Shown: one piece after another, positions 1 through 64,000 of the stretch | Position numbering within the stretch: position 1 is the stretch's first letter | Layout of the letters: every line of letters begins with the position of its first letter | NCBI GenBank assembly: GCA_965285935.1 | Contig: OZ260661.1 | Coordinates: 24,676,001-24,740,000 of the forward strand | DNA length: 64,000 nucleotides | Direction of reading: 5' to 3' | From: Ophelia neglecta | Taxonomy: Eukaryota | Translations under genes and position numbers: made by a program | Notes under the pieces: model-generated | Seen by the model: the letters and a program-made list of their open reading frames with translations, nothing else | What the model was told of the DNA's origin: nothing | Databases searched by the model: none

Positions 1-864
1 TCAATTCCCATTGTTTTCCATGTATTTTATATATCTGACCAAGTTCCAAACCAGACCAATTCTTCTTTCCTTAAGTAGTCAGTTGAACAGAATGGCTAGT
101 AATCCTATACTAAATCTATTTCAAAATAATTATTTATCTGCTTTTGACCTGTGTCAATTGGCTTTAATTACTTAAACTAGTTTGTGTGCCAATATTATCT
201 TGCGTTGAGAGGCCCCTGTAAAAATCTGCCTTCAAATACAGAACTTGTCTTTCTCAGGTTAAGGCTACATACAGTCAAACTCGCCTTCCTGTATTAAATT
301 TCCCGGGATTTCAGTTTTCCTTGTAAATCCTTTTTCAAAGCTTTGACCTTGCTACTCCTAGTTTAAAATCTGGTAAATATCAGCACAACTCTACAAATAG
401 AGTTAGGACTTAAACTACAATGCTACCTCACAAAGTGAAGGACTCTTGGCATAGTTTGTGGATTACCCATAATCCCCTCTTGGAGATGATTCCGCCTCGG
501 GCTGGTTGGTTTAGCGAGAGGGAAGGTTGTCTTGTAAGCAGTCTTTGTGCTGGGATGGAGTCTGAAGGACTTGCTAACACCAACAACAATAATATTTAAC
601 TATTCACCCAACTTTACATGTTCTGTGTCAATAAAAGCTACCAATTAAAATTGATTTACCATCTTACTGAAACTAAATTAGTCCCATATCTCGCCGGGCA
701 AGTTCAATAAGGAACCAGCAGAAAGATTTAAATCTTAGTGTTCAATACATTGGACATGTTTATCAATTCTTCCCTTACTATCCTAAAGGTTGATTCAGTT
801 TAATTATTATGTGACTGTATTACAATGTGTTAAACTGTGTTTATTTTATCATTGCATTCTCCAG

Positions 865-876
865 ATGGTATAGTTG
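865..876 (+). CDS. TRIM9: Candidate 12-nt microexon of TRIM9
   Basis: ttgcattctccAG|ATGGTATAGTTG|GTAAGT: good acceptor, consensus donor, length divisible by 3, no stop in the phase-1 frame required by the next exon. Confidence 0.55.
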
Positions 877-2355
877 GTAAGTATACAGAAATGTGAACTA
901 ACAATTGATATGTGTGACACATCGAAACATATGTCTATGACAGAGATGCATTTATAGAAAATATGTCTCTCATAACATGCATGTGCTAAACTGTGCTTCA
1001 GTTATGTATTGTAAAGTATGTTCAAGATAGAGTAGAAACACTATAAAATGTGCATAACATAATAAAAAGTTTATTTCATCTAAAGACAATACATTTCAAT
1101 GTGCTTTAAGTGTCTTAAAATGGCTGTTTACAATGACAATTGTGTTGGAGTTTTGCGTTGCGTAGAAAGATAGTGGCTTGAAGAGCAAAGCATGATTTTA
1201 TGAGATCTGGTGTCTTTTCATTTTTATAGATACATGTATTAATGAATATCATTTTTAGCTGCTTATTGTCTTTTTTCCGTTTTTCGTAGCAATTGAGACA
1301 TTTACCTAAAGATATTTGTAAGCACCATGTTTAGCCATGTACTGTTATAGAGACATGAAGTGAGTGTAGTGTTGCTGTATTTCAAATAAGTGTCCATAAT
1401 TTATTACAATTATTATCTGCCGTATTAGAGACTTGGTGATGAAACAATTGTGGTCAGCGATGCATGGAGAGATGGTAGATGATTAAAGTTGTTCAGTTGG
1501 CATGTTGAGTGGCACACTGTGTTACTTTATAATAAAACTAGCCTTATTATTGTCATGTTTTATCATGAATCAAAACGAAAGAAACTCCGCACTGTGTAAG
1601 TGCATAGGACAGGCTAAATATCAATAGCAGCTTGCCTGTAGCTACATACATAAGGGTTTGGTTATTATGGCAGATGGGACACTTTAGTGGCTGGAGGCAT
1701 TGAAAGTCCTATCCGAGCTGACTGGCCGTGTTCAATACGCCGTGTACCTGGAGGGGGTTACATATATACATTTTACTGTCACATCTCATTACGTTATGAA
1801 TTACATGTAGATCATATAAATATCATTATGGCAGCTGTGGCATCTTCTCTAGTAATCATAATTGAGAATGCTGTAGTATTCACGTGGGATACACAGCAAA
1901 CTTGTCATACAAAGCCAAGGGGCGCAAACATTTGTATGACACAATTGGAAATAGTGTATACCGTAGTGCCTCTAATAATTGGCACCCTGTGTTAATTCAT
2001 TTAATGAATTTAATTTTAATTATTATTTAACCACTGGTAAATAGCCCACCAAAATGATATCCTATCATGAAAATCATGAAGGCCATAAACCTTGTAATCA
2101 AAAAACTGAAAAATTCTATTTGCCTGAAATAATTCATCCGGCTATAAATTTTATAAAATTTAGATGCACTAATTATTAGAGGTATTACGGTAGTATTGTG
2201 AATTCCTCAATAAAAAAATACTCCATTGTATACTACTTCCTTCGTATACTACTCCCTTGATATATTACTCCCTTCATATCAGGTTGATGTTTGATGGTGT
2301 TATTTTACATAATGTTGTACCACTTTCTTTACATTTCCTGATGCTTGTGTTCCAG

Positions 2356-6269
<3,914 letters not shown>

Positions 6270-7512
6270 TATGGCAGCGTACTACTCGCAGTAACAGAGA
6301 GACAGGAGTGACATAGATATTGGCACTTCAGACAATCACTGTGTCTGATTAGCCGTCTTGTGAATACTACTACCCACCACAGGCCGTAAGATATGTACAC
6401 TACTACCAGTCTCAGTGAGTTAGGCTGAGTAGCATACACATTTGTACTACTTTCAATCTCAGTAAGATTGAGGACAATTGGATGGCCCACTTGTACTATT
6501 TCAGTCATATCTGAAATACAGGATAAGTAGTATCCATAATGATGATATGATTGCATGCTACTCTGTCATCATACTACTTCTAGTAATATAGTAAAAAGGT
6601 GTGCAGCCTATCTGGACATTCTGTATCACTAGACCTATACTACTTTCAGTCACAGGATATTGGTACGAGCCAAAAACTAGTAGTAGTTTGGCTGAAGATC
6701 AGCAGTACCAAAAAAACGTATTCTCTACAATACAGTTTGCCAAAGAAGAAAGTAGTATAAGGAAATAATTATTTTAAATTATCTTTGAAATGATAGTTTT
6801 ACAGAATAAGTAATAGTGTAAATAAAACAATGAGTATTGCAGGTGTTTACACTGTCATCACTTGTACTGGTGTAGAACTGCTATCACAGTTAGTAGTACA
6901 GGACTTCTCTGGTGAACACGGACATTGATAGTGGTATATGCTATGAGTGTAGGATTTTGGCCAATGCCAGTAGTATAACACCTGTATGGCCATCACAAGA
7001 CTTGTGTAGAAGTCAGTCATAAACTTTACTATTATATAGATATTGGACCATACAACTAATATGTCAGTGATGGATCATACAACTATGTATCGATGATGGA
7101 CCACTTGACTATGAAACGTGCAAGTTTATGTAGCTCTGTGAAGCTTGCAGGTTGTGTTTTTATAGTATGTTAAAGTCTGATGGATTTCAACATTATATCA
7201 TATTATTTAAAACTGTGAATGAATACGAGTACAGATTTGCAGAGAACGACTAGTTGCTATGACAACCGTGTAGTCATGGAGACCAGGACGTGTGGTCTGG
7301 GGAGCGCTGGTTGAAGGAGTGTGATGATTATGTCAGGTGGTCACATTTCGATAGCAGCGGCATCTACCGGCTATATATTAAACTTATAATCCTGAACTAT
7401 CCGAGCTCCAGTGAATCTGCAGGCAAGAATCAAAACCAAACACAATTCCAAAGTTCAATACATTCAACAGTGTTGATGGCCCTATTAATTATGTATCATG
7501 TTATAATCGTCA

Positions 7513-7752
7513 GGGCCTGATTTCTAGAAGCGGTATTAACTCCCAACTCGGATTTAAAAACAGGATTAAATTGCTTGATTGGTCTTAACTTGCTAATCAG
7601 GGTTTCTGGAAGCTGGATTTGGTGTTAAACCTAGCTATTTTGGTCTTAAAGTGAATCCTGCTCAAGGGAAACACTGATTAACTTGGTCTCAGCTAATTGG
7701 TAATAGGCTAATCTAATCCTAAAACTTCAGACCGCTTCGAGAAAGCTGGCCC
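7513..7752. mobile_element. MITE, possibly Harbinger-like, downstream of the TRIM9 stop (probable 3' UTR)
   Basis: Imperfect TIR GGGCCTGATTTCTAGAAGCGG / CCGCTTCGAGAAAGCTGGCCC; 3-bp flanks TCA/ACA. Confidence 0.55.
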
Positions 7753-9800
7753 ACAACTTAAACATTGATGTAATTTGTATTTATACACATATAGTCTTGT
7801 AATAATCATTTGTTTATCTGTTTTAAGTGTAAACAAATGGTAAATAGAAGATCATTTGTAGCTTCCTTTTGTTGTGTCCTGAGGTTAAAGCCATGCTTAC
7901 TAGTAAGATAATGTAACATGTGGGCAGGGGAACAGTGTCATTTTCACCTGGTCAAATGGTATCACTAAGTAATTTCTTGATAAAATGATATGAAGTAGTA
8001 ACATATATAAGATAATGGCTGCCACTTGTCCTATGACAAAATTAATGTAACCTTGAACTTAGCCTGTTGAAACAGGGATCATTTGTTTGTTCATGTCACC
8101 ATGATCTCAAGTGTGTTTGGATAGGAAATATTATTTAGGAAGCCATTTCATTCAGGCATTTAATTATAGCCTTAAATTCATATTTACTATATTCCATCCA
8201 CGTTATCATCAGCTAAGACTGGTATATTGAGCACTGACCGACATATGATGTCCTAAAATAGGGATTGGCATTCGCTCTGGAGGGTGAGAGATGGGCCCCA
8301 GCTGAGAAGAGGATCAGTTTCTGTACTTTAGGACCCACTGCCCCCTGGACATGTCTGCCTGGCTAAGCTGCATTTAGGTTATGTCAGTTTTAATTATGTA
8401 CAATATTTAATCAGTTTCTACCAGTAAACACTGCAGTAGATATCTAAGTTTACAAGAATTTACAATTGGCACACGATTTGTACCAGTAATGACGTGAAGT
8501 GCATGCACGAAGCCTACTTCTGAAACAAATTGTATTGAATTGCTACTCGTTTATTAATGGATCTGGAATCATGAAAAGCTTATTCATGGAAGATTTTTAT
8601 CCTGAATCGGCCAGATCATGATAGGTCATGGTGCCCATTGCAGATTTATATTTCGGACTAATATATTGGCCTAATTGTTTGGTATTCAAATTGACATCAT
8701 CAATAATAAAACAACACAACCTGTTGTGACATTTTTGCATAGAAGGTTTATTTTTTTTGAACTTGTAAATTTTGGTCCCTACTTCTGTAATGAACTCACG
8801 CTTTAACAATCATTATATTCATTAGACTACTACTGCTTTTGGCTTTCTGTTCATGATATTTCGGGTGGTTACTGCTATGTTTGGTGAGCTGGTATTGTCT
8901 TCATTGTTTACAAATATGTTATTAATGGTTTAGCATATGGTCACTAAATTTAAGGAGTAATTTTCCACTTTCATTTTAAATTCTGCATTTTCCCTGATAG
9001 CAATCCTCGTTCCCTTTGTTTGCACACAAACTACTAATGTTAAGTGTATTTTGACCAACCCATTTACGGCAACGTTTAATATAAGAGTAGTGCAGAAAGT
9101 ATACGGGAGTAGTATAATGCTTGTTCGTCCCTGTATCTTGATGATAGCAGTAAACGTATTGCTCTGTGTGTTCTGTTAGTGTTTTATTTATTAACACATG
9201 TATATTTGTATATATATATATATCTATATATTACCAGTTAGTTGATAACTCGCTTGTAAAGGGTTAACTCCCTTGTTAACCATTTTAGAACCCTGTGCCC
9301 TAGTCCAGAAAAGTCCTCGGCGATGGATCAACAGATAGATACATGTACATATATTTTATCTTTGGATTATTTCAAATTTTCATGAGCAAATGATAAGCAA
9401 TACGGTCACTGTATGTTATTGAACAAAATAATTCATGCAACACTTCGTTTAAATTGATTTTAGAAATTTGAGGATTTGAAAAGTGTCCATTTCAAATGTT
9501 TTCCACATTCTGCGTTTATTTGTAGCAAGGTTCACTATTTGTCACCTTAAACTTTTTTTTTCCATTTACTTAGAGATTTGTTGGAAAACATGGTAAATAA
9601 CTTGAGATCGTTATATGTTGATGGTGACTGAGATAGTTACAAACCGTAGGTCCTAGTTTGAGTTGTATACAAACTGGCGGTTCTAGTTTGTGTTTGGATC
9701 TGTCATGGAAAACTATTTTAATGTCATTCATTATTCCGTACTTCACAATGTTCAGAGTCTAAATTTGTATCTTTAACTTGTATATTTATCTGAATTTCAA

Positions 9801-9830
9801 AATAAATTGGAGTGAATTTGTCTGAATAAA
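9801..9830 (+). terminator. Candidate distal polyadenylation signals of TRIM9
   Basis: Two AATAAA (9801-9806, 9825-9830) followed by T-rich sequence. Earlier AATAAA hexamers exist, so the true end is uncertain. Confidence 0.3.
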
Positions 9831-11043
9831 GTCTTCTCTTTTTACCTCCACACCTGCAGGAACAGCTTCCAGAGTTGAATAATATTTGATTAAAAAAATA
9901 GATGTAATTTGTTGTAATAAGACTACGTAATCGGAATTGGAAGTTTTTGTTTTGTCTTTCTAATGGTTTATTTTTAAAAACGACTAAATACTACAGTCTT
10001 AAATGTCTGTGGTGGAAATTAAATTATGCTTGTATATTACTGAGTACAAACTGATGAAAATGGATATTAAGGTTTTATCAGAGGACACACATTAATTGTG
10101 TTGGCAAAAGGTTATCATAAGATGCCTCTATGGTAAAACTGTATGCCAGTTATAACATTTATAAGCGGAAAACAATATCAAGCAAAATACTACTTTCATA
10201 GCAAATTTCGAATGGTTTTTTCTACGTTGTTGAAATCCCTAACACCTGATAATTTGTAAATGTGTAAGTTAAAATTTAAACTTATTTAGAAAGGCCACGT
10301 TTATAGACACACTGAACACTTTTTTTAGGACTCTATGGGGATACTTTAGGTAGATCTATAGTTTTAAGCATATAGTTATAAACCAGTTAATATGCGAACA
10401 TTATATTTGGCAGGGTCAGATAAGTTTGTAAACAAAACTCAACTTTAATCTTAGAAACTGAGAGACCTAATTCAGGACTTGCAGTTCATCGTTTACATAC
10501 TTAGACACGTCACTGGCTTTGAGGCAGTTTCGGAGTAGTATTTTATGGCATCGAGTAGTGTGAATGCTATTCTTGCCTGGCAGTTATTGTTTTAGTAGTG
10601 ACATCTGGCGAATAAGGTAACTCGCATGTAATCCCGAGACACTATTCTTCCCCTTCTCGTTCTTCGCGCTCGTAAATCAGTACACGAATATGCATCAGAG
10701 AAGAGTGGTAAGTATAGCACAAATATATGAAGCGCGCAGACGGGAGAGATACTGACAATTATCAAGTTGGGGCTATCGGCAAACAATATAATAGTTAACA
10801 TACACTTACCAGTTTGCCAAACATGATACTTGTGATTTCATTCGCTATTTTTTACTTCATGTTGAGCGATAATAAATGTTTTTGCGTATTTGAAAGTTTC
10901 GTCAAAACGTACAGTACTCCGACAATCTCTTGACTATATTCATATAGTATATTGGTACAGTCGCCTCCCGGTTATCCGCCCTCCGATTTAACGACATTTC
11001 GGATTATCCGAACCAAATCGAGGTCCTCCGAATTTTCAAAATA

Positions 11044-11938
11044 CAACATAGACTCTATTAACCGAATTTCTGGATTAACCGAATCGAATCCATGTCCCAC
11101 GAAAATACCATATAAAATCTAAAAAATATGATTCCATCATATTTCTTGGGAAACAACAGGTTTAAATCAGGTGTATGTCACAGGTATTCGTACAGTGTTA
11201 ACTAATTGCAGTTCGGTTGGGCGCCGCATTCGCACTTCCCGACAGCCTAACATACTGCGATGTAATCAAAGGCCGTCTTCATAATGTGACCGAGAATCGC
11301 CCCTTCTTGGATTAATACTGATAATCTTAAGTCTAAGGCCTCCGTGGTCGACAAAACTCACTTAAATCAGTGAATAAAATGACAGTTAGAAGTGTCAGAA
11401 GGAACTCGCGATAAGCCACGCTCATGCAGCCTCGTTTTCAAGCTTTCGGAACCACCATGTTGGGAAGTATTTTCACAGATCGCATGGGCGAATCTCCAGC
11501 TATGTTGTCACTTGTCCCGAATATCAGTTGTAAAGTGAACGAACTTTAAGTGGCATAATAATCCTCGTGAAGTATTTGTATGAAGTAAATCTGTAGAAAC
11601 ATTCACTGCTACTACTGCGTATGCATTGTTGACGTTGTCAGACGGGTACTGAAAAAATGAACACAACCGATCTCAGAAGCGAGCTCATCTTGCAACTAGT
11701 ATGCTTGTACCGATGAATAAACATTTACATTTTATTTACAATTTTATTTTATTTGTCTTGTTTTCTGATAAATTCAGAAATCCATATTTAACTCAACCAC
11801 AAAACCATATAAAATCGTACCGAACTGCGCTGAACGGAATGGGGGGGAGGGTGGGGGGGGAACTCGATCAACCGAAACCCCTGTTAACCGAAAAAAATTG
11901 TTGTCCCCGGACGAGTTCGGTTAATTGAGTCTATGCTG
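11044..11938. mobile_element. Non-autonomous Tc1/mariner-pogo-like DNA transposon (895 bp)
   Basis: 23-bp TIR CAACATAGACTCTATTAACCGAA vs CAGCATAGACTCAATTAACCGAA (21/23), TA on both sides. It abuts a further terminal fragment TA-CAGTCGCCTCCCGGTTATCCG at 10958-11041. Confidence 0.75.
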
Positions 11939-12990
11939 TATGTGTGATTTGCTTCAATTAATTGCAATGTGTACTAGACGAAACGGTCACACTCGCATTG
12001 TTTGTTTACATGCTGCAGCCGCAAAAGCATTTAATGTGTTAATTCAGTAAAATAAACAAGAAATGTATTTCCTATTGATCAGAATAATTATGCATTGTAT
12101 AGACTTTTTGAGCTTTCCTCAGAAAAATTTCAACATGTTTTAAACTTTTCTAACTTTTACAGTTAAGTGATTTGACACATTTTGAACATGATTGGGTGAT
12201 TTCTATAATAGCGTGGAATATTGTCAAGTGCCATGCACTGCATAACTTGCCCTTAAGTAACATATGGTACTCTTTTTCATTTGATTTAAGCTGATTTCTC
12301 CCCCAAATAATCGTCTCCATATTTAGGATTTTTTTTCTGGTGCGAAATACGAAGTGTTACAACATTTTGGTTACTTATACCTACAGTCAAGTTTGCAGGG
12401 GAATCCAAAGATGGACTGGTTCAAATATTTATACACTATATATTTACTAGCTTTACTTACCTTTAAAATAAATACTGATGCCAGGTTTTTGTTTTTCAGA
12501 AGGGGCCTGTGTGGGTGTATCTATAGCGGAGTCTACCTGTAACCAGCATGTTAGGACTTCCCGCTGTTGGAAGGCTGCACTGCCCCAGCTGGCTGACTAG
12601 TGGCAGATGTGGTCATCTTCTCCAGGCTGTGTGTGCTACTTGGCCATGGAAATCGGTTGGTGCAGCTTTTATAACCACACTGTGAAGCTATTCATTTTAC
12701 TACTAATTACCTCAATGATCCTCTTAAAAACAGGAGTGGAAAACCCCGGCAGACGTAGCTAAATCATTGATTAAGAGTAGTACGTCAATCTATCTGAAAC
12801 CAGTAGTCTCTACACCACGCACATCGATACGTCAATTTCAAGCTTCCGAAGAGCATGTAGCTATAACTTGTACTTTAAACCATATAATTTGGTTTATGTT
12901 AGAAGACCACTCAAACATTCTGTCTTGCCTTAGCAGAATTTCTTTTGGGAATGCAATTGATTTGTTTTTATTTTTGTCCTGTTTATGTAA

Positions 12991-15926
12991 GGGCTGTTCC
13001 AGAAATTGTCTTCAGGGGAGGGGGTGGGAGGCAACTTTTTTTCAGACCCCCCTCCCCCGGACAGACCTTTTCCAAAGTTCCCCCATCCCCCGGACTTATG
13101 TTTTTGTTAACACCCCCACCTCCCAGACAAGCTTTCTCCAAAGACCCCCCCTATCCTGGACACCGTTTTTCAAAAAGTGCCTCCCCCCCGACAAAAAAAA
13201 GTTAACTTTTTTTATTAAAGTCCCTTTCAACGCTGGAGAGGTCACATCGGGAAAAAGGAGTCCATTCGAAAGATTAGGCACACATCAGATGGATCACTCC
13301 CCCAACACAAGGCTAGGTTGAAAAACACCCCCTCAGGCTGGATTTGAACCCAGGCCCGGGAGGTCCCTCCGGACAATCCCACAGGACTAATCCTACATGT
13401 TCATATGCATTTGCCCCCAATACCCCGTCCTCAGCACTAGCTTGGAGGCACAAACTGCACCATATATTTCTAAGACACCACATTGACCCCTCTTGGTTCT
13501 ACTTTTTAGGCAGCTTTTTGTAAACCTTTCTGAACTATAGAGAAATTTATCCTCCAAAGCTACTATACCTTACTATGTAATATTTATACTCCCAATAGAT
13601 ATGAAAGTAAAATTCCTCCTGCTCGTGTATGCAACTCCACGAGAGATTTTCAGTGGTGGTCACACTAGACTTTATAAGTGTAACCTGTGGATAATTATCA
13701 AGCAGGAGACATATCACTGCACAGTTAAGGTTGTAATCATGGCATTTAAATGCAATAAACATAGGTAATAAATTATGGGAAATGGGCAAAGAAGATTTGT
13801 TCAACAGGGAGGGGAGTACTCTGCTTTAATTATAAAACCTAGTTTAGTATCTAGATAAATGCAATATTCTTATGTTATTTTGGACATTTATAGTAACAAG
13901 ATATAGTGCATGATGAAAAAATTTATCATCAAGTTGTGATACTTGTGTTTGTTAAAACCATACAAATCATACTGAAGCACATTCATTTATGAAGAGCAAG
14001 ATCCAAAGTAAATATCACCTGACAGGTGTTCAATTCAACTAACAAGGATCTCCCACAATGGGATTCATCTTCAAATTGTTGCAGGAATACCAAGATCAAT
14101 TCTCTCACCAAAGCACACATAAACCATAGACATGCAATAAATAATAATAGGACACATTCAATGTACCAATGAAAGACAAATTATAATTATTCCTAGGATA
14201 TAACACAATGATTGTGGACTTTCTGGACTTTCGCTCGGTGATCCATCTTAAGCCTATGCTGCCTCCTCCAGGCGTGCGAATATGGCGGAGAACGCAAGCT
14301 GCGCCCAAGCCAAACTGCCCGCGAACTAAAACGTACCTGACAAATGCCAACCTGGTCCAGCTGAAATCAGGGACCGAAATTACCGCTTTCCCGATTGCCG
14401 GGGGCAAACGGTTTTGCTCTCGGGCTAGCTCTATAATAGCTGTACTTGCCCGTTGGGCAAATAAAGCAAAAATATGCTTTTTATTCATCAAAATTTGGGC
14501 TAGTTGTCAGTTCTGTCTGCTCATCGCGCCCATTTTGGTTCACAGTAAAAGTGTCGAAATCGTTGTAACTCGTTCGCCATACAGCAGTGAGTGTGCACTA
14601 CTCGCGAAACGCAGTGTGTGCAGTGGAGCCCGGAGCAAATTACCGCAAGTAGTATATGCTTGTATCCCACTAGCGGCTGTGGTTATGCAAAAGCAATGTA
14701 AGTCAAATCTTTCGCGACTCTCTCGATGCAAAGGACAACATGTCAAGCCTGTTGAACTTTGGTTTCATGAGTGTTAATGAAAAATTGCTAGGATACAACA
14801 TACACAGTTAAACATAGACAGTATTGCTTGGGGTGGTGGAAAGAAGGCAGGGGAGGTGGAGGATGGGGATGGTATGGAACTGGGGAACCTTGATGGGGAT
14901 GGTGTGAAGGCAGCACAAAAACATGACAGTGACATTGATGAGGACTATTATTCAGAGGATATTGACAGTGAAGGGGAGAAAGAGGCCTACAAATTGTTTC
15001 TAAGTACCCAGCAATAGTTTTCATGATTCTGTGGGGTGGATTCTTTTCAAAATAAAAGCTATGAATATGTTTATTTTGTATCAAATGGCGTTGTCTGCTT
15101 CATTAATGTTCTAGGTGGGTGTAACAATTCAATTCTCATTTTTTCGCCGTTATTCACAACTATGTAGTATTTGCGTCAACTTTTTGTTCTTTAGGGCAAG
15201 TTCAATTTTTATGTTACTTGCCCTTGGTCAAATAGATTTGAAGTTGGGCAAGTAACATAAAATCTGAACTTGCCCACAGGGCCAATGATAAATTTCTACT
15301 TATTTCTACCCCTGGCTGATCAATCGATCAACTAGCTCCAAGGTATAACTATACTTATAGCTTTTGCTGTTTTGATCTTATGTTTTCCCTGGTTTGACTA
15401 TGTCCTGAGAAAAGGTAATTTAAATTGTGCTGCCGCTGCCGAAACTGCGTATTGACGCTTTGGTTGTGGCCGGGTTAGTTGTGGCCGGGTGCATATCGCA
15501 TTTGTTCACGGTTTGACCGTCAATGGAAGAAACCGCAAATATATATAGTCTTGCGCGAGAATATATGGATGCACGATTCCAAAGCGGTCAGCGGTGAACC
15601 CGAACAACAGAACATGTATATACATGGAATCATCTTTAGGGACCATTCTGCCCCTCGGACATATCACTGTGACTTAATTTGCACGAACTTATAGGTAGGC
15701 TTTCAATACCGGCTTTTCCCCGAGTCCGATCCCCCGGACATAAGTTTGAAAATTCCCCCCCCCCCTCCCCCGGACCCACTATTTGAATTACACCCCCATC
15801 CCCAGGACAGGCTTTTTTATTTAACCCCCCCATATCCCGGACAGCCCTTTCCAATTTACCCCCCCTATCCCGGACAGGGAAGTCGTTGCCGCCCACCCCC
15901 CCTGAGGACAATTTCTGGAACAGCCC
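12991..15926. mobile_element. Non-autonomous PIF/Harbinger-like DNA transposon (2936 bp)
   Basis: TIR GGGCTGTTCCAGAAATTGTC (20 bp perfect, ~45 bp imperfect), TAA target duplication (12988-12990 and 15927-15929), subterminal CCCCGGACA repeats at both ends; no recognisable transposase. Confidence 0.85.
14368..15314. mobile_element. hAT-like non-autonomous element nested in the Harbinger-like element
   Basis: Ends CAGGGACCGAAAT / ATTTCTACCCCTG, repeated TTGCCC/GGGCAA subterminal motifs, degenerate 8-bp flanks GCTGAAAT/GCTGATCA. Confidence 0.5.
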
Positions 15927-16383
15927 TAACCTCAAAAATGTTGTTAATGAATTTTTTATACCTTAATCCTTTTTGTGTAATTACTGATAATGTTTAAGGT
16001 TATCAAATAATTTACCTGTTCCAGATTTTAGCCTATTTCATGCAAGTATACTTTGTATAAATCTGAAGAAAAAAAAACTAGTGTGTGTTTGGAATTTCAG
16101 ATAAACTTGAACACTGGGTTCCTGAACTGTGGCGGTGTCTGCCGATGGCAGAATGGGCAAACTGCTTTGAATGGCTGTGGACAATGTAATGAAATCAACA
16201 ACATAAATCATGAAAAATTGGAACAGAAGGTACTCAACATTTGAAATGACACTGTTATTTATTAATGCACAACATATTTATTTGGTTCAATTAATATTAC
16301 ATTTCAAGCAACTCGCTCATTAGGTACAAGGTAGAAGTTTGAATTTACTTGACAATGTCCTTTAACAAAGCTTTCTTTTGCAG

Positions 16384-17241
16384 ATATCATACCAGAAGTA
16401 TTTTGTCTTGAATCCGATAAAGCTGGGAACGTCAAATCTACAAATGCAATGTGTTAACTCAATTTCATCACTAAATCTTCTTCTAAGTAGTGATTCTTTA
16501 ATTGCTGGCAATGTCAGAAATATCCACACAAGTAGTATACACACAAGTAGTATGTCAGAAAATGGGGATGATGAAGAGGTTGTTAAGACAGAGGTTTCAC
16601 AGAATCTTGGTGTGATCCTCACTACAAAAAGCCATGTGTGCAATATATGTGGAAAGAAATTCTTAACTGCTAGAGGGTTGAAAGTCCATCTGTGCACTCA
16701 TAGCCAGGAGATGCCTAACATATGTGATACGTGCGGAAAGGGGTTCTTTACATCGACAGAATTGGATATCCACCGTATCGGGCACAGTAAGGAGGAGAGA
16801 CCATACAAATGTAGCTACTGTGGTAAAGGCTTCAAAACAGCATCTCATCTGGAGAGCCACCTGCGTAAACACACAGGAGAGAGACCTTACTCATGTTCTG
16901 TCTGTGGAGAAACCTTCCCAAGTTACGTCCAGCTCAAGAGGCATGGATACAAACACAGCGGGGAGAAACCGCATCAGTGTGAAAAATGTGGGCAGAGATT
17001 TCTAACTGCACAGGAACTGATCTACCATCGGAGAGTGCATACGGGGGAAAGACCATTTGTGTGTCGCCAGTGTGGAAAGGCTTTCAAGCAGCATAGTCAT
17101 CTATATCACCACCAGAGGGTGCACAGCTCAGAGAGGCCTTTTGTCTGTGACATCTGTGGCAATAAGTATAAAAACAAAGGTACCCTGGATCGTCACAAGA
17201 ACAAGGTCCATAGTGGAGATATTTTAGAGGTGGAAGTTTAA
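16384..17241 (+). CDS. C2H2 zinc-finger protein, 7 tandem fingers (terminal exon)
   Basis: Seven C-x2-C...H-x3/4-H fingers with HTGERP/HSGEKP linkers. Acceptor ttttgcAG at 16383; an in-frame phase-0 upstream exon ending 16229 (CAGAAG|GTACTC) is plausible; alternative start ATG 16552; AATAAA at ~17361. Confidence 0.9.
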   Translation: MSYQKYFVLNPIKLGTSNLQMQCVNSISSLNLLLSSDSLIAGNVRNIHTSSIHTSSMSENGDDEEVVKTEVSQNLGVILTTKSHVCNICGKKFLTARGLKVHLCTHSQEMPNICDTCGKGFFTSTELDIHRIGHSKEERPYKCSYCGKGFKTASHLESHLRKHTGERPYSCSVCGETFPSYVQLKRHGYKHSGEKPHQCEKCGQRFLTAQELIYHRRVHTGERPFVCRQCGKAFKQHSHLYHHQRVHSSERPFVCDICGNKYKNKGTLDRHKNKVHSGDILEVEV

Positions 17242-18531
17242 TTTCTTTTTCACCGGACAAGACAGTCAGATTTGAATTTGTTCTAAGCAGTGATTTCTTG
17301 TTGATAATCATTCTTTCATCATGGCGTGTTAAGGTGATTATAGGGTGTAAAAATCATTTGAATAAAATAAATAATGTATGATGAGAAATTTAATAGAGAG
17401 CTTAATCTTTTTTGTTTTGAAAAAACTTTTTTTGGAAAAATGTATTGTTTAACAAAAAACTACACCATCACAGTTGAAACGAATACGAGGCCAAAGGCAA
17501 CTTATTCCATGAAACGGCAACTTTTTCCATAAAAACATGTAGGGCTTATAGAATTTGTCTATGGTAACCATTGTCCAAAGAGAAGATCTCTTAAAGGGAG
17601 AAATTCCATTCCTCTACTTCCTGGGGAGATTTAATTCATAGGAATCCAATGATTAATTTTCCGTAGTTATTGTCAAGGCTTGCTGTCTTATGATGCAATA
17701 ATCTTAGCAATTATTTGATATTATGGTAAATTTCAAACCTTTTTATATATATTACTATAATGCAGCTGTAAAAGGATAGTATAATAAAAAAAATGATTAA
17801 CAATTTTATTGAGGCTAACCTAGTATGTGTACACATAAATTTTGGCAAACCTTTTTCACATCCAATCAACCCCTGTTCACACACACTCATACCTGTACAT
17901 AATAAAAGACATCTCTGCTAGAGCTAATAGGAATGAAAATTTAAATACACTCTTGACCCACAATACCAATGCTGACTGGCCTGATCTTCTGCTGCTTTGC
18001 CTTACTGCGAGTAAGGTCGAGGGAGGCACACACTTTCAGATCATCTGGCAGGCTATTCAACAACACAGCATGCCTGAACTTAAACATTATTGGCACTTTC
18101 TAATTTGGCTGGAGGAAGGCTTACACACTACCTATAGTCAGCCCTTGTGACATATACCTATGATATCCCTCCACTGGCTTTAATCTAGACGATAAATAGG
18201 GTGGCACAGCATTGAAGTACATTTACCCTCAACACCTGTCATGTTCTTACCACACCTCCCCTGACATGTAAGCCATCTCAGTGTTTGATGCATTTATTCA
18301 ACATTGGCCCACATATAGAATCTCAATAAACTAGGTGCTGCTATATATTGCAGTCTCAACATGTTTTCATATTGTCCCCTTTCCTGCCAGACCAGATTAC
18401 TTCTCCATAATGGTATACATGTATAGGCAGACTCGGGACCTTGTAAAGCTTACTCCAGTGTCTGTGTCAGATTTTTTCTCAACTATATACAGCAAACCTA
18501 TCTGTATGGTGAGTTTGTCTCCACTGCATCA

Positions 18532-18674
18532 AACCAAGGTGTAGCAGAGTGGTTAGGACGTCCGCCATTCAAGTGGTAGAACAGGTTTAAATCTCGATCG
18601 TGTCAAACCCAAGATGTAAAATAGGTACTGATAGCTCCCCTGCCAGGCGCCCGGTATTTCATGGTTGTAAGACT
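18532..18674 (+). mobile_element. tRNA-derived SINE, 5' fragment
   Basis: Matches the 5' half of the copy at 42477-42803 (GGTACTGATAGCTCCCCTGCCAGGCGCCCGGTATTT). Confidence 0.8.
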
Positions 18675-18744
18675 GAAGTATAGTTTATTCACATTGTATA
18701 TACAAATTTGGGGTGCAACTTGGATGTAACTCCAATTTACGGCA

Positions 18745-20720
18745 AAAGGGTTTCTCTATCTCTGCATCCATGATAGATGTTTCATAAATAGAAAAATTAA
18801 TTGGCCTAGGCACCTTATGCTGGGTAGGCTTCTTTGTAAAGTTTATCTTAAGCCCTGTAATAGTATTTATAATGTCCCTGTCAGAGGTTATATTTGACCA
18901 ATCATCCACAAAATGTCTCAACCTGCCAGCCTTAAAGGTTTTAGCTAGAGACTTAGCATTTTCGAGTAAGTCATTAGTTTGGACAACAAATGACTTTGTA
19001 TATGGTATGAGACTTACCAGTGTGGGGTCTTGCTGTATAATACTAGTGGCTGGAGTTACTGTTTTTGTTTCTCCTGAGGATTTTGGCTTTTGAAGCTGGA
19101 GCCCTTGTGGCTGCGCTTGTGGTTTAAAGCTTTTTTCACCTGGCGATAGTAAGGTTTGTGGCCTTCGCCTTGCCAGTTTTTTGAACCCCATTTGGAATAC
19201 CGATGGGCAGGTCTACCATTTTCCTGCCTGTATCCCCCGGTGTATCCACCGTAACTACCTTTGCTGGTGGCTGCTTTTGTGGCATGGTATGCCTGTTGTG
19301 TCTCTTTCAGCTTTTTTGGCAAGTCATCCCCAAAAAGTAGCAGAGTGGGCCTATTCTTTTTTGAAAATATAGGTTGGGTGTCCTCCTTAAACAGGTGTTT
19401 CACCCCATCCCTTCTTGTGAAGGAGATCTCCGTACTAGCATGAGCTAATAATGAAACCGAGTCGGTGATATTAGCCATGAGGGATCTAATGTTTTCCCTC
19501 CCCAGAGTTTGTTTGTTTGCAGCGGATGTGACCAAGTCATCCGCCATTCTTAATATTGCTGAAGCAGCCGTTATGATGGCATTCTGAGGGTTAGTGTGGC
19601 GAAGATCTTTTTGCCGATGGTTGCGGTCCATCTGTGCCCACAACTCGTCATTCATCCTGGGTACTGCGAGTTGAGGGCAGTTCTCAGGGCGGTGTTTTTT
19701 TCCCATGATGGAATCCAACTCACTTTTACTGAGGGCCTCCTCAAAGGTTTCTTTAACCATAGTCGCCAGCCTTTCCCTTATGGGTGGGCCTACTTCCTCC
19801 GAGTTTTTCCTGGAGAGCAACATCCCTTCTAGGATGTCATCTTCATCCTCATTTGCCGAGTCGGCAGCTTTTGACGAGTCGTCAAGGATGTCACTTGGGG
19901 GAAAGAGGGAGGTTAGGCTAGGCCGACGCCTCGTAAGGGTTGGCCCAGGGGAGGACTATGAGTCAGAGCCTGATTCCCCATATTTCCCCCCTTTTTCTTC
20001 TTGGTTTTGACCCCTCTTCATCCGACCAGTGATCAGAGTCAAAAGACGCATGACCGTAGTCTGGTCGGGTCGGCTGACGCCGTGATTCGGGTTCCGTGAG
20101 CCTGGCTACTGCATCAGCCATTGAAGCCATGCTGGCTTGCATGACTGACATCATGTCTGTCATGGGCTCACGGGTCTCAGGAGCTGAAACATTGCCAGAT
20201 TTGGGAGAAGGAAAATTCTTACTTGTAGGGGATGTTGTGACCTCCTCATAAGTGGTGACGATCACTTGGTCCTCCATCCTAATACAGCTAAATATAATTT
20301 GGGCAGATAGAACTTGAGCTAGAGCACACGAGTAGGGGCAGCGGACTAAATATAGACACACTGTGACAACTAGACCAGGAGCTCAGTATAGGACGTCCGT
20401 CTGTGATGAGCGCAGAAGACACACTGATGAGTGGTCAGCAAGATGCTTCTCATGTTACACCGAGAGTGACATGATTTATGGGAGGTAGAATCCCTTTTTC
20501 TCGTTTGGCCAATCCATTCCTCGTCTCGCGAGGTCCGGCGAGCTCAGTTCAATCCGGCGGCAAGTTTGATGCACTTTCAAAACTCGGAAATGTACAAATT
20601 GTGAATAGCGTGACAACATCACACGTTCTCGTGTATATACGAACGTTAGTTTCCTTTGCAATCATGCTATCTGAACATAGGTGTAAGAATTTACATAAAA
20701 TTAGATAAATATTCTTTTTT
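18745..20720 (-). mobile_element. Truncated DIRS-like (tyrosine-recombinase) retrotransposon: frameshifted gag-like ORF plus the start of the overlapping RT ORF
   Basis: ORF 19056..19823 has RPENCPQLAVPRMNDELW...KDLR...Q, typical of DIRS gag-like ORFs. Overlapping ORF 18685..19191 has AGRLRHFVDDWSNITSD..II..I.GLKINF..KP.Q, the conserved pre-RT block. ORF 19963..20361 is the frameshifted N-terminus. RT core, RNase H and recombinase are missing; boundaries approximate. Confidence 0.75.
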
Positions 20721-22208
20721 AATCGCTTTTATGCTAAATATGCTCCGCTTGTTGACTGTAGCGCGTATACTGCTACATTGTAGAAAGTGGGGAATAACTC
20801 AACGTCGAATGTAATATGAAAACACCTTCATTAAATTCATTAAATGTATAGGAAAAAATGTCCCACCGCCCATTTGTATAGCTGACCATCTATCTCCTGC
20901 ACATTTCGATGTGACACAAGTCCTGAAGAGTATGTCACTGAAGTCCTGAAGAGCATAGTGTAGTATAAGGTTGTTTCAGTAAAAAGAGGAAGCCATGGAA
21001 TGTGTCTCCAGTAATCCAGTAACCAAACGTACAGCTCTCTTCTCAAAAATATAATCTAGTCCAAAAGTGTATAAAAACATTCTACAATGCAAGTACCTGA
21101 TAACAAACTAATACTTTAAGTCATTATGAATGATTTTTGTCATTATGTTGTTTTGTATATGACTGCCGAAAAGTTATTTGTATGCTGTGTAGGTATGTAG
21201 CTGCATGCAGAATGATATTGGGAAAGGTTTTGGTGAGTTTTAGCCAGTGAACTAATTCTTCGTTAAATGCTCATTACTTATCTGACTCACCCTAGCTATG
21301 AAGATGAACCTGCTTTATTTGAAGCAAATATTTCTCAGACCCACCCTGAAGCTAAATTCGCCTCCCTAACATTTTATGATTACAGCCTCTTGCGCCTGTT
21401 TATCCCTGTGTGTTAGATTGTGGCCGGTGTCTAGAGATTCTTTTCCTTCAAACTTATTGACGATTTCATACCAGATGGATGTATATTATAAGGGTTTATG
21501 TTAATACAATATATCTTCTTTTAAATAGCTAACCATAGCCACCAAATCGAGTTTTAACATAGCTTGATGCAAGAATTGAGTATGGCTTAAATATGGTGAT
21601 CTGCATCTGAGTGGCAGAGTAAACAAGAGCACGTGGCCTGCGACCTAATCAGCACAAGATCTCTAGTGTAAACGATCAACGCACTGCCTCTCTGGAGGAT
21701 ACCGAGATGCTGTACTGTGGCAGTGTAAGAAATTCCCCCTCTCTCTGAAATCGGGTCAACGCTGATGTGTCCTTAGGGAACTCCGCTACGAGTTAGGAGG
21801 ACATCGGTGCATGCTGTTGTATGATATTATCTGTAATTAATGTAGCAGAAATACTCACATAGAGCATGTGTTATCGGTATTGGTAGGTAAAGTAAATTGT
21901 TTGAATTGTTAAGGTACATTTTAGTTACTGTTAAGATATCATAGTCTGTTCTTTGACAGTGCATATTATGTTGGCTGTGGGATGTGTACCAGTGTGTCTG
22001 TTCGGCCAGCTTTGCGTACAATGGCGGTAGCAGTGTATACGTATGTGTGTACATAACCAACAATACAGTGTAATTTTAGCATTGATACTTCATGAGTGTA
22101 AGCCTTGCTCCGCATGGTACAGGGTCCACTCTGAAACACGAGTATAACTATGTGTCGGTCTGGTATGTAGTTTGCCTTAGGAGAGACAGGGTCTTTTTCA
22201 TATTATTA

Positions 22209-22353
22209 GGTTCCCTGTCTGGTGTCTACGGCAGGTACTCCAGTGAGGCAGCACTCTAAAGAGGGCATTGAGCCCACTGTCACAAGTTGGCACTGTGGTC
22301 TTTTGACCATATAGGTGTTTAAAGCCACGTAAAAGATCCCAAAACAACCAACA
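22209..22353 (+). mobile_element. tRNA-derived SINE, 3' fragment
   Basis: Near-identical to the 3' half of 42477-42803, with an AAC-rich tail. Confidence 0.85.
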
Positions 22354-23689
22354 AGTGGAATGCCGGATTAATTTGCTCGATTAATGTAGATTTCGTTTCA
22401 TTAACAGCAATCTGATTTTTAAACCGCAAGCCTGCTCAATCGATGCTTAATCAATTTTAAGCCAGGCTTATGCATTGTTAAATAATGCGACACGTGTCCA
22501 TAAGTAATATTAAACATGATTAAACAACATTGGAGCGAGCATATAGAGGGTAAAAAACTCAATGTCCGCGCCCTCGCAAGCCAATAACAATGGTATGACG
22601 AAGCGAAGACGAGGCGGAGGTTTGTAGGAAGGCAACACGATAGAGAAGTGGCAGGAACTATTAGGCTAGGGCACATGCGTGTACTGTTGAGAAGTAAGTT
22701 GGGATAAAAATTAGTAAATTATATATAAAATTAAAATGAGGGACTTGATCACACACAACACTTTAAGTGCTTACGAACACACATGCAGTCAAAATACAGA
22801 AAGAGGGCGTTGTGACACTCAATTGGAGATTGTAAATCTTTGCTGTTTTTCTACCTGTTTCACCACGGGCGTGGCAGTTCATGAGATTACATTATTTTAT
22901 TATTCAAAACAATAATGACTTGTCCTACGTTGCCCACCGACTCATTTGTTTCGTGTTCTGGCTCGCATTATGTTAACTGCTTCTCGATGAAATTTATATC
23001 AAGTGTATATGTTACTTTGTCACGTGCATTACACGTTTAGTTACTGTTCTGGAGTTAGATGTTGATATGTAGACCTGTGGCTGCTGGTTCCTGATGATTT
23101 CTTGTCTATTTAAGGATCTATCAATGATTTATAACTTTGGTGTTTTACCGGGTATCGAATCCCGTGTTTATACTTCAAACTATTGTTAAAAGATTACTAC
23201 ATTTCTGGACTTTACATGCTGTTAGTAAGCTTTCACAGTTCTACCAAAACTGGCGTTCTCTGGCTCTAAGTTTGTAGACATGTAATAATAACGGCCTTCG
23301 CGGCTAAATGGCATTTGTGCTTTCATCAAAAAATTGTATTATTTGTGTCCCTGAGTTAATGATAAATAAGATTTTACACATGCATTCATGGGATACCATA
23401 TGAATATGTTCAATTATCAGGAAAGGTTTTTCAAACAATGTTTTTAGTCACGTTTCTTGATATTCAAAAGTTTCGTGCTTTCGCTCTATGTTATAGAATA
23501 TTATGACTGTTCTGCAATATGAACAAACACCTTTACTTTGCATTATTATTATTTAGGTGCTCCCATTGAAAAAGAAGCTTTAATTTTTCATGTTCAAAAT
23601 GCACTGTGATTTTGGATATTTTACTGTCTCCAGTTAAATGGGAGGGAATGTCGTCCCCACATCATCATTAACATACTCACATGAATTAA

Positions 23690-23915
23690 TTCATCGATCA
23701 TGAAATCATGAAATCCTGAAATTCATCCATCGATCATGAAATCAGGAAATCCTGAAATTCATCCATCGATCGATCAATCTAACTATCGATCTGCCAATCC
23801 TCCTGTCACAATCGATTGATCAGTCAATTGATCAATCAATCAATGAATCGATAGAGCTGCAACATGAATGAACCATCAATCAAGCAACCAATCAAACATT
23901 TAATCAATCAGCCAA
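23690..23915. repeat. Low-complexity (ATCG/ATCA)n region with a ~36-bp tandem duplication
   Basis: ATCGATCATGAAATCA(T/G)GAAATCCTGAAATTCATCC occurs twice, followed by ATCA/AATC runs. Confidence 0.7.
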
Positions 23916-24283
23916 ATGAACAACACATAATTTTAATTTGATTAACTTCCCCGTACCTTACGTTTATTTCATGTATTTTACATGCCTTCCATTTTTCGCA
24001 TAAGCAATAATGTAGTTTCCAAACTTCAAAGGATAAAACGGTTTATTCCGCGCGAAATTATCAAACATTACCATAACATTTTTATTCACTGTAATATCAT
24101 CTCCTATTTACAAAGACCAATTTAATATATAAGTTTTATAAATGTTAAAAAATAAAAACAAGTATTCAAAGTTATTCAATATTTATCCGTTGCAAATCTA
24201 CCCCCCCCCCCACACTCACACATGTAATAAATAATCCCTATTGTTTTGTCTTCTTTAAAATTGAAGGTAACCCATCCAACCGA

Positions 24284-27200
24284 ATGGAATTAGCAGAGCA
24301 GTTTATCCGTCAGATCACTAAGGACACCCAGTCCGAAGACCGCCTGGTCCTAGCTCAAACCCTGCTGAGAGATGTCTCCCAGCAGACCTCAGATGGAGTA
24401 CAGTATGACGGCGACACCGTATCAGAGATTGTGAGGGTTCTGCTCAGGGTAACCCTTGATTCTGATTACAATACGTCCAAACTGAGGGAGTGGCTCCTGA
24501 GCCAGGAGGTCAAGGATGTGGTGTTTGGACTCACCGCGGGCCCGGGGACAGCATCAGCCGTTCTGCGGGGGATGCTAATAGCTGTCGAGGAAAAAGGGGT
24601 CGGGTTTGAAGACTTTATAACATGGTGCGGAGAGTTGGCAGGGACATGGTTTGTGAGCACGAATGGCAAAGTGGCCCCGACGAGCCCGGGCTTTATATTC
24701 TGTCTGTTTGAATTTAGATACCTGTCCGGCGACCGACAGGAGGATGCCTGTGGACATCGAAAGTCATCATTCGCGGACAGAGACAGACACCTTCTCCCCC
24801 TGGTGGTGGCGGCTCTCCATACAGAGACAGGGGAGTCCATCAATAAGAGTGACCGGGAAGGACACACGGCTCTCCACATAGCTTCATCTGTCAGCAGGCT
24901 CCCCCAAGTCACCAGGGCCCTGTTGGGACACCCCGACATAGATGTCAATGTCAGAGACAACAAGGGGAGAATCCCACTAGCTCGCCTTGTCGAACGTTCA
25001 GACCTGGACGATGATGAATCTCCGTCAGCTCATTACCTCCTGGAACATCCAAGTACAAATGTAACCATATTAGACAACCAGAATAAAACGGTATTGGATC
25101 ATTGTTTGGACAATCTCGGTGGCCCACTGGAGTCTGTGAAAGTGGCTGTACAGCTGATTGGCTTGATATGTGAGCACCCCACAGCGACCCCGGATATGAT
25201 CACACTAGGAGTGGAGAGACTAACAAGACTAGAAGTCCCTGAAAGTCTACGAGCCATGTATAATGATGTTATAGTTAAGCTTGCCGCAAACACTAAATTC
25301 AATATCAACACATTTCTGAGAGACGGGAAGACGATTGGTCATTTAGCCGCCTCTCAGAAGAAGGGCGATATTGTAATGAAACTCATAGATATCACAGGAT
25401 TTGACCCTAAAATCCCCGACAGTCTGGGTAACACTACACTCTACTACGTCTGCGCTAATCTTCCAACAGAGTCAGCAATTGCCGTACTCGACCACTCAAA
25501 CGTTACCTGGGACTTTGCTCATAGGAACAAGGGGGAGCAGACGGTCCTGGACTACTACGAACGACTGCCGGATAGCAAGAGAGACCCCTTGTTGTTAGCT
25601 ATACTGGAGAAACGAGTGGGCCGTGTGACAGTCAACGTAGGACGGCAAGGTATGTGGTACATGTATGATATCAGTTTTAAAGTATTAGTTATAGAATGGG
25701 TTTCTGGAGATACTCAGATGAGATAAACATTGAAGCGACAGCCCTTGTCGTTCTGTGTTGCCTATAGCCGAGATATCGGGGGTGAGGACTAGTGGGATTT
25801 TAATTATATAACGTAGTGGAGAAATATCGTAGGAGGGAGAACATTGTCAGGGAATCACCAGATGATTGAGCCTGAGAACATTCCCTGTAAAAATACGCTA
25901 CTCACCTCTGATAATTCCTTTATAATTCTTTCGCACACTAATATGCTCCCCTATTCCGTAAGCCTGTTTGTCCAGGGCTGGGGACTTCTTGAAGAATATC
26001 ATGACAGTTTGGTGCGGTAAAACCCTGTGTTATACTCCACGTAGGAGATGATTTCCATCGATGGACTCGAGATTGGCTTATAATTAGTAATGTTTGCATT
26101 GCTTTTTGAAAATTATACGGCCTAAAAGCAAACAGTAGGAAGGTTCGATAGTTTCCTATCCGTAGGGGCCTTCCATACTGCAGTTGCAAGGCCGGGGGTA
26201 TATCGGGTTTAGGCTTAGGTTGGTATAGGAGGAGTTGGGAGGACCTTCCAACCAGCAGACACATAACATGTATATCTATCAAAGGAGTGGCCTTCTTTAT
26301 AATATCGAGTGTGAATAAGTTACGTTTCAAGTTCGTGTTTTTCATGATCGTATGGTGTCTTGTTATAATAATAATGTGGCACGCATTCCCGTTTCTACAC
26401 ATACCACGTGTACTGTCGTGCGCTCAGGAGATTGTGCGAATAGCTGTGTGGGCGGTGGGAGTTGGATACATCAAGACCCGCTGCTCTATGACCTTGTCCT
26501 CATGACAGAGACAGCATCTCCTCTCCGTGAGCCCATGCATCCCTCCAGCTACCACCTTACACGTCCGTATTTAATGGCGCCAGGAGTCGTGAATATTCAC
26601 CAGCAGTGAACCATTATAAATATAATAATGTCTTTCTCTATTTACATATATACTTATCTGTAGCGGCCCAGAGACAGGTTCCGGAAGTTGCTGTTTATGT
26701 TCCGATTAGACCAATCCAATGGACCCCCCACGCCCCCGGCCAAGGCAGCGGGACGCCGGTAAAAGTCCTACCAGCAACGCCCGACATTATGACCAGGAAA
26801 CTGGACATGGTCTCTCAAGATCAGGTAAACGCTGTTCGTCATATGACAAAGCGCGATAGTAAATATACAAATATATTTATATATTGTTTGTTTTCATTTA
26901 ATAAGAAAATCCATGTTCCCACACCTAATCCGCATGTTTAAAAGTTTGCCACCCCACCAGGTGTACCCTATGGATAATGCCGCTAAGGGGCGCTGTTGTA
27001 TCATATCCGTGCCTACCTTTGAGGTTCCATGGCTGATTGATCTTCCCGGCTATCACAACGATAGTCAGAGATTGGGAGAGCTGTGGTCAGGTTTGGGATT
27101 TGAAGTCACCTTACCAAGTTGCCATGGCGACAGATATCTCACTGCCCAGGTACTGATTCACCGCTATATGGATTATATATTTAATAAATTACAGTGTGTT

Positions 27201-28822
27201 ATTGAGGCTTATTGACCTGATCGAAACATTCAGAAATGTATACAGTGCGAATGCGAAAGCCTCGATTTCTTCCTGGGTCTGTCAGGCCATGAAGCCTCTA
27301 TACAACACTGTTATTGCCTAAATACCTTGCAGGAGATAGAAAAGTCGGTGGAGGAGTTTTCTCAGAGTCTGTCCGGGTCAGACCAGTGTGTTGTCCTAGC
27401 TTTACTCAGTCACGGTGGCGAAGGCTTCATCTACGGCAGCGACGGTAATAAGGTTAATTTGGAGAGGCTGTTCAGACACTTGGATAACGAAAGATGTCCT
27501 GTCATGGCGGGAAAACCTAAAGTGGTCGTCATCCAAGCCTGTGCCGGGGTGAGTATACGTCATTGCCTCGTATAGTAAGTACAGGGAAACCTGTGAATTA
27601 AGACCACCCAAGGGACTAGAAAATGCTTGTCTGATTTTTGAGGTGATCTGTTTAAACAGGCTATTTAACATAGAATGTATACATTATGGTTCTCATATAA
27701 GTGGTCTGAATTGACAGGTGGTCTGATTATAGAGGTGGCCTTTAAGGCAGGTTTCACTGTATAACGATATACAAATATTCCATGACATCTCATACAACGA
27801 TTACATTTGTTTATCAAATTTCTGATTTACCTTATTTTACTAAAGTAGATCTGAAAACAGTACACATTAAATAACCTTACACACTTCTCCCAATATTGAC
27901 CACCTGTTCCCCACAGTCGGCCACTGACTTGGGGGTCACCGCAGGTCACAGATTCTCTCCGGCTGTAATGGCAGCAGATCCGAGACTTGACCTTCCAACA
28001 ATGTCGGATTTTATTATCTGCTCACCTTCGCTCGCAGGTAACTGCCTAGGAATTATTCTTTTTTATTGTTGCAATTCGAATCCCAGAATATTTCGAGAAA
28101 GCCACTGTAATGCAGTTAAAAGCGTTTTATACCGGTAACCAACCTGGCTCACTGGGGATTATCGTATGTCTTTTCTGCCGATTCCAGGGCTGGCTTCATA
28201 TGTGTATAACACTCCAGGACGAGGGAGTGTTTTCCTCGAAGCCTTTGTGGATATCTTTAGTCAGCGCGCCAAGGAAGACGATATTCACACTCTCATGACA
28301 TGGGTAGGTTCACAGAGTCATAGGGTTCAATGTCATATGATCGTATACAGTGAAACCTGCCTTAAAGACCAGCTCTATATTAAGACCAACTGTCAATTCA
28401 GACCACTAATATAAAGACCATATCATACACTTTCAATGTATAACATCCTGTGTAAACAGACCACCTTTATAATCAGACATGTATTTTCAGGTCCCAACGA
28501 TATGATCAAAACTTTTGTGCGAAACAAGAATATACTAGATATTTCTTCTTAATATGCTTGAGTATTTCAGGTTAACCACAAGGTGTCGAAGGCCAGGACA
28601 CTGGTTGCACATCCTGGAGGAAACTCGGCTAATTGCAAACAGATGTCTCGCATTGAGAGCTGCTTAACCAAGCTCCTGTACTTCTATCCCGGCACCGAAC
28701 AAAATCCCGACAAGAACGGCCGCCAGGAAAAAGCACAAATTATTAATAAGAACATTAAATATATCCTATGGATAGTATCATCTATAATGATGGCCATTTT
28801 ACTTCATAAAATTTGGAACTAA
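24284..28822 (+). CDS. Ankyrin-repeat/caspase (peptidase C14A) fusion protein, 806 aa, with a hydrophobic C-terminal tail
   Basis: Seven GT-AG exons splice in frame without stops: 24284-25649, 26664-26824, 26961-27149, 27333-27548, 27917-28037, 28188-28303, 28571-28822 (2421 nt). Ankyrin motifs DREGHTALHIA, DVNVRDNKGRIPL, DGKTIGHLAA, DSLGNTTLYY. Caspase motifs VYPM..KGRCCII, LGFEV, LLSHG (His 27411), GKPKVVVIQACAG (Cys 27540), PTMSDF, GSVFL, KQM...LTKLLYFYP. AATAAA at 28872. Confidence 0.9.
27582..27759. mobile_element. Tc1/mariner-pogo-type MITE in a caspase intron
   Basis: TA-CAGGGAAACCTG...CAGGTTTCACTG-TA; same family as 57373-57550. Confidence 0.85.
28348..28497. mobile_element. Truncated copy of the same MITE, opposite orientation
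   Basis: TA-CAGTGAAACCTGCCTTAAAGACC...; second TIR absent. Confidence 0.7.
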
Positions 28823-30842
28823 TGTAATTTATTATGCCTGGGTTATTTGATCAACAATTAATGTGTTATCAAATAAATACATTGTAAGTTTCTCCTGCAA
28901 TTGCCCTCCGTGCGGTATATGTAAAATTACAAATCTGATGTATTGTTGACCAATGGTAATGTTTGTTGCGTCAGTGTCTGACTACATAACGTTATATTTT
29001 TTCAATGTCCACGGCCGACCTGCAACTTTTACCCCATTGGGAATCTGATCCGTATAAGTTTTGATTATAAATAAAAATGATAAAGTAATAAAAGGATTGA
29101 TATGATTTTGTTTTCATTGGTTTTGTGTTAATGTAAAAAAAATTACACTGTGCGTCTTGGGGTCCAATTAGTGTCAAACGGCCTTGCAACAAAATCTTAT
29201 AATGACGCCCGATACATCAACTGACCCTTAATGATGATGCAAGACACCAAATAGTGAAACATGACATTAAACTGACGTTTATAATAAAAATGAATTGCAT
29301 TGAAAATAGAATGCCTTGATCTAGGATTATGTATTAATATGCATTAGAGGAAATATATTACCTACTCTAAGAGCGTACACAGATATTGCTAGGTTAAAGG
29401 AGAGGCTTTTGTTTTTTACTACGCTATTATCGGGAGCGGTCATTTCACTTACATATTGAAAGGGTGAAAACAGCTTCCGAAAGCGGAAAAAAGTTTAATA
29501 AGTTAGAGCAAGCAGCTATATGTTTTTCACATAAAGGATATTGAGGTATATATTATAATACTTATATAAGGGCGACAGAAAAGTGATCTAGTATTGGATG
29601 GCTTTAGGTGTCTGGTTTTATCAAAAGCGCCTTCTTGTAACAATAGAATAAAAATAAAGCAAAATGATGCTCTCCCTGATTCACACATTCCTAGTTAACC
29701 AATCAAAACTAAAGGAGAACTCTGGTTCATTAGAACAAAAAAAAATTTCATTTGTTGAATCGCAAATTTTGTTGATAAGTTTGGGAGTCTGTTTTTGTTC
29801 AATCCAACACAATCTGAAAGTAATTTGACGTCTTTCACAAAAATACGAGTCAGGTGTGGGTGAAGATTATGTTTTACTAACGGCTTTCTAAATATTATTT
29901 TTGGCTGCTGGTTCCTGATGATTTCAGACTGATATATTGGACTAATCTCGACTAATGGTTTACCTTTGTCTACCGTCTATCCATTCCCGTTTTTATCGAC
30001 CCACCTCTCATTCTGTTTGCCAGAATACATGGCGGGAATGCCTTATGTGCGGAAACTTTTAATTGAAGAGAATTTTCATCAGCATACCATATGTACTGGA
30101 AGGCAAGCCATTTCAGTCTTTGTTATATGCAAGTACAGCACATGGCCGTGGGATGCCAACAAGGATTCCCTATGCAGACCTTGTTAAGCTCTGAGCAGTT
30201 CTAAATGGGTGCTGGGATAGATCTCAGTGCGCTAACCACTCCTTATGAAGTACAATTACCGAAAGTTAACTCACCTTTTTCTATTATTATAAATTCACTT
30301 AGTTATGTATACAATTGATTATATTCTGTTGCTCGTCTGGTCAAAATGAATTATAATTTTGTAAAGTATTATTCCGATGGTATTGAGTTATATATATAAT
30401 AATATTTATATAAAGGCGACAGAAAAGTGATCTAGTATTGGATTGCCTCTTGGAACGTATCAAATAATGATCGCATTGCGCGGCGCAAAAGCCTGACGTC
30501 TCTGACAGACACAGCAAACTACCATAGACTCTGAAACATGTACGTATTAATACTTGTAAAGATTAACAAAGAAATGAAACAATCAAAGTTCACAAAAGCC
30601 TGACCAAATGCCAACACGACAGTATTAGGACACTTTAGTAGTGTGAGACATCCGGTCCTCCTTTGTCCTAAAACCAAACTTTGGATATGGATTATGACTT
30701 GTGGAATATTATGCTTATCAAACAACGACATGTCAACCCATTTAGAAATATTGGAAGGATATTTATGCACAAAGGGTACCGTATTGGTAAGTTTTCATAC
30801 TAATGGACTTTTTTCTTGTAATTACCATAAAATCATCACACC

Positions 30843-32432
30843 ATGCAACCAAATTTTACAAATATCCCACCATTTCCTCTTGCCATATCGAGCCATGATT
30901 GGTCAAATCTTATCCTGTTGGGATCCAAGATGGCGGAAGCCGAACTGGACACGTCGATAGGAGAGGAAAGAAATTTACAGATTATTCCAGGAGCGAACCC
31001 GATTCTTCACCAAATACTATGTGGTTTGGACAACAAAAGTGGTTCCGAAGTGATAGAAGATATTTTGCATGAAGTGGATTTACAAGTTTTGGCAGAAAAC
31101 AGACTTTTGATATCGAACGTGGCTGTGACGCAGCATTCTACACTCTGTACGGCTGAAAAGGTAAACATTGACGGTAAGCTTTTCAAACTCAAAGAAAGAC
31201 GGAGCGAGAAAGCTTTAGCAGAGGATATTATTAACCTTTTCCTGTATGTGTCAAACTATACAGAAGAATTTCCAAAAGATATATATAAAGACAACAGGAA
31301 AATTCCCATTATATCGGCCACAAAAACACCCAAATTGGCGAAACGTAACACCACTATGAAAGATTATACCATGAATATGACGGAGGTGTTTCAATACATA
31401 AAGGAAAGCAAAGAACGGGATCAGAAACAGGGTGATTTGGTCACATCCGTTAGATTGGAAATAGAAGGACAGATTCAAACACTTATGAATAGAGTGCAAA
31501 AACTTGAAGAAGAAAATGCGACTCTCAGAAAAATCATTTCAGACATTACTGGGCCCGAAAATCTAGTAGCAGCAAGCTGTCAGCAGAGTAATAAGCCCGA
31601 TGAAAATGCTGTACGCTCAAGTGAAACGCAAACTACCTTTGTGTTAAACGACAAAGTTAATGATGCGAAAAGTGACACGGGTGCACAACGTCAAACAAGC
31701 TTAGAAGGTGTGACCCCCTCCGATAACAATAAGTTGTTACCGGGCCAAATCTCTCAGAAGGCTAACGATCAGCTGTTTCAGGACACGACCCCTAAGTCAA
31801 CAAGTGCCTATGGCCCAGGTGACTTCCCTCCCTTAAGCCTCACCCGAGACCAGCGATCGCCGCTTGAAACAACTGGCAATGATTCATGGGAGATGCGAAT
31901 GAGTCTCAGAACTCAGCGGGACCGACAGCGTCGAATCGAAAGAGAACAAAATTTGAACTCTGATCGGGGGAAAAACTCCCAGATGATGAACCAGCCCAGA
32001 ACTAAACCGCTACAAGGACGTACATGGGTCACAGGAGAAAGTGTATATGTAAAGAACATCGCCGTAGACTATGACGAAACAGATGCTTCGATAGCTCGCG
32101 ACGTGCGAGGACATGCACAGGACAAAGGGTTGACAATCATGTCCTGTAGAGTTATCCGTAACAGATACAATGACACTTCCGTGGGCTGTAAACTATTTGT
32201 CCCCAAAGACCAAGTGTGTAAAGCCCTAGGGCCGGGTTTTTGGCCAAATGGCATATCATGTCGCAGGTGGGAGCAAAGAAATTCTGGATATCGACCCCGT
32301 GGAAATAACTTTTTTGATCGTGATGGGAACTGGCGGGACGATACTGCTGACTACGGGGAAAATACGGCATATCACAGTTGGGGTTATAGTGAAGGTTACG
32401 ATCACGGCGAGAACCCTTACTTCTCCAATTGA
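30843..32432 (+). CDS. LINE ORF1 protein (coiled coil + C-terminal RRM-like domain)
   Basis: 529-aa ORF 109 bp upstream of ORF2; heptads LEIEGQIQTLMNRVQKLEEENATL; VYVKNI...GCKLFVP...FWPNGISCRRW. A better-context ATG lies at 30930. Confidence 0.8.
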   Translation: MQPNFTNIPPFPLAISSHDWSNLILLGSKMAEAELDTSIGEERNLQIIPGANPILHQILCGLDNKSGSEVIEDILHEVDLQVLAENRLLISNVAVTQHSTLCTAEKVNIDGKLFKLKERRSEKALAEDIINLFLYVSNYTEEFPKDIYKDNRKIPIISATKTPKLAKRNTTMKDYTMNMTEVFQYIKESKERDQKQGDLVTSVRLEIEGQIQTLMNRVQKLEEENATLRKIISDITGPENLVAASCQQSNKPDENAVRSSETQTTFVLNDKVNDAKSDTGAQRQTSLEGVTPSDNNKLLPGQISQKANDQLFQDTTPKSTSAYGPGDFPPLSLTRDQRSPLETTGNDSWEMRMSLRTQRDRQRRIEREQNLNSDRGKNSQMMNQPRTKPLQGRTWVTGESVYVKNIAVDYDETDASIARDVRGHAQDKGLTIMSCRVIRNRYNDTSVGCKLFVPKDQVCKALGPGFWPNGISCRRWEQRNSGYRPRGNNFFDRDGNWRDDTADYGENTAYHSWGYSEGYDHGENPYFSN

Positions 32433-32541
32433 AGATGCTTCGTTTATATGCAAAGTTTAAAACGTCTCTGAAAATGTATTGTAACGTTATAATATATGTT
32501 TGCGCTGTGTCATGTAAAGGTGGCAGTTTAGTATTTGTAAC

Positions 32542-35500
32542 ATGGACAGTATGTTCAAGGTAGCTACGTTAAACGCAAGGGGATTGGGTGATATTAAAAA
32601 AAGGAGGGACATATTTGAGTATTTGAGAAAGCAAAATTGTAATTTATATTGTATTCAAGATTTTCACTGTACCACAAAACTTGAAAACCAGTACGAGAAA
32701 GAGTGGGGTTATAAGTGTATTTTTAGCTCAGTCTCCTCATGTAGTAGAGGTGTTGCATTGCTCTTTAACAACAATTTTGAATTCCAAATTCATTGCACAA
32801 AAATAGACAAAGAAGGGAATTATGTTGCGTTAGACATCACTATTGAAGGCACTAGGTTAACGTTAATCACATTGTATGGGCCAAATAGAGACACTCCGGG
32901 GTTTTATTTAAATATATCCAATATTGTTAATGAATTAGAAAATGCTACTGTTATCATATGCGGAGACTGGAACTTAGTGAGAGATCAATCAAAAGACACT
33001 AAGTATTACAGAAACGAAAATAATTTAAAGTCCAGAGAGGTTGTCGAAAATATGTGCGAATTGTTTAACTTATATGATCCCTGGCGATCATTGTACCCTG
33101 ATACCAGAAGGTATACATGGCGTCAAAAACGCCCGATAAAATTTGCTAGGCTGGACTTCTTTTTAGTAACTGAAGATTTGCTTAATCTAACCGATAGGGT
33201 GGATATTCTCCCCTCCTATCGATCCGATCACTCCATGGTCGTTGCTGACTTTGAATTAAAGACGCAAAGCAGGGGTAGGGGATTTTGGAAACTGAATACA
33301 TCTCTATTGAAAGACCCGGTATACATAGAAAAAGAAAAGGGAATTATTAGGGACACTATTAGCAAATATGCAGCCCCAGGGGAAGACCTTTCTAAAAAGG
33401 ATATTAAGTTAAATATATCCGACCAACTCTTCTTCGAAATGGTTAAATTAGATGTAAGAGGTTTTTCTATTTCGTATGCGGTGGCTAAGAAAAAGGAGAG
33501 AGAGCGTAAAGAAAAGCAGCTGGAAGAGAAAATACTTACCCTAGAGGCCAAATTAACCTCTGCGACCATTTCACAGTCAAATAAGGAAATCAACTCCACT
33601 ATAGAGTCAATTGATATTGTAAAGTCAGAATTGGAAAATATGAGACAGGAAAGAGTAAGAGGCATATTATTACGGGCGAAATCTCGATGGCATGAAGAAG
33701 GGGAGAAAGCGACAAAATATTTCTGCAGCCTGGAAAAGCGGAACTACACCGCCAAACTTATATCTAAAGTAAATGACAACGGTAGTGAAATTACTGATCC
33801 GAAATCAGTTTTAGGAAAGGTTGAAGAATTCTACAAATCATTGTACTCCTCCAAGTGTTCCAATTTAAAACATTTAGATTATTTTTTAAACAACTTTAAT
33901 GTGAAGAAAATTAATGATGCACAGAACCAAATGTGCGAAAGCCCATTTCAGGAATCTGAGCTTAAAGAAGCAATAAAGAACAATGCTAACGGTAAAACCC
34001 CGGGCTCTGATGGATTTCCCGTTGAGTTTTACAAGATGTTTTGGAATGAAATAGGTTACTTTTTATTGAGATCTATTAATAATGCCTTCCTTACCAAAGA
34101 ATTATCTCCCATTCAAAAACAGGGGGTCATAACTTGTTTACCAAAAGAGGATAAGCCTAGGCAGTATTTGAAAAACTGGCGTCCCATAACATTACTGAAC
34201 GTTGATTATAAAATTATATCCTCCGTTTTAGCTAATAGAATGAAGATTCCATTACAAGACATCATAGGAGAAAACCAAAAAGGCTTCCTCCAGGAAAGAT
34301 TTATAGGCGAAAACACTAGATTAGTATATGATATTATAGATATCTTACAAAGTAGACACCAAACAGCTCTACTCCTACTCGTTGACTTTGAAAAGGCGTT
34401 TGATTCAATCGAGTGGAGCTGTATTGAAAAGGTATTGGTCGCTTATGACTTCGGAGAAAATTTCTTAGCCTGGTTTAATTTACTTTACAGAAATTCAGTT
34501 AGCTGCGTGATTAACAATGGGTTTCCATCACAGTTCTTCAGTCTTGGCAGGGGATGTCGTCAAGGTGACCCCATATCACCGTACTTGTTTATATTAGCTA
34601 TAGAGCCGCTGGCTCAAGCTCTTAAAAATGACAAACAGGTGGTTGGCATTAGATTAGAGGGTTATGAATTTCTCTTAGGTCAGTACGCGGATGACACCTT
34701 CCTGCTCTTGGACGGGTCACCTCAGTCTCTTAGGGCGGCAATGAATAATTTTATAAAGTTTGAGAGCACGTCTGGGCTCAGAATTAATATTGATAAGACT
34801 CAGGCGGTATGGGTAGGGCACAACTCGCACCTACAAAATAAAATGTGCGATGAAATCACGATCAAGTGGGTCGACTGTTTTAAGTTATTGGGAATAAAAT
34901 TCACTCAAAACTTAGATAATATTATTGAAATTAACCTAAGAGATAAAATTACGGAGACAAAAGCTCTTTTAAGGGCGTACTCGGGACGGACATTGAGCCT
35001 GTTAGGAAAAGTGACTGTGATAAAAACTTTGGCCATACCAAAACTGGTTCATGTCTTGTCCGTTCTGCCTCGTCCGTCAAAGTGTATTATTGATGAACTA
35101 AAAAAGTTGTATAATGAATTTCTATGGAATGGGGGGAGGTCAAAAATTAAACGGTCAGTTTTGTCTAAGTCATATGACAAAGGCGGTTTAAAATACACTG
35201 ATTTAGATGTATTTATTGATTCCTTGAAAATGTCTTGGGTGTATAGACATGTTAAATCAGCAAACTCTGAAGGTGGTTGGCAACAGCTACTCAATGTAAT
35301 TATTCCTCAGATGGATATGGGAAGCATATGGGATCTAGATGCCCCATCTTTAACTAATTTGTCAATGTATTTAAAGAATCCATTCTGGAGGCAAGTGTTA
35401 ACTGGCTGGAGTAAATTTGTAAATTTGTCAACAGAAGGGACTAATAATACTATAATGAATATGCCAATTTGGTCATCATGTTATATTAAAAACGAAAATC

Positions 35501-36357
35501 TGCAAGTACTGAAAAGAAAATTGTACTCTAATGGGTGTAAAATGTTTAGAGACTTGTTTGATGTAACGTCAGGTACTTTTTTGTCTTACAATGAGTTTAG
35601 AGTTAAATTTGATGTTGACATTAACTTCTTAGACTATGCAAGCTTAGTCGATAGTATACCACAGACTTGGAGACATCAGGATATAAATGTAAACAATAAC
35701 AATTCTCCTGCTTTGTCCAAGATATTGACGTGTAAAAAGGTGTCTTGTTTTGTGTATTGGGAATTTATTAACAGCGATACCACATCTGCAAAATGTAAGC
35801 AAAAATGGTCTGAGATTGTTACTTGTGAATTCGTAGGAAAAGACTGTGAAATGTTCTTCTTACTGCCTTTTCGTATATCTGTTGAAAGTAAACTAAGAGC
35901 TTTTCAATTTAAAATTTTGCATAGGGTTCTTCCGACAAATAGTTGGTTATACAAATGTAAAATTAAGGACTCGCCAAAATGTGATTTTTGTGGTACAGGG
36001 GTGGAGACCCTCGAACACCTTTTTTGTAACTGCCGTATAGTTCAGTCCTTATGGGAAGGCTTAAGTAACTGGTTGTGCCCTGTGGTAAGCCGTCTCCCAA
36101 TTGGAAATGTTAAATCTATTCTGTTAGGCTACGTAGATGATGATCCACATCTTGAGTTAATAAATATACTACTGATGGTGTCCAAAAGATATTTTTATGT
36201 GAGGAAGTGTAATTCTAAATCGGTTAAGCTGCTTGATCTGTTATATTTCATTAAACAGTATTACTATATAGAAAAGCATATTGGCAAGAATAACTGTGTA
36301 TTTTCGAAAAGACTAGAAAAATGGACACCAATCATAACAAAGTTGGAAGAATTGTAA
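32542..36357 (+). CDS. pol: LINE ORF2 protein: APE endonuclease + reverse transcriptase + C-terminal CCHC (zf-RVT)
   Basis: 1271 aa. EN motifs NARGL, GDWN, RLDFFL, SDH; Tx1-like GFWKLNTSLL and WHEEGEKATKYF; RT motifs WRPITLLNVDYK, DFEKAFD, GCRQGDPISP, YADD; CDFC...EHLFCNC. Confidence 0.97.
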   Translation: MDSMFKVATLNARGLGDIKKRRDIFEYLRKQNCNLYCIQDFHCTTKLENQYEKEWGYKCIFSSVSSCSRGVALLFNNNFEFQIHCTKIDKEGNYVALDITIEGTRLTLITLYGPNRDTPGFYLNISNIVNELENATVIICGDWNLVRDQSKDTKYYRNENNLKSREVVENMCELFNLYDPWRSLYPDTRRYTWRQKRPIKFARLDFFLVTEDLLNLTDRVDILPSYRSDHSMVVADFELKTQSRGRGFWKLNTSLLKDPVYIEKEKGIIRDTISKYAAPGEDLSKKDIKLNISDQLFFEMVKLDVRGFSISYAVAKKKERERKEKQLEEKILTLEAKLTSATISQSNKEINSTIESIDIVKSELENMRQERVRGILLRAKSRWHEEGEKATKYFCSLEKRNYTAKLISKVNDNGSEITDPKSVLGKVEEFYKSLYSSKCSNLKHLDYFLNNFNVKKINDAQNQMCESPFQESELKEAIKNNANGKTPGSDGFPVEFYKMFWNEIGYFLLRSINNAFLTKELSPIQKQGVITCLPKEDKPRQYLKNWRPITLLNVDYKIISSVLANRMKIPLQDIIGENQKGFLQERFIGENTRLVYDIIDILQSRHQTALLLLVDFEKAFDSIEWSCIEKVLVAYDFGENFLAWFNLLYRNSVSCVINNGFPSQFFSLGRGCRQGDPISPYLFILAIEPLAQALKNDKQVVGIRLEGYEFLLGQYADDTFLLLDGSPQSLRAAMNNFIKFESTSGLRINIDKTQAVWVGHNSHLQNKMCDEITIKWVDCFKLLGIKFTQNLDNIIEINLRDKITETKALLRAYSGRTLSLLGKVTVIKTLAIPKLVHVLSVLPRPSKCIIDELKKLYNEFLWNGGRSKIKRSVLSKSYDKGGLKYTDLDVFIDSLKMSWVYRHVKSANSEGGWQQLLNVIIPQMDMGSIWDLDAPSLTNLSMYLKNPFWRQVLTGWSKFVNLSTEGTNNTIMNMPIWSSCYIKNENLQVLKRKLYSNGCKMFRDLFDVTSGTFLSYNEFRVKFDVDINFLDYASLVDSIPQTWRHQDINVNNNNSPALSKILTCKKVSCFVYWEFINSDTTSAKCKQKWSEIVTCEFVGKDCEMFFLLPFRISVESKLRAFQFKILHRVLPTNSWLYKCKIKDSPKCDFCGTGVETLEHLFCNCRIVQSLWEGLSNWLCPVVSRLPIGNVKSILLGYVDDDPHLELINILLMVSKRYFYVRKCNSKSVKLLDLLYFIKQYYYIEKHIGKNNCVFSKRLEKWTPIITKLEEL

Positions 36358-36585
36358 AATTTAGTCTTGTCATTCATGTACCCTGAAGGACATATTTATA
36401 GGCCTATATTTGTTTTATTCAGATATATCATATATCATAAATCATATCTCATATATATAATAACCTGTAAACCTGTCCAAATTATACACTTTTTTATTCA
36501 TTTGTATATAATTTGTTGGCTGCTAATGTGATTAGATCTTACATTGCGATTGTGTACGTACTATTATTGGACAAATAAAATAAAA

Positions 36586-36620
<35 letters not shown>

Positions 36621-38850
36621 TCGTAAATAAACGTAAAAAAAAAAAAAAATCTTATCCTGTTGGCCTAGGTTTGACCTATAAAGTGCCCATGATCAGTCTG
36701 TAGGAGTTTGATTAGGCTGTTGGTGCCTTGCCGGAAGGGCTCGCGGAATGATTTCAGTTCACATCTGTAACTCAGTAAATAGTGCCAGGCACCGACCGTG
36801 ACCGGGGCTATTGATATATCAACAATAGTGTGAATATCATGTTCACCTGGTGTGGGAACCTTACACAACGCGATTGTCTACAAACATAGCCTTGGGCCGC
36901 GATGTATTCTGAGTGAGGTAATACTAGGTTGTATTTCATTGACTTCAAATTTCTTTCAGCAAGACCGTTTGATTGCATGTGGATTTTGAGTGACATATTG
37001 AATTAAGGAAACTGGGGAAAAATTGAAACTAACAGATGCAGCCTTGGATTCAACACCGCTGGATTATGTGTGTCAGGGAACGCCCCATGCTGTAATGATT
37101 TTTCTACTTTCAAACTGATCCCACACTGCCTGTATTGTATATCATTGATTGTGAGTTTAAGTCTCTATAAGAATTAATAGATCTAAAAGACAGGATGGAG
37201 AAAGACAAGTTAAGGCACTCAGGATATCGATGTGCATATATAATTAAGTAAGAATAGGCAGACAAAATAGCACGCCACTTAATTATAATATGGACAGGTT
37301 TTAGTGAATGTTTTCTCAGAACTGCAAACAATCTACAAACACCTGCCCAGCAAGTTAACCGTCTTGTGAGTTATGGTCATGGGTAATAATGTCAGGTGTG
37401 ATAAGTGGGGCAGGTCAGGCAGAACACATTATTCTGTTAGTGTGAAACCTGAAATTTACAGACCCGATTCAAAAAAACTTCTACGAATTTAAGTACATTA
37501 TACTAATCTACTATCTTTGATTTCAAAGCGAAGTGCATTAAAGATCTGCCAATGATAAGTCTAGGCTACACACTTTCTATTGATACGGCTTAAGTCTTCA
37601 GCTTAATGCACAGGCAAAGAGTGAAGTAAAATACCTTTCGTATGTCATCAAACCATTTACATTGTAAGCTTCCGTGGAGACGGGGTCAGTCAATACAGCA
37701 ATGCATATGTTTATAGCGGATTTAAATCCGATTGGCTATTGACAAATTCACCAAGTAGCCTGTGCCAGAAATTCAACTTGGACAAGAATAATATCTTTCA
37801 TTGTGGACGAGCAACTAAAACTGATCTCCTGAGACAAATTTAGCAAAGATAACATTAATTCAGCATACAGGACCCAGATGATTTGAAGTTTATTATATAT
37901 CTAGAATGGTTATCTACTACACTAATCTGCAACCCCCGCCCCCTCCGCCCCCTCCCCAGGGTGAGAGCCCCATCCCCCTCCAAATAGGAGGGTCCCCCTT
38001 CCTTCACGGAGAGTATCCCCTTCCTCCATCCTGCAAGACCTACGTTATGTAATCGAGCCTGCAGCAGGCACTGGCTGACTGCCGTGGGCGTCATGGAGAC
38101 AGCTCCTCCAAGCTCGCTCAGGACAGTACACGACACGGGGTAAACGGGAGAGGACACACGGCAGACCAACCACACAGCCCGCTCACGTCACGTGCAGCTA
38201 CGTCACACGATAGGCACGTGCAAATCCCATTCGTCCTTTGAATTAATTAAGAAAAAGCCTTGTCAATGAAAGCAATGGAAATAAGCAGTTATCACACAAA
38301 CAGAAGTCTGAGGTTCGGATATAAATTGTGACCTGGGCAGCAGATATCCCGGGCTGGTAAAGCGCCAAGTGAAAAATGATATTCGCCATAAATTAAGCTA
38401 AACATTTGAAATGGGAGTGACGTCCAATTAGTTTTTCCAGATGTTTCATAATAGAACATCTGATTTTCATTAATCACATAATTTACGAAGTTCATATAAG
38501 ACCGATTACTGCAAATTGAACATTTAATGCATACAAGGTTCATGTTAACACAAAACACATATACCATAATCAACAACTTTTAGGTGTGATAGATCCCGCT
38601 TAAAACTAAGCACAAATGTCTGTTGCAGCAATAAATTCAACAACGCCAATTCATACTATCAGTTGCTCTATGTTTAAACCTGACATGCGGTGTACAAGAC
38701 CGGCCTATACACCTGTATGCCCTGAAGCCTTTGTATCATTTTCCCAACAGGGTGAGCCATACATCTGTCATAACGTTTAAATCGGGCAAATCTCTATTGT
38801 GCTCCGCCAGTTGCTATTTAGGTTGTTGTATGATAAGAAAGAAGGCAGCA

Positions 38851-39010
38851 GGGAGTTTCCCAGGCCGTGACGTCATTCCCCATGGCAACACAAGGGATTT
38901 CCCTAAGGCCTCATTCTAAACCCCGACATACAGATTCCAGACCCCACATACAGGTTTTATACCCTATAAACACAGGCTGATCTTCTCCCTAGTTTTCTTG
39001 GACTCAGTTC
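38851..39010 (+). promoter_or_regulatory. Candidate promoter with two kappaB-like sites, a CRE and a TATA box
   Basis: GGGAGTTTCC 38851-38860, TGACGTCA 38868-38875, GGGATTTCCC 38894-38903, TATAAA 38965-38970, Inr-like TCAGTT 39004-39009. Confidence 0.35.
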
Positions 39011-41160
39011 TCGCGAGAACCTCGCCTTCGTCCTTGACCTCGCCTCTCTGTTCCCTAGCGTTCTTCGCGGTGGACGCAGGAGGGCCTTGAAACAAAGCAG
39101 AGATTACTTATCTATATACAGCTTGGTCCACCCCGGGAGCCCAGCCCCTCACGAACAAGGATACTTGTTGAGTATATATTAAATATGTTATCTGCCCTCG
39201 TGAAGTAGACATGAGAACAGGGGGAGAAACCTAAAAATTGGAAGGTGATATAACCAGGCTTCAAGGTACTGGAAGAGAAAACATAGCAATCAGAAAATTA
39301 AAATTACCCTATAAACAAAACAAATACATTCATGAATAGTATATCTCTTTAATTCTGGAAAAAAAAGGCATATATAACATCTGGAATTCATTTATCATTG
39401 TTTTTTCATGTTTTGTTAAGAACAAAAACAAAAGCAAGTGATGGATAGGAAACGTTGGGTTGTCGAAGACTAGACAAGTTTGGAAGAATGATAACCATGA
39501 ACAACGCACTGACAGCGAAAAACTCGATTTTATTTGTAATGCAACACTAAAATACTACGCTTATCCAAGAAGAAAGGTGAAGAGATAGTCATCACGGGTG
39601 AAATATTTATTCAGGGTAGTCATTCGTTGAGATTTGAAAATAAATAACCGACCCTGATGATTATTGAGCTGAGGTTTCCCTAACACCGACTACACAAAAT
39701 AGTTTAAACTGACATGTCAGGTAAACACTTAGGAAGTCCAAAATGTCAGGAAAACGTCGCTAATCTGTTGTAATGTAAAGAGAATGACAGTTTGGAAGGT
39801 GAAGCATTGGGATCCTGTTTCCAGCTCGGGGCTCTGACCAGCGAGACGCCACCTGGAGGGACGGATGTGAATATCGTGGCGCGGATATCTCGTGTCCTGC
39901 CCACCCTTAAACCACTCCTCCGCCACTTAATTCAGCTGAAATACTACTATAAGTGTGACAAACTCAATATCTAGCTCCTTCAGCGCCTCAGTGAGTTAAT
40001 GTAATAATAATAAAAAAAATATCATCCCGGATTCTGGCTTTCTAGATCCTCTGACAGATAAAACCTTGTAGCTAATAAATGATAATTGGTTACAGTTTTA
40101 GACAAAAACTTACACCCTTCATAAATTAGGAAGGAGTATGTAGATGTTTATGCTATAGATCAATCTGAAAATCGAAACAGGAGACAAGATTTCACCTTTA
40201 GCAAAAGACACATTGAGTGAAAACACTCATATAAAAACCGCTTCCATCGCGAAGTTAATGTTAATTAAAATATACGATAAATCGATGTTCAAGTTCAGTA
40301 TTCATTATTGAAGGTTGATGGTATTTCTCAATTTCCGAATCATATCTTGTACATTTATACCACCCACACATTTCGACCCTGTTTAAAAATGAACGTATTG
40401 CAAGCGATGGCTTCGAGAGAATGTTTTCGTTCACGCACACGTATTGGATTATTGGGGAACATTGATGGCAGTCGCCTTCAAACGCAGAATTCCATGGTTG
40501 CTTGGATATGTACAAAGGAAGGCACACATTTGGAATAGCCCGATTTTCATACCAAACCCCTATATACAGAAAATTTATAGGAGGGAGCATCCAAATGAAT
40601 TCCTGTATCCGCCCCTGTACTCCATACACATTTCTGCCTAATCTTCATTTCTGAGTTATCATCACTGATTAAATCAATCGTATTCTCGTCTGATAATTAC
40701 CAACCAGGCATACCGTATGTTTAATATGGAAACGATCAATGTTTGAGTTATTCAACTTTGTTCATCCTAGTGTATGTATAAGCGTTTCTTCAAATACATG
40801 ACTTAACATTAATAGCGTATGGCCAATATTGTTTTATCATAGGCTATGAAGTACAATACGAGAGACGATTATTACATAATATATTTTTCTATGTGACGGT
40901 GGACTAATTCTAAAGTTTAACACGTGATTCTACTATGACGTCACCTGCCGTTTACTATTCCTCTCTTCTGTTCGTACCTGTGACATTTCCTATAGTGCAA
41001 GAAACACGTTTAATATATCTAGGATCTTATTACTTAAACAAACACAGTGTCAGAGAAATAACGTTCATAGTATGGCTGATATACTTTAAATGGAGACCCC
41101 ATCCTAGTTACATTGCGCCAGCTGATGCAAGCTGATCCTTTTTATCCTGGCCTGTTTTTG

Positions 41161-41388
41161 CGGCTATTGATTAAACGCGGAGGTGCGGAGGCTATGCGGA
41201 GGCGAAGGTCACGAGTATTTCTGAGTGGCATGAAGCAAATAATCATCAGCAAGGAAAGGGTTAGGACGGAGGGTTAATTTTAGGGTTATGGGAAGGGTTA
41301 GGGACAGGTTTGATAGGTCTAGTGCTCTGTTCTAATTTCTGGATTCACCTCCGCAAGGCTCCGCGCCTCCGTTTTTAATCAAAAGCCG
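41161..41388. mobile_element. MITE (228 bp) with ~41-bp TIRs and a 6-bp TSD
   Basis: CGGCTATTGATTAAACGCGGAGG... / ...CCTCCGTTTTTAATCAAAAGCCG; TTTTTG on both sides; internal GGGTTA repeats. Confidence 0.8.
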
Positions 41389-42389
41389 TTTTTGCTACTA
41401 TTCCTCCAGTTCATTGTTACCAATGGTGCAAGCTAAGGTTATCAATGTTGTACCTTTCAGTCTCTGTTTGCTATTTCCTGGCAATGAACCTTCCATCTGG
41501 CACGAAGTGTTTCCTGCCTATTACCGCCTTTCCTCAGTTTACATTACCTTCTCCCCGACGCTATTGTCCAATGTAATTTCATTAAGGTAATATCATTGTA
41601 CCGTTTGTTACAGCGGGGTGACCTCGCTATATAAGTGACTCTCATGATATTGATCTGTTTTTGTGAAGGAAACCTGTCCACAATATTTGTATTGTGTCAG
41701 ACGCAATGTAGATCAGGGCGGTCGTTGTGCCTCGGCCTTTGATGTCCCGCCTAGACCGCCGTAAACTAGGTATCATAGAGCTTTTTCAATAGGGTCTAGA
41801 ATCAAAAGTACTATAGACAAACCAGGGTCTACGGCCATTGATTATTATCAACCTACAGATGCAGAATACAAAACATGGCTTTCAGACTCACAATCAACTT
41901 GAGGTCATATAAATATGAATAACGATTCACCCGTGGATGTGGTGGATGTGCAGCATAATGTATGAATCAGTACTCATATGTCACACTCCGACATGTTTTT
42001 ACTGACCTTGACGGGGACACTTTTTCAGTCGGGTGTTCAATTCCTCTTTTAGTAGACAATGCTCGCTGGTTTGCCATGTGTCTTTCGATGCCACTAATTG
42101 TATTCATTATATTGATGGACGCCAGCGATTACCTCCCAAATAATAATAGGCTAATTTTTACTTCATTTTCTTGGCGCACTCTTTCAAGTATATTAAACAA
42201 ACCAGGAGAACGTTTTGGATCTGTGATTTGGGTGCAAGTTCTATAGAAGTAGATGGGCGTCTCATAGCGCGGAACGTCGCGTTGTTATCCGGAGCTGAGT
42301 ATGGAAAAAATTAAGGTATCTGAAATATCTCCCCCGACCCCCCCCCCCCCTTCTCCGCCGGAGTTATATATTCGTCTGTCTATCTGTTA

Positions 42390-42473
42390 TGTAATAATAT
42401 TATTACTATTAATTATTATTATTATTATTATTATTATATTATTATTATACTATTAATTAATATTAATAATATT
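42390..42473. repeat. (ATT)n microsatellite
   Basis: Directly visible, immediately 5' of the SINE. Confidence 0.85.
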
Positions 42474-42476
42474 ACC

Positions 42477-42803
42477 ACCAAAGCGTGGCCGAGAGGTTAG
42501 GGCGTCCGCCTCGCAAGTGGGAGATCGGGGTTCGAAGCTCGATCGCGTCATACCTAAGACGTAAAAATAGGTACTGATAGCTCCCCTGCCAGGCGCCCGG
42601 TATTTTGGGGGTAGTATCAGGACTGGTCAACCCGGTGTCAGTATAATGTGACTGGGTGGGGTTCCCTGTCTGGTGTCTACGGCAGGTACTCCAGTGAGGC
42701 AGCACTCTAAAGAGGGCATTGAGCCCACTGTCACAAGGAGGCACTGTGGCGATATGACCGATAAGTGTTGAAAGCCGCGTAAAAAACCCCAAACAACAAC
42801 AAC
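42477..42803 (+). mobile_element. Full-length tRNA-derived SINE (tRNA-Ala-like head)
   Basis: A box TGGCCGAGAGG, anticodon-like loop CTCGCAA, B box GGTTCGAAGC, conserved body, (AAC)n tail; ATGTAATAATATTAT occurs on both sides (42389 and 42804). Four copies or fragments in the window. Confidence 0.9.
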
Positions 42804-44146
42804 ATGTAATAATATTATCCCCTATAACATTCTGGCTTTCTAGGTAGCCCCTGGCAGATACAACCGAACCGTAAGGAGATTAAAGCCATAATTGATAATA
42901 ATTTTCCTTACAAATTCTTGTACCCTGGTTAAATTGCTTTCCAAATCTTATTTATGTCCCCCCCTCCGTTCTACTTTCCCCTTCAAGAGGACTAATAACA
43001 GCTTAGATGTATATTCAACAAGCATCTTTGTTCCTTGAGTGGCTGGCTTCCCGGGGTGGACCAGGCTGTATATCGGGTTTAAATGTGTATGACCTATTAA
43101 CAACGAAAATAATCTATCTCGGTTTCTTAATCCTTAAATAAACACAGTTTATATTAATATCGTTCATTGTTCACTTAATATCAATCCACGTATTGCTTGG
43201 AATATAGTTTAAACCTAGACTTTCTGCCAATAACATTATTCCGGTTGCTTTCGGCTAAATAAATAATTTGGCATTTCTTTATACACATAATCTATTGAGC
43301 TCATAGGGTTCTTTCCTTTTCTGAAACGACCGTAATTTATTGAAAGTATATCGGAGTTCGTTAACCTAAAATATTCCGATAGCGGCAGTAACTTGACATT
43401 TTTACTAAGCATGGTGTTTTGTTTGTAAAAGTCAGTCTAGAGGGTACATGTTGATAGCATGACATATATTACTCAAATATATCAATCTCTACTGCTTTTT
43501 ACTGTCCATTGTGCTATAATTACCAAGCTGAATTCTGGTGAACAATACTAATGCAGACATTGTTAAATGCTTTGTCTAGTTTGACATTGTTCTTCTTTTA
43601 ACATTGGAACCTTGCTGGAAGGGCTTACGGAATATTTTCAGATCACATCTGTAACTAAGTAAATAATAGCAGTCGTCGACCGATACCAGGGTTATGGAAG
43701 TATCAACAATGGTGTGAATATCATGTTCATCTGACGTACGAACCAAACGTATAACGTCATTATCCGCAAACAAAGCCTTGGACCACAATCTAGTTCCAGT
43801 AGTAATACTAAGATTTTCTCTATTGGCCTTAATTTGCTTCCAGCAACACCTTTCTATTTTATGTGAATCTTGAGTGGCACATTCAATCAAAGAATCCTCG
43901 GCGGAATTGAAAACAAACAGATGTGACCTTGGATCCAACGCAACTGGGATTATGTATGTCAGAGAACGCCCAAACATGTAATAATACTCGGAAACTGATC
44001 CATCACTAACTCTTTGAGAGCCCGGGAGCAGCCTTTGATGCTGAGTAAGAAGTGACTAATGTATTACACATATCAAGACGAAAGGACAGCGAATACTGCA
44101 TATTGAGGCATGCAGGGTGAGAATATATAAGTAAGAATTGGTAGCA

Positions 44147-44545
44147 CAGGTAACCCAATTCATAACATTATGGAATGGTTTACACAGAATTTAGAACAGG
44201 TAACCCACTTTATAACATTATAGAGAGGTTTTACATAAAATTTAGAACAGGTAACCCACTTCATAACATTATAGAGAGGCTTTACATAATATTTCGAACG
44301 GGTCACCAATTTTATTACATTATAGAGAGGCTTTACATAAGATTTAGAACAGGTAACCCACTTCATAACATTATAGAGAGGTTTTACATAAGATTTAGAA
44401 CGGGTAACCCACTTTATAACATTATAGAGAGGTTTTACATAAAATTTAGAACAGGTAACCCACTTCATAACATTACAGAGAGGCTTTACATAAAATTTAG
44501 AACAGGTCACCCACTTCATTACATTATTGAGAGATGTTACAGAAG
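44147..44545. repeat. 51-bp minisatellite, ~7.5 copies
   Basis: Unit TTTAGAACAGGTAACCCACTTYATAACATTATAGAGAGGYTTTACATAAAA; explains the 17-aa-periodic ORFs on both strands. Confidence 0.95.
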
Positions 44546-47045
44546 ATTTCCCTATTGTCCAAGTCGGAATTCCTAGCCCCGTCCCCCATCGCTTCCGCCG
44601 CAATGTTAGTGCGAGCTATCAAGGAGTTATCTAAATGCCTCGGAGCATTCGTTTACTAATATCTGAATCCCTGACAGACTCCTGGCTGTCTAGGTAGCTC
44701 CTTGCAGATACAACCTGGAAGAAATTAAAGACTAATTGATAACAGTTTTTGAAATATATTTAAGGCCTACCTAAATAAGAAACGGTAATTTAGGTAGGTC
44801 TGATGGTTTAGATAAATTTTATAATTGAAACCGAAGAAGTGACATTTAATTTAATCAATAAAACAACACACTGAGTGAAAACACTCACTGACAAACAGCT
44901 TCTATCGAGTAGCTAGGATCTCATGCTTAACTGATGTCACTGATACACCGGTGCTCCTTTTCTTTATTTAATATCAAAGGTCATGGCGTCTTTTCACATT
45001 CCGACTCTTTCTTGTAAATTAAAACAAACCAGTGGAATACATATCTGCACTGAAAATTAAAAATATCTTTCGAGCGATGTCTTGGGAGAATAAGTTCCCG
45101 TCAGTGCATGGCGTAGACTATTGGGGATCAATGGTTGGAAAGCAGAACTCTATTGTCTCTGAAAGCGAATATCTGAGGGAATTCAAAAATAAGAAGAATA
45201 TTGGGTCATATTGTAATTTCCAAAAATCATTTGAAATATTAACTCAAAGAAAGCCAAATCTGTCATTTTCTACCTGATGGCCATTTAATAACTCGAGGGC
45301 TGCGTCATCTCCGGTATTTTAACAGGAGAACAAGACATGGTACTCGTGGCAATGTGACAAATAATGACAAGAAAGAAGAAGTATACATAAGTGAGTTTTT
45401 TATTTTTAGTATTTTCTTTTGGCAACTACACAACAGTATGCAAGAATATCGGTGGACATCAAGTATAAACCCTTTGAAAACAATATTATTTCTGGTGGAT
45501 GTGGCTTTCACCGTGGAATTTTTCCATAGACCGTCTATTCACCATTTAAGGCATTAATATTTAAAAAAAAACACAACTGGTGATAAATTAGCAGGCTTGT
45601 TTGGTCAGAATTAGACCTAACATTTTACAAGTTTCTTAGCCTGATGGTATGACAATTATCCAGTAAAGAGTATTTGTTTTAACACATATACTATTGTATT
45701 TTTACCCTAGTAAATTAGTTTCTTATGATTTCAAACGAACAGAATAAGCCGCGTAAGTTAATAATTCTTTCTTCTCAATCAAATTAATTGAATACATATA
45801 AGTTTATGCTGAGGGCTTGTAAAACGGCGACATTCTAAGCCAATGACAACCTATCCTTGCCTACCTTTATAGCTATCCTGTTCATTTTTTGTAATTGGTG
45901 GACTTTTCGGTGTCTGTTTGTTATTATCTTGTTATAAACTGAACTCCTGTCGTCTGCCAAGGAAATTTTTCTGTCTATTTGCGCCTGTCCGTCGGTTTGT
46001 TAACAATTTCATCATTTGACCTTTATTAACATTTTCCCCTGCGTCCATTTATGACTGTCATGTCATTGCCCTGTTTGTTTAAGCTGATTGACCTGGTTAT
46101 AGAATTGTCACTAATGGCATTGATTTGTCTTTTTGAAGGGAACCTGCCAACATTAATTGTATTGTTTAAAGCAGATCGTTGAGATTATTGTGTCTCTGCC
46201 GTCGATGTCAAGCCTAGTTCGCCGAAACAGAGGTCTCTTTTACACACTCTTAGTCCAAACTTAATGTAGGCCGTGCGACAAGTTTTGGGGAGTGGAGTCA
46301 GGAGGAAAAATTTAAACAATTCGCATTATTTAGACTAAGTGTGATTTAGTTGAACATGTCTGATAGCTTTTCGAGACTGGGACTTTTTTCGCTTACATGC
46401 TTTAAGGTTAACATTAAAAACCCAGGTACCATAAGTGAAGACTTTTGAGTGCGATTTTTAGGCTAAAAAGTAAAATGTCAGTTGTAGTAATCAACCCAAT
46501 GATTAGTTACTCCATACAAGATGTCATCAGCACCCTGAAGGGGAAAGAGAACAGGGTGTTTAAATAACTAAGGATTAGAGGAAAGAGGCATGACATTGAA
46601 CAAGAAACATATAATATCAATTAAAAAATGAAATGGCCTATGTACATAGCTAAAAATCTGACAATCGCCTCCTATTCGAAAAACATTTCATGCTCACATG
46701 CTTTTAGGTTGGGTTCTATTGTATTATCCTTTAGCTAACGAAAAAAGTACATAGCCAAATAAAATATTTAATTAATGTAACTTACTTCTTGAAAAGAACA
46801 GACTCTAAAGCGAGGGGTATCTAGGAAAAATGGGCTTTCGAAGATTAGACAAATTTGAAAGAAGGAAAAGCATCCAAAACGGTATGACAGCGAAAAATTC
46901 CATTTCATTGTTAACGCAACGCCGTGAAATCTGACGGGAAATTCCACGATTATCCAAGACCAATCACAAATAGATAATCATCTTGAGTTAACTATTTATT
47001 GAGAGAGGTCGTTGGTTGTTATTTGAAAATCAATAACTGAGCCAG

Positions 47046-47536
47046 TGCTTTCTACACTAGAAAATACAAACTGACAGGTCAGGTAAACACTCAGTTTATC
47101 AAACAAGTACATTTTTAATGTGGCGGGTGTATGGTTTACCCCCTGTGCCTCTAATAATAAAGCAAATATAACATTGTTTGTGTAATAACTTAATAACGGG
47201 TTCTTTAAGCGCCTTAATGCGTTTCTTTAATAATATCTACATCCCTGATATAATTCAGGCTTTCTAGGTAGCTCCATGTAGATACATGTACATCCTTAAA
47301 AACCTCGATTGAAAATTGTTAGCGTGTAAAATGGGGAACCATTGAGTGCTTTCCACACAAGTAAATATAAACTGACTGGTCAGGTAAACAGTCAGTTTAT
47401 CAAACAAGTAAATTTTTAATGTGGCGAATGTATGGTTTTTTTGAGCGCCTTAGTCCGTTACTTTAATAATATCTACATCCCTGATATAATTCAGGCTTTC
47501 TAGGTAGCTCCATGTAGATACATGTACATCCTTAAA
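47046..47536. repeat. Local tandem duplication (~190-250 bp units)
   Basis: 47046-47300 recurs at 47345-47536, e.g. TAATATCTACATCCCTGATATAATTCAGGCTTTCTAGGTAGCTCCATGTAGATACATGTACATCCTTAAA twice. Confidence 0.85.
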
Positions 47537-49648
47537 CAGATCGAATATGATAATTGATAGCAGTTTCGAAAAAAATATTGATAGTTTACATAAATTTGAA
47601 AGGATTTTGAACGTTTTACCATGTTTTATATCAAATTGATAATCGAAGTTAGATGAACGACCTTGAACTTAATCAGTAAAACAACACATTATAGGACAAG
47701 AATCATTCAATACCTGCTCCAATCGAGTAGCTAGGATCTCAAGTTTAAGCGATGTAAATAAAACATTGATGTTATTTTTTTAAATTCAAAATAGAAGGTT
47801 ACAGAGATTGTTCAAGTTCGAATTTTTATCTTGCACATTAATACAAAACCCAATGACACACTTATCTACCCTGATTTAAATAAAATGTTACAAGCGATGA
47901 CTTGGAAGAAATGTTTTCGTCCATGAGTGGCGTGTAAAATGGGGAACCATCAACGGCGCAGAGACGCAATAAGAAAGCTGAACTTCATTTATTTTTCAAA
48001 ACGAAGTAGCTTCTAGAAAAAAGGCTTCTGTCTTATCAAGAGCATTGGTTTGGAAGTCAAGGCCTAGTTGGATATGGTCTAAGAAAGGCAGAGGCAAAGA
48101 ATGGCCCGACTTCCGTTGTAAACCCCATCTACGGGGGCTGGCTGTTCACAGATAAGGGATGACCAACTGAATTAATTTTTTGTGTCCCGTTCCTGTACCG
48201 TATGGTGCTCCACACACAGATGTATGTTCCGGGGTAGGCTTGGAACTTCTGGCTTTGTGGCAGATATCTTTGTAACCAAAGACCTATATATCTTAGAATC
48301 TTCACAGGTTGGCGCGGTCAATATACTTTTGTGCAGCTTTTTGCCGAAAAGATGAAAATATCACCAGAAGCAATGTGCAACTATTGAGATAATTAGTAAA
48401 GGATTATATTTCCAACTTGCATCCGATTTCTACTGATTGGTGCAGAATTATAAATAATCGCTCTACAGACCAGTACAATTTATGGGCAAACATTACACTT
48501 GGTGTATGTTATCAATTGATACAGTCGACCGGATAAATCCCCTGCCAGTGAAGTGTTCTGTACTAAACCTACACAGTAATCCGTTTCACTAATGAAGTAA
48601 AAAGAGCCACTAACATAAAATGTCTACTATCGCAGTATATATTATTACAAACCTAGCGGTGGTGGTTTAACCGTCACTTCTAATTGTCGATTATTTTGAG
48701 TGCGGGTAATTGGGTGTGAAACGATAACTTTATGGTCACTTACAGGCTGGATGCATATATTTTAGCTACATGTATTTATGCATAACCATAAGGTGTTTTA
48801 TAACAAATTGGTAAACGAACCATAGTCTAAGTTCAGAGTGATCATTGCAGGATCAATTAATCATATTCCAAAATTTTCCAAATATCTACCAGGCTTGCGA
48901 AATGTCGTTGGTCAATTTAACGGACATTGGTATAACCCGAGGGCTTCTTGGGATGTTAATGAACCCCTGACTAACACCCAGGGCAAGAAAATTGCCACCA
49001 GCCACCTTTATTCCACAACTATACCACAACTTGCTGTATAAGACAGACAAAAGTTCTCTTAAACTAATACATGCATTACTCATAATGCAAAGGTAACGGT
49101 ATTTTATTTTCTGTGCATGTAGATACCAATTTCTTCAAACGTACTTCTAGGAAATGCCAGATACAAAGTTATATTTTGGGTAAAGAGCGGACGTAATTCG
49201 AAAAAATATGTTATTACGTAGCCGAATATATAGTCTATATAACTGTGCTTATTATTCTTCGTCATTAGAAATATTGAATACAGGACTTCGACGATCCTGC
49301 AAGGAGGATACATTCCAAGAAAGATAGAACGTTCCGTTCTGCCTCCCGGCTAGTGTTACCCGATTCATAGTTTTGTTAGATGTCAAGCCAATGCGTTTGA
49401 CAAGTTTACCTTGTAAAGTATTCTTGCTATAATAAATTGTATAATGTGGATTTTGCTAAAATAAGTTACACATCACAGAGGATAGGTAAACTGTTTCCAT
49501 GCTGATTCAGATCTCAAGTCTGAAACTGTTTCATTCAACAAAAAGAAATAATCATTTCTCAAAGCTTTATTACATAGGTTTACAAAAGAACTTGAGGCAA
49601 GATACCCCTCCTCCATTCACCACCGTGCTTGAGCACAAATTGTAGAGT

Positions 49649-52600
49649 CTACAGTATTGGAGTAACAAGCATGTCCTCTATCTGAAATAAAACAGTAATG
49701 TACAATAGACAACAATCCCAAAAATAATATTCCCCAATAATTAGGGTATTTCTTAAAATGATAGTAAGAAGTGGGTTTGAGTCGCGCATGTTCATGGGGA
49801 GTAATCACAAATATATCTCTTTAGCTGAACTAAGTGTGTTTTGCAACAAACACATTTAAAACTATTTAGCTAGCTTGGAAACTGATGCCTGCGGCCCTGA
49901 ACCTGAAGGCTCATGCTGATAGCTTCCGCCTCGCAAGTGGTAGATCGGGGTTCGAATCCCGATCGCGTCAAACCTAAGATGTAAAAAAAGGTACTGATAG
50001 CTCCCCTGCCAGGCGCCCGGTATTTCGGGGGTAGTATCAGGACTGGTCAACCCGGTGTCAGTATAATGTGACTGGGTGGGGTTCCCTGTCTGGTGTCTAC
50101 GGCAGGTAGTCCAGTGAGGCAGCACTATAAAGAGGGCATTGAGCCCACTGACACAAGTAGGCACCGTGGTAATATGACCGTATAAGTGTTGAAAGCACGT
50201 CAAACTCCAACCCACCAACCAAATCATGCTGACCGCAGGTCTAAACTTGACTCCTGACGACGGCAGGTCTGCTGCCTATCAACGCTTTTTTGGCGAAATA
50301 GAGAAGGCCTTAAACGCATGTTTTCTTTTGCGATAAAGCCTCCATGTAACCTTACTATTTACATCACGTTTTAAAGGTTAATATAATGATATCTTACGTA
50401 AATATATTTGCCTCAAGCATTTTGTTTCGAAATTAGGAGCACGGTATATAGAAGCAAATGTGTCAATGATAGATAAACATATCACATAGGAAAGTAGAAG
50501 ACTGGACTAGGTTTTCAAAATATAAAATGTTGGCACTAAGCCTTGTCGTCTGCTTTCGCCCGCCACTGGTTTGGTTTGGTTAGGAACCGTTATCTAGAGC
50601 CTGCAAACATCTATCTACAGTGTCATAACTTTAAGTAGGCTTGTAAATGAATAAACTATATAATTATAATTCAAATCGGATATCACGTGGAGGAGAAAAT
50701 GTTTACTATTTTGACTTGATGGGAGCCGGACCATCACCTAAACGATTCAATGTCCAATGTAAGAAGAAGAATATCTATACACAAGGAGAGTGTATCTTTA
50801 TAGATTAAGCTCTCGAAGGTAGTCCAGTTTTATAACTTTTGCAAAAGTGCAGTACATCTTCACCATGTTAATACCCATCATAGAAAATTGTATTTTCTCC
50901 GTAAGACTTTCATAAACGATTTAGTAGTTAAGGACGTACGACGATCAGCGAAAGAACAAATACACACAAGAAGAGTGTGTATAGCTAGATAAAGCGCTTT
51001 CGCTTGATATAGTTTGTTCAGAATATTGCCACCAAATTTATCATTGTTGTAATAAACATTATAGAATTATGTATTTTCTCAAGTCACACGTTCATAACAT
51101 ACCTCGACTTCTTCAGTGGTCCCAAGAACTGTCAGCACGGCGTCAGCAATCTTATCGGCACAAAGCGGCTGATAATAAAAAAAATATATTGGATCATACA
51201 AATATTATTATCTAAGTCCAAGCGACATCAGACCCCAACATCATAAAAGTAACCTCCTTTTGTACTGTCTAAACGCTTCTTACATATCCACTGGAACGGG
51301 GGGCGGGGGGGGGGGGGAGGCTTGTGTTGAGACGTATGAGATACTCATTTTACATAAGCCGGGATGGATGGACACGGACGAGTTTATCTGTCAGTCATAC
51401 AAACGATCCCAATTAAACAAGCTTAGCCACCACTAAATTTAATATCATACAGGAGAAATATATATCAATTTTAGAGCAAAGTTATTACATACTTGGTCCT
51501 TGTGCACCAAGAACTGAAGCCAACTATCACCTTGCATAATATAATACGTTAACTGGCTTTATGAATGGTATATTTTGTTTCCAATCACGCTACATACCGG
51601 ACGAGTTCGGTATAATTCCTTGGCTTTTTCCTCCCCCATCATCTTCTTGTGGATTTCTGTCTCTACTATTCCTGGGTTAACTCCCTGAAATATATATCCT
51701 GTGTGTGGCTTATATAGATCACAGTGCTGCTTAGGGCCAAAGAGGCGTGAGTTGGGACAGCTTAAACATGTAGTATAGCTTTACCTATCCTGTGTTTTCG
51801 GTATCTAATATGACCAAATCAATGTCCGATTATAGATGATCATTAAATCAATAAGAATACACAATTTAAAATACACGCATTCGATATATCAATTTTGAAT
51901 CGCCATGATTTACTCTGTGCTTCCCTTCTACCGGCTTGCCCTTTAGGCTGCATTTCTATAATAATACGTTGATTCGTCCTTTGACCTTATGGGATTATTT
52001 TATATAATTTTGAAAAATGCCTTAACAATTATTTCATTGCTCTTTTGGCGATAATGATGATGAACTTAATCTCACCGAGACTTTGATTCGAGATTTCTCC
52101 GCCCTGAGCTCCATCCTAAGACAGTCTGTCATTGCCCGAACCATCCACTTGGTGGCGCCATACCAGTGAATATCCGCCCAAGATGAATGTTTTAAAGCAA
52201 CGTCGCTGTGGTAAATAAGTTGCAAGTCATTGCTAGGCTGATAAAAATGCGCTAATGTTACTCAAGCTTGAAACCCACTTTACATTTGTTTATCACCATG
52301 TCTGTCAACTTACTAGTGGTAAGATTGTACGTTTAATAATTCACCTTAAGAATATCATATATTTAGATATACTTAAATATATATATTGCATATATTAATT
52401 TCACCAATCCTTTATTCAATTGCTTGATGTACTATTCTGTTATTGGATTGGATGTGCCGAAAGTTTCCTGTTTTATTTCAATAAATGGTTATATATATGT
52501 AGTACTGAAACCTCACCTGCCAATTTGAATGATGTGGCCGTCATCTACCTTTCTCTCTCTCATAGACTTGATGGCTTCTCGGGTACAAATTGCTAAGCCC

Positions 52601-55067
52601 ATGACATTGACCTGAAAGTAAGATTTAACGGTAAAAAATCCCTGGACACTTTACCAAAGCTATTACATAACCAAATTTTAACTCTATTGTGCTGAAGAGT
52701 GGGACGTTGCCCATAGCAAAGACATTCTAGTCCTCATTTTGAGATGTAGTTGATCAATAGAAGCGATCCCCTTGGTTAACCTCTAAAATGCAAGTTGCTT
52801 TTCGTGAAATTCAACTGTAAATTGAATAAGGAAATGAAAATGGAGTACATTGCCAGCATTCTTTTGCCAATAATTGAAAGAATCAAGCGTATGTGGGTGA
52901 ATATTTTGATTTCGAAAAGTTTTCTTCTAGAAAGACCAAGATTGGTGTCGTTTATATTGGTGCCGTTTTTGCTCCCATAGCTGTACCAGAATTGAACAAA
53001 GTATTTTTCTCCAAACATAAAGATGTTATTTTGCAGAGACGATGATAAAGTGAAATTCCCAGCCGAGCTAGGCCAGGATGTTTGTTGAGCGAGTATGTGA
53101 TACCCAAGTCGTACAACATACTGCTATAAAGACGTTTGACATCGAAATAAGCATATACAATACAAGTCCACTTTGTTGTCAGTTTGGACAGACCATCTAT
53201 GCCACCCCCTATTTAATACTAATTTATTTTCAAACTTTGTTTTAGAATTGGCATTGGCAGAAATCTCCCCTTCTTATTAATTTTTCCGAAGTGGCAGCCA
53301 TTGCGAAGCCCTAATACTAATTTGTGTATATATACTGAGCAAACCGCAATCCTTTCTACGCTATTAACTATTAAATTATACACCAAAGATAGATTTACAG
53401 AAAGCTTACATCGAACGTGTCCCTCCAGCCTTTGGTGTCTCCGTAGAGTAAACTACCGTCGGGTAAAAATACCCCGGCATTGTTGACACACACATCGACT
53501 CCACCGTGTTGGGTTTTAATCTCAGAAAACATGGCTAGAATATCCTCCTCATTCCTAAGGTCACAGCGTATTGCATGGAGGGAACCTTTACAGGATTTCA
53601 ACTCCTCAGACATTCTCTGTAAAACAATAACAGCAAGCCAGAAGGTAGAAACGTAGAAACAACCCCCCCCCCTGCCCCCTGTGCCCCCCCCCTCCTCCAT
53701 CCATCAAAAGGGATGGTAATCATGTCTGTCGAATAGTCCATTCCTGTCAAACACAAATAATTAGGTAGATGTTACTTATTTGTAATGAATTATTAGATTA
53801 ATATTTATTATTTATCATTTATTTAGATATATGTTTTTTGTTGAATATTTTCCTTAATTTGAGCATATTTGTTTGGTATTTTATATAGTAATAAATAGTT
53901 ATGATTGGATATGCCAATATGGCTGCCAGTATATGCTTATGTGATCTCAGTGAAGGACAGTGCTTATCACGTGCACACTTAATCTCATCAAGATCTTAGT
54001 TTAGATCAACGGTTTGGCCTATATGGAAGTTGGTCCAAAATAATACGAGGGAGCATTATTTTGCAATATGTAGAGAATACTGTGTCGGATCCAGGATTTC
54101 AGGAAGGGGGGGAGGCACCCTTTTTCCAAGGTTGACGAGGCCAATGTCTGGGATGTCCTCGCTACCAACCCTCTGAAAACCACCTTTCGTCAGTCCAGAA
54201 ATAGGCCATGGTCTGGGCCCAAATTTTGGCAAAGGGGGGGAGGGGGCTGGCCCCCTGTGCCCCCCCCCCCCCTAAATCTGCCACTGGAATATTAAACACA
54301 CGCAAGGTGTAGCTTAATAATGCACGGATTATATATCAATTGGTCAATTTGTTGACAACAAGATTGGCTTATAGAAAGCAGCATCCAAGCTTTTGATAAT
54401 ATTTAAAGGGCCCAGGTTAATTACCTGTGCTGAAAAGAAGTTCTGTGTGCCCATCTGAGTCTAAATACTTTATCAATGAGATAAAAAGGTAACATACCAG
54501 ACTAATTGGTTTTTTTGCTATACACCTAGCACTAAAATTTTGTTTTATTTCAAACTATTCGAAATTACCTGAAATGGCGAGGATAACACAGGTACAAAAA
54601 ACGGTATGGCGAAAAAGCCCCCAATGGCAGCCCCCCCCCCCTCCAGCCAGATTAATAATGACCGTCCACTTATAAATACTACTAATACACATTCTATCTA
54701 CAAATACTACTTACGTTGATGAAAATATTGATTTACATTGCTTTGGAAGTTAGTAAAGAATTAAGGAGAGCCCTGGGTTTGATTATTATGCATTAAATCT
54801 TTATATTTGTTTAAAATCCACCCATTAGTGACCAATAATGAATCTTTTGTTTGGGAGAAACTGGATAAAAACCCTATGAATGTATAAACTAGATTTCCTG
54901 TATGTGCCTCAACTCTTAACGGCACGGCGACCAACCTGTATACTGTCGACATTCCTGGCACATCCCACGACTGTCATACCAGATTCTACAAGTCTCCTGG
55001 CGATGGCGGCTCCGATACCTACACTGGCTCCGGTCACCAGGGCAACCCTCCCTTGCCAACGCTCCAT
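49649..55067 (-). CDS. DHRS11: DHRS11-like short-chain dehydrogenase/reductase, copy A (complete, 249 aa)
   Basis: Exons 55067-54936 (MERWQGRVALVTGASVGIGAAIA...GCARN), 53616-53410 (RCDLRNEEDIL...NNAG), 52611-52517 (VNVMGLAICTREA...DDGHII), 52205-52076 (YGATK), 51684-51598 (NPGIVETE), 51168-51103, 49681-49649. All GT-AG, 750 nt in frame; TGxxxGxG, NNAG, Ser and YxxxK intact. Confidence 0.93.
49920..50223 (+). mobile_element. 5'-truncated tRNA-derived SINE in the last intron of DHRS11 copy A
   Basis: Same family as 42477-42803; 9-bp TSD TCATGCTGA (49911-49919 and 50224-50232). Confidence 0.9.
54080..54286. mobile_element. Small G/C-run-rich TIR element
   Basis: CTGTGTCGGATCCAGG... / ...CCTAAATCTGCCACTG with GAATA on both sides. 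Confidence 0.55.
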
Positions 55068-57372
55068 AATAGTAGGCTTAATTGACGCCTCGAGTAGGAA
55101 TACTTGTCTCGTTTTCCCTAGCTAAAGCTGGTGAATAGAAAATTGGGTCATTAAAATGGCGGCATGTAATTCGCTCTATCTAATGTTTACGAGTTCACTG
55201 GCGCAAAAAGCCCAAGTGGGACTATGGTCTTCGTATCTCGGATGTTTATACATTGGAACCAGACACAGTGTGTGTGTGTGGATGTGTGTGCGCGTGTCTG
55301 GGTGCGGGGGGGGGGGGGGTAAAACACTGTTCACTGCTGTTCGTCGCAAGTGTTGCAGGGATGAGCTGTGTAAGACGGTAGAGCATAGTGAGATTAAAGT
55401 AAAGTATAAAGAAGACCAAAAGTACAGTATATAAGCATAATTTGTATCCTAAATTCATTAAATAATCATTTTACAAATTCCAGAGAACACCACTGTGTTC
55501 TAGCCACCTTGACGTTTTTACTAAACAACAAAATGTATACTCAGGCACAATGCCTAGCGACAGGAACACCAGCGTGCAGGTTTGATTTCTCTCGCTAAGA
55601 ATGACAATCCCACATACCAGTTTTCGAAAAAGGTCTAGCGGCTAACATAAATTTGAAAGAAATACGTTCAACTCAATTGTTTTTCAAAGTGAAGAAACTT
55701 CTAGAAACAAATGCACGAGAGCTAGTTTGGGACTCGTAGCCTAGCTGGATATGTTCAAAGAATGGTAAAGCCAAAAAGAGCCCGACCTTCGTTCTAAACC
55801 CTATTTAAGGGGGCGGGCTGTTCACAGAAAAAAGGGAGGAGCGAGCTCCTGTATCATTTCCTTTGCCCGTCCCCGTACTGTGTGGTGCTCCATACACAGA
55901 TGTAACTTCCGGGCAAGTCTTCATTTCTGGCTTTGTTGCACTCATCCTAATAACATGGGACCGTCCTATATAACATAAAATCTTCCCAGGCTAGTGCTGT
56001 CATTATACCAAATTCTTCCCGACTTGAAGCAAATATCCCCAGAAGCAATGTGAAACAATATTATTGAGATAATTAGTAAAGACATATGTTGAAATTTGCC
56101 TTGAATTTCTACAGATTGGTTCCGATTCATAAATTATTGACACGCAGCCCACGACAATTCATGTTGGGCAAAAATTACACAAGGGCTATCAATCGGTTGT
56201 TCGGGATTTACCCAGTTACTGGGCGGATTAACATATTGAAAGTCGGTTGTTCGGGAGTCATCATCTAAATGCCTTACCAGGCGGATTAATAACATAAAAC
56301 ATAAACTTTGATATATAAGGGCTGTGGAGTAATCAGTTTCACATTTCTCTGATTAAGTAGACAGTTCCACTAACATTGAATGTCGCTTCTCTTATTTTTT
56401 CATCCTAGTAATGGTGACGCCACCTCGTGGCGGTGGTTTAACCGTATTTGGAGTGTATTTGTAAAGTTTACGTTACGCTCACGTGTACGTCTGGTACAAA
56501 TATTTGTACAACCATGTGTTTATGATTATATTATAAATGTTTGACAATTGGTAAACCTACCTTTGTTTATTTTTTTTTCATAGCCGCATAACATAGTTTC
56601 TAAAGCCACATATTCTTAATATATATATATTTTTTAGATACAAATGGTTTCTGCACACACTATTTAACCGTTTACAGAGGACGATGTAGATTTTAAATGT
56701 CCGCTCACAGGAAGGATGGTGCATGTGAGGGGAAGTATCGGAAGCGAAGCGGCGAGGGGGGTGAACCCGTCTCCCGAAGACCGACCTATCAAACAAATGT
56801 ACTTACTGTACTAAGATATTCTAAAGAAGAACCGAAGTAAAAGTTGAAAAGGGAAATTGCCCATACCCTACTACGTAAAAGTGCGCACTCTGTAATAAAG
56901 ATGCAATTAATTCTTAATATATAGGTAAAGTTAAATCATTCATTATTCACGTTATATGAATTATAACATAGCTTATAGCCTTATAATTCGATGACTATGA
57001 CTAAATAAGGCGTCTAGATCGTTGATTTAAAAGATGCAAGCTAATAACTGTATTTTAGGTCATATGGTAAATTGAAGAAGGAGAATTTTCTACAAGGATG
57101 TCGCCCATTGGATCTTCAATTTAGTTGTTACGCTTACATCTAAAACAGCCAATTGTTTAATTTCAAGCTATTGGCATATAATCAATAGTCATAATATGTC
57201 TGTTGTGTTTAATTGCTTAGATCCACTGAAATAACACATGAAGTCATCTGGTATTTTTTCATCTTTTAATATAATTTGTTGCGATATATTAGTATTATTA
57301 TGTTCATTTTTTGTATCGCCAATGTCAGTACTAAAACCGCTCATATCTGTTTCACATAATGTAGTGTGTGTA

Positions 57373-57550
57373 CAGTGGAACCTGTTAATTAAGACCATCA
57401 AAGGGACCGGAAATTGTTGGTCTGATTTTGGAGGTGGTCTGTTTAGACAGGTTATTTAACATTGGAAATATACTGCAAGGTCCTCATATAAGTGGTCTGA
57501 ATTGACAGGTGGTCTGATTTTAGAGGTGGTCTTTAAGGCAGGTTTCACTG
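57373..57550. mobile_element. Tc1/mariner-pogo-type MITE
   Basis: TA-CAGTGGAACCTG...CAGGTTTCACTG-TA; highly similar to 27582-27759. Confidence 0.85.
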
Positions 57551-58097
57551 TATATGGAAACTCTTAGACAAAACTAACGAAATACTCCATAGGAATTACA
57601 AAGGTAACGACATGTGCTCGCACTGCACTACCGCACTTATCACTCTTCTTCTTTAGAAATATCTGAAACCAGGACTTCGACAATCCAGCAAGGAGGCCAG
57701 ATCCCATAAGGGGTAAAACGCACCGTGCTCTCTTAATAACTGCTAACATTTCCACTTTAACATTCCAGCGCGCACCGTTCTTCCTCCCGACTAGTGTTCC
57801 CCCATTATAAGTTTTCTACCAGTCACGCCATTGCGTTTGTAAGACATGTATAACTTGTGGGGCATCATTATAATTGCATAAATCATGTAATTCGGTTTCT
57901 GGTCAAATGGGTTACAAAACACAAAGGATAAGGCAACACTTAGTTTCCATGTTGATTCAGAACTCACTTCTGAAACTGTTTATTTCAACAACAAGAAATA
58001 AGCAATGCTCAGAGTTTACTTTTTATTTTGTTTAGTGAATATTTAGCAAGGTACCCCTCCTCAATTCACCACCAGGCTTGAGCACAAATCGAAGAGT

Positions 58098-61000
58098 CTA
58101 CAGTGTTGGAGTAACAACCATGTCCTCTATCTGAAATAAAAAAGTAACTTACAATAGTCATCAATGATATAAAGCCCACAGTAATGAGTCTATGTCTTAC
58201 CAGGCAAAGCATGTGTGATCCAGTTTTGTTGCATATTATCATAGCCTAAGTTATCAATGTTGTAATATCCATCATAGAATATTCTATTTTCTCGCTAAGA
58301 AATTGATAACAAACCTCGACTTCTTCACTGGTCCCAAGGACTGTCAGTACGGCGTCGGCAATCTTATTGGCATTTAGCGGCTGATAAATACATAAAGACA
58401 CTGATATTAAATAAAAATATATACTTATATACATATACATTGCATCATACGATTAAATTTATGTCCAACCAATAGCTGACCCCACCAATACAAAGTAAAA
58501 GTTGTTTTGTTGATATTTTGGCAGTAAATAAACGTATAGTGACGTGGCTCTCTTAATCACTGCTAACATTTCCACTTAAACAGTCCAGCCACGATATGAC
58601 TTGGGGTGGGGGGCGAGGGGGTATATTGAGGAATCTAAATTACTGACTTTACGGTAGCTGAGAACAATGAACACGGACGAATTCATGTTATAAACACAAC
58701 CCCGATAAAACAAATATCTTCCACATCCAGCTTAATTTAATTTTATACGAAAACAAGGTGACCAATATATATACCAACTTTAGTGCCATTTAAGTTCATA
58801 CTTGGATCTTGTGCACCAATAACTGAAGCCAACGGACACCTAGCGGGCAATGATACATTTAATGGTTTTATATATGGAATATTATGATTAAAAGAACGCT
58901 TCATACCGGACGAGTACGGTATAATTCCTTGGCTTCTTCCACACCGATCATCTTCTTGTGGATCTCCGTCTGTACTAATCCGGGGTGAATACCCTGAAAT
59001 GTATATCCGACGTGTGGCTTACATGTACAGTGAAACCTGCCTTAAAAACCACCTGTACAATCAGACCACCTGTCAATTCAGGCCATTATTATGAGGACAA
59101 TGTCGTATATTTTCTATGTTAAATAACATGTCTAAACAGACCAGGTCCGAAATGAGACAGTATTTTCCAGTCCCTTTTGTGGTCTTATTTTGCAGGATTC
59201 ACTACATATAGATAACAGTAGGATCCGAGCGGGGACAAGTAGGACAAGTTAGAAATAACACGTGGTTTAGTTTTTGTATAGTTCTATTTCTCCTATGTTT
59301 CGGTTACTAAACTGACCAAACTATCGTCCCATTTTCGATGATTATAAAAGCAATTAGAGATCCCAATTTAAACGACTCACTTCTACTTTTGTTCTAAATG
59401 TCAATTTTGAATGGCATGTGTATGATTTATTGATTGATGAACTATAATCTCACCGAGACTTTGATCCGAGATTTCTCTGCTCTGAGCTCCATCCTCAGAC
59501 AGTCAGTCATTGCCCGAACCATCCACTTGGTGGCGCCATACCAGTGAATATCCGCCCACGATGAATGTTTTAAAGCAACGTTGCTGTGGTAAATAAGTTG
59601 CAAGTCATTGCTAGGCTGATAAAAATGCTACTGTTACTCAAGCTTGAAACACACTTTATATTTGTTTATCACCATGTCTGTTAACTTTTCGTTTTTTTCG
59701 AGTTTCCGCCCATGGTGAATGGTTGAAACCATAAACGCTGTTTTGAAATAAGTTGCCATTCTTTCTATAGCTTATAAAACTAATAATATTGATCAAGCCC
59801 GAAACACACATTCCTAGCAGCAATATTCCGGGATGTTTAAATGTTGCCTTAAATATTTATTTTTTGTCGCATGTGATAATAAGCTCATGTAGCACATTAA
59901 TATAAACGGTGTACAACAAGCGTTTATTCAACACTTCATGTATTTTGTGCTAATAAATAGGATGTCGCACAGCATGTTTTTCTGTTTTATTTCAAGTAAA
60001 CATATAATCACCTTGGCAATAGTTATGGACACATAGATATAAAAAGATAATACTGAAAACCTCACCTGCCAATTTGAATGATATGTCCGTCATCCACTTT
60101 TCTCTCTCTCATAGACTTGATGGCTTCTCGGGTACAAATTGCTAAGCCCATGACATTGACCTAAGCAAACGACATATTCCAGGATATTGAAATTAGTTAG
60201 CACTTTACCAAACATGTCACACAACAAAACCAATGAATAACAATGGATGCTTCTTAATCCAGTTAGTCGTAATGACTAATGTGTTTGCTTTGTCTACAGT
60301 GAGTCCATTCCCGTTCAGTTAGACAGATACTTAATATCTTTGATCGCACATATAAATGTAGTAAAACTTGAAATATGGCTGTCTTATTTGGAGATATCTA
60401 CAATATATTTATAATGTATGATTAAATCTATGTTTGATTGCTTTGGACGAATAAGATGATCTGGGCTCGGACATTCGAGTTTCTTTTCTCCTAAAAGGCC
60501 TATTTCTGATTTATTTTTGCTTTGCATGCCGGAAAACCACTTTCGTTTATTTGAAGCAGGACCTTCAGATCCTTATTCGTGCATATATATGGAGCAGATA
60601 TATTCTACTCGACATAAATGTGTCAGGTTAAAAATGTCTACTACTACATGCTAAACGTATTATTCAATCCCTAGCAGATATCCTTGAGGGCCACATGCAA
60701 TTAGCTGATTCAGCGGATTCAGCGGATTATAGCGGAATGAGCGGATTCTTCAGTTAAAACTTAATATAAGGTAAGTTACCTATGAATTCTAATTTTTCTA
60801 TATATTTTCTATATTATTTTCCTAGAATTTCTAGATTTTAAAATGTTTATTATCCCGGAATGCGTTTTTGGCAACTTCTCCAAAATGGTCTGCAGCCGAT
60901 ACCTCCCCCAGCCTCCAAGCAGAGCACAACACTGCATGGAGACTTGCGCAGTAGACTGACTGGGCATGGCGCACGAGGCTAATCGAGTGTAGTGTAATTT

Positions 61001-63412
61001 GTACAAGCAGCGGTACACAGTGAACTCGACCCATTGCGATCTCGACCCAACGCACTCGAGCCACCGGGCTTGCGATCTCGACCTAATGAGACTGGTCGAG
61101 ATTATTAAATTTTGTCAGTGTCCGTGTTGGTGTTTTGGCCTATTCGGATGCGTATACAAGCGATCTCTGGCATGTGCATATCAGATGTGTAATTCCCTAG
61201 TTCAAATGATATTATTTATGGCGTTCTTCTGAGCAGGTTGGCTGTCCAATGTCCGTAGCCTGTCGCCAGAACACTAAAATCCGAGGTGGCTTATACACAG
61301 GTTTATACTACTATGTTGAGCGCTTAGCGTACAAAATGGAGAGCAGGATAGGAACACCAAACTTTGGTCACAGTTTAATTTTAGCAAGATGAGTGTCATA
61401 TAGGCTAATATTGTGCTTTTAATTGGTGTTCACAGAATACTTGAATGAGCCATTGGAAGCTTTGATAGTTGTGGTGATATAATGTGGACAACTTCGATTA
61501 ACGCACTTAAAACAGTGGGAACAAATATTCTTAAGTATGTTTTGAGTTTTCCGAACTTTTAGGTGGCCACTATATTATATGTGGTGTGAAAAAAACATTC
61601 TATGCACTAGGGTTAATTTGCTCTCACAAAACTATCATGAAATAAACATTATGTAGTCAGAGCAAAATTTTATCAGTCGCAAAACTATTTGAAATAAATG
61701 GTCACCATACAAGTTGTTTGTTAATTATACTACAATTTGGGCCTATTTGCCATAGAGTACGTTCAGATGATTCTATCAAGCTGATTAGTCTTCTACAAAA
61801 ATAGAAAATATGACATTATCATTATACTCCAAATGACCTATGGGCTGGCAATTTTTCACTGGTCACACTGAGAGATAAAATTGTCAGAATTTACCACTCT
61901 CTTCTACATTTTAAACTGTTAAAGGTTAAAACCAGTGACTGGTGACTTTTCAACATGACTGGGCTAATCAAAGATTAAAACTCATGCGCTTCACAGAATT
62001 ACTGGTTACAATATTACAGAAATTCTGAATTAACTGATTGCCCTTGCCTTATTCAGTTATTCTGTGTGTGCGATGAGATAATGACGCCACGCATGTGACC
62101 TGGTGACCATGTGACTGTGCACTGCTAGTTACTAGTAGTAGCCTACACATGACAATGCAGCGTGCAACCAGCATGCTGTCTCACCTCAGTAGAATTTTAG
62201 ATGCACTATACTGTTTAAAAGCATACATTACCTCGTTTTTCCAATCTAGAATTTGCGGTTGTAGTTGTCAGTTGGTTGTAGACTGGTAGAGAGGTCGCAC
62301 CAGAAACGCGCCGGAAACATCGTTAAACGGTGAAAGTTACGTTACGAAACCGGTGCGGTGAAGTAGTATATGGCCGCTACCGTTTCAACGAATTTCGCTC
62401 TTTCTGGGAGATGAAATGTATGGAGAAGAGATAATAATGATACTGATACTGCCCGTGAACACCGGATTTTTACGGTAATGGCGACCCATATCTATCGGAA
62501 TGCCGCCGCGCTCTTTCCGAAACTCCGCTACCAGTCTACAGCCCAAATCCGCTCATTCCGCTATAATCCGCTGAATCCGCTGAATCCGCTAATTGCATGT
62601 GGCCATCTTTGAGTCTCAAGATATGGTGATACAAACTACCCGCCCTTTGCCTTATGCTTGGCATGTACACTATATATGTTTCAGTTACTAGTATGCGTTC
62701 TCGTTTTGCTAGTATCGCGTTTAGAGTGCGAATCAAATATCATATTGTCGTTATGAACTTTTATTGTAAGAACATGGTGAATGTGATGAAGCGGTTGATA
62801 ACAACTAACTTAACACAAGTCCCAAACGAATTGCTTTTCTGTTAAACATTGAAAGGCCATTTTTTTGGAAGGGTAAAAGAATAGGAGATATAACAAATTG
62901 AATGACAAGATGGCCAGTTGGTAATTTGGGACAAGTCCCCTCAGATCATGAACCTATCCTTCTCCCTTTATTGCTGGGTATGTAGCTGGTGCTTCCTGAT
63001 GATCTATGACCGATTTAATGTAGCATTCTGTTATAATGATTGGCTTTGTCTGCCGGGTAGACACTCCTGATTTTGGCACTTCTTCCTAAGTAGCAGCCTT
63101 ATAAACACGAATAGAAATGCCTACTTATATTAGGCATACGGCCATAAATCTGATGCCTTTAACCAAATGAATAATTAATCAGGATAAATCTACAAACAAA
63201 CTTACATCGACATGGTCCTTCCAGATTTTAGTTTCTCCGTAGAGTATACTGCTGTTGACGTGAACTACCCCGGCATTGTTGACACACACATCGACTCCAC
63301 CGTGTTGTGTTTTAATCTCAGAAAACATGGCTAGAATATCCTCCTCGTTCCTAAGGTCACAGCGTATTGCATGGAGGGAACCTTTACAGGATTTCAACTC
63401 CTCAGACATCCT
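58098..63412 (-). CDS. DHRS11: DHRS11-like short-chain dehydrogenase/reductase, copy B (exons 2-7; exon 1 presumably beyond the window end)
   Basis: Exons 63412-63206, 60160-60066, 59583-59454, 58993-58907, 58380-58315, 58130-58098, with the same lengths and phases as copy A; NNAG and YGATK intact. Confidence 0.92.
59028..59204. mobile_element. Tc1/mariner-pogo-type MITE in a DHRS11 copy B intron
   Basis: TA-CAGTGAAACCTGCCTTAA...CAGGATTCACTA; absent from the matching site of copy A (~51711). Confidence 0.8.
60689..62604. mobile_element. Non-autonomous Mutator/MULE-like DNA transposon (1916 bp) in intron 2 of DHRS11 copy B
   Basis: ~58-bp TIR GGCCACATGCAATTAGC(T/G)GATTCAGCGGATTCAGCGGATTATAGCGGAATGAGCGGATT; 9-bp TSD ATCCTTGAG/ATCTTTGAG; GG...CC ends. 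Confidence 0.8.
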
Positions 63413-64000
63413 CTGTAAAACAATAACAACAGTAGTCTTCGGTTACTGACATCATTGGTTTGTCTTAAAGGCACTCGACTAAACAGCTATTGATGCAATA
63501 TCTGTCCTGGTCAGTGCAACAAAAAAAGGTGTGGGAAATTTTCGTAACTAGTGGATAGTATCTATAAATCAATAGTTTAATAATGTCAGGAGAATACTGT
63601 ACTTAACGTAAATTACGGAAAAGGCTATTTAGGATGGGTTGCAACTGACAAACATTAAATCGCGAACCTTGGGAAAGTACATGTAGACCAACCTGGCTGG
63701 TCTCGTGTCTTAGAGTATCAACTTAATGATATTCTTAATTTACAATTATATAACATTAGAATCATCTTCTTACATTTTGGCGAAAGTTCTTGTCTCAATG
63801 CTCTCGATTTCTCCCTCCCCCACGGATAAGCATGTAGGACGAGAAACTAAAACCCCCAATGACACGCACACCCCTCCTCTCCCCGGACAGAGTAATAATG
63901 AACACGTCCATATAAGGTATTGCTAATATACGTTCTATAAACTGATCCCACTCGTGCATATCTCTGATTCTACTATATATTATGGACTTGAAGTAAACAT

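Follow-up and report, generated by a model that had tools for sequence, protein, structure and literature searches.

The locus at positions 24284-28822 (+) of the window (the whole stretch of 64,000 nucleotides that was analysed) is, as judged from its sequence, a real and intact seven-exon gene predicted to encode an 806-residue "ANK caspase". Overall, we read its product as probably an intact ankyrin (ANK) caspase, in which an ankyrin arm would serve for recruitment and would be followed by a caspase-8-like protease with a changed pocket. The architecture itself is already known; what differs here is the expansion to at least 34 copies and the loss of the S1 arginines.

Results

The seven exons hold one frame over 806 codons, interrupted by neither a stop nor a frameshift, and are separated by six GT-AG introns. 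All internal exon borders read AG...GT with compatible phases, and the exons sum to 2421 nt, i.e. 806 codons plus TAA. Exon 1 (24284-25649, +) contains the start codon, encodes both the helical N-terminal domain and the ankyrin repeats (aa 1-455 and base 1 of codon 456) and ends in a phase 1 donor, CAAG/GTATGT. Exon 2 (26664-26824, +; aa 456-509) is the proline-rich linker joining the prodomain to p20, just where the sequence-only reading had placed such a linker, between the ankyrin part and the caspase; its homologue in L013/L014 shows 52% identity, and L015 and the intronless copy have a matching segment as well. The p20 part begins in exon 3 (26961-27149, +), with Leu537 at 27042-27044, and has its catalytic core in exon 4 (27333-27548, +), with His599 at 27411-27413 and Cys642 at 27540-27542. 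The intersubunit linker and then the start of p10 are encoded by exon 5 (27917-28037, +), and the p10 core with Val690 (28202-28204) by exon 6 (28188-28303, +). Exon 7 (28571-28822, +) completes p10 (...LYFYP) and extends it by 40 residues up to the TAA stop. An AATAAA poly(A) signal (28872-28877, +) was read from the sequence 50 nt 3' of the stop. The earlier model of seven exons encoding 806 aa in frame proved correct in its coordinates, borders and phases. The splicing of this copy is predicted from its paralogues and from frame conservation.

The ANK and caspase parts very probably constitute one fused gene, as suggested by their arrangement across the family. Of the 30 best ANK-exon copies, 26 have a full p20 exon 2-11 kb further 3' in the same orientation, and two more have only a partial one; at least eight more distant loci are organized alike. 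The order of e1 to e7 is conserved in the eight paralogues whose sequences were examined, and on two contigs of another organism (L021 and L022) an ANK ORF is again followed by caspase exons. Two intronless ORFs, L011:1537-2892(-) and L012:1611-3041(-), each comprise the second ANK cluster, the linker and the whole caspase domain in a single frame, and the genomic paralogues cease to match them precisely where the exon-1 donor lies. Such natural intronless copies show that, in this family, a single transcript unites the two parts; no poly(A) tail was seen after the stop codon of the L011 copy. Since an in-frame stop lies just 5' of the ATG in most paralogues, an upstream coding extension is unlikely. 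The sequence-only reading had treated the ANK exon and the caspase exons as a single gene, and both the 26 loci and the two in-frame intronless copies support it.

Pfam searches were run exon by exon, with the intronless paralogues L011 and L012 serving as a contiguous stand-in for the 806-aa model. In exon 1 they identified Ank_2 at E 6.5e-12 (aa 177-255) as well as Ank_4, Ank_5 and Ank. The AlphaFold2 (AF2) model of this exon (pLDDT 91.7) shows nine helices in an N-terminal domain with the appearance of a HEAT/ARM-like helical repeat (aa 1-178; 24284-24817, +), followed by the ankyrin region (aa 179-445; 24818-25618, +), in which two clusters of ankyrin-type helix pairs, each with about three repeats, lie on either side of a long helical hairpin (aa 303-334). 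The Pfam matches and the modelled helix pairs agree with the about six ankyrin-like repeats in two clusters that had been recognized before. By Foldseek, the ankyrin region resembles ankyrin, DARPins and tankyrase ARCs; searching PDB sequences with a profile brought up ANK proteins only, and the ESM Atlas, queried with exon 1 alone, returned generic ankyrin clusters only.

Residues 1-178 were modelled with a pLDDT of 90.4 and a pTM of 0.87. A Foldseek search of this domain against the PDB gave no match at E<=0.001, the best rows being designed helical repeats. In the VIA wide fold search, helical-repeat, HEAT and TOG proteins scored best (Z up to 10.1) and CARD, DED and DD were absent from the top 50, and the fold matches in the Atlas were HEAT-like with TM<=0.52. 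Pfam revealed no CARD, DED or other death-fold match at E<=1 in the exons. A cryptic death fold in residues 1-178 was considered and ruled out by Pfam, by the PDB profile search and by the fold searches of the confident model, in which this domain is a generic helical repeat and not a death fold. The earlier statement that a CARD/DED prodomain is missing has thereby withstood a structural check of the N-terminus.

In exon 4, Peptidase_C14 (PF00656) was found at E 1.6e-15 (57.9 bits, cut-off 21.4), and weaker C14 matches follow the correct profile order, with exon 3 covering positions 1-41 and exon 6 positions 172-205. The order of p20 and p10 is collinear with that of solved caspases: residues 206-464 of an intronless paralogue, with which the window exons are themselves collinear, align to caspase-8 chains. 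Both catalytic residues, His599 (SHGG) and Cys642 (QACAG), are present in exon 4. All 13 aligned copies have the His, and 12 of them have the QACxG Cys motif, the exception being L021, which reads AHGS and IDACRG.

In canonical caspases, two S1 arginines (Arg179 and Arg341, caspase-1 numbering) hold the P1 aspartate. According to an alignment with six canonical caspases, the first of these positions is occupied here by Leu537 (exon 3), and an L-x-G motif was found at this position in all 12 copies examined, one of them from another organism. The second position corresponds to Val690 (exon 6), with SYV instead of S-F/W-R. Leu and Val replace the arginines in every copy examined (12-13 copies read in detail), the p10 S1 position being less certain in some paralogues that read SYVR, with an Arg directly after the Val. 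The complete p20/p10 caspase with His and Cys that had been described at the outset is therefore retained with regard to p20/p10, His599 and Cys642, but not as a canonical caspase, since its S1 arginines are replaced. The protein is predicted to have caspase fold and ancestry and to be devoid of the canonical Asp pocket. Replacement of the S1 arginines while the catalytic residues are conserved implies that the enzyme, if active, would probably cut after a residue other than Asp. That the protein is an active protease appears reasonably likely; for cleavage after a non-Asp residue we see about an even chance, and the loss of both arginines could instead mean a weakened or non-proteolytic protein.

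With an intronless paralogue as query, caspase-8 was the best solved relative (E 5e-26 over ~259 residues of p20/p10), compared with only E 2e-14 for caspase-2. An affinity to caspase-2, which had been proposed from a resemblance of the segment preceding p20, was rejected on the basis of these values.

The genome contains at least 34 loci at which caspase exons come after an ANK exon, with about 30 full-length exon-1 paralogues and 76 exons related to exon 4; statements on the family as a whole are based on 12-13 copies read in detail and on coordinate tables. By its sequence, the gene at 24284-28822 appears as an old, dispersed member of this family of at least 34 loci, which is also present in at least one other organism. 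Between this gene and L013, dS is ~1.1 in both halves, with dN/dS at 0.35 in the ANK exon and at 0.15 in the caspase exons; both halves are under purifying selection, with the ANK half evolving faster. L016 and L017 differ by a dS of 0.87 in the ANK exon but of 0.08 in the caspase exons, and the intronless copy and L013 share 92% identity in the ANK half but ~50% in the caspase half. ANK halves have evidently recombined with different caspase halves. A scan along the protein, crude and summing non-independent pairs, gave an omega of ~0.9-1.1 over the first ANK cluster. Elsewhere the values were mostly 0.3-0.6, apart from another short peak at aa 286-345, a segment with very low pS. Visibly broken members are also part of the family.

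Public protein databases were searched with both halves. For the ANK exon, a word-based search yielded distant ANK proteins only, and in an exhaustive search the best matches (~34% identity, 326-566 aa) contained ANK only, a caspase domain being absent from all 150 best public matches. The caspase half gave nine matches, none of the nine with ANK. These protein searches returned no public protein with a helical/ANK prodomain and a caspase together.

The extension at the C-terminus contains a hydrophobic stretch (aa 787-801; 28760-28804, +), read from the sequence, with Lys on one side and His-Lys on the other. Its core of 15 residues, located five residues from the C-terminus between these basic flanks, is AT-rich and short compared with the single helix of ~17-22 residues that tail-anchored proteins, which have no signal peptide, carry within ~30 residues of the C-terminus. 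Paralogues match only the first 40-56 residues of exon 7, none of them past residue 65; a tail anchor was sought in the paralogues and found in none, and the closest paralogue ends without it. The stretch may be a tail anchor unique to this copy, or it could be a former 3' UTR read as coding.

Discussion

Initiator caspases are normally activated via death-fold adaptors, and textbook apoptosis and inflammasome signalling are built on this principle. In the ANK caspase described here, the first 445 residues, encoded by one exon, would form a rigid helical arm made of a HEAT-like cap and two ankyrin clusters, followed by the proline-rich linker, a caspase-8-like p20/p10 and the short hydrophobic tail. 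This arm probably replaces CARD or DED in their role by binding a protein partner or ligand. Binding of the partner would unite two zymogens, leading to activation of the protease by induced proximity, and the protease would then cleave after a residue other than Asp, as Leu537 and Val690 suggest. To our knowledge, there is no ANK caspase with a known partner, ligand, substrate, activity or role.

The family might serve diversified recognition, with immunity or cell death as the most plausible setting. A function as immune or cell-death sensor is conceivable, with the odds somewhat against it, and would be consistent with the large expansion, with a first ANK cluster that evolves faster and is locally near-neutral, and with the shuffling of ANK and caspase modules. 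More speculatively, and in our opinion rather unlikely, the family could represent a germline repertoire of one-component sensor-proteases, in which a variable ankyrin surface recognises pathogen or danger proteins, clusters and activates a caspase-8-derived protease with non-Asp specificity, and new combinations arise by recombination between ANK exons and caspase exons. If this holds true, it would be an animal immune receptor class on a caspase scaffold and not on that of an NLR or TLR. Conserved loss of the aspartate-binding arginines beside an intact catalytic pair is a feature of the family. If its members are active, they would constitute a branch of metazoan caspases with a new specificity and with a recognition arm that evolves fast, which would bear on how cell-death and immune proteases gain new triggers.

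FLIP, a natural partner of caspase-8, is a caspase-like pseudo-enzyme in which catalytic Cys and His are lost. The proteins described here might be crippled regulators of a similar kind, caspase-8-like and without substrate binding, which pair with true DED caspases while the ankyrin arm determines where and when. Caspase-8 as the closest solved relative and the family-wide replacement of both S1 arginines are in agreement with this, whereas the His (SHG), the QACxG Cys and the S1 Gln are retained in nearly all copies over dS>1; FLIP itself has neither the Cys nor the His. Moreover, the dN/dS of 0.15 in the caspase exons argues against such a role, and it would be unusual for a few DED caspases to have at least 34 regulators, so that we regard it as unlikely. 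The same ratio, together with the 0.35 of the ANK exon at a dS of ~1.1, is not expected of an unconstrained copy and speaks against the idea that the gene at 24284-28822 is silent or decaying, i.e. intact by chance, without a function of its own and with an "anchor" that is mere read-through into a former 3' UTR. This idea gains some credit from the position of a lone copy amid retrotransposons, distant from the family clusters, from an AT-rich tail unique to it and from the broken members seen in the family; nevertheless, it has to be reconciled with 806 codons without stop or frameshift, splice sites that are all canonical and a poly(A) signal 3' of the stop, and we consider it improbable.

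The locus might also be divided into two adjacent genes, one for an ankyrin-only protein (an ORF of 480 codons) and one for a caspase with a short prodomain, starting in exon 2 or in an unseen upstream exon. Indeed, the exon-1 ORF continues for 25 codons beyond the donor to a stop and could stand alone, Met codons are present in exon 2, and the public gene calls for relatives are ANK-only proteins of 326-566 aa. These calls, however, look like ORF-level predictions on uninterrupted ORFs of eukaryotic contigs, and for both relatives that were looked up (P0013 and P0007) caspase exons are located 3' of the ANK ORF on the same contig. ORF tails past the donor vary and show no conservation among paralogues, whereas the arrangement of both parts is conserved at 26 of 30 loci and in the intronless copies a single frame passes from ANK into caspase precisely at the donor position. 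A division into two genes is thus very improbable, and a single fused gene is the reading that we follow.

ANK caspases, which were first noticed in Schistosoma, have been described in parasitic platyhelminths and in the annelid Alitta virens (Krasovec et al., Genome Biol Evol 2024, PMC11463336). They occur as single or few genes per species, are placed as sister to the DED caspases, and were considered a type unique to parasitic flatworms but for one annelid gene, with none described among 23 molluscs (PMC11463336). The architecture is hence not new, and the caveat of the sequence-only reading that ANK-caspases might already be catalogued in some invertebrates was justified. Catalogued only recently and regarded as almost limited to parasitic flatworms, ANK caspases are found here at dozens of loci outside this group. 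The HSP70 of this genome has a flat 76-79% identity to those of bivalves, an annelid, a chiton, gastropods and insects, with bivalves nearest at only 78-79%, which points to probably a lophotrochozoan and perhaps a mollusc; a COX1 locus was located as well.

As in the flatworm and Alitta virens proteins, an ankyrin pro-domain N-terminal to p20/p10 takes the place of CARD or DED, and to their sister relationship with DED caspases (PMC11463336) corresponds a domain closest to caspase-8. Differences are the number of loci (at least 34 versus few genes per species), the 178-residue helical cap, the replaced S1 arginines and the hydrophobic tail, the last only in the 24284-28822 copy. Like caspase-8 and other DED initiators, the protein has a long prodomain, a short linker between the subunits and the SHG and QACxG motifs, but it has no DEDs, and its Leu and Val correspond to Arg260 and Arg413 of caspase-8.

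A link between ankyrin repeats and caspase activation exists also in Caiap, a fish inflammasome adaptor with CARD and ANK (PMC5662874). In our public search, P0135 and P0153 came up as distant ANK relatives, each with a C-terminal CARD. The ANK of these three proteins reaches a caspase in trans via the CARD, whereas here it is fused directly to the protease. The top feature match in the ESM Atlas (score 0.93) was a eukaryotic cluster with Arthropoda as the commonest phylum and a 951-aa representative containing Ank and Peptidase_C14. Bacterial and other Ank plus Peptidase_C14 clusters of the Atlas have the same two-domain architecture, a language-model resemblance without alignment, and the bacterial C14 proteins among them are not caspases in the strict sense. 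The paracaspase MALT1 and the metacaspases also have the caspase fold and a conserved His-Cys pair, prefer a P1 residue other than Asp and carry N-terminal modules that are mixed or lack a death fold. With acidic S1 pockets they select Arg or Lys, whereas the corresponding positions here are occupied by the hydrophobic residues Leu and Val in a true C14A caspase relative.

Gene structure and arrangement of the family

The locus at 24284-28822 (+) is very probably a real gene in which ankyrin (ANK) and caspase parts are fused. Read from the sequence as AG/GT-bounded segments on the plus strand, it comprises exon 1 (24284-25649, 455 residues), exon 2 (26664-26824), exon 3 (26961-27149), exon 4 (27333-27548), exon 5 (27917-28037), exon 6 (28188-28303) and exon 7 (28571-28822), which ends in TAA. 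The seven segments are phase-compatible and sum to 2421 nt, that is 806 codons plus TAA, and AATAAA lies 50 nt 3' of the stop codon. When each exon was searched singly, exon 1 matched ankyrin families (Ank_2, E 6.5e-12; also Ank_4, Ank_5 and Ank) and exon 4 matched Peptidase_C14 (E 1.6e-15), with weak matches of exons 3 and 6 to the flanking parts of that profile in the correct order. Both catalytic motifs, SHGG (His599) and QACAG (Cys642), are located in exon 4. The sequence-only reading had described a seven-exon gene for an 806-aa ankyrin and caspase protein, which frame, phases and exon-wise domain matches show to be correct; its claim that the ANK exon and the caspase exons form a single gene is borne out by the paralogue arrangement and by intronless copies.

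A search of the same genome (762 Mb in 223 contigs) returned some 30 full-length copies of exon 1 (39-52% identity), many weaker ones, and 76 matches to the p20 exon. Of the 30 best ANK-exon loci, 26 are followed, at a distance of 2-11 kb, by a full p20 exon in the same orientation; two of the remaining four have a partial p20 exon, one adjoins an assembly gap, and the last lacks a p20 exon. This pairing recurs at no fewer than 8 more distant loci on contig 1, and the order from exon 1 to exon 7 is conserved in the eight paralogues fetched. At the paralogue locus L007:721-2841 (-) (contig 5, 4.90 Mb), the ANK exon gives way to Ns that mark an assembly gap, beyond which follows a long, proline-rich frame of low complexity; caspase exons were looked for nearby and not found. 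Two contigs of another organism (ENA assembly ERZ25069296) also carry an ANK ORF (32-35% identity) followed by same-strand caspase exons. In most paralogues a stop codon lies in frame 10-25 codons 5' of a conserved Met-Glu-Leu start, which makes a 5' coding extension unlikely.

Two near-identical intronless copies, L011:1537-3636 (-) (~20.93 Mb) and L012:1611-3709 (-) (~20.78 Mb), lie 154 kb apart on contig 1. Each has an ORF (451 and 476 residues, respectively) that spans the second ankyrin cluster, the linker and the entire caspase domain in a single frame. Genomic paralogues and intronless copies agree through TPGSPG and diverge after it, the former entering an intron and the latter continuing into exon 2, so that the intronless copies constitute a natural record of a spliced ANK-caspase mRNA. 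Both are 5'-truncated and interrupted once in the ANK part, by a TGA in L011 and by a frameshift in L012. They lie in the same flanking sequence, which contains unannotated ORFs, and no poly(A) tail follows the stop codon of L011. The pair resembles processed pseudogenes that underwent a later duplication, perhaps inside a mobile element.

Prodomain and protease domain

The AlphaFold2 model of exon 1, computed from 19 family sequences (pLDDT 91.7, pTM 0.85), consists of nine helices (residues 1-178), three ankyrin-type pairs, a long helical hairpin and three further pairs, and its structural matches are ankyrin proteins. Residues 1-178, modelled separately (pLDDT 90.4), gave zero Foldseek matches in the PDB at E<=0.001. 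With an exhaustive aligner the top match was to designed helical repeats (Z 10.1, inside the range that the aligner flags as common among helical repeats), then to HEAT and TOG proteins, and none of the 50 entries listed was a death-fold protein. The ESM Atlas returned HEAT-like entries only (TM<=0.52), and the family profile matched only ankyrin proteins among PDB sequences, always past profile position 160. Nothing in the predicted prodomain hence points to a CARD, DED or DD, which upholds the earlier claim of a prodomain other than CARD or DED; a cryptic death fold was sought in the model of residues 1-178 and none was found.

For the protease domain, a contiguous (intronless) paralogue served as proxy in the search for solved relatives. 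Caspase-8 chains ranked first (E 5e-26), ahead of caspase-6, CED-3, caspase-3 and caspase-2 (1e-14 to 1e-18), so the caspase-2 resemblance suggested earlier gives way to a closer one to caspase-8. Among public proteins, the caspase half is best matched by P0157, an uncharacterised turtle protein of 589 aa that appears to contain two tandem caspase domains.

Alignment with six canonical caspases revealed that both S1-pocket arginines, which bind the substrate P1 aspartate, are replaced: the p20 arginine by Leu (L-x-G) and the p10 arginine by Val (SYV in place of S-F/W-R). These replacements occur in all copies aligned at both sites, one of which comes from the other organism. The residue following Val is Tyr in the window gene and Arg in three paralogues, which renders the p10 S1 position less certain for those three. 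The SHG histidine is present in 13 of 13 copies, and QACxG in all but L021, a contig of the other organism. At L021:3356-3571, IDACRG stands for QACxG and AHGS for SHGG, indicating that the S1 glutamine is changed too in some members elsewhere.

Constraint and family dynamics

Compared with L013, its nearest caspase relative, the window gene shows a dS of ~1.1 in the ANK and caspase halves alike, with a dN/dS (exon-by-exon sum) of 0.35 in the ANK exon against 0.15 in the caspase exons. Since an unconstrained copy would have decayed at such a distance, the intact window gene is under constraint. Judged from divergence, ANK and caspase exons have separate histories. L016 (contig 5, 12.27 Mb) and L017 (contig 1, 127.99 Mb) differ by a dS of 0.87 in the ANK exon against 0.08 in the caspase exons, and such near-identical caspase exons beside old ANK exons suggest interchromosomal gene conversion or exchange of exons. 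The intronless copy shares 92% identity with L013/L014 over its ANK half; over its caspase half, identity is ~50% to these two and 70-81% to L015. A crude sliding-window estimate for the contig 5 cluster (4.3-5.3 Mb) puts omega at ~0.9-1.1 in the first ankyrin cluster and at 0.3-0.6 in most of the remainder; another short peak, at aa 286-345, depends on very low pS. The uneven histories and the omega pattern fit, rather than prove, a variable recognition arm on a conserved effector.

A 66-bp minisatellite (at least 19.5 copies, 95% matches) occupies the intron preceding exon 6 at L014:8709-9997 (contig 5, ~4.991 Mb) and also at L013:8130-8558; each unit repeats the exon-6 acceptor and first 11 codons, which yields a series of potential alternative 3' splice sites. 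The 600-residue ANK exon at L020:5364-7163 (-) (contig 2, 11.62 Mb), followed by caspase exons, contains an extra repeat block between the two ankyrin clusters.

Relation to known ANK caspases

The architecture is of an already published kind, as the sequence-only reading had allowed: ANK caspases were described in 2024 from parasitic flatworms, as the sister group of DED caspases (PMC11463336). The same work describes none in 23 molluscs, a brachiopod and free-living flatworms, and one in the annelid Alitta virens, considered convergent (PMC11463336). Ankyrin is unmentioned in an earlier survey of bivalve caspases. A language-model search returned, as leads only, a eukaryotic cluster with Ank and Peptidase_C14, mostly of arthropod records, and bacterial ones also. 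The HSP70 of the window's genome is 78-79% identical to bivalve proteins and 76-77% to those of an annelid, a chiton, gastropods and insects; none of the named proteins is close, and the animal is no flatworm. New are the lineage of occurrence, a family of 34 loci or more, the helical cap, the shuffling of modules, and the family-wide loss of the aspartate-binding arginines while the catalytic pair is intact. Clustering through the ankyrin repeats might activate the protease, which would then cleave after a residue other than Asp, possibly with a role in immunity.

C-terminal tail and neighbouring features

Among the copies compared, only the window gene has the final 40 residues, with a 15-residue hydrophobic core between basic residues. 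The coding sequence of this tail is AT-rich; it could represent a tail anchor or, alternatively, a former 3' UTR that is read through. Downstream of the gene, an intact non-LTR retrotransposon ORF at 32542-36357 (+) encodes 1271 aa with endonuclease, RVT_1 and zf-RVT, and is preceded by a 529-aa ORF without family match (30843-32432, +), possibly its ORF1. A 287-aa ORF at 16378-17241 (+) with a run of C2H2 zinc fingers (zf-H2C2_2, E 3e-37) may form one exon of a zinc-finger gene that lies upstream of the caspase.

What the first reader, a model, noticed from the sequence alone, without database searches (positions are those of the whole stretch)
26961..28303. Caspase keeps its catalytic dyad but has lost both S1 arginines that define Asp specificity
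Established: caspases bind P1 Asp through two Arg residues and a Gln (caspase-3 R64 in SRSGTDVD, Q161 in QACRG, R207 in YSWRN). Seen: the first motif reads DLPGYHND (Arg to Leu, codon 27042-27044), the second reads GLASYVYNTPGRGSVF (Arg to Val, 28202-28204), and the pentapeptide is the unusual QACAG, while Gln, His and Cys remain. Inference: two substitutions to hydrophobic residues in an otherwise intact domain suggest a re-tuned protease with non-Asp, possibly hydrophobic, P1 preference, or else a catalytically weak scaffold. It is not a MALT1/metacaspase-type Arg/Lys enzyme, since those have Asp, not Gln, two residues before the Cys.
Basis: partly seen in the sequence, partly recalled or inferred. 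Interest (0 to 1): 0.8.

Follow-up and report, generated by a model that had tools for sequence, protein, structure and literature searches.

The report
Ankyrin-caspase family without Asp-binding arginines
This is an intact, selectively maintained caspase gene from a family of about 50 copies in one invertebrate genome; the family keeps the catalytic machinery but has lost the arginines that make caspases cut after aspartate, so it probably cuts after a different residue.

Summary
The His/Cys dyad (SHGG, QACAG) and the S1 Gln are present. The first S1 Arg (caspase-3 R64, caspase-1 R179) is Leu40 (27042-27044).

This is a family trait. At least 49 other loci in this genome match the catalytic exon, and 22 were examined. 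All have Leu/Ile at the first site and QAC[A/N/S/Q]G. They form one clade, sister to a canonical QACRG copy of the same genome. Asp46, His, Gln and Cys never vary, while the R341 position is the second most variable column of 208.

The gene is under purifying selection: dN/dS is 0.15 against its closest paralogue, and 8 of 9 allelic differences are synonymous.

It most likely carries an ankyrin-repeat prodomain (about 806 aa in all). This copy alone has a C-terminal hydrophobic tail.

No public full-length protein is more than 38% identical, and all 35 of those aligned keep both arginines.

Best reading: an active protease that is no longer Asp-specific. P1 is predicted basic or polar, and may differ between paralogues.

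No RNA data or biochemistry were available, and the joined protein was not folded. The scan had already flagged the same trait elsewhere in this genome (s1-739913).

The parts
24284..25649 (+). Probable first coding exon: 455 codons plus 1 base, an N-terminal region with ankyrin repeats (the prodomain).
   Evidence: Open frame from ATG 24284. Pfam Ank_2 matches at 8.5e-12. The donor AAG|GTATGT lies at 25649/25650, in phase 1. Paralogues align from residue 1 at 48-52% identity. The intronless copy L001 carries the homologous ankyrin region and the caspase in one open frame.
26664..26824 (+). Probable linker exon. It holds an internal ATG at 26789 that would start a short 309-aa form.
   Evidence: The acceptor (ctgtag) and the donor (CAG|GTAAAC) are phase-compatible with both the ankyrin exon and the next exon. 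There is no RNA evidence, so use of this exon is inferred.
26961..27149 (+). Caspase exon with strand beta1 and loop L1. It holds Leu40 (27042-27044) in place of S1 Arg179/R64, and the invariant Asp46 (27060-27062).
27333..27548 (+). Catalytic exon: His102 (27411-27413), and QACAG with Gln143, Cys145 (27540-27542) and Ala146.
   Evidence: Pfam PF00656 matches at 1.6e-15. Caspase-2 chains match at 5.8e-14. His, Gln and Cys are invariant in the 18 family rows analysed.
27917..28037 (+). Intersubunit-linker exon (phase 1 at its end). GVTAG stands where caspase-3 has GIETD (caspase-3 sequence from my own knowledge), so the canonical processing Asp is Gly. Other Asp residues are D151, D168, D172 and D178.
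   Evidence: The exon junctions match the intronless paralogue L001.
28188..28303 (+). Exon with loop L3. Asn195 (28208-28210) stands in place of S1 Arg341/R207. Tyr194 and Val202 stand where canonical caspases have Trp.
28571..28822 (+). Last exon, with the stop codon at 28820-28822. The caspase C-terminus (LLYFYP) is followed by a 43-residue extension that ends in a hydrophobic 19-mer (28760-28816).
   Evidence: The other paralogues end 10-18 residues after their xYFxP motif (54 in L041), without a hydrophobic segment.

Best explanation
The region encodes the protease domain of an intact, selectively maintained true caspase (C14A fold).

The gene belongs to a lineage-specific family of roughly 50 genes in this lophotrochozoan genome. 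The family is closest to caspase-2-like enzymes and most likely carries an ankyrin-repeat prodomain.

Before it expanded, the family replaced the S1 Arg179 by Leu and lost the Arg of QACRG. Since then the residue at the Arg341 position has varied freely between paralogues (N, V, T, K, E, D, Y and others). His, Cys, Gln283 and the Asp six residues after the Leu never change.

In this copy the pocket is Leu40 / Asp46 / Gln143 / Asn195. It can no longer clamp a P1 aspartate between two guanidinium groups.

Inference: the enzyme is still a working cysteine protease, but with a non-acidic P1. A basic or polar residue reaching the now unpaired Asp46 is most likely, as in metacaspases and MALT1. The paralogues probably differ in P1 preference.

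Shown here: the gene anatomy, the substitutions, their fixation or variability in the family, and purifying selection. Inferred: catalytic activity, P1 preference, and the join to the ankyrin exon.
For: - Fold and dyad: Pfam and PDB matches of the exons. A paralogue's domain folds with pTM 0.80 and matches caspase-3, -7, -9 and CED-3 at TM 0.78-0.87 normalised to the target chain.
- Substitutions.
- Family: 69 further exon-3 matches in the genome, of which 49 have E <= 4e-16, all open.
- All 22 other loci read have Leu/Ile at the first S1 site. The 21 whose pentapeptide aligned read QAC[A/N/S/Q]G; in L033 the alignment stops at QA.
- They form one clade (SH-aLRT 96) with the trait columns removed. 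The clade is sister to the genome's own canonical QACRG copy.
- Column statistics: Leu40 is near-invariant; Asp46, His102, Gln143 and Cys145 are invariant. Position 195 is the second most variable of 208 columns, at 3.0 bits.
- Selection: dN/dS is 0.15 in the caspase exons and 0.33-0.35 in the ankyrin exon against the closest paralogues, at dS of about 1.1. In exons 4-5, 8 allelic differences are synonymous and 1 is not.
- A second, unrelated assembly (ENA ERZ25069296) holds the same family: ankyrin exon, LxGYxxD and QACNG, with Arg or Asn at the 341 position. It shows no DNA match to this genome.
- Literature: in metacaspases and paracaspases Arg179 aligns to Leu, and the Asp six residues later binds a basic P1 (PMC2064784).
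Against: - No RNA run exists for this organism, so expression and splicing are unproven.
- No enzyme assay exists.
- The joined protein could not be folded, and the tools return no coordinates, so the pocket geometry is inferred from alignment only.
- Asp46 is also invariant in canonical caspases. Its conservation therefore does not by itself show a role in P1 binding.
- Hypervariability at position 195 and in loop L3 could reflect relaxed constraint on a cleft that is no longer used.
- Gln, not Asp, precedes the Cys, unlike all Arg/Lys-specific C14B enzymes.
Confidence: 0.45

Rival explanations
1. The enzyme is active, but the pocket, lined by Leu40 and lacking both arginines, selects a small or hydrophobic P1.
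For: - Leu at the first S1 site is fixed in the family.
- The closest paralogues have Val at the 341 position.
- Where caspase-3 has its processing site GIETD, the family reads GV[TMAS]AG (one copy GVPAS). That would fit a small P1 if the family processes itself (inference).
Against: - In this copy the second residue is Asn, not Val.
- An unpaired, invariant Asp46 lies at the position that forms the floor of S1 in MALT1 and the metacaspases (PMC2064784). A carboxylate there is unfavourable next to a hydrophobic side chain.
Confidence: 0.15
2. The protein is a non-catalytic or very weak scaffold or regulator, FLIP-like. It would pair with canonical caspases or other partners through its ankyrin repeats.
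For: - Three residues that canonical caspases need are lost: Arg179, Arg341 and the Arg of QACRG. Both specificity Trp residues are also replaced.
- The substrate loop L3 is the least conserved part of the domain.
Against: - His102, Gly103, Gln143 and Cys145 are invariant in all 18 rows of the family alignment, across synonymous divergence above 1.
- Known pseudo-caspases such as cFLIP have lost these residues (own knowledge).
- dN/dS of 0.15 shows that the domain as a whole is constrained.
Confidence: 0.2
3. The enzyme still cleaves after Asp or Glu, because another basic residue compensates. Candidates are Arg199 of PGRGS or Arg159 in the linker.
For: - Arg199 lies four residues after position 195 in the same loop.
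- Some paralogues have Lys at position 195, and a homologue in another organism has Arg there. A single Arg suffices for Asp specificity in granzyme B (own knowledge).
Against: - Caspase-7 has the same PGRGS Arg and still needs its own S1 Arg four residues earlier.
- Within the family position 199 is R, Q, E, K or P, so it is not a conserved substitute.
- Nothing replaces Arg179.
Confidence: 0.12
4. The gene is decaying or is never expressed.
For: - No RNA data exist.
- The family includes retrocopies and at least one truncated-looking member (L001/L002 and L033).
Against: - All exons are open, with consensus splice sites.
- dN/dS is 0.15.
- Allelic differences are 8 synonymous to 1 nonsynonymous.
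- The catalytic residues are intact.
Confidence: 0.05

Closest known systems
Caspase-2-like CARD caspases of molluscs (e.g. XP_062603141.1 Saccostrea cucullata, XP_033764175.1 Pecten maximus, CASP2 of Sepia pharaonis)
   Same: These are the best full-length public matches, at 32-38% identity over the domain. Human caspase-2 is the best solved match to the catalytic exon. Fold, dyad, Gln283 and Asp(+6) are the same.
   Different: They have CARD prodomains (P0061 shows no prodomain domain), QACRG and both S1 arginines. Here the prodomain is ankyrin repeats, the pentapeptide is QACAG, and S1 is Leu/Asn.
Effector caspases-3 and -7 (C14A)
   Same: The domain length and loop L3 register match caspase-7, including the shared PGRGS. 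A paralogue's model matches caspase-3 and -7 structures at TM 0.85-0.87, normalised to the target chain.
   Different: R64/R87 is Leu, R207/R233 is Asn, W206/W232 is Tyr, and W214/W240 is Val. The processing Asp of IETD aligns to Gly.
Metacaspases and the paracaspase MALT1 (C14B), Arg/Lys-specific
   Same: Leu stands at the Arg179 position, followed by an Asp six residues later. In those enzymes that Asp binds the basic P1 (PMC2064784).
   Different: Gln rather than Asp stands two residues before the Cys. Asn rather than Asp/Glu stands at the 341 position in this copy. Overall sequence and fold are those of animal caspases.
ANK caspases of parasitic flatworms and of the annelid Alitta virens (PMC11463336)
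   Same: The prodomain is made of ankyrin repeats instead of CARD or DED, in a lophotrochozoan.
   Different: The paper reports single genes, says nothing about active-site or S1 residues, and found none in 23 molluscs. Here the family has about 50 copies with an altered S1. Orthology was not tested.
cFLIP and other pseudo-caspases
   Same: A caspase fold that has left the canonical Asp-directed cascade.
   Different: Pseudo-caspases lack the catalytic Cys and/or His (own knowledge). Here both are invariant across the family.

Membership tests
Caspase, MEROPS C14A / Pfam PF00656 | p20/p10 caspase fold | tested here: met
   PF00656 matches exon 3 at 1.6e-15, with weaker matches on exons 2 and 5. 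Caspase chains in the PDB match. The model of paralogue L001 reaches pTM 0.80 and TM 0.78-0.87 (target-normalised) to caspase-3, -7, -9 and CED-3. The window's own joined protein was not folded.
Caspase, MEROPS C14A / Pfam PF00656 | Catalytic His in SHG and Cys in QACXG | tested here: met
   SHGG (His 27411-27413) and QACAG (Cys 27540-27542) are present. Both are invariant in the family.
Caspase, MEROPS C14A / Pfam PF00656 | Basic S1 pocket of Arg179, Gln283 and Arg341 (caspase-1 numbering) | tested here: not met
   The three positions read Leu40, Gln143 and Asn195, so one of three is kept. The pocket definition comes from PMC2064784.
Caspase, MEROPS C14A / Pfam PF00656 | Cleavage after Asp | not testable with these tools
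   This needs recombinant enzyme and P1-diverse substrates.
Caspase, MEROPS C14A / Pfam PF00656 | Asp processing site in the intersubunit linker | tested here: inconclusive
   The position of caspase-3 IETD reads VTAG (Gly), and reads Gly (Ser in one copy) across the family. Other Asp residues (D168, D172) exist in this copy only or in its closest paralogues.
Metacaspase / paracaspase (C14B) | Leu at the Arg179 position and Asp six residues later | tested here: met
   Leu40 and Asp46 are present. Asp46 is invariant, and PMC2064784 describes this state. The Asp is also present in canonical caspases.
Metacaspase / paracaspase (C14B) | Asp two residues before the Cys, and Asp/Glu at the 341 position | tested here: not met
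   Gln143 and Asn195 stand at these positions. Glu or Asp occurs at position 195 only in some paralogues.
ANK caspases (PMC11463336) | Ankyrin-repeat prodomain in the same protein as p20/p10 | tested here: inconclusive
   An ankyrin exon lies 1.3 kb upstream on the same strand, with phase-compatible consensus splice sites. The intronless paralogues L001 and L002 carry both parts in one frame. There is no RNA for this gene.
ANK caspases (PMC11463336) | Common descent with the flatworm or Alitta virens ANK caspases | not tested
Pseudo-caspase (cFLIP-like) | Loss of the catalytic Cys and/or His | tested here: not met
   Both are present and invariant.

The most novel reading that the evidence does not exclude
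A clade of about 50 true caspases has abandoned aspartate specificity altogether. It uses a hypervariable residue at the Arg341 position, over a fixed Leu/Asp/Gln pocket, to give each paralogue its own P1 preference: acidic with Arg/Lys, basic with Glu/Asp, neutral with Asn/Thr/Val.

With variable ankyrin prodomains for recognition, this would be a diversified, immune-type protease repertoire. It would also be the first non-Asp/Glu lineage inside C14A.
Probability: 0.3. Interest if true: 0.85.

Novelty: new variant of a known kind. Interest (0 to 1): 0.62.

Why it matters
Strict cleavage after Asp defines the caspases and rests on Arg179, Gln283 and Arg341.

A large, conserved and expanding clade that keeps the catalytic residues but has dropped both arginines would show that the caspase scaffold can leave Asp specificity without becoming a dead enzyme. 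It would also be a natural intermediate between the caspase pocket and the metacaspase/paracaspase pocket (Leu plus Asp at +6).

Because one pocket position varies between paralogues, the family offers a ready-made series for testing how P1 specificity is encoded in clan CD proteases.

The ankyrin prodomain and the copy number suggest a role in lineage-specific cell-death or immune signalling. That link is speculation.

Tried and rejected
- **RNA evidence.** The only three runs that hold the stretch are DNA from one sample. Their contigs run through the introns, so expression and splicing could not be tested.
- **Close relatives by word search.** The ankyrin exon gave only generic ankyrin proteins at 23-42% identity. 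The intronless paralogue L001 gave two DED caspases at 33-35%.
- **Exhaustive search with the catalytic exon.** No full-length protein was more than 38% identical over the domain. The best hits were exon-sized fragments.
- **ESM Atlas with the ankyrin region.** Generic ankyrin clusters only.
- **Joined spliced protein.** It has no reference, so it was never sent to a search or fold tool. It was built only inside scripts, for local alignment to proteins already fetched. An intronless paralogue was folded instead.
- **Pocket geometry.** The fold tools return no coordinates. Whether Arg199 can enter S1 could not be checked structurally.
- **Organism identity.** Not settled. The mitochondrial cox1 has 8 TGA codons, so it could not be searched by reference. 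ARAGORN found no tRNA. The nearest named relatives are molluscan caspase-2-like proteins.
- **Rejected: a Val replacement at the second S1 site.** Searches place the Arg at Asn195.
- **Rejected: a metacaspase or paracaspase.** Searches put the domain among animal caspases.
- **Rejected: a pseudogene.** Searches show an intact, constrained gene.
Full report
**What is at the coordinates**

The stretch 26961-28303 is eukaryotic coding DNA with introns. Four exons lie there: 26961-27149, 27333-27548, 27917-28037 and 28188-28303. A fifth exon (28571-28822) completes the domain. All have AG/GT borders and give one continuous frame.

Pfam's caspase model matches the catalytic exon at E = 1.6e-15. Solved caspase-2, -8 and -3 chains match the same exon at E = 6e-14 to 1e-10.

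**The two S1 positions**

First site:
- An alignment to the Drosophila effector caspase (3SIP) puts Leu40 (27042-27044) opposite its S1 Arg, LKSRAGTNVD against LIDLPGYHND.
- A MAFFT alignment with 35 public caspases does the same.

- Caspase-7 YSWRSPGRGSWF aligns without gaps to YVYNTPGRGSVF, and CED-3 WRNSARGSWF gives the same register. MAFFT agrees.
- The Arg is therefore replaced by Asn195 (28208-28210), not by Val193.
- The Arg in PGRGS has a direct counterpart in caspase-7, which still has and needs its own S1 Arg four residues earlier. It is not a displaced S1 Arg.
- The two flanking Trp residues that canonical caspases have here (the S2/S4 Trp of caspase-7, from my own knowledge) are Tyr194 and Val202.

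**Gene model**

- Upstream on the same strand, a 480-codon open frame starts at 24284 and carries ankyrin repeats (Ank_2, 8.5e-12).
- It has a consensus donor, AAG|GTATGT, at 25649 in phase 1. This fits the acceptor of a small exon, 26664-26824, which in turn joins 26961 in phase 0.
- The result is a protein of about 806 residues. An internal ATG at 26789 would give a 309-residue short form.
- No RNA run exists for this organism. The three runs that hold the stretch are DNA of one sample.
- Independent support comes from two intronless copies on the same chromosome (L001, L002). There the homologous ankyrin region and the caspase domain lie in one open frame. Their sequence runs straight across every exon junction of my model. 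At least in the family, then, the ankyrin region and the caspase are parts of one mRNA.

**It is a family trait**

- Copy number: the genome (762 Mb, 223 contigs) gives 96 exon-level matches to the caspase model. The catalytic exon of this gene has 69 further matches, 49 of them at E <= 4e-16 and 46-82% identity, all open.
- Shared traits:
  - All 22 have Leu at the first S1 site (Ile in one small subclade), in the motif LxGYxxD.
  - The 21 whose pentapeptide aligned read QAC[A/N/S/Q]G; in L033 the alignment stops at QA.
  - None has Arg at the 341 position.
  - Many have a homologous ankyrin exon upstream.
- A canonical copy with Arg and QACRG also exists in the genome (L010).
- Tree: built on four exons with the trait columns removed, it puts the 18 family rows in one clade (SH-aLRT 96). 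That clade is sister to L010, and it sits among public CARD caspases of the caspase-2 type. The tree is a quick one, on an alignment projected onto this gene's coordinates.

Column statistics:

| Position | State in the family |
|---|---|
| Leu40 | near-invariant |
| Asp46, His102, Gly103, Gln143, Cys145 | invariant |
| Position 195 | second most variable of 208 columns (3.0 bits; D, E, K, L, N, S, T, V, Y) |
| Position 146 (pentapeptide X) | variable (A, N, Q, S) |

**Selection**

- Against the closest paralogue (L023, 82% identical in the catalytic exon), the Nei-Gojobori dN/dS is 0.15 over 250 caspase codons and 0.35 over the ankyrin exon, at dS of about 1.1.
- The DNA runs show a second haplotype. 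Of the nine listed differences in exons 4-5, eight are synonymous. In the ankyrin exon, ten of sixteen change the residue.

**Outside this genome**

- The exhaustive search with the catalytic exon found 2212 proteins. No full-length one is more than 38% identical over the domain.
- All 35 full-length ones aligned keep both S1 arginines where those columns are aligned (P0133 is unalignable at the first site), with QACRG or QACQG.
- The best hits are exon-sized fragments that show the family's hallmarks.
- Two of them lie on contigs of one ENA assembly (ERZ25069296), which has no DNA match to this genome.
  - One contig carries an ankyrin exon, LxGYHND, QACNG and SYVYRTPG, so Leu at the first site but Arg kept at the second.
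  - The other has QACQG, with Asn at the second site.
- So the family exists in at least one other organism, and the Arg341 loss is secondary and patchy, whereas the Arg179 loss is shared.
- The nearest named proteins are caspase-2-like proteins of bivalves and a cuttlefish. I could not settle the species.

**Literature**

- No paper in the library contains QACAG.
- Caspases with ankyrin prodomains have been described in parasitic flatworms and in one annelid, Alitta virens, and were not found in 23 molluscs. That paper does not discuss active-site or S1 residues (PMC11463336).
- Mytilus caspases are reported with Arg341 substituted in two members, but with Arg179 conserved in all (PMC3037946).
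- The S1 pocket is defined as Arg179/Gln283/Arg341. In metacaspases and paracaspases Arg179 aligns to Leu, and an Asp six residues later binds the basic P1 (PMC2064784).

**How it most likely works**

Shown: an intact, constrained caspase fold with the full catalytic apparatus, whose S1 pocket reads Leu40 / Gln143 / Asn195 over Asp46.

Inferred:
- Without either guanidinium group, a P1 aspartate cannot be bound in the canonical way.
- The formal charge of the pocket residues goes from +1 (two Arg, one Asp) to -1.
- Leu followed by Asp at +6 is the arrangement used by Arg/Lys-specific relatives.
- I therefore favour a non-acidic P1, basic or polar, for this copy.
- The hypervariable position 195 suggests that paralogues differ, possibly from acidic (Arg/Lys) to basic (Glu/Asp) preference.
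- Where caspase-3 has its processing Asp (GIETD), the family has Gly (GVTAG; Ser in one copy). This fits a family that is disconnected from Asp-directed activation. The caspase-3 sequence here is from my own knowledge.

The main rival is a FLIP-like regulator. The strict conservation of His, Cys, Gln and the neighbouring Gly across synonymous divergence above 1 argues against it.

**Limits**

- The joined protein has no reference. It was not searched or folded. It was assembled only inside scripts, for local alignment.
- I folded the intronless paralogue L001 instead: mean pLDDT 78, pTM 0.80, linker disordered. Its best structural matches are caspase-3, CED-3, and caspases-7, -9 and -8, at target-normalised TM 0.78-0.87.
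- No coordinates are returned, so side-chain placement in S1 remains untested.
- The same trait had already been flagged by the scan on another piece of this genome (s1-739913), as had the ankyrin prodomain (s1-741943, s1-740037).

Noticed in passing
window 28691-28822 (hydrophobic 19-mer at 28760-28816): Only this copy ends in a 43-residue extension with a hydrophobic C-terminal segment (mean Kyte-Doolittle 1.68 over 19 residues), which looks like a tail anchor. Eleven of 12 other paralogue tails read end in a short conserved tail (CP.G[RK].G.DW...), and none has a hydrophobic stretch.
   Followed up: partly
window 27497-27810 and 28282-28595 (introns 3 and 5 of the caspase part): A very high-copy interspersed repeat. 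The summed contig depth reaches 1e5 to 6e5, against about 20 for the flanks, with many contig joints between the two copies.
   Followed up: no
L001 (G000:C1:20777152-20780886) and L002 (G000:C1:20931578-20935309): Two intronless copies of a family member, 97% identical to each other over the caspase domain, carry the ankyrin region and the caspase in one 476-aa (L001) open frame. In L001 the N-terminal part sits in a separate 216-aa frame just upstream, so the copy may be broken there. They look like duplicated retrocopies.
   Followed up: partly
window 30843-36357: Two long open frames on the + strand, 529 aa and 1271 aa. By eye the second looks like the endonuclease/reverse-transcriptase protein of a non-LTR retrotransposon that appears intact. 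No family search was run on it.
   Followed up: no
window 16378-17241: An open frame with a run of C2H2 zinc fingers joined by TGERPY/F-type linkers.
   Followed up: no
window 44160-44603, both strands: A tandem repeat of about 51 bases keeps open frames on both strands. The peptide unit is roughly YNVMKWVTCSKFYVKPL.
   Followed up: no
L045 (G000:C223:3197-7537): A mitochondrial contig. The gene order is nad3, nad2, cox1, nad4L, all on one strand (assigned by eye from the ORF translations, apart from cox1). cox1 has 8 in-frame TGA codons, presumably read as Trp.
   Followed up: partly
P0093 (XP_077535220.1, Haemaphysalis longicornis): A tick protein of 810 aa combines ankyrin repeats, a RING finger and a canonical caspase domain (QACRG, both S1 Arg). 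This looks like an independent ankyrin-caspase fusion outside the Lophotrochozoa.
   Followed up: partly
G000:C5 4.3-5.3 Mb and 12.15-12.35 Mb; C1 127.9-128.0, 139.8-139.9 and 142.9-143.0 Mb: Family members sit in dense tandem clusters on two chromosomes. The window's gene is a lone copy, far from its closest paralogues on C5 (4.94, 4.99 and 4.33 Mb).
   Followed up: no
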